Shown: piece after piece, positions 1 through 64,000 of the stretch
Numbering within the stretch: the stretch's first letter is position 1
Layout: each line of letters opens with the position of its first letter
DNA from: Fervidobacterium sp.
Lineage (GTDB): Bacteria; Thermotogota; Thermotogae; Thermotogales; Fervidobacteriaceae
Reading direction: 5' to 3'
DNA: 64,000 nt
NCBI GenBank assembly: GCA_049970055.1
Contig: JBMFNR010000002.1
Coordinates: 116,406-180,405 of the forward strand
Made by a program: the position numbers and the translations under genes
Notes under the pieces: model-generated
The model's database searches: none
Seen by the model: only the letters and a program-made list of their open reading frames with translations
Told to the model about the DNA's origin: nothing

Positions 1-427
1 CAAACCAACCTAGTTTCTCTAATTTTTCTATATTTTCCTTCGTTACAGGGTTTTCGAACATCCTTGTGTTCATCGTAGGGACGATTATTTTCTGTTTTTT
101 ATCAAACGCCAGAGCAGTTGTAGTTAATAAATTATCTGCCAAACCATTTGCTAGCTTCGCAATTGTGTTAGCCGTTGCAGGAGCTACAATAAAAACATCT
201 GCCCATTTCGATAGCTCTGTGTGTATAATCCAGCCAGATTCGATCTCGTATGTGTCGGTATAGACTTTACAATTTCCAACCGAAGAAAATACAATCGGAT
301 TAATCAATTTCACGGCATTTTCTGTCATGATAATTTGTAAATTCCAGCCCTGTTTCCTTATTTTACTTGCCAGATCCACTGCTTTGTAAATGGCTATACC
401 AGAACTAACCCCGAGAAGAATGTTCAC
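1..427 (-). CDS. coaBC: Phosphopantothenoylcysteine decarboxylase/ligase CoaBC, N-terminal part (runs off window)
   Basis: Manual translation: (M)NILLGVSSGIAIYKAVDLASK...HTELSKWADVFIVAPATANTIAKLANGLADNLL...PTMNTRM, the flavoprotein motifs. GAGGTG RBS precedes GTG 427 (alternative GTG 433). Absent from the ORF track. Confidence 0.9.
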   Translation of the reverse strand, partial: MNILLGVSSGIAIYKAVDLASKIRKQGWNLQIIMTENAVKLINPIVFSSVGNCKVYTDTYEIESGWIIHTELSKWADVFIVAPATANTIAKLANGLADNLLTTTALAFDKKQKIIVPTMNTRMFENPVTKENIEKLEKLGWF

Positions 428-443
428 TTTCACCACCTCACTT

Positions 444-979
444 TTATTGATTCGACAGAGCCTTGAGAAGTTTATATATACTTGGCATTTCTAAATGAGC
501 AATCCTTAGCTGTTCTTCATCTTTCAAAACATCTCTTGTTGGTCCATCGGATATTATCTTTCCAAAGGATGAAATTGCTTTTTTTCCTCAAGTCCTACGA
601 TTTCAAGTGTTTCAATTGACTTTTTGTACGCATACTCTTTATCATGCCATATGTTTAATGGTCCGAACATAACTTCGTCAATGACTTTGCTTTTGAATAT
701 TTGATCAGCTGGATTTTGAAATACAAGTCCAATTATTTTTGAAAGTGCGGCAACGGTTGTATCTTTTGTATTTACATCTTTGACAAAGACTTCACCTTTT
801 GTTGGTTTGAGAAGACCTTTTAAAATTTTGACAAAGGTTGATTTTCCTGCTCCGTTTTCTCCAACAATTGCAACAGGTGTTTTATCAAATGTTATGCTTA
901 TATTCTCTAGAACGTACTTTTCAGGTTTGTATGAAAACCATAAGTTTTTTACTGTTACTGTGGCATCTACACTTCCCAC
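444..979 (-). pseudogene. ECF transporter ATPase (second A subunit) with internal deletion
   Basis: Walker A GENGAGKST and Q-loop VFQNP are present. The frame stops after FHPLER, with no signature or Walker B motif. The C-terminal tail (ISDGPTRDVLKDEEQLRIAHLEMPSIYKLLKALSNQ*) follows in another frame to TAA at 444-446. Confidence 0.85.
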
Positions 980-1827
980 TTTATTTGAACTCCCTTCAGT
1001 AATTCTACCGCTTGTTGAAACTTTACAGGATAGTAACCATTTTCGTTCCTCACATTGTATTCTTTGCATATCTTTGTCTGAAATGTTTTCCCAATTTCAT
1101 AATCATCTATTTGAGAAAGAGAAAACACCTTTTCCGGCTCGTCGAAAGCAAATACTTTTCCATTATTTAAAAGTATTATCTTATCCACGTACTCAACGAG
1201 CTTCTCATACTTGTGCTCCACAATTATTATTGTCATCCCAAGTTCTTTAAGTTTCTTGATAGTCTCAAATACCTCTGTTGTACCTTGTGGATCAAGTTGA
1301 GATGTTGGCTCGTCGAGTATCAAAATCTCAGGCTCTAAAGCCAAAACACTTGCAATTGTAAGCCTTTGTAGTTGCCCGCCTGAGAGTTCGAAAGGATTAT
1401 CATTACGTTTTTCCCATAGGTTAAATTGTTTTAAAACTTTTTCTATCCTTCTGACCATTTCTTCCCTTTCTGTACCCACATTTTCTAAAACGAAGGCAAC
1501 TTCTTCATACACCGTCATCTTTGCTCCGCTTATCTGCGAAAATGGACTTTGAAGGATTAGCCCTACTTTTTTGACAAGTTTTTCAAACGGCAGTTGCTGT
1601 ATATCTTCTCCATCGATTGAAATTTTTCCATGATACTTCCCTTTGAAAAATCGTGGTATGAGGCCACTTAGCGCATAACATAATGTTGACTTACCAGCTC
1701 CATTTCTACCGATGATTCCTACACTCTCACCTTAATAGATGGTAAACGACACATTTTCCAGAGCATTTTTATCTGAGAATGGATATTTGTATGTTAAGTT
1801 TTTAACATCTATCTTGATGGCATTCAT
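967..1827 (-). pseudogene. ECF transporter ATPase (first A subunit) with in-frame stop
   Basis: MNAIKIDVKNLTYKYPFSDKNALENVSFTIY*GESVGIIGRNGAGKST is in frame with ORF 967..1518 (LSGGQ, LDEPT). TAA at 1732-1734. Confidence 0.85.
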
Positions 1828-1896
1828 CAATTTAGTTACCGGAGCTAATTTGTGAACGAAAGAATCTTTTTCGACATACAAGTTTAAAATTCTCAC
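1828..1896 (-). pseudogene. Remnant N-terminus of ECF T component (EcfT)
   Basis: 23 codons, MRILNLYVEKDSFVHKLAPVTKL, resemble the EcfT N-terminal pattern Y..DS.lH.LdP.tKL. They join the ATPase ATG in frame. Confidence 0.7.
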
Positions 1897-1905
1897 AGGG
1901 TATGT

Positions 1906-2478
1906 TTACTCCTCTTTGAATGTATAAACAAGTGTTTTTGGGAGCACTTTGAAAATTCCAAACGCTATGAAAACTGAAAGAACTTTATCAACAAGATCAA
2001 CAACCAGTTCATCAAAGAAAGAAGAGAGCCATATTCCAACATTTTTTGACATTAGAAACGCGAAAAGTGCGTCTCCCCAAATATTCCCTGTTTGACCTTC
2101 CCAGAAAATAACGTTGAGTGGAACAGAAATGATGGTGGCCACAAGTGCAATAATAAGACCACTTAACAAAGCTCTGAATGCATTTTCAAACATCTTTGCT
2201 TTGTAAAGTAAACCCGCTGCAACACCTATACCAATACTTGTGAGTGCATACACAAAGGATATCGGACCAGCGGTTAGACCGTAAATGATATTGTTGATCG
2301 CTCCACTCAGCCCACCTACAACAGGGCCTGCAAGTATGGAAGCCAAAATTGTACCAATAGAGTCAAGCCACAGTGGCAGTTTCAAAAACTCGGCAAAGAA
2401 CTTCCCCGCGTAGTTAATACCAACCACAACAGGTATGAGTACCAAAACAGCTGTTGTAAACCTACTTGTTTTCGTCAT
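1906..2478 (-). CDS. ECF transporter S component
   Basis: 190 aa hydrophobic protein with an LKLPLWLDSIGT...AGP motif, first gene of an ECF module. Confidence 0.85.
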   Translation of the reverse strand: MTKTSRFTTAVLVLIPVVVGINYAGKFFAEFLKLPLWLDSIGTILASILAGPVVGGLSGAINNIIYGLTAGPISFVYALTSIGIGVAAGLLYKAKMFENAFRALLSGLIIALVATIISVPLNVIFWEGQTGNIWGDALFAFLMSKNVGIWLSSFFDELVVDLVDKVLSVFIAFGIFKVLPKTLVYTFKEE

Positions 2479-2541
2479 TCAAATACCCACCCTTTTTACC
2501 TCCGTTTTAAGACATCCGTTAAAATTATACCACAAATTTAC

Positions 2542-2588
2542 TTTACAATAAGATATACAAGTGATATAATATAGTTAGTTTTAACTAA
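2542..2588 (+). promoter_or_regulatory. Sigma70-type promoter of suf operon with palindrome at start site
   Basis: TTTACA(2542)-17 nt-TATAAT(2565) with extended TGn, followed by TTAGTT-TT-AACTAA at 2575-2588. Confidence 0.6.
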
Positions 2589-2621
2589 GTAGTGCAAAAA
2601 AAATAATACAATTACGGAGGT

Positions 2622-3362
2622 GTGATTATGTTATTGGAGGTTAAAAACTTATCGGCAAAATTACCGGAGCAAGACAAGGTGATTTTAAAAGGTGTTGATT
2701 TAGCTATGAACAAAGGCGAAGTACACGTTATAATGGGGCCTAACGGGTCGGGAAAATCTACGCTTGCAAATGTGATAATGGGAAACCCAAAATACGAGGT
2801 TATCTCCGGCGATATTCTCTTTGAAGGTGAATCAATACTTGGTTTAAGAACAGATGAGAGGGCTCAGAAAGGGCTTATGATGACCTTTCAAAATCCGTAT
2901 GAAATCGAAGGTGTAAAACTTGATCAGCTTCTGCTGATAGCTTATAGAAAATTGCACGGTGAGGATAAGATATTCTTCCAGCTAGATAAAGAGATGAAAC
3001 ATTTAGTTGACGAAGTTAGCTTACCACATGAATTCTTGGAAAGGTTTGTTAATCTTGGATTTTCCGGTGGTGAACGGAAAAAAGGTGAAATTTTACAAGC
3101 AAGGTTTTTAAGACCAAAGTTGTTAATATTGGATGAAATCGATTCGGGTCTCGATGTTGATGCATTGAGAATTGTTGCAAATCAAATAAACAAGATAAAA
3201 GAGGAAGGAACCTCTTTGCTTATAATCACGCACTATTCAAGGATATTGAACTATCTCGACGTTGATAAAGTCCATGTTTACGTGGATGGAAAAGTGGCAC
3301 TGACTGGTGATAAATCACTAGCTTATGAAGTTGAAGAAACCGGATACGCGATCGTTAAGTGA
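2622..3362 (+). CDS. sufC: Fe-S cluster assembly ATPase SufC
   Basis: GPNGSGKST, GFSGGERKK, LDEIDSGLDVDAL; operon context. Confidence 0.95.
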   Translation: MIMLLEVKNLSAKLPEQDKVILKGVDLAMNKGEVHVIMGPNGSGKSTLANVIMGNPKYEVISGDILFEGESILGLRTDERAQKGLMMTFQNPYEIEGVKLDQLLLIAYRKLHGEDKIFFQLDKEMKHLVDEVSLPHEFLERFVNLGFSGGERKKGEILQARFLRPKLLILDEIDSGLDVDALRIVANQINKIKEEGTSLLIITHYSRILNYLDVDKVHVYVDGKVALTGDKSLAYEVEETGYAIVK

Positions 3363-3391
3363 TTGTCTGCGTCCGAAGGGAGGCTCTAAAT

Positions 3392-4801
3392 ATGAGTGAT
3401 CTGAATGAACTTTTGTACGAGTTGAAGAGAAAGGAAAATTTTGAATTAAAAGTCAATGTACCAGCCGCTTTAAAATTACCAGCCGGCTTGGATAAAAAGC
3501 TTGTTTACGAAATCTCAAAAGCGAAAGATGAGCCTGAGTGGATGACTCAACATAGGCTCAAATCGTTTGAGATATTTGAAAAATGGCATGAACCAAATTG
3601 GGGCGTCGAAAGAAGCGAGCTTGACTTATCAAAGATTGTACCATACGTAAAGCCAAATGCTAAGAAAACTACAACCTGGGATGAAGTTCCCGAGGAAATT
3701 AAGCAAGCTTTCGACAGGCTTGGGATACCGGAAGCTGAAAGAAAGTATCTTGCCGGTGTCGGTGCACAATTCGATTCAGAAATGATCTACAAGAACATAA
3801 AAGATGAGCTGAAAAAGCTGGGGGTCATATTTATAGATATTGAAAGTGCAGTCAAGGAGTACCCTGATCTAGTGAAAGAATATTTCATGAAGCTTGTTCC
3901 CCCAACTGATAATAAATATGCAGCATTGCATGGCGCGCTGTGGAGCGGCGGAACATTTCTTTACGTTCCGAAAGGTGTGAAAGTACCTCTTCCATTGCAA
4001 TCTTACTTTCTGTTTGGGAATCCTGGAGGCGGACAATTTGAACATACAGTGATAATTGCAGATGAGGGTAGTGAGGTAACGTATATAGAAGGATGTACTG
4101 CTCCTAAATATGATGTTGTGAATCTGCACATAGGTACTGTGGAAGTTTACGTTAAGGAGGGTGCAAAACTAAAGTACTTAACAATGCAAAATTGGAGTAA
4201 AAACATGTTTAATCTTGAGATCAAGCGTGCAATTGCAGAAGATGATGCCGTAATGACTTGGGTATCTGGATCGTTTGGAAGTTACAAAACGATGGTGTAC
4301 CCGGCCACAATACTTAAAGGTGATAATTCAGTCTCGGAGAACGTGTCTATTTCATTCGCAGGGCCTGGTCAACATATAGATACTGGCTCAAAAGTTATCC
4401 ATATAGGGAAAAATACACGTTCAACAGTTGATGCAAGAAGTATAAGTATCGGTGGTGGATGGTCCTTCTATAGAGGTTTGCTGAAAATAATGGAAAATGC
4501 AAAGGGCTCAAAAGCTTCGGTAAGTTGTACAGGGTTAATGATAGATAACAAATCAAAAAGTGACACGGTACCTATCATAGAGATACACAATTCTGATTCA
4601 GATGTTGGGCATGAAGCAAAAATTGGTCGTATAAAAGATGAACAGATATTCTACCTTATGAGTAGAGGTCTAAGTGAGCTGGAAGCGAAGGGTCTTATTG
4701 TAAAAGGATTCATACAACCTGTTGTTCAAGAACTACCTTTCGAATACGCAATTGAATTGAGTAGGCTGGTTGATATGGAGATAGAATCTTCAATAGGCTG
4801 A
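3392..4801 (+). CDS. sufB: Fe-S cluster assembly protein SufB
   Basis: GQFEHT, YIEGCTAP, VGHEAKIG, FYLMSRGL. ATG 3392 follows GGGAGG. Confidence 0.95.
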   Translation: MSDLNELLYELKRKENFELKVNVPAALKLPAGLDKKLVYEISKAKDEPEWMTQHRLKSFEIFEKWHEPNWGVERSELDLSKIVPYVKPNAKKTTTWDEVPEEIKQAFDRLGIPEAERKYLAGVGAQFDSEMIYKNIKDELKKLGVIFIDIESAVKEYPDLVKEYFMKLVPPTDNKYAALHGALWSGGTFLYVPKGVKVPLPLQSYFLFGNPGGGQFEHTVIIADEGSEVTYIEGCTAPKYDVVNLHIGTVEVYVKEGAKLKYLTMQNWSKNMFNLEIKRAIAEDDAVMTWVSGSFGSYKTMVYPATILKGDNSVSENVSISFAGPGQHIDTGSKVIHIGKNTRSTVDARSISIGGGWSFYRGLLKIMENAKGSKASVSCTGLMIDNKSKSDTVPIIEIHNSDSDVGHEAKIGRIKDEQIFYLMSRGLSELEAKGLIVKGFIQPVVQELPFEYAIELSRLVDMEIESSIG

Positions 4802-4864
4802 TTGTTTTGGAATGCGGTAAGATACAGTGGGTACAGTAAAGTACATTAAAGGAGGTACTTTAAA

Positions 4865-5989
4865 ATGGAAAAGACTTTGCGATTGACACATCAAAATATG
4901 AGAGCAATCGTCCCTGATATAAAAACAATTGAGATAAAAGACTATACAGTAGATGATTTTAGACCAAGCGGCAATAATTTACTTGACGAATGGAGAATAA
5001 AAAGACTCTCAGAATACTTAAGCTACAAATTTCCAGCATGGAGAAGAACGGGGCTAAAAGAGCTTTCGTTACCTGATGTAAGAAGTTACAAAGGCCTAGA
5101 ACAAATCGATGAGGAAGCTTTAAACTTGCTTGAAGGACTGGATTTTGAAGGGGCAGATAGAAAATTTGTCTTACTTGCTGATGTGTTTTCTTCAAGTGGC
5201 GAATATTTTTCTATTGATGAAGATACAACCTTAATCTTAAACCAATTCGAACAGTACGATAATACATTGATAGATATAAAATCTGGCACACTTGAGTTAA
5301 TCAGAATTATCGAAAAGCCATTCTTTGTTGGGAATTTGAGAATAAATGTGAGAAAAAATACAAGCCTAAAGCTGTATAACTTGTACTTAGCGAGCGGTGG
5401 ATTGATGATTTCAAATGTTTTTATAAACGCTGAAGAAAACTCAAATACGGTCGTCAGAGACTTTTATTTCGGGGGTAAAATTAACACTGGCTTTTTTGCA
5501 ATGAGATTAAACGGTGAGAACACTCATGCCGACGTAAGGCCTTACTATCTTGGCTATAAAAAGAATGTTATCGATATACTCTATCTGATGAGGTTTTACT
5601 CACCAAATGCTTACGGAAACGTCGACTCTAAAGGTGTTTTAGCGGATGAATCAAAAGTAGTTTTTCGTGGTATAATGGATATATTGAGTGGTGCAAAAGA
5701 GGCTGAAGCTCATCAAAGCAACCATGCAACTCTCATTTCCCAGAAGGCCAAAGTTGAAGCAATACCAAGCCTTATGGTAGACGAAAACGATGTTGTTGCA
5801 TCACATGCGGCGAGTAGTTCTCCGATAGATGAAAGTATGTTGTTCTACTTAATGACAAGGGGAATACCAGAAAAAGACGCGCAAAATATGATAGTTAGAG
5901 GCGTTTTCGAAACATTAAAACAAGAGCTCGAAAAATACAACTTGGGAGGCGTTGTCGAGAATGCACTCAACAGTGTGGTCACAGGATGA
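4865..5989 (+). CDS. sufD: Fe-S cluster assembly protein SufD
   Basis: PSLMVDENDVVASHAAS and FYLMTRGI; lies between sufB and sufS. Confidence 0.9.
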   Translation: MEKTLRLTHQNMRAIVPDIKTIEIKDYTVDDFRPSGNNLLDEWRIKRLSEYLSYKFPAWRRTGLKELSLPDVRSYKGLEQIDEEALNLLEGLDFEGADRKFVLLADVFSSSGEYFSIDEDTTLILNQFEQYDNTLIDIKSGTLELIRIIEKPFFVGNLRINVRKNTSLKLYNLYLASGGLMISNVFINAEENSNTVVRDFYFGGKINTGFFAMRLNGENTHADVRPYYLGYKKNVIDILYLMRFYSPNAYGNVDSKGVLADESKVVFRGIMDILSGAKEAEAHQSNHATLISQKAKVEAIPSLMVDENDVVASHAASSSPIDESMLFYLMTRGIPEKDAQNMIVRGVFETLKQELEKYNLGGVVENALNSVVTG

Positions 5990-7220
5990 GTTTCAAAGTA
6001 TTTTAGAGGAATTTCCCACACTTAAAAGGAGTATAAATGAAAATAGATTAGTTTACCTTGATAACGCTGCAAGTACTTTAAAGGCAAAATCCGTCATCGA
6101 AAAGATGACGGATTTCTACTTGAATCATTATTCAAATATTCACAGAGCTGTTCACACTCTTGCTTCAGAATCAACGGTTGAATATGAAAAAGCACGTGAA
6201 AAGGTTGCTAAATTTCTTGATGCAGACATTGAAGAGGTAATATTCACGAGTGGAACAACGATGGGGATCAATTTTCTTGTAAACTCTCTTGTGAGAAGTG
6301 GAATATTGCGCAGTGGTGATACAGTTTTACTATCCCAAGTAGAACACCATGCGAACCTTGTACCTTGGGTTAGGCTATCGAAATTTTACGGTTTCACAGT
6401 GGAGTACATCCATGCGGATGAAAAAGGGGTAATTACAAAAGAGTCTATTTTACAAGCAAAAAAGTATAACCCAAAAATCGTTTCAATAACAGCACAATCA
6501 AATGTAACAGGACAAGTTATGCCAATCGAGTTCATACGCGAGGTGTTTAAAGAAAGTTTTCTTATAATCGACGGTGCTCAATTTATACCACATAAGAATG
6601 TCAATGTTAAAAACTTGGATGTGGATTTTCTTGTATTTTCTGGTCATAAAATGATCGCACCAACGGGTATTGGTGTCCTCTATGGCAAAAAAGACTTGTT
6701 GGAACGCTTAGAACCATTTTTGTACGGTGGTGAAATGATAGACAAAGTAACTTTTGATGATGTCACATTTAATGTTTTGCCATACAGGTTCGAAGCTGGC
6801 ACTCAACATATTGCAGGAGCCGTTGGGCTTGGATACGCTATTGATTTTCTCGAATCAATTGGGTACGATAAAATAGAAAACTATATCAAAGAACTTTCAA
6901 TCTATCTGCTTAAAAGACTCAGTGAACTTGACTTTATAGAGATATACGGCCCCATCGATGATTCTCACCAATCTCTCGTTTCATTCAACGTCGACGGTGT
7001 ACACCCACATGACGTGTCTCACATTCTTGACGAGCATTTTGGTGTTGCAACAAGGAGTGGACATCATTGTGCACAACCGCTCATGAGCGTTTTATCAAGA
7101 GGTTCGAAGATAGAATTCCCAAACTCGACGGTAAGGGCAAGTGTTTATTTTTACAACACAAAGGAAGATATAGACACACTTATCGACGGTTTGAAAGAAG
7201 TAAGGAGGTTGTTTTTATGA
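5952..7220 (+). CDS. sufS: Cysteine desulfurase SufS
   Basis: YLDNAAS, FSGHKM (PLP lysine), RSGHHCAQP. Start could be ATG 5961. Confidence 0.95.
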   Translation: MSRMHSTVWSQDEFQSILEEFPTLKRSINENRLVYLDNAASTLKAKSVIEKMTDFYLNHYSNIHRAVHTLASESTVEYEKAREKVAKFLDADIEEVIFTSGTTMGINFLVNSLVRSGILRSGDTVLLSQVEHHANLVPWVRLSKFYGFTVEYIHADEKGVITKESILQAKKYNPKIVSITAQSNVTGQVMPIEFIREVFKESFLIIDGAQFIPHKNVNVKNLDVDFLVFSGHKMIAPTGIGVLYGKKDLLERLEPFLYGGEMIDKVTFDDVTFNVLPYRFEAGTQHIAGAVGLGYAIDFLESIGYDKIENYIKELSIYLLKRLSELDFIEIYGPIDDSHQSLVSFNVDGVHPHDVSHILDEHFGVATRSGHHCAQPLMSVLSRGSKIEFPNSTVRASVYFYNTKEDIDTLIDGLKEVRRLFL

Positions 7221-7621
7221 TTTACTCTGAATTTATAATGGATTATTCGAAATTGAAAAAATTCTATGGAAAGATTCAAAATCCACACAAAGTTGAGGAA
7301 GGTAAGAACCTATCTTGTGGAGATGAGGTAACATTGTATTTCATCTTCGAAGGTGATAAAATAGTAGATGTTAAATTTGAGGGGCACGGTTGTGCAATTA
7401 GCCAAGCCTCAACAAATGCGATGATAGAGCAAATTATCGGAAAAACTAAAGAAGAAGCTTTAGAAATGATTAAAAGTGCCGAAAATATGATGCTTGGAAA
7501 AGATTTTGATGAAAATGTTTTGGGACCAATCGTGAATTTTTACGATGTGAGAAATTATCCAATGCGTGTTAAATGCTTCTTGCTACCTTGGAAAACATTG
7601 GAAATAGCGCTAAAGAAATGA
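7217..7621 (+). CDS. sufU: SufU scaffold/sulfur-transfer protein
   Basis: NLSCGD, GCAISQAS, PMRVKC. ATGA overlap with sufS and AAGGAGG RBS. Confidence 0.93.
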   Translation: MIYSEFIMDYSKLKKFYGKIQNPHKVEEGKNLSCGDEVTLYFIFEGDKIVDVKFEGHGCAISQASTNAMIEQIIGKTKEEALEMIKSAENMMLGKDFDENVLGPIVNFYDVRNYPMRVKCFLLPWKTLEIALKK

Positions 7622-7664
7622 GAAAGACAGAAGAAGAAAGAAAAGTGGAAGGAGGAAAACACAG

Positions 7665-7985
7665 GTGAGAAGACTTGTGAAGGAATTTTCCGATTTTCTA
7701 AAACAGTATAACGTAATTGGTCTTGCTGTGGCAATTATCATGGGGGGAAAGGTGAATCAGTTCGTAACCTCTTTTGTAAACGATCTGCTCATGCCAGCTA
7801 TATTTCAACCTGTTCTCACAAAGATGCGTCTTAAGAGCATTGAGCAAATTAACTGGCATGGCATATATTGGGGAAAAGTGGTATCTGCTGGCCTTGACTT
7901 TCTTTTAGTTGCTTTTCTGGTCTTTTTATTTATACGTACAATGAACAAAGTTACAGAGAAAGCGAAAACATTGAAGGAAAAATAA
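7665..7985 (+). CDS. mscL: Large-conductance mechanosensitive channel
   Basis: KEFSDFLKQYNVIGLAVAIIMGG and SFVNDLLMP; two TM helices. Confidence 0.85.
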   Translation: MRRLVKEFSDFLKQYNVIGLAVAIIMGGKVNQFVTSFVNDLLMPAIFQPVLTKMRLKSIEQINWHGIYWGKVVSAGLDFLLVAFLVFLFIRTMNKVTEKAKTLKEK

Positions 7986-8010
7986 AATGGCGACTATCGT
8001 CACCATTTTA
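7984..8010. terminator. Hairpin between convergent mscL and Memo-like gene
   Basis: AAAATGGCGAC-TATC-GTCACCATTTT, imperfect inverted repeat. Confidence 0.5.
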
Positions 8011-8030
8011 TTCTTACTTGGTTATTTTAA

Positions 8031-8831
8031 CTATTTTAAAATAAAAGATGCATACCCGACTGTGTAAGAATAATCTTGTGAAAATTCTGCGCTTGTAGTG
8101 TGATAAACAAGCTCGGCCTGTGTGAATAAACTTCTCACTACTGCAACAGGGCCAGGGCCGCACATCGTTACATTGTGTCTTTTTAACACCTCCAAAAGTC
8201 CTTCTAGGTCATTTTCTAAGATCTTTTTGATCGCTAATTCATCTTTCTTTACAGTAACTTCGTGTGGATCGTAGTGATTAAAATCAGAGGATGCGATGAC
8301 CAACGTATCCGGATATTTTTCTAAAATATTCTTGATCTTACGAGAAACTTCCAGAGATGTTGATAACCTCTGGTCCATCATACACACAGGTACAATACTG
8401 AATGTTCCAAATGCGTATTGCAGTAGCGGTAGCTGAACTTCTATAGAATGTTCATATAGATGTGCCATTTCATCTGGAAATACCAATTCGTTATCAATTA
8501 ACATACTTGCCATTTCACTGTTGATCTCAACTTTTCCGAGTGGTGTATGCCAACTGCCTTCCCACCATACTGAAACAGGACTACCGTAACCTGTATGGTT
8601 TGGACCAAGGATTATGATATTTCTTGGGCTACCGAATTCCATTGCTCTTCTAATTCCAATTCCTGCCGTTTTGCCACTGTAGATATATCCTGCATGCGGT
8701 AGTATTAATCCTATTGGATGTGTTAAGATTTCCCCAATTTTTCTTTCCCCAATGAAAGCCTCACATGTTTTCTCAAGTTGGATTGGAGTTCCTGGATAAA
8801 ATTTGCCAGCAACAATAGGCTTTCTATCCAT
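8031..8831 (-). CDS. AmmeMemoRadiSam system protein B (MEMO1 family)
   Basis: VAGKFYP, PHAGYIYSG, GPNHTG, EHSIEVQLP, SSDFNHY, TMCGPGP. Confidence 0.92.
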   Translation of the reverse strand: MDRKPIVAGKFYPGTPIQLEKTCEAFIGERKIGEILTHPIGLILPHAGYIYSGKTAGIGIRRAMEFGSPRNIIILGPNHTGYGSPVSVWWEGSWHTPLGKVEINSEMASMLIDNELVFPDEMAHLYEHSIEVQLPLLQYAFGTFSIVPVCMMDQRLSTSLEVSRKIKNILEKYPDTLVIASSDFNHYDPHEVTVKKDELAIKKILENDLEGLLEVLKRHNVTMCGPGPVAVVRSLFTQAELVYHTTSAEFSQDYSYTVGYASFILK

Positions 8832-8866
8832 ATAAGATGCTCCTTTAATATAAAATTCAAAATGAT

Positions 8867-11800
8867 TTAGTTGGAAACTTCAAGTATTTTTGCTGTCAGG
8901 AATATTGTTATATTTCTTTGCTCACTTGTTTCTTTTGTACCTTTGAAAAGTATACCAATTATCGGTAAGTCACCGAGAATAGGTACTTTCCACTCAGACT
9001 TACTTTTCTCTTCCCTTGAAAGCCCACCGATAACCAGCGTTTGTCCGTCTTTTATAGTTATCTTGGTACTTGCCTCTCTTTTATTTATCTTCGGAAGCCC
9101 ATCTATAACTACAGAGTAATCAAAGTTGCTTACCGATGTTGTAAGAACTAAATCTATTGTATTATCAGCATTCACGTACGGGACAATTTTAAGTTCAATT
9201 CCACCTTCGAGATTAGTTATCTGAGTACTTGTTTGCCCACCTGAAGTTGAGATAATTTTCACAGGAACACTATCGCCTATGAATATTCTCGCTTCTTCTC
9301 CACTCTTTGTCATTATATTTGGATTTGCAAGCAATTTACTAAGGCCTACATTTGTTCTCAATGGTGTACCTGCTTCAGCACCTCTTACATCAACCGATAT
9401 ACCAGCTTCGTTAAGTATTTTATCGATAATTGATCCATCTAGTATATCTAATATACTCAGGTTCAATGATAAACCATTTGAACCAAATGTGATGTAATTG
9501 CCAGATTTAAACATGGTAACTATCTCCTGAGATAATCCAGAATTATTTGATTCATCAATTATTTTTGCTTCTATTGATACGATCTTTGCTGTTGTGAACC
9601 TTGAAATAAGTTGATTTATATCATCAACATTCTTTGGATCCAAGTCATAAGCAACGATAATACCGGCCGACGGACTAATCATCGTTTTCCCACCGTAAAA
9701 TTTTATTAGTTCTTCAACTTTGTCAGCATTCCTTGGAACATTAAACGTGTAGGTTGTTCTTACTTTCGTTGCTTCAGGCGTTGTGTCAACTAAGTAAACT
9801 TGCCCCGATCTTTTAATCGATATGCCATAATTAAGCATAATAGACGTAAATGTATCAAAATCAACACCTGAGATGGACATTGTTGCGGTTTTGTCTATGG
9901 GCTTTGCAAAAACAAGCTGGTAACCTAAATCACTAAAGACATTCGTTATAATATTCGAAAGTTGTTCATTTTCAACTTTTACACTAATTAAGCCATCTTT
10001 TACATAAACCTTCTTTGAATCAACGGAAGTTGTTGTTTTTGGTGTGATATACGTAACACTATCAACCTCCGTAAAGTCAGCCCATAGGGAAAATACCCGT
10101 TTGAATGTTTCGTAATCTATATCCTTTAAATACATCGAGTTGATCTTCTTATCTATCTTCTCAAGTCTGTAAGATTTGCCGAGCTTAAGCATCACTTGAG
10201 TAATCACATCATCAACTGAAGTATCGGTAACACTTATTGTAATATGCGAGTCGCTGACGGAAACAGGCTCTACTTTGGATTGCGCTTGTACCTGCCTTGT
10301 AGTAGACGTAGCTGAAACATTAGTTGATGTAGAAACCAATGAAACATAATATACACTGTCCTTTATCTCATACGTTACGTTGTACTGTTTCAAATTGTCC
10401 ATGAATGTTCTGAAATCTTGAACCAAAAGTCTCATTGAACACGTTGATTTTATATCATCTATAACTACAACTTGCTGAGAGAGAATTTTTGAAACTGATA
10501 AAATCAGTTCTTTGATGTCTTTATCTTTTACTTCGATTAGAAGCTTTCCATCTATAAGGTTGTATTCACTATCTGGTTTAAATGACAAAATTTCATCTTT
10601 AATCTTCCCAATACTTGACTCGGAGCCAACCAAATAAATTCTCTGGTTGACTTTAAAATACTTTACAGTTGGATCAAAAGCTGAAACTATTGTTGATATA
10701 TCTTCTTTATCAAGTTGAGTATCAATCGAAATAATTTTGTCTTCTTTCTCAGGGATAAAGTTTTTAATGAAATTTGTCACTTTATCTATAACTTCCTTTG
10801 TACCAGTTATCACATAACCATGTGGCAATTTGTACGTCTTTACACCAAAGAGTTCCCTTATTGCGTTATCAAACTCATCTGGATATAAAACAACAGCGAA
10901 CGTTCTTCCGTTACCATAGACATTCGTCAAGAATTCAGAAACTTGTTTCAACTTTTCCGAAGTTCCAAACACAATATACCCTTGGGAGATTTTGTGAGTT
11001 TCAACATTGTATACCTGCTTTACTATGTTATCAATGTCATCTGGATAATCTACAATGATGTATCCTCTATTGGGATTAGAAGCAAATTTATCTATTTCTG
11101 ACTTTATCTTTTCCACATCCTCTTGGTTGCCTCTTATATACAGCATATCCCCTATCTGTTCGAAGGTAAGCTTAAATCCCATCAACTTTGATATTCTTTC
11201 GACATCTTCTTTCTTTACATTTGAAGGGATAGCTATAGAAATGACTTTATCCGATGCTGTGAACGTGCTAAGATAATTCTTAGCTCTCTCTACATTGTTT
11301 TTCAAACCCGTGATTGTTATCTTACCAATATCTGAAAAGTACTGAACTTCTACATCGTAAACTTTTTTTATATACTCTATATGCGATGGTGTTATTTCGA
11401 AGTTTACATCATATGTCATCGTATTTATTGAAGCAGCATAATCTTTTGCTCGGGCAACATTGGAAGACGTACCCACCATGTACGAAGTTGAACCTGCTTG
11501 GTAAACTTTAACGTTAAATAATTCTTCTATCATTTTTGCAAAGTCTTGTTCCATCTGTCCTAATGGCTCAATAACATTCTCTGTCTTTTCAGCAATATTA
11601 TCCAAAAATTGTTTTGCTTCCTCTGCTAGTACTCCTTGGATTATTATGTTTTCACCAACTTGATAGATCTTAACACCGTAAATATCCTCAACAGCCTTTT
11701 TCGCTTCTTGTTTGTACTTGTCGTTTAAAACAATAACAGAACTGCCATAAGATTTCCTTATCTGTTCAATGATCTTCGTAGCGTTTTCGACTTCAGATTT

Positions 11801-13585
11801 ACTAACTGTTACAATAAAGTAACCGTCCTTGCTTTCAACCGTGTATCCAGTCAATTTAGATATCAACTCAGCTGAAGGGTCTGAAGGTAGAATCTGAACA
11901 GCGAAAGTTGTGAGTTCTTCTGTAACAGCTTTTTTTAATCTCTCTATTTCGTTGATACGACCGGAGACCAATTTCGTCCCATCTGAAAATCTTTGTAGTA
12001 CGGTAACTTTGTAATTTTTTAAAAATTTATCGTCCGCTTTTGTGACGTATGTCGATTCACCGAAAAGATCAATAAATTTTAAGAATTTTTTGTAAGTATT
12101 TTCACTTGCAAAGAGCGTTACGATTACTCTATCATTCACCGTCTTAACATTGTAATTGTTCTCGGAAAGTCCCAAATATTTAAAAGCTGAATTAACAACA
12201 TCCTCTGAAACATCATCAACGATAATTTGCCATGGATTAGCTACGTAAGGGTCTTTAGCAAGCTCCAAAGCTTTTTGTTCATAACCTGACGCAACGTACA
12301 ATTTACCTCCGATAACCTTTGGATCTGAACCCGGGTACAATTCTTTAATTACCATTTGAACTCTTTCAGGATAGTTAACTTCAACGGGAACATGCAAAAT
12401 ATCTTTTACAGAAGAACTTTCTATTATATTCTCGATCTGAGACGCTACTGCCTCACTATCAACAAGAACTGCAACTTTCTTAATATTTTGGAGTATCGTG
12501 AAATCTGTTATATTGTATATCTTCTGCAATGAAGTAATTAACGTTGTTAAGTCTTTTTCATTCATGTTGTACTGAATGTAGTACCACTTTCTTTGTTGAA
12601 TCTGAGAAGCAAGCTGTTTCAAAAAAACTTCTATCTCCCAAGGTGTAGAGGTCTTTACAGCAACTTTCTTTTGATCTTTGAATATCTCATATTTCCCTGA
12701 ATCTAAGCCATATATCTTGGCTATCTTCGGCATAAGTTCTTCTATATCTTTATCAGATATGGTGTACGGTATATAATACCAATCTTCTTTTTGTGGTAAC
12801 ATCAACGCTTCAGCGATCATTCTGTATTCATTAACCCCACCATAAACAAAAATTTTAGACTTATCTTTAGTAAACCCTGCATACGAACCCGTTTTTAATA
12901 TCTCTCTTAATTTTTCGACGTTTAATTTATCATCGTACACCTGCCAAAAAGCTGCGAAATTCTTCTTAATTTCTTCCGAACTGCCTATATAAATAGTTTG
13001 GTCAGATGAATAAGCATATGAGAGAGACGTTGTTACAAGTATACTTCTCAATACATCTTCAACAGAAGATTTGTCTGTTTTCAAATTTATCTTTTTATCT
13101 TTAGCACTATCGTAAAGTACTATCTTTAACCCAAAAAAATCGGCAATATCTTTCAACAATGTAGTACTTTCTATGTTTAAAAAGTCTGCAGTTAATCTTT
13201 TAGTCGACATGCTGTATGGGAAACGAATATAAAGCTTCGAACCCAAAACATTGTATGTGGCGTTTACAGGGGTTATCGTATAAACAAAAATATTTACTTT
13301 CCCTTCCAGAGGTACCAATTGGACACCTTCAACACTACCCGTAGAAACTGGTATATAACCTGCTGATTTAAGCAAGTCATTTACAATAAAATAGTGAACA
13401 GTTCTATTTTCATTCTTCCCATAATACCCCACTGTAGGTGATTTTGAGAAAGATAATATCAGCACAACTTCGTTCGCAGTACTTACAAAATTTATGTCAA
13501 TAAGTTCTGCATAAACAATAGGATTAATAAATAAAACTAACAATGTGAAAAATACACAGAAGAATACCTTTATTTTTCCCACCAT
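8867..13585 (-). CDS. Very large secretin (PilQ/GspD family)
   Basis: Signal peptide and many repeated N-domain-like segments. C-terminal secretin domain (LLANPNIMTKSGEEARIFIG, GQTLVIGGL, KVPILGDLPIIGILFK). Confidence 0.9.
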   Translation of the reverse strand: MVGKIKVFFCVFFTLLVLFINPIVYAELIDINFVSTANEVVLILSFSKSPTVGYYGKNENRTVHYFIVNDLLKSAGYIPVSTGSVEGVQLVPLEGKVNIFVYTITPVNATYNVLGSKLYIRFPYSMSTKRLTADFLNIESTTLLKDIADFFGLKIVLYDSAKDKKINLKTDKSSVEDVLRSILVTTSLSYAYSSDQTIYIGSSEEIKKNFAAFWQVYDDKLNVEKLREILKTGSYAGFTKDKSKIFVYGGVNEYRMIAEALMLPQKEDWYYIPYTISDKDIEELMPKIAKIYGLDSGKYEIFKDQKKVAVKTSTPWEIEVFLKQLASQIQQRKWYYIQYNMNEKDLTTLITSLQKIYNITDFTILQNIKKVAVLVDSEAVASQIENIIESSSVKDILHVPVEVNYPERVQMVIKELYPGSDPKVIGGKLYVASGYEQKALELAKDPYVANPWQIIVDDVSEDVVNSAFKYLGLSENNYNVKTVNDRVIVTLFASENTYKKFLKFIDLFGESTYVTKADDKFLKNYKVTVLQRFSDGTKLVSGRINEIERLKKAVTEELTTFAVQILPSDPSAELISKLTGYTVESKDGYFIVTVSKSEVENATKIIEQIRKSYGSSVIVLNDKYKQEAKKAVEDIYGVKIYQVGENIIIQGVLAEEAKQFLDNIAEKTENVIEPLGQMEQDFAKMIEELFNVKVYQAGSTSYMVGTSSNVARAKDYAASINTMTYDVNFEITPSHIEYIKKVYDVEVQYFSDIGKITITGLKNNVERAKNYLSTFTASDKVISIAIPSNVKKEDVERISKLMGFKLTFEQIGDMLYIRGNQEDVEKIKSEIDKFASNPNRGYIIVDYPDDIDNIVKQVYNVETHKISQGYIVFGTSEKLKQVSEFLTNVYGNGRTFAVVLYPDEFDNAIRELFGVKTYKLPHGYVITGTKEVIDKVTNFIKNFIPEKEDKIISIDTQLDKEDISTIVSAFDPTVKYFKVNQRIYLVGSESSIGKIKDEILSFKPDSEYNLIDGKLLIEVKDKDIKELILSVSKILSQQVVVIDDIKSTCSMRLLVQDFRTFMDNLKQYNVTYEIKDSVYYVSLVSTSTNVSATSTTRQVQAQSKVEPVSVSDSHITISVTDTSVDDVITQVMLKLGKSYRLEKIDKKINSMYLKDIDYETFKRVFSLWADFTEVDSVTYITPKTTTSVDSKKVYVKDGLISVKVENEQLSNIITNVFSDLGYQLVFAKPIDKTATMSISGVDFDTFTSIMLNYGISIKRSGQVYLVDTTPEATKVRTTYTFNVPRNADKVEELIKFYGGKTMISPSAGIIVAYDLDPKNVDDINQLISRFTTAKIVSIEAKIIDESNNSGLSQEIVTMFKSGNYITFGSNGLSLNLSILDILDGSIIDKILNEAGISVDVRGAEAGTPLRTNVGLSKLLANPNIMTKSGEEARIFIGDSVPVKIISTSGGQTSTQITNLEGGIELKIVPYVNADNTIDLVLTTSVSNFDYSVVIDGLPKINKREASTKITIKDGQTLVIGGLSREEKSKSEWKVPILGDLPIIGILFKGTKETSEQRNITIFLTAKILEVSN

Positions 13586-13621
13586 ACCAATCCCCCCAGT
13601 GCTAATAAGTAAAAGCTCCGG

Positions 13622-14260
13622 CTATTTCTGAGTACCTAGGTAACTCAATTTTTTGATTTTTCCATCGAAGGTATCAAGCAATATAATCTCCGTTGAACTA
13701 ATATTCAACACTTTGTACCTATTATCAAGAAGTTCAGTGTCAAAAAAAGATTTTGTTTCCGTACCGACTTTGACATAAATCTTTTTTCTTTCATTCCTCC
13801 CTTCGTACAATGCCAAATATCCGAGATATTGGAACTCTGGACTTGAAATATTTTCAATATCTTGTACGTTAATATTTGCTTTTTCGCCATATGCATTATT
13901 ACTTACTTGTTTACTATCACTTTGCCAGGAGTATTTCGTCCCTATGGGGAAATTCAACTTTAAAACAAATGGCGTAAAGATATTTGTAAAAGTAGATTCT
14001 GGCATTATATTTTGTAACTCAACGAAAGACAAAACCTGTGGATTTGTTGTATTAGTACTACTAATAGAAACGCCGGAAGAAGAACTTAAAGAAGAATCAG
14101 AAGAAAGAGTTGAACTTTGCGTTATATTACTACTTGTTTGTACTGGCTGAGGTTTCGGGGAATTCATTCGAATCAAGACAAAAATAGCAACTGCCCACAC
14201 TACTATGGCAACTATCAACAAAATTATCGTCCTTTTGTTTAAAGCCACACTATTCACCAC
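13622..14260 (-). CDS. Membrane-anchored pilus/T2SS accessory protein (PilP/GspC position)
   Basis: N-terminal TM helix, Ser-rich linker, directly upstream of the secretin. Confidence 0.55.
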   Translation of the reverse strand: MVNSVALNKRTIILLIVAIVVWAVAIFVLIRMNSPKPQPVQTSSNITQSSTLSSDSSLSSSSGVSISSTNTTNPQVLSFVELQNIMPESTFTNIFTPFVLKLNFPIGTKYSWQSDSKQVSNNAYGEKANINVQDIENISSPEFQYLGYLALYEGRNERKKIYVKVGTETKSFFDTELLDNRYKVLNISSTEIILLDTFDGKIKKLSYLGTQK

Positions 14261-14651
14261 CTATTTTTAACGTAACATTATAATAAACAGGAGAATCCTC
14301 AAATAAAATAGGATAATCCACGTTAGCTTTAATGTATAAATAGCTAAATTCTATTACCTTTTTTGAAAGTAAATCAGAGCATAATTTTTCAAGATCTTGC
14401 GCACTCATTTCCGAATTTATTTCTAAATCTTTTAGGTCAACTATTTCCTGGCGGAATTTGGAGAGTATTTCCGACTCCTGTTCAAGGTGCTTCAACTTGT
14501 TGTAGTTTTGTGTTGTTTCAGAAAGTTTCTGTTCCAAATAATTCAAATACATGTAATACGAATTATAGTAGTAGAGAGCTGATATGAGGATAGAAAGAAG
14601 CATAAATACAATAGCAATTATAACTGCCGTTTTGCGGTCTAAAATCATCAT
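14250..14651 (-). CDS. Bitopic protein, PilO-like position
   Basis: TM helix plus coiled coil; overlaps both neighbours. Confidence 0.5.
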   Translation of the reverse strand: MMILDRKTAVIIAIVFMLLSILISALYYYNSYYMYLNYLEQKLSETTQNYNKLKHLEQESEILSKFRQEIVDLKDLEINSEMSAQDLEKLCSDLLSKKVIEFSYLYIKANVDYPILFEDSPVYYNVTLKIGGE

Positions 14652-15208
14652 TTTACACCCTCCACCGTGTAGTGAAAATATTTCATATTACTAAAGAAAT
14701 TCTTTTCCTCAAGTTTTTCAACTATAACTTGAGAATACAATTTTGATAAATCATTATAAATCGTTTGTGTTGCTATCTTAGTCTCAACACCATATTCGTA
14801 AAGATCGACGAAAAATTTTACTCCATCGTACCTTATCTCTTTTACAAAAATTTTGTTTGGATTTTTCGTCGCAATACTTGAAAGATATTTGAAGAAATAA
14901 CCATCCTTAAAAACATCAAATATGTAATTTTTTACAACTTCATTTGCTTTTGTGATTTCTTCTGCTTTCTTTTTGAAAGTAAGGTTCAAGTTATCGATCT
15001 GTTCATCCAAACTATTTAGTGAAACGGATTGCAAGTTATTAAACACAACGGGATATTTTCGGAGAAGTTTCCCAGTCTTTACAATTTTCATCTGATAAGA
15101 CAAATACACAAAAGATAAAGATGGAAGAGAAACGATGAGTAAAAGAATAATAAAAGTTTTCAACTTCAGAACTCGTTTTTTACCACTTGATAGATTTAAC
15201 TTTTCCAA
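14648..15208 (-). CDS. Bitopic protein, PilN-like
   Basis: KLNL motif, TM helix, coiled coil. TTG start chosen after a GGGGAGG RBS (track start 15238). Confidence 0.55.
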   Translation of the reverse strand: MEKLNLSSGKKRVLKLKTFIILLLIVSLPSLSFVYLSYQMKIVKTGKLLRKYPVVFNNLQSVSLNSLDEQIDNLNLTFKKKAEEITKANEVVKNYIFDVFKDGYFFKYLSSIATKNPNKIFVKEIRYDGVKFFVDLYEYGVETKIATQTIYNDLSKLYSQVIVEKLEEKNFFSNMKYFHYTVEGVK

Positions 15209-16100
15209 TTTCAAGCCCTCCCCTGTATAACAGTCCAAGATCGGATAAGCTTATTCTGTTTTGCGGACTTAAAATATAAACTGGCTCAGAAAACTTACCT
15301 TCAAAACTACCTTGTGAGCTAATTACATTATTTCTAATCAAGGTAGAGTCGCAAACAATCATTATCCCAGATACTTGATTTATAGTTATCTTTTCAATCT
15401 CAGTGGTATTGATTGATATTATTAGCTCCCTTTCCAACCTTGCAAGTATATCAGATGAAAGTGATTCTATTATTCTTTGCGCTGTGTTTAATAAATCTAC
15501 GTTACCACTCGTTTCAATCTCATGTAGGGCGAAACCAGTTTCTTCCTTGATTACACTATTTATGTCATCAACTGAAAAATCAAAAATTCTTGTGTTTATA
15601 ATGAATTGATCGTGCATAACTACTATTCCAGAAAGAGTCTTCCCTAAAACAAGATACAGCCAATACCCTGGGAACTTTCTTAAAAGTAACAGTTCTGAGA
15701 AAATATTTGGGTACGCAACATCCGGTTCAAAATTAATATTCTTAGAAATTTTAAAATGCACATAATCAGATTTTTTTACAAAAAAAACTAGCGTTTTCCC
15801 GAAAAGACTAGGTATGGTTGAGACACTCAACTCATCATGAATGTCCATCAATCTTCTGATTTCAAGTTCCGCAATTTTGTTCCTTTCTCTAATGTTTTTC
15901 ATAGGTGGAAGTTCAACGTAAACTGTCTGGATTATATCCCATGGGATATTCACAATAACAATGTCTTCTGGGTCCGGAATGATAGGCTGCTGAAAAATTC
16001 CGGTTATTTTCATTCTTCCTGCAAAGTAAGAAGCTGAGACCGTTCCATATTCATTTTGATCAGTATTGTAAACAAGTACCCTATACCTAAATATGCCCAC
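15180..16100 (-). CDS. Cytoplasmic pilus assembly protein, PilM-like
   Basis: Position before the PilN-like gene; C-terminal LGLLYRG resembles the PilM end. Confidence 0.5.
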   Translation of the reverse strand: MGIFRYRVLVYNTDQNEYGTVSASYFAGRMKITGIFQQPIIPDPEDIVIVNIPWDIIQTVYVELPPMKNIRERNKIAELEIRRLMDIHDELSVSTIPSLFGKTLVFFVKKSDYVHFKISKNINFEPDVAYPNIFSELLLLRKFPGYWLYLVLGKTLSGIVVMHDQFIINTRIFDFSVDDINSVIKEETGFALHEIETSGNVDLLNTAQRIIESLSSDILARLERELIISINTTEIEKITINQVSGIMIVCDSTLIRNNVISSQGSFEGKFSEPVYILSPQNRISLSDLGLLYRGGLEIGKVKSIKW

Positions 16101-16102
16101 CG

Positions 16103-16432
16103 TTATCTCCCCTTTGAAACTTCAAACATTATAGGCTCTATCGTTATTCCATTAAAAAACGTACCACTTTTCACACAGTTAAATGGTAATATCGTTATTC
16201 CATTTAATACATTTTCCGATTCTATTGAAAACATTACTCGTTTATTTTTTACATTGCATGTTCTAGAGAAATACTCTTTTATTAAGTCGCTCTTCCACAA
16301 TCCTGAGTAAACGGCGGTTAATATTATATCGTACGATAAATCGACATTCAGTACATTTGAGAAGTTAACTATCAAAAATGAAAAAACAAAAGTTAATACC
16401 AAGATTGAGATAAGTATTTCTAAAAGTGTCAT
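16103..16432 (-). CDS. Pilin/pseudopilin-like protein
   Basis: MTLLEILISILVL: Glu5 plus a hydrophobic helix, type IV pilin N-terminal pattern. Confidence 0.65.
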   Translation of the reverse strand: MTLLEILISILVLTFVFSFLIVNFSNVLNVDLSYDIILTAVYSGLWKSDLIKEYFSRTCNVKNKRVMFSIESENVLNGITILPFNCVKSGTFFNGITIEPIMFEVSKGR

Positions 16433-16458
16433 GCTCTCACCTTGTTCTCAATTATCCC

Positions 16459-17670
16459 CTATCTACCAAATTGTCCTTGCATTTGGAAGATCGTTGAGTA
16501 CATTGTAAACGCTATGAATGCTATAAATATTCCAACAAAGGCTATCAGTGCAGGTTCTATTAAGCTGACAAGTTTTTTCGTATCCGTTAAGATCTCTTCT
16601 TCGTAAAAATCGGCAACTTTCTCCATTACTACGTCGAGTTTACCGGTCTCTTCACCGGTCCCAACCATTTCGTAAACAATTTGAGGAAATACTCCGGCTC
16701 TCTTTAAAGCACTTTTCAAATTGCTACCTGCCTTAACTTCTTCGATAACTTTTTGCATGATAGCAAGAAATCTTGGATTGTTAGAAGCTTTGGCCGCCAT
16801 ATCAAGAGCATTAACCATGGATACACCACTGCCAATCAGTACACCGAGTGTTCTTGTGAATCTTTCATTTGCCATTTTTTGACGCAATTTTCTTATTGGT
16901 GGTATTAGGTTTCCAAGAAAATCTTTCACGTATGCACCGTAAATTGTTGAGAGAAACACCTTTAGCGCGTACGCAAGTGCGCCAAGCACGGGCAGTAAGA
17001 TATACCATTGGTGTGTAAAAATGTAGTTTAACTTCATTAACATTCCGAGTACGCCACTTGTCGGCGTTGTTCCAAAAACACTGATTAATCTAGGTAATAT
17101 GAACACAGATATAACAATAACTACCACTATAGCAAATCCAAGTATAAACATTGGATAAGCCATTGAAGATTTCACTTGCTCTCGAAGTCTATTGACACTT
17201 TCATAGTAATTTGCAACTTTTTTCATCGTAACATCCAAAATACCACCTTCTTCACCGGCTCGTACCATGTTTATGAAAATCGAATCAAAAATACCTTGTC
17301 TTTCAAGGGCATCTGAAAAAGACATACCTGCCTTCATATCAGAAGCAACTTGTTTAAGAACATTTCTAAATTTTTTTGAAAACACCTCTTGTTCGGAAAG
17401 AGTCATAACAGCATCCGCAAGCCTTATACCAGCCGATATCATCGTTTCAAGTTGTCTTGCAAAAAGGACGATATCATTTAATTTTGCTTGAAATAATGCT
17501 TTCTTTTTGCCACCTGAATGTGTTCCCACTTTGTCAGCCTTTTGAACGATATCAACGACAAGTATACCCTGCTCTTTCAGTCTATCGAGTGCTTGCTTTA
17601 CGTTTTCTGCCTGAACAACACCTTTTAACTTTCTTCCAGCTCGATCCACACCTTTATATTCAAATACCAA
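16459..17670 (-). CDS. Type II secretion F / PilC platform protein
   Basis: FARQLETMISAGI, MVRAGEEGG, AYP, GEETGKLD, LIEP. Confidence 0.93.
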   Translation of the reverse strand: MVFEYKGVDRAGRKLKGVVQAENVKQALDRLKEQGILVVDIVQKADKVGTHSGGKKKALFQAKLNDIVLFARQLETMISAGIRLADAVMTLSEQEVFSKKFRNVLKQVASDMKAGMSFSDALERQGIFDSIFINMVRAGEEGGILDVTMKKVANYYESVNRLREQVKSSMAYPMFILGFAIVVVIVISVFILPRLISVFGTTPTSGVLGMLMKLNYIFTHQWYILLPVLGALAYALKVFLSTIYGAYVKDFLGNLIPPIRKLRQKMANERFTRTLGVLIGSGVSMVNALDMAAKASNNPRFLAIMQKVIEEVKAGSNLKSALKRAGVFPQIVYEMVGTGEETGKLDVVMEKVADFYEEEILTDTKKLVSLIEPALIAFVGIFIAFIAFTMYSTIFQMQGQFGR

Positions 17671-17683
17671 AAATAACCACCTC

Positions 17684-18373
17684 TTAAGCGTTACTTCTTA
17701 TTTTCTTGTCTTCCACAACCGTCCCATTCTCAAGAACCACGATCCTATCACATAAATCTTGAAAAAGCTCAGGTTCATGCGTTGTTATTAAATAACCCTT
17801 ATTTTCGTAATGAAATTTCTCAAGAATTTCTCTAATCGATAGATAACCTTTTAAATCAAGCCCTGCTGTTGGCTCGTCAAAGATCAAAAATTCTGGATTA
17901 TGGAGCAAAACAGAGGCTATTGCAATTTTTCTCTGCTCTCCACCGGAAAGTTTAAAAGGTGATGAATGGAGTATATCTTCACTAAGTCCAACTTTGGTTA
18001 TCAGTTTCTTCAAATCTTCCTGTGAATATGGCACACCAAAATTCTTTGCAGCGTATGTTATCTCCTGCTCTACTGTTTCGTTAAAAAATTGCCTCTCGGG
18101 GATTTGGAAAGCTACACCAAATCTTTTTCTATAATTATATGCATTTTCAAATGGATTATTACCATCATAAAACATTTTTCCAAATGTTGGTTTTATGAGT
18201 AGGTCAAGAAGATATATCAGTGTTGTTTTTCCAGAACCAGTATTCCCAACAAGTAAAATTCTCTCTTCACTTGAAAATGTTAAATTTATACCTTTCAGTG
18301 CAACTTTTTCAACGTCTGTACCTTTCTCAAAAATCACGGAAATATCCATTAACTCTATCTTCAACTTTATCAC
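17684..18373 (-). CDS. ECF transporter ATPase (EcfA2-like)
   Basis: GNTGSGKTT, AFQIPERQFF, SPFKLSGGEQRK, FDEPTAGLD. Confidence 0.85.
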   Translation of the reverse strand: MIKLKIELMDISVIFEKGTDVEKVALKGINLTFSSEERILLVGNTGSGKTTLIYLLDLLIKPTFGKMFYDGNNPFENAYNYRKRFGVAFQIPERQFFNETVEQEITYAAKNFGVPYSQEDLKKLITKVGLSEDILHSSPFKLSGGEQRKIAIASVLLHNPEFLIFDEPTAGLDLKGYLSIREILEKFHYENKGYLITTHEPELFQDLCDRIVVLENGTVVEDKKIRSNA

Positions 18374-18381
18374 TCACTTGT

Positions 18382-19008
18382 TCAGAATTGTTTCTTCGAA
18401 AGATAGATCCTTATTCCACCCTCTTTCCAAATATCTTCAACATTTCCAAATATCTCTTTCATATAATTCTTAATCCTTTCTCCTCCTTTATTGTGATATG
18501 CAACAAGTTGAAGTGTACCACCCTCTTCTAAATGCTCCAAAGCACCCTCGACAAGTTTCATCCACACTTCTTTTCCAGCAACGATGGGTGGGTTTGAAAT
18601 TATGTGGTTAAATTTGTAACCTTCCCAAGGTTCATACAAGTTCCCGTTTCTTATATCTGCTTCAATATTATTTTCCTTTGCGTTTATCTTAGCAAATTCA
18701 ACAGCTCTTCTGTTGATATCTGACATATAAAGTTCTATCGATGGATTTTCTTTCTTCAACACTATTCCGAGTACCCCATACCCGCACCCTATATCCAAGA
18801 CCTTACCTCCAACCTCTTTGCAATGATTGATAAGTATCTGCGACGCTTTATCTATCTTCCCGAATGAATAAACACCTGATGGTGTTTTGAACTTGTAAAG
18901 ATGACCATTTTTTAACTCAAACTCCACCTCTCTTATTTTAAGTGCCGAATGCGGTTCCTCAGTATAATAATGTTCGAAATTGTTATCCATTCCTTCTTTT
19001 TTTGTCAA
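18382..19008 (-). CDS. Class I SAM methyltransferase, RsmC/YbxB-like
   Basis: EHYY, SGVYS..IDKAS, LDIGCGYG, SNPP. TTG 19008 follows GGAGGTG. Confidence 0.88.
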   Translation of the reverse strand: MTKKEGMDNNFEHYYTEEPHSALKIREVEFELKNGHLYKFKTPSGVYSFGKIDKASQILINHCKEVGGKVLDIGCGYGVLGIVLKKENPSIELYMSDINRRAVEFAKINAKENNIEADIRNGNLYEPWEGYKFNHIISNPPIVAGKEVWMKLVEGALEHLEEGGTLQLVAYHNKGGERIKNYMKEIFGNVEDIWKEGGIRIYLSKKQF

Positions 19009-19027
19009 TTTTAACACCTCCAAAAGT

Positions 19028-20119
19028 TTAAATTTTTGATAACTCTTTTAATGGCTCTTTAATTTTTTGTTGGTACTCTCTTTTTTGAATGTTTGAACTT
19101 GAAGCATTTATAAGTGATTCTATGTCCTTCCCATCTTTTCCATATTCTGCCAATCCAATTGTTGATGAAACGTGCAGTTCCATGTTATTCAGAAATCTGT
19201 CCATAGTATCATAGACCCTTTGGATAAGTGCTTCTGGAACTTCGTTTGATATGCTTAGTATGACAAACCTTCCACGTTCAATCGAGCACAAAATATCACT
19301 CTTTCTAAGTACTTTTTCAACAGCTTTTGAAAGCTTCTTTAAAACATTGTTTCCAAATTCTACGCCTTCTTTCCTATCCAGTTCACTAAAATTATCGAGT
19401 GATATGATCAAAAAGAATAATCTTCCTAAATTTCTTTTTGCCATCGAAACATACCTTTCAAAATAATTACCCAGCGCTCTATAATTCGGCAAAAACGTTA
19501 TGGGATCGATAAGCATAACTCGATTTACTTGTTCCATATGATCTTTCAAAGATTTTATAAGCTCGAATCTTTCAACTGACAATGAGAGCAGAGTTCCAAT
19601 CATCTCAGCAAATGGAAGAAAGCCTTTTTCTTCAAATGTTTCTTCACTGTCCCACGTATCAAGGTTAAAAAAGCCTACGATCTTTCTTTGAACCTTTATA
19701 GGAATAGAAACAAAAGCTTTTATATTTTCAATACTTTTTGACTCTTTCAAAGATTCTGCTGGTACGCCTAATTTTTGCGATAATTCTTTAATTAGATCTA
19801 TCGATCCTCTTTTCATAATATAAACATTTTTATAGCGTCTCAAAGCTATTTCTTCCTTTGTATATTTTACGTTCTTTAACAAATCGAAGTTGTGGTTGCA
19901 AGCTGCCACGTAATAGAAGACCCCATCTTCATCTTTTAGCAAAACGCTACCGCTATGTATAAACGAAACGTTGTCCACAATAGTCTTCAACAATGCTTCA
20001 TATTCTTTACCCTTTAAAGGGGTTTTTCGCTCCGTTGATAATTCAAGTAAGAACTCAGAAAATTTAATAAACGCTTTCTCCAATTCCCTGTGGATTTCTT
20101 CGCTCACAATATCTTTCAC
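19028..20119 (-). CDS. GAF plus degenerate GGDEF-domain protein
   Basis: GAF (SIPIKVQRKIVGFFNLD), DPITFLPNYRAL, LDNF..L.R. The active-site position reads IERGRF. Confidence 0.8.
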   Translation of the reverse strand: MKDIVSEEIHRELEKAFIKFSEFLLELSTERKTPLKGKEYEALLKTIVDNVSFIHSGSVLLKDEDGVFYYVAACNHNFDLLKNVKYTKEEIALRRYKNVYIMKRGSIDLIKELSQKLGVPAESLKESKSIENIKAFVSIPIKVQRKIVGFFNLDTWDSEETFEEKGFLPFAEMIGTLLSLSVERFELIKSLKDHMEQVNRVMLIDPITFLPNYRALGNYFERYVSMAKRNLGRLFFLIISLDNFSELDRKEGVEFGNNVLKKLSKAVEKVLRKSDILCSIERGRFVILSISNEVPEALIQRVYDTMDRFLNNMELHVSSTIGLAEYGKDGKDIESLINASSSNIQKREYQQKIKEPLKELSKI

Positions 20120-20319
20120 CTCTTGAATATATCATTACATATCATTGCCAATCATTGCCGAAGATTTCGCACAAAATTACTATTTTTTCTGATATAATAT
20201 AAGCAGACTACAAAAATATTCTAACATAATCCAGCTTAGATTACGTGTGTTTTTTTATAATTTGCGTTTTAGCAATTATTATGTAATTTTTTGATTATTT
20301 TGTTAACTAATGTAGGCAA

Positions 20320-23300
20320 ATGTTTAAAGAGGTGAGGGAAATAGCTATTCCTGGTTATTGGATATATTTAGTATTTTTCCTTTTGTACAACGTAATTCTT
20401 TCTTTTCAGATGCTTTTAACATTTCTAAAGTACAAAAACAGGTCCTTAGGTTTTTCAGGGATTTTTCTTTCACTACTAATAGCCATATATTCTTTTGGAT
20501 ACGCCATGGAGATACTCGCTATTTTGAATAACAACAGAATTTCCGCGTTCAATTGGTACAAGTTTAAATATATTTCAGTACCTTTCCTTTCACTAAGCTG
20601 GCTTGCTTTTTTGACAATTTTAGTCGGTAAGAAAATAAAGGTTAAAATTTTCACTTCGTTGGCTACTGTACCCATCATTGTTCTCATATCAGTTTTAGCA
20701 AACAATCTGCATAATTTATATGTGAAAGGTTATCTTGAAAGCGGCAGATATACAATCCCCGGCCCAATTTTTTACGTACATATAGTATATCAGATCACCT
20801 TAGTGTTTATATCTTGCATCATTTTGCTAAAATCTATAAAGCATGAAATGACATACGTTCAAAAAAACACCATTATACATTTATCAGCGGCTCTATTGAT
20901 CCCATCATTATTGAACATAGTTTATGTCTTGCTTAAGTTAAAAGTAGATCTTACAGTTTTTGGCCTTGGTATTTCAATGATTATCTTGCTTTACGAAGTG
21001 CAAAAAGTGTCTGGAATCGACTTAAAAGAAGCGATAAAAGAAACAGTATATAACTCGACCAATGATATGATTTTAGTTATAAACGATAAAAATATCATAA
21101 TCGATTACAATGAAAAATTCAAGCAGATGGCAGAAAACATATTAAATGTTAAAGAACTGAAATTTAAGAATGTGCAGAATGTGCTTTCTGCTGAATGTAT
21201 ATCAGCAATAGAAAATGAAAACGGTATAGTGGAAAAACATGGATATTACTTTCAAATAAAGGTAAGTGAAGTAAAAAATAAGAGTGGAAAAATTGTTGGG
21301 AAAGTCGTTTTTTTCCATGATATTACTGATATAAAAGAGCTTGAAAAGAAAAGATTTCTGGAAAATGAAATGTACAAAACACTATTTGAGTTCGCCCCTA
21401 TTGGTATACTGATCGAAGATTCAGCTGGAAATATTTTAGATGCTAACGAAGAATTCTGTAAAATAAATGGTTTGTCCAAAGATGAAATCATCGGCAAGCA
21501 CGTTTCTGTGTTAGCTCCTAAAGAAGACTATGAAAAAGTTATCAAGAACATTCAAAGTATCCTATCGGGTAAAACGTTGGTTCACATCGCTCGAAGTATT
21601 TTCAAAAACGGTCCGATTAAGTATCTTCAATTGTACGAAAGAAAGGTAACGCTACCTAACAATAATACAGGAATATTATCTATACAAAAAGACATCACAA
21701 AAGAAATATTAGCACGCGATTTAGTAAAATCACTGGCAAAAAGTCAAAACACCATACTAAATCTTGCACTGAATCTTATTAACGCACCTGTAGAGAATAT
21801 GGACATTGAAATCTCAAGAGCTTTAGAATTGGTGGCTAAAGAGCTGAACATTGATCGAATAAGGGTTTATAAAATATCACAAAACGGTGAATTTCAAACT
21901 CTCAATATGTTTAGTTTTCCGGCAAACGAAACTCCAATCTCGTTCAATATAGATGACGTAAAAGGTAATGAACTCGATCTTTTGCTCAGTGGTAAACAAT
22001 TCTCAATCTTTAAAGAAGATACGTCGAATCAGGTTATAAAAAATATACTCGGCGAATATTGCTGCACACTAATAACACCGATAAGATCTAAGGATCAAGT
22101 AATTGGCTTTGTAAGTGCAGTTTCAAAAGAGAAAAAAGAATGGTCAGTCGTTGAAAAACGAATATTATTAATACTCACAACGCTTATTGCAAATGCTCAA
22201 ATAAAAAAGGAATACGAAGAAGAACTTCTCAAAGCTAAGCAAGAAGCTGAAAAAGCTAACTATGCAAAAAGCGCATTTCTTGCAAGCGTTAGCCACGAGA
22301 TAAGAACACCACTAAATGGAATAATAGGATTTGCAAATTTACTTGCTGAAACCAAACTTGACGAAAAGCAGAGAAAATACATTTCAATTATCCTTAAGTC
22401 AACAGACGTTCTAATGGAGATAATAAATGATGTATTAGATCTTTCAAAAATCGAGAGTGGTAAATTTCAAATTGAACCTATCGAAACAAACGTAAAAACG
22501 GAACTTCAAAGTGCACTTACATTGTACGAAGCAAAAGCAAAAGAGAAGAATGTTAGTTATGAAATTTTTATTGATGAAAACATCTCAGGTTGTCTTATTA
22601 TCGATATTGTTAGAATCAATCAGGTAATCTACAATCTGGTAAGTAACGCGATAAAATTTACACCAGCAGGTGGCTCAGTGAAAGTCTCAATAAAAAAAAT
22701 CTCAGAAGACACTGAATTTGAAACTCTTTTATTTTCTGTAAGAGATACAGGCATAGGTATACCAAAGGAACGACTTAATAAGGTATTTGAGCCCTTTGAA
22801 CAAGCTGACATTTCGATAACGCGAAAATACGGTGGGACGGGTCTGGGGCTTTCGATAAGCCAAAATATCGTTAATATGATGGGATCTAAGATGAAGGTTG
22901 AAAGTGAGGAAGGAAAGGGAAGTCACTTTTATTTCAAACTAAAAGTTAAAAAATGTGCTAAAAAGCTTGTTGAACGAAAAACCACAGATGGAGGAAAAAT
23001 AAAATATAAAGCAAAAGTGCTTGTTGCTGAAGATTATGACATCAACAGATTACTGATGTTAGAAATTTTCAAACGTTACGATATAGAACCAGACTTTGCC
23101 AAAGATGGAAGAGAAGCTGTTGAAATGGCTTTAAAAAATAGTTACGATATTATCTTTATGGACATTTTAATGCCTGTAATGGACGGCATAGAGGCAACAA
23201 AGAAAATACGAGCCGCTAATATTGATGTTCCAATAATAGCGTTAACAGCACACGCACTAAAAAGTGTAAAAGATGACGTAATGGCTGTAGGAATGAACGA

Positions 23301-23817
23301 TTATTTAACAAAACCAATTAAGCTTGAGGAAATTGAAAGAGTGTTGGAAAAATTTTGCAAACATTTGTCTATAGCAGTTAATGAAATCGAAAGTCAAAAA
23401 AAGACTGAATCGGAAAAACAAGAAAACGAAAGATCAGACGAATTTACAAAGCAAATCGATGAAGCTTTTGAAAACACAAAGACTCAACAAGGATTTGATG
23501 ATGAATTTATGAGGGAGTTGGTTCTCACGTTCATTGCTTCATCAAAGAAAAGTATCACAAACATAAAATATGCAATTTCAAACTTGGATTTTAATACGAT
23601 TGAAAGAGAGGCACACAGTATCAAAGGAGCTGCGAAGACTTTGAATTTGACTGACATTGTGGATTTGTCTTACGCAGTGGAAAAGAACGCAATGGAAAAA
23701 GATGTCAAATTCGATTACAAATTATACACTGAGAAATTAGAGGAGAAAATAAATAATGTAATTACCTTCTTCGAGAAAAAGTACAACACAAAGATTAACA
23801 GCATCAATAAAAATTAA
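20320..23817 (+). CDS. Hybrid sensor histidine kinase (7TM-PAS-PAS-GAF-HisKA-HATPase-REC-Hpt)
   Basis: [46 protein letters not shown]. Confidence 0.93.
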
Positions 23818-23841
23818 AAAGATTAACAAATACGAAAATAA

Positions 23842-25071
23842 CTAACAATGACCGATAAAATCAATGATATCTTCGTCAAATTTTCTCAGAGAATTAGTTA
23901 AGAATTCTGTTCTTTTTATGGTTTCCTCAACGTTTTTCGCAGCAAATCCATTTCCGCACGGAATATTAACATTTTTTAATGCCAACTTGGAAGCATTTAA
24001 AGCCATCTGAGTGCCGATACTTGCTTTCAAAGCGCACCCTCTTTTAGCTCCATCACAAGTAATGCCAAAAAGTGTAGCGAGGACGTTATTTATAGAATTT
24101 TTTATCTGCTCACTACCCCCACCTGAAAGATAAGTAATTGCGGCACTGCTCCCAGCTGAGGCTATGGAGCCTGCACCACAGATCGGTGTTAAGACACCCG
24201 TGTAAGCTTTTATATAAATTGTTACAAGTATACTCAATATAACAGCCTTTTGAATTCTATCTTCAGCAACGTTATTATTCAACCCGTACAAAGCGGGTGG
24301 TACGATACAAGAGATACCTTGATTTCCACTGCCCGCAACTGTCATTACAGGGATCAAAGCTCCACTCATTCGTTCATCTACACCAGCAGCTACATATGCT
24401 GGGATACCTTCTTCTAGTGCAAAGCCAAAGTTACCTTCTTTCTTTAGACCTTGTTTTGCCGCATTTAAGTTGTAAGTTATCCCTTCTTTTACCAACTCTA
24501 TAACATCATCGTGTGGATTTTCAATGTATTTTAGTAAATCATTTAATGTGATTGATTTTATAGAGTCTTTTTTAAAACTTACACTTGTCTGCGTGTTCAA
24601 AATTTCTTTTCCGTCAACAGTGATTTTGCTTACATTGTCGTGAGAATCTGTTATTTCGACTAAAACTTCATTGGCAGCTTTTAATCTTGTTTTTATATGC
24701 AAGTTGTATGAATTTTCGTATTTTATACTTACCTTTTCTTTCAATAAATAAGCGGCTGATAAGGCTTTTGAATCAACGTCCTTAAAAACTTGTAATCCTA
24801 ACTCATATTTTCCAACGATATAAGCCAGAGCAGCTGCAAGTTCAAAACCATGAAGATGCGTACCTGGAATACCAACTTCCAATCCATTCTTGTATGTGTT
24901 CCTATCCATTGCAACTTCAATACTTTCCAGTTCGCCTTTTAAGTACTTTTTCCCAACAGCAACAGATAAACCAACAGCAACAGGTTCTGTGCATCCGTAA
25001 GACAACTTAACGTTGTCGAAGAATATTTCTCTAATAATATCAAAATTATTCAGGTTGTTTAAATTCTTCAT
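23842..25071 (-). CDS. L-cysteine desulfidase (CyuA/CdsB-like, serine dehydratase alpha family)
   Basis: GCTEP, GSGNQG, PICG, CDGAKRGCALK. ATGA overlap with metF. Confidence 0.85.
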   Translation of the reverse strand: MKNLNNLNNFDIIREIFFDNVKLSYGCTEPVAVGLSVAVGKKYLKGELESIEVAMDRNTYKNGLEVGIPGTHLHGFELAAALAYIVGKYELGLQVFKDVDSKALSAAYLLKEKVSIKYENSYNLHIKTRLKAANEVLVEITDSHDNVSKITVDGKEILNTQTSVSFKKDSIKSITLNDLLKYIENPHDDVIELVKEGITYNLNAAKQGLKKEGNFGFALEEGIPAYVAAGVDERMSGALIPVMTVAGSGNQGISCIVPPALYGLNNNVAEDRIQKAVILSILVTIYIKAYTGVLTPICGAGSIASAGSSAAITYLSGGGSEQIKNSINNVLATLFGITCDGAKRGCALKASIGTQMALNASKLALKNVNIPCGNGFAAKNVEETIKRTEFLTNSLRKFDEDIIDFIGHC

Positions 25072-26003
25072 ACCGTAGCCTCCCTGAGGATTGTACAAAC
25101 TTCTTCGCCTCGTCCCATAGTAAATATATGAACACCCGGTGCACCTGCGTCAAAAAGTTCCTCGATAAGTTTAATGGTAAATTTTACTCCATTTCTGAAT
25201 TCTTCATCTTCCGATTTAGCATCTTCCATGAGGCTTACAAGTTCTTGGGGAATACTAACAAAGAATTTTTTCGGTATCGAATAAATTGATCTTTTACTAA
25301 CCACAGGCTTTACACCTGGAATAATGGGAACATCAATTCCACTCTCTCTACACTTATTAACAAAGTTTTTGTAAATTTCTGCTTCAAAAATCATTTGAGT
25401 AATTACAAACTGTGCTCCATTATCAACTTTTTCTTTTAAAACTTTCAAATCTACCTCGATATTTGGAGATCCAAAATGTTTTTCCGGATAACCAGCAACT
25501 CCTATGCAAAAATTTGTTGGTTTAGCTTTTGTATAAAGATAACTACCGCGATTCATAGATGAGATCTGTCTCACAAGTTCCACTGCATATTTATAATCGC
25601 CTTTAATTTTTGTTTCATTGGTTGCCTCTCCATGCACAACAAAAACATTCTCAATACCCATAATAGAAAGGTCTATGAGTATCTCTTCCATTTCGAATTT
25701 GTTCATACCTTTACAAACCAAATGCGGCACAACATCGATATTGTACCTCTTCATAAGAGCAGCAGTCAAACCGATTGTGCCCGGTCTTTTAACCTTTTGG
25801 ACCTTTATAATTCCATTTTTTGTTTCCAAATATTCAATTTCAACTGGATGCCTTGTTATGTTAATGAAAGATATATCATACTTCACTAGTCTATCAAGTG
25901 TGGAAAATACATTTTCAACATCTTCGCCTCTTTTGGGAGGAATTATCTCTATTGAAATTATCCTTTTATTTCTCAGTTTATCCACTACCTTCACATTTGA
26001 CAC
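25068..26003 (-). CDS. metF: Methylenetetrahydrofolate reductase
   Basis: SIEIIPP, VPHLVC, VAGYPEKH, KEKVDNGAQFVITQ, GVHIFTM. Confidence 0.92.
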   Translation of the reverse strand: MSNVKVVDKLRNKRIISIEIIPPKRGEDVENVFSTLDRLVKYDISFINITRHPVEIEYLETKNGIIKVQKVKRPGTIGLTAALMKRYNIDVVPHLVCKGMNKFEMEEILIDLSIMGIENVFVVHGEATNETKIKGDYKYAVELVRQISSMNRGSYLYTKAKPTNFCIGVAGYPEKHFGSPNIEVDLKVLKEKVDNGAQFVITQMIFEAEIYKNFVNKCRESGIDVPIIPGVKPVVSKRSIYSIPKKFFVSIPQELVSLMEDAKSEDEEFRNGVKFTIKLIEELFDAGAPGVHIFTMGRGEEVCTILREATV

Positions 26004-26006
26004 CTC

Positions 26007-26747
26007 TCACATTTCAATTTTAATATTTCCCAAAACGCCTAATCTATCGTTATATGCCACCACTATACCCTCGATGTGTTTTCCAATAGTGTTTTGCGCT
26101 TTTTCTAAAACAATTTTAATATCGTCCACAGATCTTACCATATTTGCAAATTTTGTTGCAAATGCATCGGCAATAGCTGCATCCTTAGCTACTACAACAA
26201 CAATGTCTGCGTTTCCGAAACTAAGCGAGTGCCCTATCTTTCCTGACGAACTACAAACACCATATTCACCTGGACCGATGACCAAAGAAACTTTGTTAAA
26301 ATCACTCTCAAAATTTGCAAAAATACCTATCCTTGTTTCGTCTTTTGAGTTTATATATATATCTCCACCATTTTCAATAATAACTTTCTCACACTCAAAC
26401 TTCTTAATTAAACTTTCTCCGATTATCTTTGCGAATGTTCCTGCAACACTTGCCATTGGTCCAACTTCCGCTAATCGTGAAGCTTCAACCATTATGCGCG
26501 CAACTTTAGGCATTTTCGGATTCGAATAAATTGGTTTCAAAGATTCATAGAAGTGTTTATCTACTTGTATGTAATCATATAGTGTATTGTACAATTTTTT
26601 GGCTAATTCATATGTATAATCAAGCATTTCGATAGAAAAAATATTTGACCGGATCCACAGATCTGTATATTTGTACTTCACATGGAAGTTTTGGAGATTA
26701 TCTGAAAATTTTTCGCGGTAAGACCTTTTCATTATTGGTATTTTCAC
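26007..26747 (-). CDS. UPF0280 / ApbE-like protein (COG2122)
   Basis: VGPMASVAG, IENGGDI, CSSSGKIGHSLSFGNAD, ADAFAT. Confidence 0.88.
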   Translation of the reverse strand: MKIPIMKRSYREKFSDNLQNFHVKYKYTDLWIRSNIFSIEMLDYTYELAKKLYNTLYDYIQVDKHFYESLKPIYSNPKMPKVARIMVEASRLAEVGPMASVAGTFAKIIGESLIKKFECEKVIIENGGDIYINSKDETRIGIFANFESDFNKVSLVIGPGEYGVCSSSGKIGHSLSFGNADIVVVVAKDAAIADAFATKFANMVRSVDDIKIVLEKAQNTIGKHIEGIVVAYNDRLGVLGNIKIEM

Positions 26748-26772
26748 CCAACCTCATCCACCTTTTCCAACT

Positions 26773-28159
26773 TTAGTATGCGGTACTTTCGAATTTATTG
26801 TTTAATCCTTTTTCGTATGGCAACGTCAAATGTTCAGGACAGACATCGCTACATATCAAGCATTCCTTGCACTTCACAGTTTCGAAAAGAACCTCATCTC
26901 CTTTAAAGTAAAGTGCATCGTATTTACAAACACTAACACATGCTCCGCAGTGAAAACATGTCTTTACTAGCTTTTCTTTCAACTCCATGTAAGATTCTTC
27001 CATTGCTTCAGTCGCAAAGGAAACTTGGGCAAGATTCTTAAGTCTCCTTTCTTCCGATAACTTCTCAACAGCACTTGTTAAGAAAAAGTGCCCACTCTCC
27101 ATCCAATCTTTAAGTACCAAAGCAATCTGTCTAGCTTTTTTCAAACTTGAAAGTGGGCTTGTCTTAACTTTTTTTCCATTTATTTCAACATAACCACTCC
27201 GAAGCTCTTCATAACTTACAATCTTAACTAATGGTTTATCTATCTTCGAATAATCTCTTATCTCTGTATGTATCCTACTATTTGGTAAACTTACATAGTA
27301 GGCTATCTCTTCATCGAGAACAGGTATCGGTACACCTACGCCAACAAACAAAGTTACACCGTAGTTCTTAAAATACGCTCCTTTTATAAATTCTGAGCTC
27401 ATCTTCTTTGCATCTCCGACAAGTGCAAGTGTACGTGAAGCAATCAAAGGCACACCATATTCATTTTCTTTTACAATGTTTCTGAATTGTGTCCCATACC
27501 ATGCTATGTAGCCAATACCACCACCTAGGAATATTCTTGTACCAATCCCCATGGTTAAAAGTTTTGGATCCTTCAACAAAGGACTGAGCTCTCCCGAAGT
27601 TGAATAAATAATGTTACCATACTGTGGAAGAAGTTTTCCCATGTAAGTGTACAATATTTTATCTGAACCGTTAGTTGCAGCGGTATAGTTTTGATAAGCA
27701 TTTCTTGGATTGAACAAGAAAAAGTCGTTAATCATATCTTTGTCTATGTACGCCTTGAAATATTTTCCTGGATAACAATCCGTACCTTTTCCCCAAGCTT
27801 CGAGAAGTACCCTTTCACCTTATAATGAGCAATTCTATTATATGCCCACCACCAAAAGTTTTATCATAATCAGATTCTTGCGTTGCTCCAATGTAGCCAT
27901 CTACAGCGGCAATTCCTCCGTAGACATCCACTCCTCCAAGTTTTATCTTTTCCATTCTCATAGGTGGTAGAGTATGACCGAAGTTCATAAAAGCTCCACT
28001 CGAACACATAGGTGCAAACGTACCTGTTGTAACCACATCCACCTTTCTTGCAATTTCCTTAAATCCTTCTTCTTTTGACAATTTAACAACTTCTTCTGCT
28101 GTTAATATCACTGCTTTGCCTTCGGCAATTTTTTTGTTGATTTCTTCAATAGTTTTCAT
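26773..28159 (-). pseudogene. DUF39 homocysteine biosynthesis protein (aspartate semialdehyde sulfurtransferase family) fused to 2x[4Fe-4S] ferredoxin; single frameshift
   Basis: MKTIEEINKKI..VDVVTTGTFAPMCSSG, then a one-base shift near 27820-27824 into GERVLLEAWGKGTDCYP..NPRNAYQNY. C-terminal CxxCxxCxxxC twice. Confidence 0.85.
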
Positions 28160-29292
28160 CACTGCTTGCACCCCCATATATATTATTGTTTTTGTCCGTG
28201 CCGAAAAATTCGCGATGTACTAAAGCAAGTGCTTCCTTATGTAAAGCCATACGGGAAGCGATTTCGCTCAAGATACCTGGTATCGTTCCAAAGTTGTGTC
28301 CTCTAAATTGCACGATTGAAATATCATCGGTCATTGAAATGCTCTTAATACAAGACATCAAATCATACTTGTGAATTTCACTTTCGTCTTCGCTTTCGCT
28401 TATTACAGTACATGCCAAATTACCATCAAGATGAATGCACTTATGCGCTTTTTTTTAAGATTTCATAACCGCAGAAACGGTATGTTTTTCGTTCTCAACG
28501 GTTCTACCGCATTGTGATGAATAATCTTCGCACCAAAATAAGACAACTCGTCTTCTTCGTCATAACTTAATTTTCTAACATTCTTTGAAAAACCTGTTAC
28601 CTTTGGATCACCTGAAAGAAAGCCAGGTACATCTTTTATCAAGATAACAGCTTTAGCATCTAAGCAGTATCCAAGAATAGTTGCTGTATAGTCACTTCCG
28701 CCGCGCCCAAGAATAGTGATATCTCCGTTAATACCAGACTTTCCGTAAAATCCTGGGACTATAAAATTTCCAATGCTTATTTCTTCTTTTAGATTTTCAA
28801 GCATTATTTTACTTTTTTCGAGAATTACACTCGCATTCCCATACTTTCCATTTGTTATTAAAAGATTCTCGGGTATATGATATTAAAGTCCATTCCGATA
28901 ATATTTGCAATTTTACTCACTATAAATTCCCCTGAACTTACAACTCTATCGTAAGCGAACTCTGGCACTTTTTTCAGCATTTTACAACCTTTCAAAATAT
29001 TATCCAAAGAAAAGATTTCTTTTTTTAAAGACAAATCGTCATTATCGAGAAATTTTTTATGAAAGTCATACATTTCGTATAAGAAATCTTCAATTCTTAT
29101 TTTGTTGATATTCTTCATAGCACTTATAATTTTATCGGTTACACCTTTTAGCGCACTAACAACTATGAACAACTGAACTTCTTTTTCTGTACCGTTGAGT
29201 TTTATTTTTCTTATAGAGCCAAGAATACTCAGTAAATTATCCCTAGAATCAAGTATAGAACCACCTATCTTCACAACTACCCTGCTCACCAT
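28146..29292 (-). pseudogene. Aspartate kinase, multiply disrupted
   Basis: VVKIGGS, VVSALKGVTD, SSGE / PGFYG, LGRGGSDYTA, DVPG..SGDP, ELSYFGAK / truncated ACT, spread over three ORFs. Shifts near 28870 and 28460. Confidence 0.88.
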
Positions 29293-29353
29293 CTTACACC
29301 TCCAAAAATTCTAAAAATAATAGTTATATTGCATTTTTTTGAAAATGTGGTAT

Positions 29354-29386
29354 AAAAAAAGCGGTCGGCTTTTGAAACCGACCGCT
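29354..29386 (-). terminator. Intrinsic terminator (attenuator) upstream of the Met operon
   Basis: Minus strand GCGGTCGGTT-TCAA-AGCCGACCGC followed by T7, about 60 nt before the aspartate kinase start. Confidence 0.88.
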
Positions 29387-29414
29387 GGTTTTTTGTAAAA
29401 CCAAAGTGGTGTAC

Positions 29415-29522
29415 CTATGTCTTCCAGCGATCGGTACACCACATCATTATAGACATCATATCAAAACTAACTTGAAGTTGTGCTTTTACATTTCTCCCAA
29501 GCACATTCGCAAGTATATCCAT
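29415..29522 (-). CDS. Putative Met-rich leader peptide (35 aa) MDILANVLGRNVKAQLQVSFDMMSIMMWCTDRWKT
   Basis: ATG 29522, TAG 29415-29417, GAGAGG RBS at 29532-29537. Four ATG codons in six positions directly before the alternative hairpins. Confidence 0.78.
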   Translation of the reverse strand: MDILANVLGRNVKAQLQVSFDMMSIMMWCTDRWKT

Positions 29523-29577
29523 AACTTTGGACCTCTCGGATCAAAAATAAAACGTGAGCTTGTTTTATTTGAGAAAG

Positions 29578-29605
29578 ATTATACAATAACTTTTCGAAAA
29601 ATCAA
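29578..29605 (-). promoter_or_regulatory. Sigma70-type promoter of leader/Met operon
   Basis: TTGATT-16 nt-TATAAT on the minus strand. Confidence 0.65.
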
Positions 29606-29632
29606 GTGCTTAAAAACATGGGGTGACTGTAA

Positions 29633-29917
29633 ATGTCTGAGATATTTGAAATTTGGAAAAAGTGGAACGTTAGGGGAATTGTACAAGGTGTAGGGTTCAG
29701 ACATTTTGTGAAAAACACGGCAAGGGCATTGGGTTTGAAAGGCTATGTAAAAAACGAAGAAGATGGAAGTGTCACAATCGTTGCAGGTGGAAATACTGAA
29801 CAGATAAAAGAACTTTTCAAAAAGATTATGGAAGGTAATGGGTGGAGTTATGTATCAGATTACGATGAAGAAGACCTACCAACTCAAGATTATAAAGATT
29901 TTCATGTAGAATTTTAG
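29633..29917 (+). CDS. acyP: Acylphosphatase
   Basis: GIVQGVGFR, GYVKNEEDGSV. Confidence 0.92.
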   Translation: MSEIFEIWKKWNVRGIVQGVGFRHFVKNTARALGLKGYVKNEEDGSVTIVAGGNTEQIKELFKKIMEGNGWSYVSDYDEEDLPTQDYKDFHVEF

Positions 29918-29956
29918 ATTTTTACTTAATTATACAGGGGAAGGAGTTGAACCAGA

Positions 29957-31174
29957 ATGAACATAGTATGTTACGGATTACAGTGGGGGGACGAAGGAAA
30001 AGGTAAGGTAACGACGTATCTTTCGAAAGATTTTCATTACGTTGTAAGGTATGGTGGCGGAAGTAACGCGGGTCATACGGTCGAGTACGGTGATTTTAAG
30101 CTTATACATCACCTGATCCCCTCATTTGATGTTAGAAAAAATGTTAAAGGGTACATTGCAGATGGTGTTGTTCTTGACTTGGAGGTTTTTTTGAAGGAAA
30201 TTGAAGAACTTTCGAAACTTGGCTATAATGTAGAGGATCGAATAAGCATTTCCGCGCTCGCACATATTGTATTACCAGTCCACAAAATGCTTGATGAAAA
30301 GTTGGAATTGTTAAAAGATAAGAAAGCAATTGGAACAACAAAACGAGGAATTGGGCCAGCATATGCTGATAAGGTGCATAGAATTGGTGTGAGAGTGCTG
30401 GATCTATTTGATTATTCAAGTGCTGTTGAGAAGTTGGAATTTATTTCACGTTTGTACAAAAGGCTCTACGGTATTGAGTGGTACAGTTACGATGAAGTAT
30501 TCGAAAAATTTGAGAAGATAAAAATGTATGTTGTTTCACCAATCCAAATGAAGAAGGTTTTTGAAAATTCTAAAGTATTGTTTGAAGGAACACAAGGCGT
30601 TTTACTTGATGTGGATGTGGGAAGTTACCCATATGTGACTGGTACTCAGTGCAATACAACAGGTGTCGGAAGCGGTGTAGGATTTCCTGTAAAGATCGAC
30701 AAGAGAATTGGTGTGTTTAAAGCTTATTTGACACGTGTTGGAGAAGGTCCGTTTCCAACAGAGTTATTTGATGAAGAAGCTGAATTACTCAGAAAAGCGG
30801 GTAAAGAATACGGTTCAACAACTGGAAGGCCAAGAAGATGTGGCTGGTTAGACTTGCCCATTTTAAGATATGCAGTTGAAGTCTCTAATTGTGATGAGAT
30901 GATAATGACGAAATCGGATGTTTTGAGTGGATTGGAAAAAGTGAAAGTCGGAGTTAGGTATGTTCTTGAAGGTAAAAAAATAGATATGCCTTTTGATCTT
31001 TCTTACTTGGACAAAGTCGAAGTAGAATACGCTGAGCTTAATGGTTGGAAAAGCCTCGAAGATGATAATTTTTTGAAGTTTCTTGATTTTATAGAGGCGG
31101 AGATGGGTTTAAAGGTAACTTACATATCAATTGGTGCAAAAGTAGACGAAATAAGGATTTTGAAAGGAGGTTAA
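29957..31174 (+). CDS. purA: Adenylosuccinate synthetase
   Basis: [40 protein letters not shown]. Confidence 0.96.
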
Positions 31175-31181
31175 AGTTGTT

Positions 31182-31901
31182 TTGAAAGTTACCATTAGAC
31201 TTTTTGGAGAACTTGCGGAATTGACAAATGGAAAGTACGTATTCGAGATTAATCCTGGAGTTAATCAAACAATCAAGGATTGTATAGAACGCCTCGGTAT
31301 ACCACATACCGAGGTGTATTTTATTATCAAAAACCGTAATTTTGTTGATTTTTCAAAGATTGTCCAAGATGGTGATTGTTATTTTGTGTATCCGCAATGT
31401 GATCTTCCAATTCCAAAGGAGTATGTTTTGACACCAAAATTTGAAGGTGAGCCAAGATTTGTGTTAGATATTCACTTAGGAAAACTCGCAAAATTGCTTA
31501 GAATGTTTGGAATATATGCTGATTATGGTTTAGTTGATGATGAAAGTATAATAAAAAGAGCAAAAGAAATTAAAGGAATAATATTAACACGCGACCGAAA
31601 GTTGCTCATGAGGAAAGATGTAATATATGGATATATTATTCGAAGCGACTTTCCTCAAGTTCAATTCGATGAAGTATTGCATAGGTATGATCTACGTAAT
31701 TGGCTAAAACCATTTACAAGATGTTTGGAATGTAATGGTAATTTGGAAATTGTAGAAAAAAGCATTGTTAATTGTCTTGTACCTCCAAGGATATTTGAAA
31801 CTCATGACAAATTTGCCGTCTGTAGCCAGTGTGGAAAGATTTACTGGCAAGGGACACATTATGAGCATATGAAGGAATTAATTAAAAAATTTCTGGAATA
31901 A
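31182..31901 (+). CDS. Ubiquitin-like plus Mut7-C RNase (PIN) protein
   Basis: IERLGIPHTEV, FVLDIHLGKLAKLLRM, ILTRDR, RCLECN..CSQCGKIYWQGTH. Confidence 0.88.
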   Translation: MKVTIRLFGELAELTNGKYVFEINPGVNQTIKDCIERLGIPHTEVYFIIKNRNFVDFSKIVQDGDCYFVYPQCDLPIPKEYVLTPKFEGEPRFVLDIHLGKLAKLLRMFGIYADYGLVDDESIIKRAKEIKGIILTRDRKLLMRKDVIYGYIIRSDFPQVQFDEVLHRYDLRNWLKPFTRCLECNGNLEIVEKSIVNCLVPPRIFETHDKFAVCSQCGKIYWQGTHYEHMKELIKKFLE

Positions 31902-32614
31902 TAGAACTCACCTTGCTTTGATCAGCTAACTCTCTTGGACTTACCACTCTATACCTTAACGATAGTATATAGCTAATCTATATCTTATTATTATTATTAT
32001 TATTATCTATAAGGGGTGGTAAGGTGGTAAGTTTACACATTTGTAACACAAAAAAACACAATCCATGCGCTCTATAGATCATATTACAACTTACCACATT
32101 TTTGTTACAACTTACCACCAGTGGTAAGTTTCTCCGAAAGTTCTTTATTGATGCTCTTTTTGAGATGGTAAGTTTCTATAAACATCATCGATACAGGACA
32201 ATTGCAAGATTTTTTACTCAAAAAACGGGTGAAATTTTTCACAGGTGGTAAGTTTGGTAACTTTCTTCATGAGATTTACTATCAATAAACTATATGTTGA
32301 TAGCTAACTTTTATAAACACAATATGATGCGTATAAAAACTTACCACTGATAGTAAAAACTTACCACAAACTTATTACAAACTTACCACCACTACTGGTT
32401 GATTAATTTATGAGTAATACACGCTACCTATTGTGTAAGGTAAAAGATTTTTATTTTATCATCAATTGTTTTCTTCTCACAAAAAAGTTAGCTTAACTGA
32501 AATAATATTTGAAGAGCATTCCGGATAAGAGAAAATTTGGAATGATTTTATATTCATTTTTCTTCTTTTTGGTGTATAATTAATAGGCAAAGTTTAAAGT
32601 ATTACATTTCGTAG
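31902..32614. other. Probable chromosomal replication origin (oriC)
   Basis: 713-bp gene-free region with about 11 copies of (AA)ACTTACCAC(C) in both orientations and a (TAT)n tract at about 31986-32006. Confidence 0.85.
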
Positions 32615-32914
32615 GTGATACAGGTGAGTAAACATTCAATACGAATCGCCTTCTATGTGATGACACTTGCGAGTGTTATCTTGTTTGTATTAACATTTAG
32701 ATACTATCAAAAGGTAAAAACAGAGCCATTAGCGGTTGTCGATGGAATACACGGTACTTTCATTGTGAACGGTCACAGTTATAGTGGTTCTTTAATCATC
32801 GAACCTGGTAAGAGTTATCAAATGATTGGACAAGTTAAGATAAAACTTTTCAATGGAATAACAAAGATTGTGAAGTTAACACACTTCGAGGTGGAAGTTG
32901 TATGGGCGAAATAA
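32615..32914 (+). CDS. Hypothetical membrane-anchored protein
   Basis: N-terminal TM helix; TATAAT upstream; overlaps the next gene. Confidence 0.65.
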   Translation: MIQVSKHSIRIAFYVMTLASVILFVLTFRYYQKVKTEPLAVVDGIHGTFIVNGHSYSGSLIIEPGKSYQMIGQVKIKLFNGITKIVKLTHFEVEVVWAK

Positions 32915-33456
32915 GGATTGTTGAACCGGTGAATCTGGTTATTTTCATGTTTTCTGCGCACATCGATTATTGGTTTGATCAAATTAAAGATGAACTTGTT
33001 AAAAACTTTGGGCCGATCGATTACCTCAGTGAGAAACTTGATTTTGAAAAATACACGCTCTATTACAACAAAGAAATGGGATCAGGAATTTGTGGAAGGC
33101 TCATCAGTTTTGAAAGACTTATACATCCATCTTTGCTCTCTGTCATTAAGGTTAAAACCAATGAAATAGAACAAAGGTATGAAGTGGAAGGGAAGCGAAG
33201 ATTTAATTTGGATCCAGGTTACATACACCATATGCAGTTTGTTCTTGCAACAACGAAGATGTGGCCACACAGAATTTATATAGGTCACGGCATCTACGCA
33301 GAACCAACGCTTATGTATATAAACGGTAGATGGAAGGATTACGACTTTACGTATTCGAATTACAAAGAGCAGATATATAAAAATGAATTAACAAAAATTA
33401 GAGAGATTTATCTGGAAAAAAGAAAGAACTTTTTAAAAAATATTTCGCGCAAATAA
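32902..33456 (+). CDS. DUF4416 family protein
   Basis: YYNKEMG, RRFNLDPGY, LATTK..HRIYIGHGIYAE. Confidence 0.85.
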   Translation: MGEIRIVEPVNLVIFMFSAHIDYWFDQIKDELVKNFGPIDYLSEKLDFEKYTLYYNKEMGSGICGRLISFERLIHPSLLSVIKVKTNEIEQRYEVEGKRRFNLDPGYIHHMQFVLATTKMWPHRIYIGHGIYAEPTLMYINGRWKDYDFTYSNYKEQIYKNELTKIREIYLEKRKNFLKNISRK

Positions 33457-33508
33457 GTACTACTAAGTACTACGAAGTAATATGCACTAGTGCGTAATGG
33501 AATAGAAG

Positions 33509-34807
33509 GTGGTGAAATTTTTGAGGTTGTATGTAGTAGTATTAGGATGTGCGAAAAATGAGGCTGATTTTTCCCTTTTTAAATATCATCTAAAACAACT
33601 TGGTCATGAGGTTGTTGATGATGTTGAAGATGCAGACGGTGTAGTTATAGATACGTGCGGATTTATCGTTGATGCAAAGCAAGAGTCCATAGATACGATT
33701 CTTGAGTTTGTTGATTACAAAAAGCGAAGACCAGATTTCAAAGTATTTGTAAGTGGTTGTTTAGTTCAAAGATACCCTAAGGATTTGCCAACCGAAATTC
33801 CTGAAGTTGATGGATGGTTCGGGGTAATTCCTCCGAAAAACTTGGCTGAAACTATCGATATAACAAAAAAGTACATAACCGATCCTATAGCCGTTTATGA
33901 TTTTGAGGGCAGAGTCGATGGCGATCAACCATATGCTTACGTGAAAATAGCGGATGGATGTGACAGAGCGTGTACTTTTTGTACAATACCTAAGTTCAAG
34001 GGAGGTTTTGTTAGTAGAAAGCTTGAAGATATTGAAAAGGAAGTTAGATATTTGGTTGAGGGTGGAAAAAAGGAAATTGTTCTTGTTGCTCAGGACACTA
34101 CAGGATACGGTATAGACTTATACGGTAAACAGATGTTACCAGAACTTCTCAAAAAAATTAACGATATTGACGGTGAATTTTGGATAAGAGTTATGTACAT
34201 GCATCCTGACCATGTAACAGATGAGATTCTAGAGGGTTTTTCTCACAAGAAAGTTGTTAAATACTTTGATATTCCTGTTCAGCATGGAAGTGATAAGATA
34301 CTTAAGCTAATGGGTAGAACAAAAGGTACAAAGGAACTTGAAGAGTTGTTTGAAAAGATCAGACAAATGTATCCTGAAGCAGTACTAAGAACGTCTATCA
34401 TTGTTGGGTTTCCGGGTGAGACAAAAGAAGATTTTGAACAGTTGATAGAGTTTGTAAGAGCTGTTGAATTTGATAAGCTTGGTGCTTTTATTTACTCTGA
34501 CGAAGAAGACGCGGCATCTTCCAACTTACCTGGTAAAGTCTCCGTGAAAACAGCGCACAAAAGATTGGATACACTCATGGAAACGCAGGCTGAGATTTCA
34601 TTTCTGAGAAACCAAAGGTTAGTCGGAAAAATCATAGAAGTGCTTTTTGAAGAAGAAGTTAACGGCGTGCTTATCGGAAGAAGTTACATGGATGCTCCAG
34701 AGATCGATGGGAATGTCTTTGTAAAAGGTACTGGTATTAACAGATTTGGGAAAGTAAAAGTTACAGAAGCTGATACTTACGATTTGGAGGGAGAACTGAT
34801 TGACTGA
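33509..34807 (+). CDS. rimO: Ribosomal protein S12 methylthiotransferase
   Basis: LGCAKN, TCGFI..AKQESI, CDRACTFC, DAPEIDG TRAM domain. Confidence 0.95.
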   Translation: MVKFLRLYVVVLGCAKNEADFSLFKYHLKQLGHEVVDDVEDADGVVIDTCGFIVDAKQESIDTILEFVDYKKRRPDFKVFVSGCLVQRYPKDLPTEIPEVDGWFGVIPPKNLAETIDITKKYITDPIAVYDFEGRVDGDQPYAYVKIADGCDRACTFCTIPKFKGGFVSRKLEDIEKEVRYLVEGGKKEIVLVAQDTTGYGIDLYGKQMLPELLKKINDIDGEFWIRVMYMHPDHVTDEILEGFSHKKVVKYFDIPVQHGSDKILKLMGRTKGTKELEELFEKIRQMYPEAVLRTSIIVGFPGETKEDFEQLIEFVRAVEFDKLGAFIYSDEEDAASSNLPGKVSVKTAHKRLDTLMETQAEISFLRNQRLVGKIIEVLFEEEVNGVLIGRSYMDAPEIDGNVFVKGTGINRFGKVKVTEADTYDLEGELID

Positions 34808-35348
34808 GAAAAAGAGTGTTGCTTTCAACATTCCCAATTCTATAAGTTGGCTTAGGATATTTCTTACGGCTGTTATAGTAGTACTCATGTATCTTCAGCA
34901 AAATATTGCGGCTTTTATTGTATTCTTAGTAGCATCCGTAAGTGATTATTTTGATGGGTACCTTGCCAGAAAGTATGGACAGATAACGAAACTCGGTAAG
35001 GTCCTTGATCAAATGAGCGATAAGATATTAATTACTTCAGTGCTCGTGGTTTTCGTCGAATGGAAACTTGTTCCATCATGGCTTGTAGTTATTTTTGTTT
35101 TCAGAGATACACTGGTCAGTATTGTGCGTATTTTGGCATCTGAAAGTGGTAAAGTCATTGCAGCTAACATTTTCGGAAAGCTAAAGACAGTATTTCAGAT
35201 GATTTTGACCATAGGTTTGTATATCCAAGTTCTTGGGGTTGAAAAATTTAAATTTTTAAACAGTTGGTTGATTTACATTGTGGCAATTCTGACAATTATT
35301 TCAGGTGCTATTTATCTGTACCAGAACAAAGACTTTCTGGATCAGTGA
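34800..35348 (+). CDS. pgsA: CDP-diacylglycerol--glycerol-3-phosphate phosphatidyltransferase
   Basis: NIPN, SDYFDGYLAR..GKVLDQMSDK. Confidence 0.93.
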   Translation: MTEKKSVAFNIPNSISWLRIFLTAVIVVLMYLQQNIAAFIVFLVASVSDYFDGYLARKYGQITKLGKVLDQMSDKILITSVLVVFVEWKLVPSWLVVIFVFRDTLVSIVRILASESGKVIAANIFGKLKTVFQMILTIGLYIQVLGVEKFKFLNSWLIYIVAILTIISGAIYLYQNKDFLDQ

Positions 35349-35378
35349 AGATAGTTTTTCAAGATACACTTTGGAGGG

Positions 35379-35954
35379 ATGTACGTGAGAACATTTATTG
35401 CAATTGATATAAACCAGGAGATTAGAGAGATTGCGCAAGAAGTAATAGAGAAACTTCAATCATCTGGTTTTAAAGCAACGTGGACTAAGCCGGAGAACCT
35501 TCACCTAACGTTGTTTTTCATGGGGGAAATAGACGAAAAATCGGTTGACTCTATATCTAAATCTCTAAACAAACGAATGTATGGATTTCCTTCTTTCAGT
35601 ACCTCTTTGAATGGTTTTGGGTATTTCAAATTTAAGAATTCTCCAAGAGTTTTATTTTTAAAGCTGGAGCCTACAAAATCTCTTCAAAAGATGTACCTTG
35701 AGATGAAGTCGGAATTGAACAAACACAAAGTCAAGTACGATGACCAGGGAAATTTCGTACCACATGTGACACTTGGAAGAGTAAAAGAATATCCCAGCAA
35801 TTGGGAAGAATTGGTTTCACAAATTGAAGTCCCAAAAGTGACTTTGGTTGTTGATGGGTTCACTGTTTACACTTCTACATTGACGCCACAAGGTCCGATA
35901 TACAAGTGGGTTTACAAATCAAAATTTGAAGGAGGTTTGGTTAAGAATGTCTAA
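35379..35954 (+). CDS. thpR: RNA 2',3'-cyclic phosphodiesterase
   Basis: RTFIAI, HLTL and PHVTL 2H motifs. Confidence 0.92.
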
Positions 35955-37026
35955 CGAAATGAAAAAGGATGTGCTTAAAAAGGCAATAAGCAAAATTGAA
36001 AAGGCATATGGCAAAGGTTCCATAATGATTTTAGGTGAAGACAACCTTGTTCAATCAATCGATGTCATTCCAAGTGGTTCTTTAGCCATAGATATTGCTT
36101 CAGGCGTTGGTGGTTATCCAAGAGGGAGAATCATTGAAATATATGGGCCAGAATCAAGTGGTAAGACTACTATTGCACTTCATGCTATAGCTTCTGTTCA
36201 AAAGCTTGGAGGGATAGCTGCGTTTGTAGATGCAGAGCATGCGCTTGATTTGAACTATGCTCGTAACTTAGGTATTGATCTTTCTGAACTTTTGGTTTCA
36301 CAACCAGATTACGGTGAACAGGCACTTGATATCGTTGATGAGCTTGTAAGAAGTAATGCTGTTGATTTGATTGTTATTGATTCAGTTGCCGCACTTGTAC
36401 CAAGAGCAGAAATTGAAGGTGCGATGGGAGACGCCCAGATTGGTTTACAAGCAAGACTTATGTCACAGGCTCTAAGAAAACTTGCAGGGAATGTAAATAA
36501 ATCGAAAACCGTTGTTATATTCATTAACCAAACACGTATGAAGATAGGAGTTATGTACGGTAATCCTGAAACAACTACTGGTGGTGTCGCTCTTAAGTTC
36601 TATGCAACGATGAGAATGGAAGTTAGATCTTCTGGAAAAATAGTTGAAGGCAACGAGCACATTGGCAATGAAGTAACAATTAAATTTGTTAAAAATAAAG
36701 TTGCACCTCCATTCAGGACTGCAACTGTCGATATAATTTACGGAAATGGCATCGTAAGGGAAAATGAATTGTTCAATATAGCGGTTGAAGAGGGATTAAT
36801 AGATAGAAGGGGGAGTTGGTTCACTTACGAAGATCTTAGCGGTAAAGAACACTCACTTGGCCAAGGGAAGTCTAATGCAATAACTTATTTGATTGAACAC
36901 AAAGAAATTGCCAACGAAATAGAGCAAAGAATTAGAGAGAAATATCTTCAGAAACCAGTAGAATCACAAGCTGAAAGCAAGGTAGAAAAAGAAGATGAAG
37001 ACGCCCAGAAAGTTTCAAAGAAATGA
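35947..37026 (+). CDS. recA: Recombinase A
   Basis: [31 protein letters not shown] 35947 follows AAGGAGG. Confidence 0.98.
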
Positions 37027-37438
37027 CTCAAAGAAAAGAGATACAAAAACAAAAGATCCACTGAACATAGCTTTGAGGTTCATAAAATTTAGAGCAAGAT
37101 CTGAATGGGAAGTTGCAAGTAAACTCAGACAATATGGATTTTCTGAGCAAGTAATTAACGATACGATCAATACGCTGAAAGAAAACGGATTTATAAATGA
37201 TGAAAAGTTTGCGTATCTTTACGCATACGATAGTTTAACTGTTCACTACAAAGGACCGTATAGGATAAGGTACGAATTGAGACAGCTTCATGTTGATGAA
37301 TACACAATAGAAGATGCCATTAAGAAAGTTTTAAGTGAAGTTGATATCGATAAAATAATTGAAAAAATTACAAGAGGATTAGACGAACATAAGAAAAGGG
37401 AAAAATTATACAGACAAGGATTTGGAGGTGATTGGTAA
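36995..37438 (+). CDS. recX: Regulatory protein RecX
   Basis: Follows rec[32 protein letters not shown]. Confidence 0.88.
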
Positions 37439-38991
37439 TGGAGCTTTTGATATACATAATTATGGTAATCGTAGGTCTTGCCGCAGGTTGGTTTATTGGA
37501 ACTTCTGTAGGTACAAAAAGGGCACAGCAAGCTATTGAAAAGAAACTCAAAGACGCAAAAGAAGATGCGGAGAGTATTATTAAGAATGCTGAAAAGGAAG
37601 CAAGTGAAATAAGGAAGAAAGCAATCATAGAAGCACGTGAAGAAGTTCATCAAATACGTGAAGAAATTGAGAAAGAAAGAAGAAAGCGTGAGGAAGAAAT
37701 TAAGCAGCTTGAGGAAAGATTACTCAAGCGTGAGGAGATGCTTAGCAAACGCGAGGAACTTCTCGATAAAAGAGAAAGTTACGTTGAGAATTTAAAAGCT
37801 GAACTTGAGTTAAAAGCAAAGGAAATAGATGAGAAATCAAAAGAAATAGAGAAAAAATTCATAGAAATTGCTGGTATTACTCACGAACAGGCAAGGGAAA
37901 TAGTTCTCCAGGAAGCAAGGGAAAGATACGAACACGAAATAGCAAAAGTATTTGTCCAGATTAAAACAAGGTATGAAGATGAGGCAGACAAGTACGCAAA
38001 GAAAATCATAGCTGATGCTATTCAAAGGTATGCACCAGAATATACGGGTGAAGTTACCATCAGTACAGTTGCACTACCAAACGATGATATGAAAGGGCGG
38101 TTAATAGGCAGAGAAGGAAGGAATATAAGAACATTCGAAAAAATAACAGGTGTTGACCTAATAATTGACGATACACCAGAAATGGTCACTCTAAGCTCTT
38201 TTAATCCACTTAGAAGAGAGATAGCTAGGAGAACCATCGAAAGACTTGTTCAAGATGGTAGGATTCACCCGGCGAGAATAGAAGAAATGTACGAAAAAGC
38301 GAAGGCTGAAGTTGAAAGAGAAATTAAAGAAGCCGGTCAAGAAGCTGTGATAACTGTTGGTGTTGGTGGATTACATCCAGAGATTATAAAATTGCTCGGT
38401 AGATTGAAATTCAGAACAAGTTACGGACAGAATGTGCTTTCCCATTCTGTTGAGGTAGCACAAATAGCTGGTCTTCTTGCTGCCGAGCTTGGTTTGAACG
38501 TTGATAAAGCAAAGCGTGGTGGATTGTTGCATGATATAGGTAAAGCAATTGACCACGAAGTTGAGGGGTCACACACCGATATAGGTGCAGAGATACTGAA
38601 AAGGTATGGCGAATCTGACGAGATAATTAATATGGTCATGGCGCACCACGGTCAAGAGGAGCCTCTCACACCGGAGGCAGCCATAGTAGCGGCGGCGGAT
38701 GCCATCTCTGCCGCAAGGCCAGGGGCACGCCGCGAAGATGTGGAAAACTACATCAAACGCCTTATGAAACTTGAAGAAATCGCTAGGAGTTACAAATATG
38801 TTGAAAATGCTTACGCTATTCAGGCTGGTAGAGAAATCAGGGTCATTGTACAACCAGAAAAAACTGATGATGCAACTATTGAGAAGCTTGCTCACGATAT
38901 AGCCACGAGAATAGAAAATGAGTTGCAATATCCAGGAGTTCTCAAGGTAGTAGTTATCAGAGAGAAGCGCTCGGTCTCTTATGCAAAATAA
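37438..38991 (+). CDS. rny: Ribonuclease Y
   Basis: TM helix, coiled coil, KH domain (KGRLIGREGRNIR), HD domain (LLHDIGK). Confidence 0.96.
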   Translation: MELLIYIIMVIVGLAAGWFIGTSVGTKRAQQAIEKKLKDAKEDAESIIKNAEKEASEIRKKAIIEAREEVHQIREEIEKERRKREEEIKQLEERLLKREEMLSKREELLDKRESYVENLKAELELKAKEIDEKSKEIEKKFIEIAGITHEQAREIVLQEARERYEHEIAKVFVQIKTRYEDEADKYAKKIIADAIQRYAPEYTGEVTISTVALPNDDMKGRLIGREGRNIRTFEKITGVDLIIDDTPEMVTLSSFNPLRREIARRTIERLVQDGRIHPARIEEMYEKAKAEVEREIKEAGQEAVITVGVGGLHPEIIKLLGRLKFRTSYGQNVLSHSVEVAQIAGLLAAELGLNVDKAKRGGLLHDIGKAIDHEVEGSHTDIGAEILKRYGESDEIINMVMAHHGQEEPLTPEAAIVAAADAISAARPGARREDVENYIKRLMKLEEIARSYKYVENAYAIQAGREIRVIVQPEKTDDATIEKLAHDIATRIENELQYPGVLKVVVIREKRSVSYAK

Positions 38992-39018
38992 TACAAAATA
39001 CTGCAGTATTAAGAAAAT

Positions 39019-40464
39019 TTGGAGGACGTCATGAGTATCCTTACAAGCAGCCTTGCATTTGCGGTAGCTACATTCTTGTCGAGAATTCTAGGACTTGTCA
39101 GGGACGTGTTGATGGCTTCAAAATTTGGCACAACCTGGCAAGCTGATGCTTACTTCGTAGCGATTCTCTTTCCATTCTTCCTTAGAAGAGTCTTTGGTGA
39201 AGGTGCGATGACATCTGCTTTCGTTCCGTTATACTCTGAATCAAGTGAAAAAGATGAGTTTCTTTCGTCAGTACTGACAAGTTTTACTTTAATACTCTTG
39301 GTCGTAGTAACTATTGTAATGGTTTTTCCAGACATCGTTATATATCTTTTCAGTTCCGGGGCTGCACTAGAAACAAAAAGACTAATAAAGCAGCTTACAC
39401 GTATTACAGCTTTTTCTATAATATTTATCTTCTGGTGGGCGGTTGCATATTCTATAGAGAATACGAGAGGTAAATTCTTTTACCCAGCGTTGACACCAAT
39501 TATTCCGAACGTTGTTTTGATAGTATCGATGATGATTCCAGGTCTTGGCATATATGGCCCAACGTGGGGGTTTACAATTGGTGAATTGGCAGCATTCTTA
39601 GCACTTGCTTATCCACTCAGAAGGCACAAACTTAGATTTACATTCAAATATACCAAAGAATTTCTTAAATATTTCTGGCCAAGTTTTCTTGCAATGTCAA
39701 TATCTCAGATTAATAGCATAGTTGATACAAACGTGGTTTCGTATTACAGTCATGGCAGAGGCGGCGGTGTCTCGTACCTCCAGTATGCTTCAAGGTTTTA
39801 CATGTTACCTTATGGGTTATTTGGCGTTGCAGTTGCTACAGTCATACTTTCAACCATAAGTAACGACAGGGAGAGATATACGGTTCATCTAAGAAAAGGG
39901 ATAACATCGACGATGTTCTTTACAGTACCGGCTACAGCAGGGCTAATAGCGCTTGCAAAGCCTACTTTACGCCTCATTTACGAATACGGTCAATTCACAT
40001 CTCATGATACCGAAATGACAGCTTACGTTTTAAGTGCTTACGTTATTGGCTTGCCCTTTTATGGTATATATTCAACTATGGCACGTGCAAGGCATGCGGT
40101 GAAAGATATGAAAACCCCTCTCAAAGCAACAATCATAGTGGTTTCAACTAATGTGATAATGGATCTTTTAGTGGGTCTAAAATACGGACCAATCGGCGTT
40201 GCCTTGGCAACTAGCGTCGCAGGTATAGTAGGTTTTGTCTACTTATTAATAAAGGAAAATAACAAGCAATTATTCGAAAAAGATGATCTTTACATTATAA
40301 TCTCATCTCTAATCATGGGAATTGCGACTTATTATTTTTCACTTATCTCCACAAAACGCTACTGGGCAATAGTATCCACAGCTTTTGGTGCGTTATTTTA
40401 CCTGTCGCTTTCTTTCATTTTCTTCAGGGGAAGGGTTAAGGAGTTCATTAAAAGCAGATTATAA
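39019..40464 (+). CDS. murJ: Lipid II flippase MurJ
   Basis: SRILGLVRD, ADAY, RRVFGEGA..SAFVP. Start may be ATG 39031. Confidence 0.93.
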   Translation: MEDVMSILTSSLAFAVATFLSRILGLVRDVLMASKFGTTWQADAYFVAILFPFFLRRVFGEGAMTSAFVPLYSESSEKDEFLSSVLTSFTLILLVVVTIVMVFPDIVIYLFSSGAALETKRLIKQLTRITAFSIIFIFWWAVAYSIENTRGKFFYPALTPIIPNVVLIVSMMIPGLGIYGPTWGFTIGELAAFLALAYPLRRHKLRFTFKYTKEFLKYFWPSFLAMSISQINSIVDTNVVSYYSHGRGGGVSYLQYASRFYMLPYGLFGVAVATVILSTISNDRERYTVHLRKGITSTMFFTVPATAGLIALAKPTLRLIYEYGQFTSHDTEMTAYVLSAYVIGLPFYGIYSTMARARHAVKDMKTPLKATIIVVSTNVIMDLLVGLKYGPIGVALATSVAGIVGFVYLLIKENNKQLFEKDDLYIIISSLIMGIATYYFSLISTKRYWAIVSTAFGALFYLSLSFIFFRGRVKEFIKSRL

Positions 40465-40550
40465 AAATATGGAGAGTAATAAATAATTTGCCACATTGCT
40501 AAGTTATCAAATTATCAAGTTGCCAGATTGCCAAAATAAGGGGTGCAAAG

Positions 40551-41264
40551 ATGATAGGAGAAGAGATTGAAGTACTCTACGAAGTAGATAGTACCAATGA
40601 GTTTTTGAAAAAAAATTATACATCTTTTCATGATGGAGCAGTGGTTGTTGCAATAAAACAAACAGCCGGGAAGGGCAGAATGGGGCGGACATGGTATTCA
40701 CCGGAGGGTGGTCTTTGGTATTCTGTTCTCTTTAAGCCGAAGATACATTTAAACTTACAAGTTTACACGAAAGTCTTTTCAATTGCGATTGTTGAGGTTT
40801 TGAAAAAATTGAAAGTAAAAGCATACATAAAGTGGCCGAACGATATTTATTACAACGGGAAAAAACTTTGTGGAATATTACCAGAGGCCATAAGTGTTAA
40901 TAACAGAGTGGTTGCCATTATTGTGGGAATTGGTATAAATGTGAATAACGACATACCAGATGGATTGAAAGATATCGCTGTATCTTTAAAAGATATAGTC
41001 AAAAAGAAAGTAAAAATAACGTACTTGCTTGACGAGATAAATAAAAATGCTTGGAATATTTTGATAAGTTATCGTAATGAGACGGAGAATATAACAAAAC
41101 AGTGGAAAAAGTACCTGGTACCAAGAGAAGGTGACAAGATCAAAATCAACTACGAAGGAGACATCAAAGAAGGCACTATACTTAGGATAACGGATGAAAA
41201 TTTGTACGTTGATATCGGAGGGAAAGTAGTTGCAATTCAAAGTATTCATCAAGTCACTGAGTAA
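40551..41264 (+). CDS. birA: Biotin--protein ligase without N-terminal HTH
   Basis: DSTN, QTAGKGRMGR, KWPND, KKLCGIL. Confidence 0.92.
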   Translation: MIGEEIEVLYEVDSTNEFLKKNYTSFHDGAVVVAIKQTAGKGRMGRTWYSPEGGLWYSVLFKPKIHLNLQVYTKVFSIAIVEVLKKLKVKAYIKWPNDIYYNGKKLCGILPEAISVNNRVVAIIVGIGINVNNDIPDGLKDIAVSLKDIVKKKVKITYLLDEINKNAWNILISYRNETENITKQWKKYLVPREGDKIKINYEGDIKEGTILRITDENLYVDIGGKVVAIQSIHQVTE

Positions 41265-42444
41265 AACGAATAAAAAAACTATAGTTGTCCTTTATATATT
41301 TATCTATTCCATTGCGTTATTTTCTCAGGATGTTCATTTTCTTATAAAATCCAAATCACCTCAAGGTAGTTTTGTTGGTGCTTATTTTCAAGATGTTGAT
41401 AATGGAAACGTTCTTGCTCAGTACAACGAACAAGACTTATTTATTCCGGCGTCGCTTACAAAGATATTTTCAACACTTGTTGCTTGGGAAGTACTGGGCC
41501 CGGATTTTCGGTATACGACAACGATTTATGTCCCCAGAGGAAATATCTCCCCAGTTATTAATGATGACGTTGTAATAAAAGGTAATGGAGATCCATCTTT
41601 AAGTGTTGATTTACTAAGAGAAAACTTGAAAAAGTTTGTTCTCGAAGGCGTTAAAGAAATTAGAGGAAATATCGTTGTGGACAATTCATTTTTTTCAAAC
41701 GAACGTTGGGGAATTGGTTGGGAATGGGATTACAAAAATCCTAGTGTTGATGCACTTGTACTTAAAGAAAATACTAATTCATTTAATCCATACGATGAAA
41801 ATGCTGTTGCTCGCAATTTTGGTGAAAACGTCATAAAAATCTTAAGAGAGTACGGAATAAAAGTCCAAGGAAAAGCAACTGTGGGGAAGTTTCGTAAAGA
41901 CTACCGGGAGTTTATAGTAATCAAGTCAGTACCACTTGTAAAACTTATAAGTGTCGCAAATAAATTCAGCAGTAATTCATATGCTGAACAAATCCTAAGA
42001 ACTGTAGGGCTTAGAGTTTACAATTATGGAAGCATATATAATTCACTGAAAGTAATGAACGATTTTTATCGCAGGCTTTTCGGTGAGTATTATCCGTTCA
42101 GACTGAATGATGCATGCGGGCTTTCGACCTACAATTTGGTAACACCATATATGGTTGTTAATACATTGATTTATGCCTATAAAAACCACGGTGGGTTAAA
42201 CGGATTTATCTCAACACTTGCCCTTTCGGGGAAGGAAGGTACGATGGAAAAAAGATTGGGTGACATCACAGTGTACGCAAAAACCGGTACTTTGCAAAAA
42301 GTATCAAATATAGCTGGTATTATGATTACGAAAACGGGAAGAAAGGTTGCTTTCTGTATAATGGTTAACAACTTCTTAACACCAACCTATGTGGTGATGA
42401 ATTATCACGATGAGATAATAAGGTATATTTGGAATAATTACTAA
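41230..42444 (+). CDS. dacB: D-Ala-D-Ala carboxypeptidase/endopeptidase (peptidase S13)
   Basis: PASLTK (SxxK), SSN, KTGT, GDPSL. Start uncertain. Confidence 0.9.
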   Translation: MQFKVFIKSLSKTNKKTIVVLYIFIYSIALFSQDVHFLIKSKSPQGSFVGAYFQDVDNGNVLAQYNEQDLFIPASLTKIFSTLVAWEVLGPDFRYTTTIYVPRGNISPVINDDVVIKGNGDPSLSVDLLRENLKKFVLEGVKEIRGNIVVDNSFFSNERWGIGWEWDYKNPSVDALVLKENTNSFNPYDENAVARNFGENVIKILREYGIKVQGKATVGKFRKDYREFIVIKSVPLVKLISVANKFSSNSYAEQILRTVGLRVYNYGSIYNSLKVMNDFYRRLFGEYYPFRLNDACGLSTYNLVTPYMVVNTLIYAYKNHGGLNGFISTLALSGKEGTMEKRLGDITVYAKTGTLQKVSNIAGIMITKTGRKVAFCIMVNNFLTPTYVVMNYHDEIIRYIWNNY

Positions 42445-42459
42445 GAATTAAAGCATGAA

Positions 42460-43371
42460 TCAAAGTATTAATTCGGAAGGGAATGGTTCGAGAAAAGTTT
42501 GACTCATTATATATTCTACTTCGTACCTAATAGCCCATGACTTGAGCAAGACAATTACAGACTGAAGTGCAACAATGCCGCTTTTGTAACCTTCTAGTAA
42601 ATCCATGAAATATGCCTTCTCTTTTTCCGATAGTTTCTCTTTAAAAAAGCCATATAAGTGGAGTAGTGTATTGATGATTTTGTTTGTCTTTACCGGGGTT
42701 TTAAGTGCTTTTATTAGCAACGTACGGTAGCTTTTAAGAGCGTTGTCTTCGAAGTCTTTTTGAGCAACTACTTTTCCAAGTTCTCTCATAATCATTTCAT
42801 TCTTTGCCAGCAAGAGAAACTTATTGCTTGAGTGAAAATCGATAAGTTCCCTTTTCGTTTTTATACTCCTAAATTTAGCTAATGTAAATACAAACGTTAG
42901 GAACTCGTACTTTATCTTTTCGTTAGTTAACCTCATTTCACTCTCAATCATAATGTCTGGAAATTTATCTGTCATCTCTTTCGCAAAGATCCCAGCGGTT
43001 TTTGACAACACTCTCCCGTTTGGGCTATATAGTTTTGCATCGTTTACACCACACGATGGAGACTTTGCTTTCAGTATCATTCCGTCTATACTCATACTGG
43101 AGATTTGATCTGCAAAATTTTTAGAGAAAAGTATCATCTTATCTGTTAGATCAATACTTTGAGATTTATTCATAAGTCTGTAGTTGCCATCTATCAAGAA
43201 TATATCGATCGGCTCTCGAGGAATAGGAAGTCCAATCTCAACTTCCGGACATACTTTTATGAATTCACAGTATTTCTCAAGTTTTCTGACAATGTCACTT
43301 GATATAATACCACCATCGTACCTAGTATGTTCGAAAAAACATTTACTAACAACAATACGCGGTTTTACCAT
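42460..43371 (-). CDS. DUF523 (TudS-like) plus DUF1722 protein
   Basis: VSKC..RYDG, CPEVEIGLPIPR, KSPSCG, FHSSNK, NTLLHLYGFFK. ATG 43371 follows GAGAGGAG. Confidence 0.88.
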   Translation of the reverse strand: MVKPRIVVSKCFFEHTRYDGGIISSDIVRKLEKYCEFIKVCPEVEIGLPIPREPIDIFLIDGNYRLMNKSQSIDLTDKMILFSKNFADQISSMSIDGMILKAKSPSCGVNDAKLYSPNGRVLSKTAGIFAKEMTDKFPDIMIESEMRLTNEKIKYEFLTFVFTLAKFRSIKTKRELIDFHSSNKFLLLAKNEMIMRELGKVVAQKDFEDNALKSYRTLLIKALKTPVKTNKIINTLLHLYGFFKEKLSEKEKAYFMDLLEGYKSGIVALQSVIVLLKSWAIRYEVEYIMSQTFLEPFPSELIL

Positions 43372-43496
43372 AAATTTTTCTCCTCTCACTCGCCATGTTG
43401 TGGCAATTTGTGATATAATATAATATAAAAATGTACTAAATGCACTAAAATATCTTGCTATATTATACCACAAAATGTGAGGGGGTGTATACAAAG

Positions 43497-43685
43497 ATGG
43501 ATAAATTGAATAAAAAAGAAATAGTCTTTAAGGTACTTGCTGAAAGTAAAGAACCTCTCAGACCCGGTGACATTGCCGAAAAATCAGGTCTATCGAAAGA
43601 GGATATTGACAAAGCAATTAAAGAGCTCAAAAAAGAAGGAAAGATAGAATCCCCAAAGAGATGTTATTACCAAGCTAAAAAATAA
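43497..43685 (+). CDS. Small winged-helix protein
   Basis: PLRPGDIAEKSGLSKEDIDKAIKELKKEGKIESPKRCYY; GAGGGGG RBS. Confidence 0.8.
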   Translation: MDKLNKKEIVFKVLAESKEPLRPGDIAEKSGLSKEDIDKAIKELKKEGKIESPKRCYYQAKK

Positions 43686-43719
43686 AATCCACTACGTAAA
43701 ATCCATTTGTAAAAAGTAG

Positions 43720-45546
43720 GTGCTTTCATTGGCGAGGTTTCAAAGAATAGTTGTTTTATTATTTGCAATTTTAATTGCACATTTTGTTTTAGCACTTCCG
43801 TTCTATTCCCACAATTATGTTGCCATCCTTTCTGATTTGCATCATCCATATTTTAAGAAAACGATAGACACAACATTGCATGAGTTGTTAAAGATTCGCC
43901 CGATGCACGTATTTATTCTTGGTGATCTTACGGAAATGGGCAAAGATAGTGAGTTTGAAAGTCTTTCGAAGTCGTTATCTGTATTAATAGACAGCAAGAT
44001 AAGCTATAATACGCTTCTCGGTAATCACGATGTCCGTTGGGCTGATAAGATTCGAAAAACGACACGAATATCGAATGCACTTTATGAAATTTTCCGTGTA
44101 GATATCGATAAGTTATCATTTATGTCAGTAGATACCTCCATGTATTTTCAACATTTAGGCCATATAACGGATGTCCAAATTGAGTGGATAGAAAAACAGC
44201 TGGAAGAATGTAGAAAGGAAGGTAAGGTGGCAATTTTGCTCTCTCACCATCCTTTTGGTGGCCCTGTTGATTACACTGACGACGGTTGGAAATTGATGAA
44301 AATCGTAAAAAGGTACAATGTTCCGCTGATTTTATATGGTCATACGCATAAGTATGATTACTTTGGCACTTATGATGGAATTTTTATACAAAGTGTTGGA
44401 GCGACCCAGGAAGGTTGGATTACAATACTTAGTTGGGACAATGATAATATCTATATTTGGAAGAAAAATGCAATTCAAAACGAAGATTACAAACTCGTAA
44501 GAAAAATATCTATGAAGAAAAGCTTTATTGAAGATCAAGACAAGGAAAAAGAGACAAAGGTAAATTCAAAGTATTTAAGAGAATTATTCTCGTATAAACT
44601 CCCAAATAGTATATTTTCTCAGCCAATAGTTTACAATAACAGATTCTATGTTGTTGATTACTCTGGGGATATAATTTGCCTTGATACAACCGGTAATATT
44701 GTGTGGAAAAACACTATAGGCCCAATTTTGGCGAATTTAGAAATATCAAATAACATACTGTTTGCTGGCAGTATCGATGGAATACTTTATTTCTTCGATC
44801 CAAAAAATGGAGTAGTAAAAGGTACGATGAACTTAAAGTTTCCAATATTTTCTTTAAAGTCGAGTGAGAATTCTCCATTACTTTTAATCGGCGCCGGTGA
44901 ACATCTAATAATTTTTGACACAAAAGAATCAAAAATAAGAACTCAGTACGATGCAAAAGGTACGGTTCAATCACCAGCATTTTACTCAAACGGTAAATTT
45001 TTTCAAACCACATGGAGTGGCGATGTACTGATAGTAGATAGCAATGGGGTTCTCTTGAAAAAACTACAAGTCGGTTCTGGTTATTATACTCCCGGTGGTA
45101 TAATACCACTTGTAATAGATGATTTTTTGTTTGTAACTAATCCTTCCGGAGTTGTACAATCGTACAATTGGAAAACTCTCGAGAAAGTATGGGAAGTTAG
45201 AGGTCTTAAAACAGGTTACTCCGGTATCGAAAAATTAGATAAAATCCTTATAACCGCAGGAATAAATGGTACGATATATGCATTAAATTCAATAGACGGA
45301 AAAATTCTTTGGCAAGTTAAGACAAATTCCCCGATCTATTCGATTCTTCCAACTATTTTTCCCGATGGTAGGATAGTTGTAGGTACTACAAGAGGCGAAA
45401 TCGTAATGATTTCAAAAAATGGGAAACTCCTGGAAAAAATCGAAGTTTACAGATCATATCTGATTAAAGAGATATTGTTCATTGATAACATGCTTTTTCT
45501 TACTTTCACGGATGGTACAATTAAAGTTTTTCTTGTCTTGAAATAA
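43720..45546 (+). CDS. Exported metallophosphoesterase with PQQ-like beta-propeller
   Basis: SDLH, GDLT, GNHD, GHTH. Repeated G...W blades in the C-terminal half; signal peptide. Confidence 0.85.
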   Translation: MLSLARFQRIVVLLFAILIAHFVLALPFYSHNYVAILSDLHHPYFKKTIDTTLHELLKIRPMHVFILGDLTEMGKDSEFESLSKSLSVLIDSKISYNTLLGNHDVRWADKIRKTTRISNALYEIFRVDIDKLSFMSVDTSMYFQHLGHITDVQIEWIEKQLEECRKEGKVAILLSHHPFGGPVDYTDDGWKLMKIVKRYNVPLILYGHTHKYDYFGTYDGIFIQSVGATQEGWITILSWDNDNIYIWKKNAIQNEDYKLVRKISMKKSFIEDQDKEKETKVNSKYLRELFSYKLPNSIFSQPIVYNNRFYVVDYSGDIICLDTTGNIVWKNTIGPILANLEISNNILFAGSIDGILYFFDPKNGVVKGTMNLKFPIFSLKSSENSPLLLIGAGEHLIIFDTKESKIRTQYDAKGTVQSPAFYSNGKFFQTTWSGDVLIVDSNGVLLKKLQVGSGYYTPGGIIPLVIDDFLFVTNPSGVVQSYNWKTLEKVWEVRGLKTGYSGIEKLDKILITAGINGTIYALNSIDGKILWQVKTNSPIYSILPTIFPDGRIVVGTTRGEIVMISKNGKLLEKIEVYRSYLIKEILFIDNMLFLTFTDGTIKVFLVLK

Positions 45547-45575
45547 AAAAGAGCCTACCGCTTTCGGTAGGCTGC
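45545..45575. terminator. Terminator hairpin between convergent genes
   Basis: AGCCTACCG-CTTT-CGGTAGGCT preceded by an A-run. Confidence 0.75.
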
Positions 45576-45606
45576 TTATAGGTTATTTTCATAAGTTATT
45601 TAAGTC

Positions 45607-47343
45607 TTACTCTAATTTAAATTTTTCTATCTCACTTTTTAGTTGAGTGAATGCACTCAAGATATTATCAATCTTTCTTGATATTTCATCCAATTGGCCT
45701 TTTAAATTTCTCATCGCATTCGCTATATCATCGCCTTGCATGGATATTCTGGAAATGCTTTCAGTTATTTCGTTTGCACCACTTCTCATTTCCTCAGCAG
45801 AAGCGTTCTGTTCTTCACTGTGTGCTGCGAGTGTATCGATCGATGAAGAAAGTTCATCAATAGCTTTTTGTAGGTAACTGAATGTATCAAACAATTTTTC
45901 ATATCCTTCTTCAGTTGAAATTATTTCTTTTCTCAAGTGTTCTATCTGTTGGTTAAGGCTTTTTGAAGATTGTTCGATCAGCGCAATTGTTGATGTAATC
46001 GTGTCTGTTGACTTCTTTGTCTCTTCCGCAAGTTTCCTGATTTCGTCGGCGACCACAGCAAACCCTCTTCCAGCTTCACCAGCTCTTGCAGCTTCAATTG
46101 CGGCGTTGAGCGCAAGTAAGTTTGTTTGCTCCGCTATGGATCGAACTGTTTCAATAATGTTTCCTATGTTCTTTGTAGCTTCAGTAAGTTCCATTATTCC
46201 ACTTTCTAAATTTTCATACTCTCGGACAAATCCAGTCGTTATATTTCTAACCCTTTCAAGTTCATCTACACTTGATTTTGACTTCTGGTCCAACGTATCA
46301 GCTAATCTTTGAACGTTTACTGCGAGATCTGCAAGCGATTGAGACTGATAAGATAACTGTTCGATGTTAGCTGAAATTTCTTCTACCGAACTTGTGATTC
46401 TTTCAATTCCTTGTTGTTGTACATTTACTGCCTCGAATGTTTGATTTGCAACAATCTCAAAACCATCGAATGTCTTGTTTAAATCATTGAGAACTTGTGC
46501 GGAATTCTCAGACATGTTGCCAGTGTCTTTAATAATTTTGCTAATACCTTTTGTTGCGAGATTGAGTTCGTTTGCTATATACCTAAATTCATCAACAGAT
46601 TCAACAGATAATCTTTTCGATAAATCACCTTTCGAAATTTTATCGAGAACATCAATTATATTTGGAATGCTTCTCAGTATCCTCTTTGTTAAGAAAATAA
46701 CTGATGTAGCAAGGATTACGTTAAGACCCAAACTTGTGATAACGAAATTTTTTTGAACGTCTGTTGGAAGTCCAACTTTGAGTATTAGGTATTTTAATAG
46801 TATTGGGGCAATCCATAAAGAAACTGCCAACACTCCGAGTACTAACTTAAGTGATATCGGTATCATTACATTTTTGTACCTTTCACCTAAGTGTTCTTTT
46901 AACAAACTTGCTCTGGAGTACAATGCAATAAATATTGCAACTATAATTAAGTTGATTGCTAAAGCGCCGGATAACCTCAGCATTAGAGTTTCTTCGGGTA
47001 AAGACTTCAAATACTTAGCGAATATCCCAACAAGTGTTGCTGCAACAAAATTCATGGCAAAAAGAAGTACAGCTAACGATATCGGAAGATTAAAAGTACC
47101 ACTTTTCAAAGAGGTTACCGTCAATTTTCCTGAAATAAAAAGCGTTAACAAACCAAATGTCACAAGAGAAATGATGTATCCTAACAAAATTATCCATACT
47201 GGGTAACTTCCAAGTCCAGCGAAAATATAGTATGAAAATAATAGAGCAGGAGGATCTACCAGCAATAGTATAATCAGTATACTTTTCACCACGTGGTTCT
47301 TAAAGTTTTTCACAACTTGCTCACTTAAATCGTTAATATGCAT
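45607..47343 (-). CDS. Methyl-accepting chemotaxis protein
   Basis: Multi-TM N-terminus, [42 protein letters not shown]. Confidence 0.95.
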
Positions 47344-47547
47344 TTTGTCACCTCCAGTTTAAAATAGCTAATATCTGACAATACTATTATATTATAGTAC
47401 AAAATTTCATCGTGAATCTGTGAGAATTATTAAATTTGGTTAAATAAACGTTTAAATAATTTCATATTTATTATGATATAATCTGATTCACCAAGTTGAT
47501 TCACATTATGCTACAATACACTGTATACTGTACTTGGAGGTATTTTT

Positions 47548-48270
47548 ATGATATTGTGTTTTGGTGATAGCATAACAGAAGGTAAACCTGGTGTATCGTA
47601 TGTTAAATATCTCGGCAAAAACTTTCATAATTACGGGCTTGGCGGAGACACGGTGATTAATTTAAAAAAACGAATTGAGACATTTATGGGTACTCAAGTT
47701 AATAGTCAAGAGAATCGTGTTGAAAAGTTCATTATTCAAATTGGTACAAATGACATATTGTTACCCTTTTTAATAAATTACTCGTCTCGATGGAGTATCG
47801 CTATAGAAAAGGTCATTTTGTCCGGAAGGGTTCCGAGTAAAGATATCTTAGAGTTTGAGGAAAACTACAGAGAAATTGCCAAAAGGATTGGAAATGATGG
47901 TATATATGTGAGTATTCCTTGCATTGGCGAAGATCTGGAGAATGAGTTGAATAAGAAAGTTGATGAATACAACACTGTTATCAAAAAAATTTGCATGGAG
48001 AGAAATCTTCAGTACATTGATTTTAATTCATGGCAAAAAGCTGTTATTGGATTAAATGAATCAAAAAAACGGTACTTTATTTCGAAAAATCCTTTAATAA
48101 TGGTTCTTGACTCACTCTTTGTTACCACACCACTTACTTGTAGTATCATAAGTAAAGTAAGAAACTTAAAAACAACAATTGATGGTGTGCATCTAAATAC
48201 TTTTGGAGCGAAAAAATTGGCAAAGCTAATTTTGTCAAGTATCGAAAATACCTATCGAAAAGTTGAATAA
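47548..48270 (+). CDS. SGNH/GDSL hydrolase
   Basis: GDSITEG, GLGGDT, IGTND, DGVH. Confidence 0.9.
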   Translation: MILCFGDSITEGKPGVSYVKYLGKNFHNYGLGGDTVINLKKRIETFMGTQVNSQENRVEKFIIQIGTNDILLPFLINYSSRWSIAIEKVILSGRVPSKDILEFEENYREIAKRIGNDGIYVSIPCIGEDLENELNKKVDEYNTVIKKICMERNLQYIDFNSWQKAVIGLNESKKRYFISKNPLIMVLDSLFVTTPLTCSIISKVRNLKTTIDGVHLNTFGAKKLAKLILSSIENTYRKVE

Positions 48271-48303
48271 AAATCAGGCAGGAAATACCTGCCTGATTTT
48301 TTT
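48268..48303. terminator. Bidirectional intrinsic terminator
   Basis: AAAAATCAGGCAGG-AAATA-CCTGCCTGATTTTT between convergent genes. Confidence 0.85.
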
Positions 48304-48312
48304 GATAATTGA

Positions 48313-49380
48313 TCAAACCTTTAATATTTGTTTTATATCTTCATCGGGGGTGCTTATTAGCTTTAGATCATAATTTTTGACTAATACATCAAGTATGTCT
48401 TTGTTGACCCATGCTGGTAATACCGGCCCTATGTATATTCCTTTCAGTCCAAGCGCTAAAAGTGTCCAGAGAATTGCTACTGCTTTCTGTTCCATCCATG
48501 TTAGGACAAGTGTTAACGGAAGCTCGGTTACCTTTACACCAAAAACATCAGCTAGTGCCATCGCAATTTCAAGTGCAACGATAGTATCGTTACATTGCCC
48601 CACATCTATGAGTCTTGGTATTCCTTCAATATCTCCAAGCTGCAAGTCATTTATTCTGAACTTTCCGCATGCAAGCGTAATAACAACGGTATCTTTTGGT
48701 AATTTTTGTACAAATTCTCTATAGTATGCGCCACGTTTTGTAGGTGTATCACAACCGCCTACGACCAAGAAGTGCCTAATTTTACCTACTTCTACAAGTT
48801 CTTTTATCTTTCCTGCAAGTGATTTTACAACACTTGCGGAATATCCAGTTTGTAGCTTGTAATTACCTGGTTGTTCTGGTAGTTTCGGCAGTGATTTTGC
48901 TTTAGCTATGACCTCCGAGTAATCGTATCCATCAATATGTCTCACTCCTGGAAGCTTGGCGATTGATGTTGTGAACATACGATCTTTGTAAGAATCTTTT
49001 GGAATGAGTACACAGTTACTTGTACCTAAAATCGCTGCGGGATATTTGTTGAAAAGATCCCTCTGGTCATACCAAGCTGCCCCAAGATTTCCTGCTAAAT
49101 TTTTGTATTTTCTCAATCCTGGATATCCATGCGCGGGTAGCATTTCCGAATGCGTATAAACGTATATATCTGTTCCTTCTACTTGTTTGAGTAATTCTTC
49201 CAATGCTTTTAAGTTATGACCTGTAACAATAATACCGTGCCCATGCTTCGTGCCCGTTTCAACTTCCGTTGGAGTTGGTTCTCCGTACGTTTCAATATGC
49301 GCTTTCTTCAGAAGTTGCATAACTTTGAAATTCATCATTCCAGCTTCGAGGGCTTTTTTTACAAAGTCTTCTCCATCAAA
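48313..49380 (-). pseudogene. hcp: Hybrid cluster protein (hydroxylamine reductase), 5' truncated
   Basis: [41 protein letters not shown] are present. The N-terminal Cys cluster (MFCxQC..GC..GxCGK) and an RBS are missing. Confidence 0.88.
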
Positions 49381-49382
49381 AT

Positions 49383-49835
49383 ATAGCACCAAAACTACTA
49401 GCAGCAGCGGTTATATTTTCCTCAGAACCAAGGTACCCCGTTGATGTTGAGACAGTAAAACCATCGATTTTTTTGAGAATTGAGAAAAATACGTTTGTTC
49501 AATATCTTATGAAAAGTGGAACATTGCTGAAAAATTACCTAAGAATTGTAAGTGATGACTTTACATTTATCACTGAGAGATTCTACGAAATTGCCATGAA
49601 AAATTTAGTCCAAAAAGTATGTTCATATCTTGTAAGACTCATGGATACACAACAATCTCAGCAAGTTACAATGGATATGACAAAAGAAGAACTTGCGAGA
49701 CAATTCGGCGTAACACGTCCCGCTCTTTCAAGAGTGTTTGCTGAACTCGAAAAACTAGGAATCATTGAAACTGATGGAAAAGTAGTAAAGGTACTCAAAG
49801 AAAAGTACATGAGAGACCAAGCGGAATTTGGTTAA
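49383..49835 (+). pseudogene. Crp/Fnr family regulator (HcpR-like), 5' truncated
   Basis: In frame from [24 protein letters not shown] (middle of the cNMP-binding domain) to the HTH TKEELARQFGVTRPALSR. No N-terminus. Confidence 0.82.
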
Positions 49836-49855
49836 TTCGTTGATACTACATAAAA

Positions 49856-50411
49856 TTATTTCCTTTGAGTAATTTTTTCAAGCAATATATCATATATTGA
49901 CTCAGTGCCTACAATTTCCGTAAGTGTATAAGAAAGTATAGAGACAAGTGTTGAACCTAAGAATATCGGTACCATCTGAACCATTTCAATTACAAGTATG
50001 ATGCCTGTTAACGGAGCTTTTACAACTGCTGAGAAAGAGCCTAATATACCAAGGATTATGAAACTATGCCAGAAAGGTGAAAGGCTCGGAATAAAATATG
50101 TAAAAACTTCAAAGAAGCTCATAACTATGGTTGCTCCTATGGAGAGTATAGGTAAGAATATACCTCCTGGTGCATCGGAAGTATACGAAATAAGCGTGAA
50201 CGAAAATTTTAGAAAGAGTAAGGCAAAATCAAAAGAACGAGTGAAAATCTGTGGAATTTAATGTAAATAAGGATGAAAGCGAGAGATTTGAGAGCATCTT
50301 CATCCTCCAATTTTCTATGTGAGTTAGCAAAATGCGATAACATGCTACAACAAAACCGGTGGTCACGCCAGTCAAAATACTAAAACTACTTAGCCGCATA
50401 CATGTCCTCAT
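49856..50411 (-). pseudogene. ClC H+/Cl- transporter remnant with large internal deletion
   Basis: N-terminal fragment (ILTGVTTGFVVACYR) shifts near 50260 into KFSFTLISY..APGGIFLP..VVKAPLTGIILVIEM..SIYDILL. GSGIP and GREGP motifs are absent. Confidence 0.82.
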
Positions 50412-51166
50412 AAATGGTCTCCCTTGTATCTATACTTAAGATCAATTAATTTTTTTAGATTCTCACCTTCGATTGGTACCAGGTCACCTTCTTTGGGTGA
50501 AAGTGAGATATCGATGGGACCATGTGAAATGCGTGTTAATTCAATCACTGAATTACCGATGTACGCCATTAATCTTTTCACTTCATGTTTTTTACCTTTA
50601 ATCATCGTTATTTTAACAATAGAATGTTTATCTGTATAGCTTAATATTTCAATGTCTTCACACTTTAGAAACTCTCCGTTGTCCTTTATGCCGTTTTTTA
50701 TACGTGATATGTTTTCTATATTTACTCTCCCTTGAACTTTAGCAATATAGACTTTTTCTACACCGAATTTTGCACTGGTCAATATGTTCAGTAACTGTCC
50801 GTCGTTTGTTAAGATAAGCACTCCGTTAACATCTTTGTCTAATCTTCCGGCAGGTTTTATTTTTAATGCAACCTCTGGAGGTAATTTTTTTGAGATTAGT
50901 TTTCCTATGGTATTTCTCTGCTTTGGGTCTTTTAAGGTGCTGACGTAACCTTTGGGCTTATGCAAAATGTAATAGTACATCCTTGATGTAAAATGGGTAA
51001 ATTTTTGATTATCAACAGTAACAACATCTTTTTCATCCACATCGTACCAAGGCTCAGTAACAATTGAATTATTCACTTGAACATCTCCATTGATTATAAG
51101 CAAATCTGCTTTTCTTCTCGAAAAACCTAAGTTTTGAAGAACTTTTTGAAGTTTGATATAACCCAC
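50408..51166 (-). CDS. rRNA pseudouridine synthase, RsuA/RluB family
   Basis: S4 domain (SRRKAD), HKPKGY, AGRLDKD, LTNDG, GKKHEVKR. Confidence 0.9.
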   Translation of the reverse strand: MGYIKLQKVLQNLGFSRRKADLLIINGDVQVNNSIVTEPWYDVDEKDVVTVDNQKFTHFTSRMYYYILHKPKGYVSTLKDPKQRNTIGKLISKKLPPEVALKIKPAGRLDKDVNGVLILTNDGQLLNILTSAKFGVEKVYIAKVQGRVNIENISRIKNGIKDNGEFLKCEDIEILSYTDKHSIVKITMIKGKKHEVKRLMAYIGNSVIELTRISHGPIDISLSPKEGDLVPIEGENLKKLIDLKYRYKGDHL

Positions 51167-51344
51167 TCCTTGTATTTGTGTTATTAGCCATTAAAATCAT
51201 TATAGCATTGAAAGTGTATAATGTCTTTAAATTATTCAGAATACTCAAAGAGCCCAAGAAGAGTTTAAAATGAAAAGAGAAAACACTCGGAAGACTGGTG
51301 GCAAATCTCTGGAAAATGTCCGACAAATTTCTGAAGAATTTCTA

Positions 51345-51373
51345 TTGACTTTTTAAAATAGAAATTGTAAAAT
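51345..51373 (+). promoter_or_regulatory. Sigma70-type promoter of leader/ABC operon
   Basis: TTGACT-17 nt-TAAAAT. Confidence 0.65.
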
Positions 51374-51443
51374 ATGCCTAAATTACAAATTTTAGAAAAA
51401 ACTATACAAAAATTACGCAAATATGCAAAAGGGAGGGTTGTCC

Positions 51444-51527
51444 ATGAGAATAAGTCGTTTGGAAAGTAGAAGTTCAATATTTTTATGTTGGACAACCCAG
51501 TGGTTTGCTTTGGATAATTCACAGTAG
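51444..51527 (+). CDS. Putative leader peptide (27 aa) MRISRLESRSSIFLCWTTQWFALDNSQ
   Basis: GGGAGG RBS at 51431-51436, ATG 51444, TAG 51525-51527. Contains the switch arm GGACAACCC. Confidence 0.65.
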   Translation: MRISRLESRSSIFLCWTTQWFALDNSQ

Positions 51528-51583
51528 TTTTTGATTTCTACAAAATATAGATGTAGAGTGAACATATAAGGACAGAAAAGTAT

Positions 51584-51620
51584 AAAAACTCCACGGGTTG
51601 TCTCGTGGAGTTTTTTCTTT
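51584..51620 (+). terminator. Intrinsic terminator (attenuator) in the ABC exporter leader
   Basis: AAAAACTCCACG-GGTTGTCT-CGTGGAGTTTTTT plus a further T-run, 30 nt before the ATG. Confidence 0.85.
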
Positions 51621-51649
51621 TTTACTTTCCGAATTTGGAGGTGGATACT

Positions 51650-53437
51650 ATGAGCGACTTCAAGTTAATTCTGAAGTATATGAAGGGGTGTAGAACTTTC
51701 TACTTTCTTGCCGTGTTATTCACTGCTCTATCTATAGTTTGTTCCCGGCTTGTACCACTAGTGGTTAAATTTACGATTGATAACGTTATAAATGGAGAAC
51801 GCTTAGATTCAAGCTTACTTTCTAAGATTTATCATTTTCTTGGAGGAAGGTCCTTTGTCATTGAAAACTTATGGATCATAGGGCTAATAGTGCTTGTAAT
51901 TTCTTTTTTCAATGCCCTATTTAACTATTTAAGGGAAAAGTTCGTAGGGTACACATCTGAGAATTTCGCAAAAAGGCTCAGGAATGATTTGTACAATGTT
52001 ATTTTGAAGGCAGAAAATATTTTTTACTCAAAATTCCAATCAGGTGATGTCGTGCAAAGATGTACATCGGATGTGGATAATGTAAGAAGATTCATAGCAA
52101 GTGACGCTATAATTGTTTGGAGAATATTATTTATGGTTATTTTCGTCTTATTTATTATGATAAGAATCGACGTAAAAATGACAATAATTTCTTCTCTGTC
52201 ATTACCAGTACTCACAGGAATTGCTTTATGGTTTTTTACAATTGTCAAAAAGCATTTTGAAAAGGTTGATGAAGCTGAAGCGTCTGTTACGAGCGTTTTG
52301 CAAGAGAATATCACAGGAGTTAGAGTTGTTAAAGCATTTACGCGCGAAGATTATGAAATAGAGAAGTTCTTGAAAAAGAATGCTGAATTTAGAAAACTTG
52401 ATCTAAAACTTATCAAACTATTTGCGATTTTCTGGACGGTATCGGATTTTATTGCACTCTTTCAATTCACGTTGGTCATTGTTGTTGGTACTTATTTTGC
52501 AGTTAAAGGAAACATAAGTGTTGGTACTTTAGTAGCTTTTACGACATACGTTGGAATGTTAGTTTGGCCTGCAAGGGAACTTGGTATGTTGCTTTCTAAC
52601 TTTGGTAAGGTAAAAGTATCAGTCAAGAGAATTAATGAAATTCTTTCTCAGCAATTAGAAGAATTGGATAATGGGACAAACATCATGAAAATATCTGGTG
52701 ATATCGAATTTAAAGATGTTTGGTTCGGTTATAAACCGGAACATCCGGTTTTGAAAGGTGTTTCTTTCAAAATAAGAAGTGGGGAGACCGTCGCATTCTT
52801 TGGAAGCACAGGTTCCGGAAAATCGACAGCAATTGCTTTATTAATGAGAATGTATGAACCAGACAAGGGAAAAATACTCGTCGATGGTATTGACATAAGG
52901 CAAATTCCCAAGAGTATTTTAAGAAGAAACATTGGTCTTGTACCACAAGAAACCTTCCTTTTTTCAAAAACAGTGAGGGAAAACATATCAATTACCAAAC
53001 CCCATGCAACCTATGATGAAATTGTGCATTCAGCAAAGCTTGCATCAGTGCACGAGGATATAGTTCAACTTGAAAGTGGCTACGATACACTTGTTGGAGA
53101 AAAGGGTATTAATCTTTCTGGAGGACAAAGCCAAAGAGTCACAATTGCGCGTACACTTATAAAAGATTATTCCATACTCATTTTTGATGACTCTATGAGT
53201 GCAGTCGATACTGAAACAGAAAATCAAATAAGAAAAGCTATTAGAGAGAAAAGCAAAAGCAGAACAACCATTGTAGTTTCACACAGAATTTCAAGTATAA
53301 AAGATGTTGAAAAAATTATTGTTTTCGAAGCCGGCAGGATAAGCAATATTGGTACACATGATGAATTGATAAACCAACCAGGCCTTTATCAGAGAGTATG
53401 GAAAATAGAAAACTTCTTGAAGTCCACGGGGGAGTGA
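51650..53437 (+). CDS. Heterodimeric ABC exporter subunit A (degenerate Walker B)
   Basis: TMD plus NBD; GSTGSGKST, LSGGQ, ILIFDD. ATG 51650 follows GGAGGTG. Confidence 0.92.
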   Translation: MSDFKLILKYMKGCRTFYFLAVLFTALSIVCSRLVPLVVKFTIDNVINGERLDSSLLSKIYHFLGGRSFVIENLWIIGLIVLVISFFNALFNYLREKFVGYTSENFAKRLRNDLYNVILKAENIFYSKFQSGDVVQRCTSDVDNVRRFIASDAIIVWRILFMVIFVLFIMIRIDVKMTIISSLSLPVLTGIALWFFTIVKKHFEKVDEAEASVTSVLQENITGVRVVKAFTREDYEIEKFLKKNAEFRKLDLKLIKLFAIFWTVSDFIALFQFTLVIVVGTYFAVKGNISVGTLVAFTTYVGMLVWPARELGMLLSNFGKVKVSVKRINEILSQQLEELDNGTNIMKISGDIEFKDVWFGYKPEHPVLKGVSFKIRSGETVAFFGSTGSGKSTAIALLMRMYEPDKGKILVDGIDIRQIPKSILRRNIGLVPQETFLFSKTVRENISITKPHATYDEIVHSAKLASVHEDIVQLESGYDTLVGEKGINLSGGQSQRVTIARTLIKDYSILIFDDSMSAVDTETENQIRKAIREKSKSRTTIVVSHRISSIKDVEKIIVFEAGRISNIGTHDELINQPGLYQRVWKIENFLKSTGE

Positions 53438-53441
53438 AAAA

Positions 53442-55229
53442 ATGGAAGAACTTATTGTAGATAAAAAAAGTAAATTTGATATCAAACTTTGGAAGAAATT
53501 TAGTGTATTTTTGAAAAAATATAAGCTTCACATGACAGGATTAATTTTTGTTATGCTTGTTGTTGGTTTCACTGATGCGACTTATCCTTATTTAACGAAA
53601 TATGCTATTGATAATTTCATAGCTAATAAATCTTTCATCGGATTCACTAGGTACGTCATGTTGTTCTTTGTTGTAGTCGTTATACAAGTTAGTGGTACAT
53701 ATTTTCTTATAATGCTTGCGGGCAAGATTGAAAATGGATTTTCATACGATGTAAGGAATGAAGCTTTCAAAAAATTGCAATCTTTTCCTCTTTTGTTCTT
53801 TGATAATACGCAAACAGGCTTTCTTATTTCGAGAGTTATGTCCGATGTCCAGCGGATAAGTTCTGTAATGTCCTGGCAGGTAGTTGATGGTGTTTGGGCT
53901 CTATCTTCTATGAGCTTTACAGTTATTTATTCTTTTCTTTTAAACTGGAAACTCGCACTTTTTATACTTTTCGCAATTCCACCTTTAGGAGTGGTAAGCT
54001 TATACTTTCAAAAAAAGATACTGTCTCAACAAAGGATTGTTCGGAAATTAGTTTCTGAAGTTACAAGTATATTCAACGAAGGACTCATGGGTGCAAGGAC
54101 AGCGAAGATACTTGGTGTTGAAGAGACGAGAATTTCTGATTTCATGCAGCAAACACAAGAACTAATGAGAGCATCGGTAAAATCCATTATTTTATCAGGT
54201 ATTTATACACCAATTGTTTTATTCACAGGTAGCGTGGTGACATCTTTTATACTTGTTTATGGAGGTAGTAAAACTTACATCGGAGCACTAAGTGTTGGTA
54301 CGCTTACGGCTGCTGTTTTTTACTCTATTCAGTTTTTTGAACCTGTTATGCAACTTGCAAGGATTTTGGCGGAACTTGTTTCCGCTCAAGCTGCTGCTGA
54401 GAGGGTATTGGAACTATTGAATACTCAACCAGATATAGTTGACAAAGAAGATTCTATCGATATGTTCATTAAGGGAGAAATTGTTTTTGACGACGTGTCT
54501 TTCAAATATTCAAAAGGTAATTGGGTCTTAAAATCATTCAGTTTAAAGGTTCGAAAAGGAGAGACAATAGCCATTGTTGGCGATACAGGATCTGGAAAGT
54601 CAACAATTGTAAATTTAATAGGTAGATTTTATGAGCCTACTCAAGGTACAATATATATTGATGGGATTGATTACAGAAAGATAAAGCTGAAAACACTAAG
54701 AACAAGTATAGGCTATGTACTCCAAACACCACATTTGTTTAGCGCGACAATAGCAGAAAATATACGTTACGGAAAATTAGATGCTACAATTGACGAAATA
54801 ATCGAGGCCGCAAAGTTGGTGAATGCCCATGATTTTATTATTAATCTTGAAAAAGGTTACGAAACGCAAGTTGGTGAAGGTGGAACGAATCTTTCAGTTG
54901 GTCAAAGACAGCTTATAGCCCTTGCAAGAGTTGTTGTTGCAAATCCGAAGATAATAATATTAGACGAAGCTACAAGTTCAATAGATGCATATACAGAACA
55001 TTTGATACAAGACGCAATTCATAATTTACTGCACGGTAGAACGAGTTTTGTTATCGCTCATAGATTGTCGACTATAAAAAATGCCGATAGGATACTGGTG
55101 ATAGAGAAAGGTAAGATAGTTGAGGAAGGAGCTCACAAGCAGCTTATGAAAAATAGGGGAAAATATTACAAGCTGTACATTAATCAGTTTGTACGTGAAA
55201 AGGAAGAAGATATTTTGAGAGAAAAATAG
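53442..55229 (+). CDS. Heterodimeric ABC exporter subunit B
   Basis: TMD plus NBD; GDTGSGKST, LSVGQ, IIILDE, AHR. Confidence 0.92.
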   Translation: MEELIVDKKSKFDIKLWKKFSVFLKKYKLHMTGLIFVMLVVGFTDATYPYLTKYAIDNFIANKSFIGFTRYVMLFFVVVVIQVSGTYFLIMLAGKIENGFSYDVRNEAFKKLQSFPLLFFDNTQTGFLISRVMSDVQRISSVMSWQVVDGVWALSSMSFTVIYSFLLNWKLALFILFAIPPLGVVSLYFQKKILSQQRIVRKLVSEVTSIFNEGLMGARTAKILGVEETRISDFMQQTQELMRASVKSIILSGIYTPIVLFTGSVVTSFILVYGGSKTYIGALSVGTLTAAVFYSIQFFEPVMQLARILAELVSAQAAAERVLELLNTQPDIVDKEDSIDMFIKGEIVFDDVSFKYSKGNWVLKSFSLKVRKGETIAIVGDTGSGKSTIVNLIGRFYEPTQGTIYIDGIDYRKIKLKTLRTSIGYVLQTPHLFSATIAENIRYGKLDATIDEIIEAAKLVNAHDFIINLEKGYETQVGEGGTNLSVGQRQLIALARVVVANPKIIILDEATSSIDAYTEHLIQDAIHNLLHGRTSFVIAHRLSTIKNADRILVIEKGKIVEEGAHKQLMKNRGKYYKLYINQFVREKEEDILREK

Positions 55230-55420
55230 ATGCTTTAATCCGGGAATACTTAAATTAATACGAAATCACGCTATTTAAATCCGCTAATTTGTTTTTTTCT
55301 TTGGTATACTTACTTGTTTTAAGCTTATTTTTGTTTAACGAATTAAGCAAGGATAGTATAATTATAAATGTGAATAATTTGTGAATGGCTTCTCTTAAAA
55401 ACTAAAAGGAGGCGGTTGCT

Positions 55421-56473
55421 TTGGGAACAATTACGATGAAAGCGATTATGAAAGAAAAAGCAGGCCCAGGCTTAGTGATGAAAGATGTTAAAAAGCTAGA
55501 CGAATCGGATCTTGGCCCCAGAGATGTTTTAGTTAAAGTTCGAAGAGCGTCAATTTGTGGTACCGATGTGCATATATACAAGTGGGACGAGTGGTCGCAA
55601 TCAAGGATTATTCCACCTCTCATTACAGGTCATGAAATGGCTGGAGAAGTCGTGGCAATAGGAAGTGCTGTGACAAGAGTTAATATAGGTGATCTTGTTG
55701 CAGCTGAAACACATATTCCTTGCGAGACTTGTTATCAGTGTAAAACTGGAAGAATGCATGTTTGCAAAAATTTAAAGATATTAGGTGTAGATACAAATGG
55801 AATTTTCGCGGAATACGCTGTTATTCCTGAAAGTGTGTTGTGGAAGTTCTCTCGCGAAATTCCACTTGATTTTGCTTCCGTGATGGAACCTTTTGGAAAT
55901 GCAATACATACCGCTTTCGTGACAAACTTGCTAGGTAAGAATGTACTTATAACAGGTGCTGGGCCCATAGGTTTGATGGCAATCCAAGTTGCCAAAGTTG
56001 CAGGTGCGAGCACTGTTATCGTTTCAGAAGTAGACCCGCTAAGAATTAAGATGGCTCAAGAAAACGGCGCAGATGTGGTAATCAACCCCACCGAGAAGGA
56101 TCTTGTTAAAGAAGTTTACAAATTGTTGGATGACGGTGTTGACGTACTATTTGAGATGAGCGGTAATAGAAGAGCATTTGAAGACGGACTGAAGTGTGTT
56201 ACAATGGGAGGAGAAGTATCAATTCTTGGAATATTTGGTGGTAAAATGGATATAAATATAGATGCTTTAGTAACAATGAGAGGTTTGACTCTTTACGGTA
56301 TCACAGGTAGGAGGATGTTTGAAACTTGGAGAATTGCTGATGAATTGCTTAGAACAAAAAAAGTAGATCTTTCAAAGGTAGTTACTCACATATTACCTTT
56401 TGACGAATGGGAAAAAGGTTTTGAACTGATGCTTAATAAGCAATGTGGAAAAGTTGTCCTTAATTTGGATTGA
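55421..56473 (+). CDS. tdh: L-threonine 3-dehydrogenase
   Basis: [36 protein letters not shown]; adjacent to kbl. Confidence 0.94.
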
Positions 56474-56507
56474 ATTTGAGCAAGCATTGAGAAAGGAGGG
56501 GATTGAG

Positions 56508-57695
56508 ATGTTCAATTATAAGATTCTTGAAGACGAAATGGAAAATTTGAAAGCGGAAGGTCTTTATGTTAATATACGAACACTTGAATCACCACAGGGT
56601 GCATGGATTGTAGTAAATGGGAAAAAAGTATTGAATATGTGTTCAAATAACTATCTTGGTTTTGCAAACGACGAGAGGTTAAAACAAGCGGCAAAAAAGG
56701 CTATTGACGAATGGGGAGTTGGACCAGGTGCCGTTAGGACAATAGCTGGAACGATGAAAATCCACGAAGAATTGGAAAAAGCTCTTGCGGAGTTTAAAGG
56801 AGCCGATGCAACAATATTTCTCCAGTCTGGATTTTTGGCAAATCAAGCAGCTATACCTACAGTTTTCGGCGATGAAAACGATGCAATTATTTCCGATGAG
56901 TTGAACCATGCAAGTATAATTGATGGTGTAAGACTTTCAAAAGCGAAAAGGTATGTTTACAAGCATAATGATATGGATGAACTCGAAGCACGGTTAAAAG
57001 AAGCAAGAGATATCCAAAAAGCAAGGAGGATATTGATAATCACAGATGGCGTTTTCAGCATGGACGGAGATATAGCACCACTCCCGGATATTGTTGAACT
57101 TGCTGAAAAATACGATGCTGCCGTAATGGTTGATGATGCACATGGTGAAGGAGTTTTGGGAAGAGGTGGAAGAGGTATCGTTGATCACTTTGGTTTACAT
57201 GGAAGAGTAGATATGGAAATTGGAACATTATCGAAGGCTTTTGGTGTTCTCGGAGGGTATATCGCTGGAAAAGAGACTCTCATCAAGTACTTGAAACAAA
57301 AAGCAAGACCATTTTTGTTTAGCACAGGTTTGACACCTGCTGATGTTGCGGCATGTCTGGAAGCAGTAAAAATTCTCCAAGAGAGTGATGAGAGAGTTAG
57401 GAAACTATGGGATAATGCAAATTACTTTAAGACTGAGATGAGAAAACTTGGGTTTGATCTTGGTGTGAGTCAAACTCCAATAACGCCTGTGATGTTATAC
57501 GATGCAAAGGTTGCAAGTCAATTTAGTAAAGAATTGTTTGAAGAGGGTGTGTTCGCTCAATCGATCGGTTATCCGACAGTGCCAAAAGGAAAAGCAAGAA
57601 TTAGGGTGATGATAAGCGCAGTACATGCGAAAGGTGATCTTGATTTTGCACTTGAGAAGTTTGAAAAAGTTGGCAGGAAGCTGGCAGTTATCTAA
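56508..57695 (+). CDS. kbl: Glycine C-acetyltransferase (2-amino-3-ketobutyrate CoA ligase)
   Basis: [36 protein letters not shown] 56508 follows AAGGAGG. Confidence 0.9.
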
Positions 57696-57707
57696 TAGTT
57701 AGAATGC

Positions 57708-57751
57708 AATATCGGTAATCAGGTATACTACCCTGGTTACCGATATTTTTT
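57708..57751 (+). terminator. Intrinsic terminator after kbl
   Basis: AATATCGGTAATCAGG...CCTGGTTACCGATATT followed by a T-run. Confidence 0.8.
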
Positions 57752-57768
57752 AGATCGGATGTGAGAAT

Positions 57769-58986
57769 ATGGATATATTTACATATCCGCAAGGAACTGT
57801 GTTGTATAACTTTGGCGAGGTACCAAGTGGAATCTATTTTCTCATAGAAGGTGATGTTTCAATAACATTTTACAAGAAAGAATTTACTTTAAACACAGGA
57901 TCATTTGGTGAATGGTCACTTTTCTCGTTGCCATCTCAGGAAAAGGTATTGGTATCATCGAAAGAAGCAACATTTTATGTTTTTAGACCTGATGAAGTAT
58001 TGCAATCCAGAGATTTTGAAAAAATATTGAAAAAGTTTATTTCGTCGATTGCGAAAAGACTCATGTTTATAAATTCTGAACTTGCTCAATGTCAAGAAAT
58101 ACCAGAATACGTAGGTCCTGATAGATTGAGGTTCTTTAAAAGAACTCATCCAAATGCTATACGATTTGATGAAAAAATATTTCAAGACATTTCTCTTATG
58201 AAACACCTTTTTGTAAAGGGAGAATATAAAGAAGCATTTAACATCTCTGTTAAACTGCTTTCAGAAGTACTTGTTAAAGATTTAAAAAAGGAGATAACGA
58301 TTTGGTACACGTTACTTACGTTGATACTTGACCCAGAACACGCGCACTTACACTTTAAAAGACTTGATCCAAAAGAATACGGAGATCATCTGTCATACCA
58401 ATATTTAAGCACATTTTTTAATGGTGGACAGGCTCGAGAGATAGTGGAACTATACATGAAAGCAGGGTTTTATATACCTACTCACACACTGTTAACGATC
58501 GAAGGTGAACCAGCTACACAGGGATTCTTAATTCTAAGGGGTTATTTAAAAGCAGTTAAATTGTACGAAGACAAGGAAATTTTACTATCCTTAGTAAAGC
58601 CTGGTGAATTTGTTGGAGAAAGTGCCATATTGGAGAATAAAACACGCATGATAACTTTGTATTCAATTTCTCCTGTGGAGCTGATTCCAATAACACGTGA
58701 GAATGTTGAAAAGGCGACCGAAAAAAATCCTGATTTTGTTCTCAAAATATGTGAGTCACAGCTCAAAAGAATAAAGCAAGTAAAAAGTTTAATAGAACTT
58801 AAAAGCAATCCTAACTCCATCCAACGCGTCGTCCTAGCTATAAATTATCTTCAAGAATTGCTTGAAAAGACCAGAATCAATGTACGAGATATATCAAACA
58901 TCGCCAATTCACCTTTAGAGATAGTTATCACTGAACTCAACAGGCAAGGTTTCAAAGTTTCCGTTGATGGGAGTGTCAGCGTGTGA
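57769..58986 (+). CDS. Protein with two cyclic-nucleotide-binding domains
   Basis: GEVPSGIYFLIEG..FGEWSL and GEPATQGFLILRG..PGEFVGESAIL..R. Confidence 0.75.
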   Translation: MDIFTYPQGTVLYNFGEVPSGIYFLIEGDVSITFYKKEFTLNTGSFGEWSLFSLPSQEKVLVSSKEATFYVFRPDEVLQSRDFEKILKKFISSIAKRLMFINSELAQCQEIPEYVGPDRLRFFKRTHPNAIRFDEKIFQDISLMKHLFVKGEYKEAFNISVKLLSEVLVKDLKKEITIWYTLLTLILDPEHAHLHFKRLDPKEYGDHLSYQYLSTFFNGGQAREIVELYMKAGFYIPTHTLLTIEGEPATQGFLILRGYLKAVKLYEDKEILLSLVKPGEFVGESAILENKTRMITLYSISPVELIPITRENVEKATEKNPDFVLKICESQLKRIKQVKSLIELKSNPNSIQRVVLAINYLQELLEKTRINVRDISNIANSPLEIVITELNRQGFKVSVDGSVSV

Positions 58987-60140
58987 GTAAACTCGTAAAA
59001 TTACTTAAGAACGCAGACGCATACACACCGTTTTACATTGGAAAAGTGGACATATTAATTGCGGGCGAAAAAATATTACGCGTTGAAAAGAATATGAACG
59101 TTTCTCTAAATGATTTGGAAGTATACAATTGTGAAGGTTTGGTTGCTATACCCGGGTTTATAGATCCGCATGTACACATAACTGGTGGCGGAGGTGAAGG
59201 CGGTTTTTCCACAAGAACTTTTGAATTGAAAATCTCTGATTGCGTGAAAAATGGTGTTACGACGGTCGTTGGATGTTTGGGGACAGATGGAGTTACAAGG
59301 AGCTTAGAAAATTTGTACGCAAAAGCAAAAGCATTGGAAGAAGAAGGAATAACAGCGTACATATACACTGGATCGTACCATATTCCACCAGTAACGTTTA
59401 CTGGTAGTATTCAAAAAGACCTCGTACTGATAGATAAAGTTGTTGGTGTGGGCGAAATAGCTATTTCAGATCATAGGTCTTCACAACCAACATTTGAAGA
59501 AGTTCTGAGGGTAGTAGCTGATGTTAGGGTTGGTGGAATGATTTCAGGAAAGCCTGGAATCGTTAATTTTCATGTAGGTAACGGTATTATGGGTATTGAT
59601 TGGCTTTTTGAAATTGTAAGGAAGACCGAAATTCCAATAAAGCACCTTTATCCAACTCATATGTCGAGAAATAAAAGGCTTTTTGAACAAGGATTGGAAT
59701 TTGCAAAAATAGGTGGAACGATTGATTTAACAGCTTTACAGCCCTATGAGAATGAAAAAGGTAATTTTTCAACAATAGATGCTGTTTTTGAAGCGTATGA
59801 AAATGGACTTATTGATCAAATTACGCTCTCATCTGATGGGCAGGGCAGCTTGCCAAAATTCGATAAAGCCGGAATTTTCGAAGGCTTAGCTGTTGGAAGC
59901 GTAGGTGCACTATTTTTCACGATACATAAGCTTGTCGAAAAAGGGCTGAAGCTCGATCAAGCCTTGAAGTTATCAACCACTAATCCATCTAAGGTTTTCG
60001 GGTTTAAAACAAAGGGAAGAATTATGCCTGGTTGTGATGCAGATATAGTACTTTTAAGAGATTGGGATATAGTATCTGTTGTATCTCGTGGAGAATTTCT
60101 TATGAAAGATGGTATATTGAAGCCTTTCAATTTCGATTAA
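58983..60140 (+). CDS. iadA: Isoaspartyl dipeptidase
   Basis: PGFIDPHVHITGGGGEGG, GEIAISDHRSSQP, PTH, SSDGQGS. Confidence 0.95.
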   Translation: MSKLVKLLKNADAYTPFYIGKVDILIAGEKILRVEKNMNVSLNDLEVYNCEGLVAIPGFIDPHVHITGGGGEGGFSTRTFELKISDCVKNGVTTVVGCLGTDGVTRSLENLYAKAKALEEEGITAYIYTGSYHIPPVTFTGSIQKDLVLIDKVVGVGEIAISDHRSSQPTFEEVLRVVADVRVGGMISGKPGIVNFHVGNGIMGIDWLFEIVRKTEIPIKHLYPTHMSRNKRLFEQGLEFAKIGGTIDLTALQPYENEKGNFSTIDAVFEAYENGLIDQITLSSDGQGSLPKFDKAGIFEGLAVGSVGALFFTIHKLVEKGLKLDQALKLSTTNPSKVFGFKTKGRIMPGCDADIVLLRDWDIVSVVSRGEFLMKDGILKPFNFD

Positions 60141-60277
60141 AATCAAAGATGTTTGAAAAATAATCTTATACTTTGTTTTGTTAAGGTATCTGTTAGTTGA
60201 AAAACTTTGAGATGATAGTATACTTATCTTTGATAAGATTCTTGAGAAAGTAAAAAAACATACTAAGGAGGCATAGT

Positions 60278-61429
60278 ATGCTGAATCAGTTTTTGTTGTT
60301 CTTTAGCAAAATGGCATTTGCACAAATGACTTTAGGTAATATATTCATGATTTTGATAGCGGGTGTTTTAATTTATGTCGGTGTAAAAAAAGATGCGGAA
60401 CCACTTTTACTTATACCAATTGCATTTGGCATAGTTTTTTCAAACATTCCTCCACTTGCTACCGGTATCTTAAATCCTCCTCAAACTTTTTCAGATGGAA
60501 GGTTCATACCAGGTGGATTCATGTACTATATAAAAAAAGGACTTGATTTGGGTATTTACCCCCCTCTCATATTTTTGGGTATTGGCGCTCTCACAGACTT
60601 TTCTTTCATGATTTCATACCCGATTACAATATTTCTTGGTGGTGCTGCGCAAATAGGTATATTCGTTACATTTTTGTTTTCAAGGGCTTTGGGGTTTACG
60701 TTCAAACAAGCAGCCGCAATAGGTATCATCGGTGGTGCCGATGGTCCTACGTCGATTTACACTGCAACCAAATTTGCGCCTGAGCTACTTTCTATAATTG
60801 CCATTGCCGCATATTCATACATCGCACTTATTCCTATTCTTCAACCACCTGTTTCTAAATTACTAACAACGAAGGAAGAAAGGTTAATTCGCATGAAACC
60901 GCCAAGAAAAGTTTCAAAAACGGAAAAGATAGCTTTTTCGCTTATTACTACACTTGTTACAGCTTTGCTTGTTCCACAATCTTTAACACTTGTTGGTCCA
61001 CTTATGTTTGGAAATCTACTCAGAGAAGTGGGAAACGTTAAAAGGCTTGTCGAGGCAGCGAGTAAATACATACTTGATACAACAACAATTCTGCTTTGCT
61101 TATCTGTGGGAGCTTCAGCAAGGGCTGATATATTCTTAAAACCACAATCGTTGTTGGTCTTTGGAATGGGTGCATTTGCGTTTGTTTCGGCACTTGCCTC
61201 TGGTATATTATTTGCAAAAATAATGAACCTATTCCTGAAAGACAAAATCAACCCATTGATAGGTGCGGCAGGTGTATCTGCTGTTCCGGATAGTGCAAGA
61301 GTGGCTCAAAAATTAGCCCAAGTGGAAGATCCAACGAATTTTATTTTAATGCACGCCATGTCACCGAACGTTGCAGGAGTTATTGGATCAGCAGTTGCAG
61401 CTGGTGTATTTTTGGCGATATTTGGATGA
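60278..61429 (+). CDS. Na+-translocating decarboxylase beta subunit (OadB/GcdB/MmdB family)
   Basis: EPLLLIPIAFG, GIGALTDF, IGIIGGADGPT, GAAGVSAVP, NVAGVIGS. Confidence 0.94.
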   Translation: MLNQFLLFFSKMAFAQMTLGNIFMILIAGVLIYVGVKKDAEPLLLIPIAFGIVFSNIPPLATGILNPPQTFSDGRFIPGGFMYYIKKGLDLGIYPPLIFLGIGALTDFSFMISYPITIFLGGAAQIGIFVTFLFSRALGFTFKQAAAIGIIGGADGPTSIYTATKFAPELLSIIAIAAYSYIALIPILQPPVSKLLTTKEERLIRMKPPRKVSKTEKIAFSLITTLVTALLVPQSLTLVGPLMFGNLLREVGNVKRLVEAASKYILDTTTILLCLSVGASARADIFLKPQSLLVFGMGAFAFVSALASGILFAKIMNLFLKDKINPLIGAAGVSAVPDSARVAQKLAQVEDPTNFILMHAMSPNVAGVIGSAVAAGVFLAIFG

Positions 61430-61446
61430 GTAAAGGAGGTTTTCGG

Positions 61447-61686
61447 ATGGCCAAGAAGCAATTTCGTGTAGAGATCAAATACGAATGGTGTAAAGCATGT
61501 GGTATATGCTATAACGTATGTCCTACAAAAACTATCATCAAAGGCGAACTAAATAAGCCCGCTGTTCCGAATCACAGTAAATGTATTGGTTGTTTAATGT
61601 GCGAAAATTTGTGTCCTGATTTTGTTATTAATATAGTCGAAGTAAAGCAAGATGAAGATCAGAAGGTTGGTGTCGAAAATGCCTAA
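61447..61686 (+). CDS. 4Fe-4S dicluster protein (2-oxoacid:ferredoxin oxidoreductase delta subunit)
   Basis: WCKACGICYNVCP and CIGCLMCENLCPDF; overlaps the alpha subunit. Confidence 0.88.
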   Translation: MAKKQFRVEIKYEWCKACGICYNVCPTKTIIKGELNKPAVPNHSKCIGCLMCENLCPDFVINIVEVKQDEDQKVGVENA

Positions 61687-62848
61687 GAACACAAGGATGG
61701 TTTTCTGGCAAGGTAACGAAGCTTGTGCTTACGGTGCAATAAAAGCAGGATGTAGATTTTATGCGGGATATCCAATAACACCATCATCTGAAATTGCGGA
61801 GACGATGGCTCGTGAACTCCCGAGAGTTGGTGGTGTTTTCATCCAAATGGAAGATGAAATTGCAAGTGCCGCGGCTATAATAGGTGCCTCACTTGCTGGA
61901 GCGAAGTCAATGACGGCAACTAGTGGTCCCGGGTTTAGTTTAATGCAGGAAGCCATTGGATACGCGATTATGACAGAGACGCCAACAGTTTTTGTCAATG
62001 TTATGAGAGGTGGTCCATCAACGGGGATGCCCACAAAACCTTCCCAGGGTGATATAATGCAAGCAAGGTGGGGTACCCACGGAGATCACGCAATTATTGC
62101 GCTCTATCCTTCGACTGTTGAAGAGGTTTACAGGTACACTATCAAAGCATTTAATTTGGCTGAAGAGTATAGAACACCTGTTGTGCTGTTGATGGACGAA
62201 GTGCTTGGTCATATGCGTGAGAATTTCGTATTGCCACCTGACAGTGAAATCGAAATTATTGAACGTGTTACTTCAAGAGAGCTTGAGGAAGAAGAGATTT
62301 TTGTTCCTTTCTCAGAAACTGAGTATGCAGAAAATCTACCACCTACACTTGTAGAGATGGGGAAGGCAAAGTTTCATGTGTCAGGGCTTGTACATGATGA
62401 ATCAGGCTTTCCTATGGCGACAGCAGAAACAGCTGAAAAATTGATAAGGAGGCTCGTTAATAAAATAAAACTTCACATCGATAAAATAGCAGAATGTGAA
62501 GAATTCATGGTAGACGATGCTGAGACGATCATAATAGCCTACGGTTCGGTGGCGAGATCAGCAAAAGAAGCGGTTTTAATGGCAAGAAGGGATGGAATTA
62601 AAGTTGGACTACTGAGACCTATCACCATTTGGCCCATTCCAATTGAGAAGCTGAGAAAAAGACTCTCAAATGTGCAAAATGTACTTGTTGCCGAGATGAA
62701 CCTTGGACAATATGCGAGTGAAGTGACAAAACTTGTAAAGCCGGGAACCAAGGTTAGATTACTTAGCAAGGTTGGTGGAGAACTAATCGCACCACATGAA
62801 ATTCTAAGTGAATTAAACAATATGCTCCTCGAAGGCATAGATTTCTAA
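61679..62848 (+). CDS. 2-oxoacid:ferredoxin oxidoreductase alpha subunit
   Basis: GNEA, GYPITP, QMEDEIA, TATSGPG, RGGPSTG, EMNLGQY. Confidence 0.93.
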   Translation: MPKNTRMVFWQGNEACAYGAIKAGCRFYAGYPITPSSEIAETMARELPRVGGVFIQMEDEIASAAAIIGASLAGAKSMTATSGPGFSLMQEAIGYAIMTETPTVFVNVMRGGPSTGMPTKPSQGDIMQARWGTHGDHAIIALYPSTVEEVYRYTIKAFNLAEEYRTPVVLLMDEVLGHMRENFVLPPDSEIEIIERVTSRELEEEEIFVPFSETEYAENLPPTLVEMGKAKFHVSGLVHDESGFPMATAETAEKLIRRLVNKIKLHIDKIAECEEFMVDDAETIIIAYGSVARSAKEAVLMARRDGIKVGLLRPITIWPIPIEKLRKRLSNVQNVLVAEMNLGQYASEVTKLVKPGTKVRLLSKVGGELIAPHEILSELNNMLLEGIDF

Positions 62849-62864
62849 TATATTTCACATGTTT

Positions 62865-62899
62865 GGGTCATCCTTTTGGATGGCCTTTTTTCTTTTTTT
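62865..62899 (+). terminator. Intrinsic terminator after alpha subunit
   Basis: GGGTCATCC-TTTT-GGATGGCCT followed by a long T-run. Confidence 0.8.
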
Positions 62900-62970
62900 A
62901 TGGTAAAATATATTTAGGATAACTAGATTCAAAACAAAAACTTAAATGAAAACTTAGGAGAGGTGTTTGA

Positions 62971-64000
62971 ATGCTCGAGGGTTTGAAAAAATTTTTCGAC
63001 AAGAACGAGGCACAGATAAGAAAGGCAAAAAAAATTGTAGAAAAAATAAACCAAATTGAACAAGACGTAAAGAATATGTCATTTGAACAGATGCGTGAAT
63101 ACATAGCCCAGTACAAGGGAAAAATTGAAAAATTAGAAGATTTAGACAACCACTTAGTGAAAATATTTGCTTTTGTTCGTGAAGTTGCAAGACGCACAGT
63201 GGGCATGAGGCATTTTGATGTCCAACTCATAGGTGGAATTGTTCTTCACAATGGAAAAATAGCAGAAATGAAAACGGGAGAGGGAAAAACTCTGGTTGCA
63301 ACAGCTCCAGTTGTTTTAAATTCTCTAATGAATAGAAATATACACATGGTCACTGTTAACGATTACCTTGCAAAGCGTGATGCAACATGGATGGGACCCA
63401 TTTATCTTGCACTTGGATTAACCGTTGGCGTTATAAATACGAGTGGTAAGGCCTACAAAGTAGTTTGGAAAAATCCGGAGCTCGCACAAATAGCTTTGGC
63501 AGAAAATTATTGTGTTTGGCCTGAAGACTTTGATGGAGAATTCTTACCGGATGAAGCAAAGGTAAAGAGAGCAGTCGAAGCTTTCCAAGTTGATATTGTT
63601 GAGGTTAGTAAAAAAGAAGCTTATCGATGCGATGTTACTTACGGTACAAATTCCGAATTTGGGTTTGATTATCTCAGAGACAATCTGGTTATATCTGTTG
63701 AAGATAAAGTCCAAACAGGACATTTTTATGCAATTGTTGATGAGGTTGATAGTATACTGATAGATGAAGCAAGAACACCACTTATCATAAGTGGTCCGTC
63801 ACACAACAACGCGTCGGTTTACAAGCATTTTTACCAAATTTCAAAGAGACTTGAGAAAGATAAACACTTCAAAGTCGACGAAGAACATAGAACGGTAGTT
63901 CTTACAGATGAGGGTATAGAATATTTAGAAAAAATCCTTGGTGTTGATAACCTTTATGATCCGGCAAATGTCAACAGTATTTATCATATTATCAATTCAC
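62971..64000 (+). CDS. secA: Preprotein translocase SecA, N-terminal part (runs off window)
   Basis: Manual translation: [74 protein letters not shown]. Confidence 0.97.

Follow-up and report, generated by a model that had tools for sequence, protein, structure and literature searches.

A probable methionine-sensing leader-peptide attenuator upstream of an aspartokinase/HcyBio operon in Fervidobacterium

The operon and its leader

The window considered here is the whole 64,000-nucleotide stretch of a Fervidobacterium sp. contig (JBMFNR010000002.1) that was analysed. On its minus strand, a short leader precedes an operon whose first gene is an aspartokinase (AA_kinase; 28242..29292). In this genome the gene is spread over three frames and lacks the C-terminal ACT domains (about 120 residues are missing); the aspartokinases of relatives are intact, at 460-490 aa. 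Next comes HcyBio (DUF39; 26773..28177), an enzyme of homocysteine synthesis that carries a fused 4Fe-4S ferredoxin domain and whose gene has a single frameshift near 27824-27819. The remaining genes (23842..26747) are intact and encode a 246-aa protein without a Pfam match, methylenetetrahydrofolate reductase and a 418-aa SDH_alpha-family protein. Relatives have the identical five-gene order. The original prediction called the downstream genes methionine-biosynthetic; the gene identities bear this out, but two of the genes, aspartokinase and HcyBio, are broken here, and thus the switch in this genome may guard a decaying operon. Seven short contigs that are at least 99% alike were obtained from DNA metagenome reads, and none of them spans the frameshift sites or the leader core.

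All leader features are likewise on the minus strand. A sigma-70-type promoter, TTGATT-16-TATAAT (29578..29605), matches the consensus at 10 of 12 positions and is the top-scoring of 8 promoter-like sites in a scan of 28800-30200; a comparable promoter can be discerned in the printed leader sequences of relatives. A Shine-Dalgarno-like GAGAGG (29532..29537) lies 9 nt 5' of the ATG (at 29522) of an upstream open reading frame (uORF) with 35 codons and a TAG stop (29415..29522; MDILANVLGRNVKAQLQVSFDMMSIMMWCTDRWKT), the C-terminus of which is DMMSIMMWCTDRWKT. Within it the sequence reads ATG ATG TCT ATA ATG ATG (29442..29459). These are the putative regulatory codons: two Met pairs, at 29459-29454 (Met22 and 23) and 29447-29442 (Met26 and 27), make up four of the six codons.

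Three helices can be drawn around the end of the uORF. Folding gives hairpin P1 (29406..29442), with 10 bp and a 17-nt loop and followed by TTTGGTTTT, in which GTGGTGTACC (29442-29433) pairs with GGTACACCAC (29415-29406) at -16.7 to -17.3 kcal/mol. Its loop contains most of the 5' arm of the antiterminator. That arm, ACCGATCGCTGG (29424..29435), occupies uORF codons 30-33 and forms 12 bp, including one G-U, with the 3' arm CCAGCGGTCGGT (29377..29388). The 3' arm overlaps the 5' arm of an intrinsic terminator (29354..29386), which has a 12-bp stem (29386..29360), a 3-nt loop and a T7 tail. In the terminator scan this was the sole terminator-like site within the 1.4 kb covered; it is situated downstream of the uORF and ahead of the first structural gene. 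Folded as a whole, the leader beats 200 of 200 shuffles (z = -5.1).

The promoter, ribosome-binding site, 35-codon uORF, stem pairings and terminator with U7 are thus all located where they were predicted to be. The three stems had also been described as mutually exclusive. The antiterminator and terminator compete for the 5' arm of the terminator, but P1 and the antiterminator overlap by 3 nt only (29435-29433), and the sequence thus leaves them only partly exclusive.

A methionine run of such density is not rare by itself: the genome has 7 clusters of at least 4 ATG per 6 codons, compared with about 4 expected from ATG frequency by our own arithmetic. The six other clusters were considered as leaders and rejected, as they lie inside or across long ORFs or have no terminator. 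Among 831 terminator-like sites scanned, there is one case of a Met cluster in a short, Shine-Dalgarno-led uORF upstream of an intrinsic terminator, and it is this leader.

Search for known RNA sensors

Region 28800-30200 was scanned against Rfam with E-values up to 10. The 14 matches listed include no riboswitch, T-box or amino-acid operon leader family, only sub-threshold terminator-like matches; a weak match to L20_leader is on the opposite strand (19.9 bits, versus a gathering score of 58.7). The SAM-I riboswitch (RF00162) is found neither in the region nor in the whole genome, in searches where the controls matched; region and genome likewise give no T-box (RF00230). The alternative named at the outset, that a known SAM or T-box element had been overlooked, therefore finds no match with either model.

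SAM-I is also lacking in all 23 other genomes of the family to which this genome belongs. In a different family (f10), the orthologous operon carries SAM-I. Genomes of two genera (G127 and G051) have both: a SAM-I riboswitch with its own terminator, and then a Met leader with a second terminator. As the two stand in series with separate terminators, the leader is a separate device.

Conservation among close leaders

When all 151 genomes of Thermotogota, the phylum concerned, were scanned for the leader motif, 14 matches were returned. Twelve of these are the leader, in 10 of 13 genomes of the genus (this one included) and in both genomes of the sister genus; the other two are inside coding sequence and were taken as chance. 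The 11 relatives have ATG ATG NNN ATG ATG ATG as their run, invariant in the alignment of this group (A2), and the peptide pattern MMxMM(M) is present in 12 of 12. The reading frame, in-frame start and TAG stop were listed for seven of the 12 leaders, each with a Shine-Dalgarno-like motif ahead of the start. Some starts are less convincing: in G006 and G010 the Shine-Dalgarno motif is 12-13 nt away, and G003 has an uncertain start. The uORFs of relatives have 30-58 codons, with unrelated N-terminal parts and a common C-terminal part, MMxMMM[WR][CR]TDR; the upstream two-thirds of the peptide show no conservation.

All three helices are present in each of the 12 leaders. P1 retains an 8-bp core throughout, and in one clade GGTGTACC/GGTACACC is replaced by GGCGTACC/GGTATGCC, which amounts to one compensatory change and one change from G-C to G-U. 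For the antiterminator, 89.6% of alignment cells are paired, and 4 of the 12 pairs are altered on both sides among the 12 genomes. Its covariation score is 0.308, compared with 0.145 in shuffles (0 of 500 reach 0.308) and at most 0.104 when the pairing is slid. The residues encoded by the antiterminator arm vary (W/R/P) with the pairing preserved. For the terminator, 96.5% of cells are paired and 3 pairs are altered on both sides (again, 12 genomes). Alignment columns 72-73 covary with the coding 5' arm, yet they are outside the terminator stem. Conserved Met codons and covarying stems, the signature that the original prediction looked for in orthologous leaders, are therefore found, and it is the antiterminator and terminator that covary.

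A broader pattern scan of genome contigs gave 38 matches, seven of which are Fervidobacterium or Thermotogota records. Records under the names F. islandicum H-21 and F. thailandense FC2004 contain the leader. The other 31 are in unrelated phyla and were set aside, being close to the estimated chance number for 17 fixed bases in that collection.

Recurrence across the phylum

HcyBio is present in 64 of the 151 Thermotogota genomes. Of 62 HcyBio genomes examined, 35 have, upstream of the aspartokinase/HcyBio operon or a MetH operon, a short uORF that contains a Met run and precedes an intrinsic terminator. These 35 genomes represent 14 genera in 7 families, and the leader sequences look unrelated while sharing the same design. 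The first gene behind the leaders is aspartokinase, with the MetH operon in one genus. In one more genome (G007), the leader sits at the end of a contig. No such leader was found at the other 27 of the 62 operons, including two from the same genus as the genome studied here (G001 and G012).

The survey required a Shine-Dalgarno-led in-frame start and chose uORFs on their Met content; thus, the methionine enrichment that it yields (internal Met is 12% of leader codons, versus 2.1% in long ORFs of this genome) is partly circular. In the other genera, the in-frame runs comprise 2-5 Met within a span of 7 codons, and the distance from the last Met to the stop is 7-15 codons. In all 35 leaders, pairing is possible between the stretch immediately behind the Met run and the 5' arm of the terminator. 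Shuffled sequences pair equally well in at most 12 of 200 cases for any leader, and in none for 18 of the 35.

Two false matches of the detector were dropped: L084, where the ORF has 80 codons, and L106, where an ORF of 10 codons is accompanied by a -7.0 kcal/mol hairpin. G120 was not counted: it has SAM-I, then an ORF beginning MSDMYNM and a second terminator, but the Shine-Dalgarno sequence is 20 nt from the ATG. The metH gene of the present genome (C2:439164-441503) has no Met leader of this kind.

Ribosome position and folding energetics

Nascent RNAs of the 12 close leaders were folded with a ribosome mask that spans nucleotides -18 to +13 relative to the A site. Formation of the antiterminator is full with the A site on early Met codons, 90% at the penultimate Met of the run and 47% at the final one; it falls to 0-3% with the A site one to three codons past the run and is 8% at the stop. 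In this energy model, and for 12 of 12 leaders, the antiterminator needs a Met codon in the A site to be able to form. The proposal that stalling at the Met codons frees the antiterminator thus agrees with the masked folds.

The original prediction also had the stalled ribosome block P1, as a protector. This part is not upheld: P1 and the antiterminator have just the 3 nt in common, and in ribosome-free nascent RNA the antiterminator, not P1, is preferred. At 37 C, P1 (-17.3 kcal/mol) is 2.4 kcal/mol weaker than the antiterminator (-19.7 kcal/mol). The small overlap and this preference make a trp-like step from no translation to termination doubtful. Truncated folds of the leader from this genome contain an extra hairpin, in which the 3' arm of P1 pairs with the 5' arm of the terminator.

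For the full-length leader at equilibrium, the terminator fold is obtained under every ribosome mask. With the terminator always favored at equilibrium, the switch must be kinetic, as in trp. The three helices are stable at 65-75 C in the energy model, where the terminator has -9.8 kcal/mol at 70 C.

Proposed mechanism

We consider it quite likely that the element is a ribosome-mediated leader-peptide transcription attenuator with methionine as the sensing codons, acting on the aspartokinase/HcyBio operon for homocysteine and methionine. The reasons are the conserved in-frame Met runs, the covarying antiterminator and terminator, the recurrence in 14 genera and the geometry of the ribosome footprint. 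Judged from these features, the ribosome itself probably senses methionine supply.

Transcription would start from the promoter at 29605-29578, with a ribosome translating the uORF just behind RNA polymerase. When charged elongator Met-tRNA runs short, the ribosome would wait at Met22/23/26/27. A ribosome waiting there would leave 29435-29424 uncovered to pair with 29388-29377 once that segment has been transcribed. The antiterminator would then occupy the 5' arm of the terminator, and polymerase would continue into the operon. If Met-tRNA is ample, the ribosome would pass the run toward the TAG and cover the arm, the terminator (29386-29360 plus T7) would form, and transcription would end. 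P1 may possibly serve as an RNA-polymerase pause hairpin, a weak anti-antiterminator or a weak kinetic competitor.

Methionine differs from other sensed amino acids in that fMet-tRNA is needed for initiation; a shortage of methionine would affect initiation at the uORF too. The antiterminator arm is not sequestered upstream, so that nascent RNA would form the antiterminator unless a ribosome covers the arm, and termination would need a ribosome past the Met run. We tentatively raise the possibility that the attenuator is on by default and is the ancestral Thermotogota methionine sensor of the HcyBio route, replacing SAM-I in most families and serial with it elsewhere. If this more speculative idea is true, stalling at elongator AUG codons and an fMet-tRNA-limited start of the uORF would both switch the operon on, in contrast to a trp-type leader, which would shut off upon failed initiation. 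Serial SAM-I and Met leaders would then be a two-input gate reading SAM and Met-tRNA.

Alternative explanations

Several other accounts of the same features can be weighed. The one that survives best concerns this strain: the first two operon genes being pseudogenes, the element could be an intact relic with no regulatory job. The state of the aspartokinase (three frames, minus about 120 C-terminal residues) and the frameshifted HcyBio are in keeping with that; furthermore, no strong Cys_Met_Meta_PP match was found, so that no alternative homocysteine route is evident. We nevertheless regard a relic as unlikely. The leader has no disabling change anywhere, the three downstream genes are intact and the HcyBio frameshift could be a sequencing or assembly error. 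Even if correct, the idea concerns function in this strain only and says nothing of the identity of the element.

A second account accepts coupling to translation but not the specificity: the attenuator would respond to general translation speed or to another amino acid such as Trp or Cys. Any slow ribosome at that place would lead to the same structural outcome, and 11 of 13 genera (one leader sampled per genus) have W, C or R as the residue behind the run. The position of the ribosome argues otherwise. The ribosome masks the antiterminator arm when its A site is at Trp28 or Cys29, and a stall there would favor termination. For the same reason, the cysteine input suggested in the original prediction is not borne out; moreover, the codon is CGT (Arg) rather than Cys in 5 of the 12 Fervidobacterium-group leaders. 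Since the Met run is the one feature common to all lineages, and the controlled genes belong to the methionine pathway, we judge this account improbable.

Still less probable, in our estimation, is a small, undescribed riboswitch that binds SAM, methionine or homocysteine, with the AUG-rich stretch as part of the aptamer and the ORF incidental. Terminator/antiterminator platforms are typical of riboswitches, and the block from Met run to terminator has 81% mean column identity in alignment A2, but the three helices and the ATG codons fully account for that conserved block, and sequence upstream of it is unconserved. What recurs between genera is the in-frame ATG run and the architecture alone, with differing sequences; the spacing of the ATGs is always a multiple of three, with an upstream in-frame start listed. 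The leader matches no Rfam family, and in two genera it is preceded by a complete SAM-I. A T-box-like element binding uncharged tRNA-Met is hardly credible: GGUGUACCGACCGC, positioned in the antiterminator, superficially resembles the T-box sequence, but neither the region (E up to 10) nor the genome has a T-box match, and the leader, with its short and unconserved 5' part, has no conserved Stem I or specifier region.

Comparison with known systems

Leader-peptide attenuation is textbook knowledge for Trp, His, Leu, Thr, Phe and Ile/Val, and methionine genes are thought to be controlled by SAM riboswitches, T-boxes or the proteins MetJ, MetR and SahR. The leader-peptide attenuator proposed here resembles E. 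coli trpL and the his, leu, thr, pheA and ilv attenuators in having a Shine-Dalgarno-led uORF with a cluster of end-product codons near its end, an intrinsic terminator, an antiterminator that uses the 5' arm of the terminator, and kinetic control. It differs from these classical attenuators in its amino acid, methionine, and in matching no Rfam leader family. It also differs from trpL in that P1 wraps around the antiterminator arm instead of base-pairing to it. The architecture had been predicted to be that of trp/his/thr leaders. The uORF with its Shine-Dalgarno sequence, codon cluster, terminator and antiterminator conform to this, but given the 3-nt overlap of P1, this genus shows no evident counterpart of the 1:2 anti-antiterminator of trp. 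Inspection by eye does reveal the classical 1:2/2:3/3:4 overlap in leaders of two other genera.

The usual RNA control of methionine genes in Bacillota is the SAM-I (S-box) riboswitch. The Met leader is like SAM-I in its position upstream of aspartokinase/HcyBio and in its output via an intrinsic terminator; unlike SAM-I it has no aptamer, and its signal would be the charging of Met-tRNA as read by the ribosome, rather than SAM. Met-specific T-boxes, such as that of the S. aureus met leader, sense the charging of tRNA-Met and control methionine biosynthesis by antitermination. A T-box, however, binds the uncharged tRNA directly, without translation, and no T-box model matches the Met leader.

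Comparative genomics by Vitreschak et al. in 2004 (FEMS Microbiol Lett) reportedly found attenuators in Thermotogales and predicted a Pasteurellales thrA leader with Met codons in its peptide, said to add methionine control to an aspartate-pathway gene. In that thr-type leader of Proteobacteria, Met is reportedly one input among several, unlike the leader described here. Another predicted leader, 'metL' of Streptomyces lividans TK24, lies upstream of metNIQ and has a short Met-containing ORF proposed as a methionine attenuator (PMC8079986). It precedes an importer and has scattered Met codons (..CMCRRMCAF), and its authors note that it has no typical terminator. The passages that describe it report no conservation or covariation, whereas the Thermotogota leaders combine a dense run, a clear terminator and antiterminator, and phylum-wide recurrence. 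No leader-peptide attenuator of methionine biosynthesis is described in the literature covered by our searches, a set to which the studies of Vitreschak et al. (2004) and of Lopatovskaya et al. (2010) do not belong; this agrees with the original prediction, to which no characterized Met-specific attenuator was known.

The element probably represents a novel amino-acid specificity of a known mechanism. Its conserved, covarying Met-codon leader in 14 Thermotogota genera suggests that the ribosome is used as a sensor of methionine too, and raises the question of translation-based sensing of the amino acid that is itself required for translation to start. The little-studied HcyBio/DUF39 route to homocysteine acquires a regulatory signature linking it to methionine. 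Natural tandem switches exist, a SAM riboswitch and then a Met leader, combining two read-outs of one pathway. For annotation, the ORFs of 30-58 codons are best labelled as leaders rather than hypothetical proteins.

Other leader-like sites were noted in the same genome. A 'TTT' (Thr) candidate at C2:69184 was rejected because of its location, the 3' end of a gene. Upstream of a 438-aa gene there is a WWWW leader that has a strong terminator, and so leader-peptide attenuation seems to be in use in this genome.

Anatomy of the leader

The element is read on the minus strand, and every part of the predicted Met-codon leader was found on re-reading to have the correct position and sequence. The promoter (TTGATT-16-TATAAT, 29605..29578) matches the consensus at 10 of 12 positions and is the top of eight promoter-like sites in 28800-30200. 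Next come an SD-like GAGAGG read from the sequence (29537-29532) and a leader ORF (uORF) of 35 codons (29522..29415), whose C-terminal end is DMMSIMMWCTDRWKT, with a TAG stop. Hairpin P1 (10 bp) pairs 29442-29433 with 29415-29406, and the antiterminator, an alternative pairing of 12 bp, joins 29435-29424 to 29388-29377; the terminator (29386..29360), the sole terminator-like site in the 1.4 kb scanned, has 12 bp and seven T. The folding energy of the leader beats 200/200 shuffles (z = -5.1). We consider it very probable that the element is a methionine-sensing leader-peptide attenuator, a known mechanism that here has a new amino-acid specificity and, locally, an unusual architecture.

On the opposite strand, an acylphosphatase gene (29633-29917, plus) begins 28 nt past the -35 box of the leader promoter, giving the two units a very short common divergent control region; the arrangement is identical in the relative G008 (locus L002).

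Conservation and covariation

A DNA search of 41 related genomes gave matches mainly from the Met run to slightly beyond the terminator, with the promoter region also matched in one relative. Scanning all 151 Thermotogota genomes for the motif returned 14 matches. Twelve are this leader, in 10 of the 13 genomes of the genus (source included) and both genomes of the sister genus; the remaining two, located in coding sequence, are chance matches. Named records with the leader, F. islandicum H-21, F. thailandense FC2004 and MAGs, mark the group as Fervidobacterium. The Met run is kept in all 12 close leaders, as ATG ATG NNN ATG ATG ATG in 11 and as ATG ATG TCT ATA ATG ATG in the source, and conservation of the Met codons is borne out in these orthologues. 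The start, frame and TAG stop are listed for 7 of the 12, and the first two-thirds of the peptide are unrelated across species. Energies at 37 C in the 12 leaders are -13.9 to -17.9 kcal/mol for P1, -17.7 to -22.1 kcal/mol for the terminator and -22.7 to -25.8 kcal/mol for the antiterminator duplex.

Covarying stems upstream of orthologous operons, proposed earlier as a check, were found for both the antiterminator and the terminator. In the alignment of the 12 leaders (A2), which are related so that counts overstate independence, the antiterminator has 89.6% of cells paired, and at 4 of its 12 pairs both partners have changed; the terminator has 96.5% of cells paired and three such pairs. The antiterminator covariation score is 0.308 versus 0.145 in shuffles (0/500 reach 0.308) and at most 0.104 when slid. 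One position varies jointly in three arms (coding C/T, shared G/A, terminator 3' arm C/T), and two antiterminator pairs covary with 3' partners outside the terminator stem. At the covarying antiterminator pairs the encoded residue varies (W, R, P) and pairing is retained. P1 retains an 8-bp core in the 12 leaders; in one clade a compensatory change is accompanied by a G-C pair becoming G-U, together a single evolutionary event.

Known RNA families and chance

A SAM riboswitch or T-box, which an Rfam scan was to exclude, was not matched in the region, nor were SAM-I or T-box matched in the genome. All 14 matches at E <= 10 in 28800-30200 fell under their gathering scores, the two best lay on the terminator hairpin, and none belonged to a SAM, T-box or amino-acid leader family. 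The whole source genome (1.87 Mb, 98.7% complete) gave zero matches to the SAM-I riboswitch (RF00162) and zero to T-boxes; control genomes matched.

The Met run by itself is not significant: ATG occupies 1.6% of trinucleotide positions in the source genome, where clusters with 4 or more ATG in 6 codons occur 7 times versus about 4 expected by an arithmetic estimate. Of the 7, this is the only one inside a short SD-led uORF that precedes any of the 831 terminator-like sites.

Mechanism

A ribosome footprint from -18 to +13 nt relative to the A site was assumed and applied as a mask to the nascent RNA of the 12 leaders, folded to the terminator 5' arm. With the A site on early Met codons, all antiterminator pairs formed; the proportion was 90% on the next-to-last Met, 47% on the last, 0-3% one to three codons past the run and 8% on the stop codon. 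Thus, the end of the Met run is the point where the ribosome would start hiding the antiterminator arm. This modeled geometry, which played no part in finding the elements, is the strongest mechanistic argument.

In the original prediction, a ribosome stalled at the Met codons blocks P1, the 'protector', and so frees the antiterminator. Release of the antiterminator agrees with the masked folds; the protector role is doubtful. P1 shares just ACC with the antiterminator arm, the remainder of which lies inside the P1 loop, it is weaker than the antiterminator by 2.4 kcal/mol at 37 C, and ribosome-free nascent RNA favors the antiterminator. A U-rich stretch lies 3' of P1, and our own terminator detector scored P1 as terminator-like; we suggest that it more likely serves as a pause hairpin synchronizing polymerase and ribosome. 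In the full leader the terminator is the equilibrium fold in every case, so the switch has to be kinetic, as in trp. In the energy model the helices are still stable at 65-75 C. The suggested cysteine input is unsupported, because a ribosome with its A site on Cys29 masks the antiterminator arm and this codon is Arg in 5 of the 12 leaders.

Distribution across Thermotogota

Of the 151 genomes, 64 encode HcyBio (DUF39), the homocysteine-synthesis enzyme of the operon, and they represent 23 of 48 genera; the operon upstream DNA was examined in 62 of the 64, the other two being at contig starts. To be scored by our detector, an ORF had to be SD-led, span 8-90 codons, contain at least two Met in 7 codons and end at most 110 nt upstream of, or inside, an intrinsic-terminator hairpin; two of its hits were discarded as spurious. 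Detector and inspection by eye show the Met leader to be widespread, in 35 of the 62 genomes (14 genera, 7 families), and one further genome (G007) has a leader at a contig end.

The peptide cores, after the N-terminal part, vary from genus to genus: MMxMMM W/R C/R TDR in this genus and its sister, MMIMCG in g5 and g4, (A)MIMC/R in g7, MMMR in g25, MMMRWKAPG in g29, MMNTMMMRMMG in g47 and MMW in g19. In all 35 leaders the terminator 5' arm has a possible pairing partner in the stretch directly following the Met run (equally good pairing in 0/200 shuffles for 18 leaders and at most 12/200 for the remaining ones), and the last Met lies 7-15 codons ahead of the stop. Aspartokinase is the first gene behind the leaders, followed by Asd and HcyBio, except in g7, where the leader precedes a MetH operon continuing into aspartokinase-HcyBio. 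In 11 of 13 genera the run is directly followed by a TGG, TGY or CGN codon (W, C, R), which may be an effect of the G-rich start of the next helix rather than of the peptide; ATA frequently interrupts the run (MMIM, MIM).

The 27 genomes without a leader include G001 and G012 of this genus, 7/7 of g10, 2/2 of g11, 7 of g24 and several with SAM-I only. Upstream of aspartokinase-HcyBio, G001 (L066) and G012 (L067) have a promoter-like TATAAT and no Met uORF, terminator or Rfam match; the leader was therefore lost or never gained there. Neither a Met leader nor an Rfam element was found at L086-L088, L091, L093-L096 and L122 (g10, g11) or L107-L113 (g24), where the operons are MetH-aspartokinase-HcyBio or aspartokinase-HcyBio.

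SAM-I occurs in 15 of the 151 genomes, namely 14 of 26 in family f10, upstream of the orthologous operon, and G051. In G127 (L080, 1520-1816) and G051 (L105, 2477-2765; both in operon orientation) the order is promoter, SAM-I aptamer, terminator, SD, Met-run uORF, second terminator and aspartokinase. Because it is found in series with SAM-I in these genomes, the Met leader is a separate module, combinable with a SAM sensor. The tandems form natural two-sensor series in two different families; G120 (L119) is a possible third, with a doubtful uORF start.

The operon behind the leader

The downstream genes are Met-pathway genes, as predicted, but the first two look inactivated in this genome, so that the leader in the source strain precedes a partly decayed operon. 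The order is aspartokinase (AA_kinase), an HcyBio-ferredoxin fusion, a 246-aa protein, methylenetetrahydrofolate reductase (MTHFR) and an SDH_alpha-family protein; relatives have the identical five-gene operon with intact genes. The aspartokinase (28242-29292, minus) is split over three frames and lacks about 120 C-terminal residues with the ACT domains. HcyBio (26773-28177, minus) has a single frame change near 27824-27819, which could be a sequencing error. Both are intact in 10 of 10 relatives examined. Elsewhere the source genome has a second, distant aspartokinase-like ORF and an intact MetH, and no strong Cys_Met_Meta_PP match was found in it. Since no other homocysteine route was detected, methionine auxotrophy is possible in this strain, provided that the lesions are not artifacts of assembly.

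For the 246-aa gene (26007-26747, minus), Pfam gave no match in the source genome or in G008. The gene likely belongs to the homocysteine pathway, because its position between HcyBio and MTHFR is kept in all Fervidobacterium-group operons examined.

Comparison with known leaders

A full-text literature search found no leader-peptide attenuator of Met biosynthesis described, in line with the original prediction, which knew of no characterized Met-specific case. Vitreschak et al. 2004, which reportedly noted attenuators in Thermotogales and, in Pasteurellales, Met codons in the leader of thrA, may bear on priority, as may Rodionov et al. 2004 and Lopatovskaya et al. 2010. The nearest case found is in S. 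lividans, where a 'metL' leader predicted ahead of metNIQ lacks a typical terminator (PMC8079986). Seliverstov et al. 2005 report that they saw no RNA structures ahead of actinobacterial Met operons (PMC1262725), and no Met leader appears in the relevant passages of Sun et al. 2013 (PMC3766115) or Naville and Gautheret 2010 (PMC2965389). In Xanthomonas the met 5'UTR is described as SAM-I-like (PMC6230763).

The same genome also has a uORF on contig C1 (80882-81090, plus), outside the window, that ends MFWWWWTTGGCPPACCYCN with four consecutive Trp codons (WWWW). A strong terminator (-22.9 to -25.8 kcal/mol) lies ahead of a 438-aa gene, and the hairpin after the Trp codons also contains a candidate antiterminator arm. 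This uORF probably belongs to a Trp attenuator built like the Met leader.
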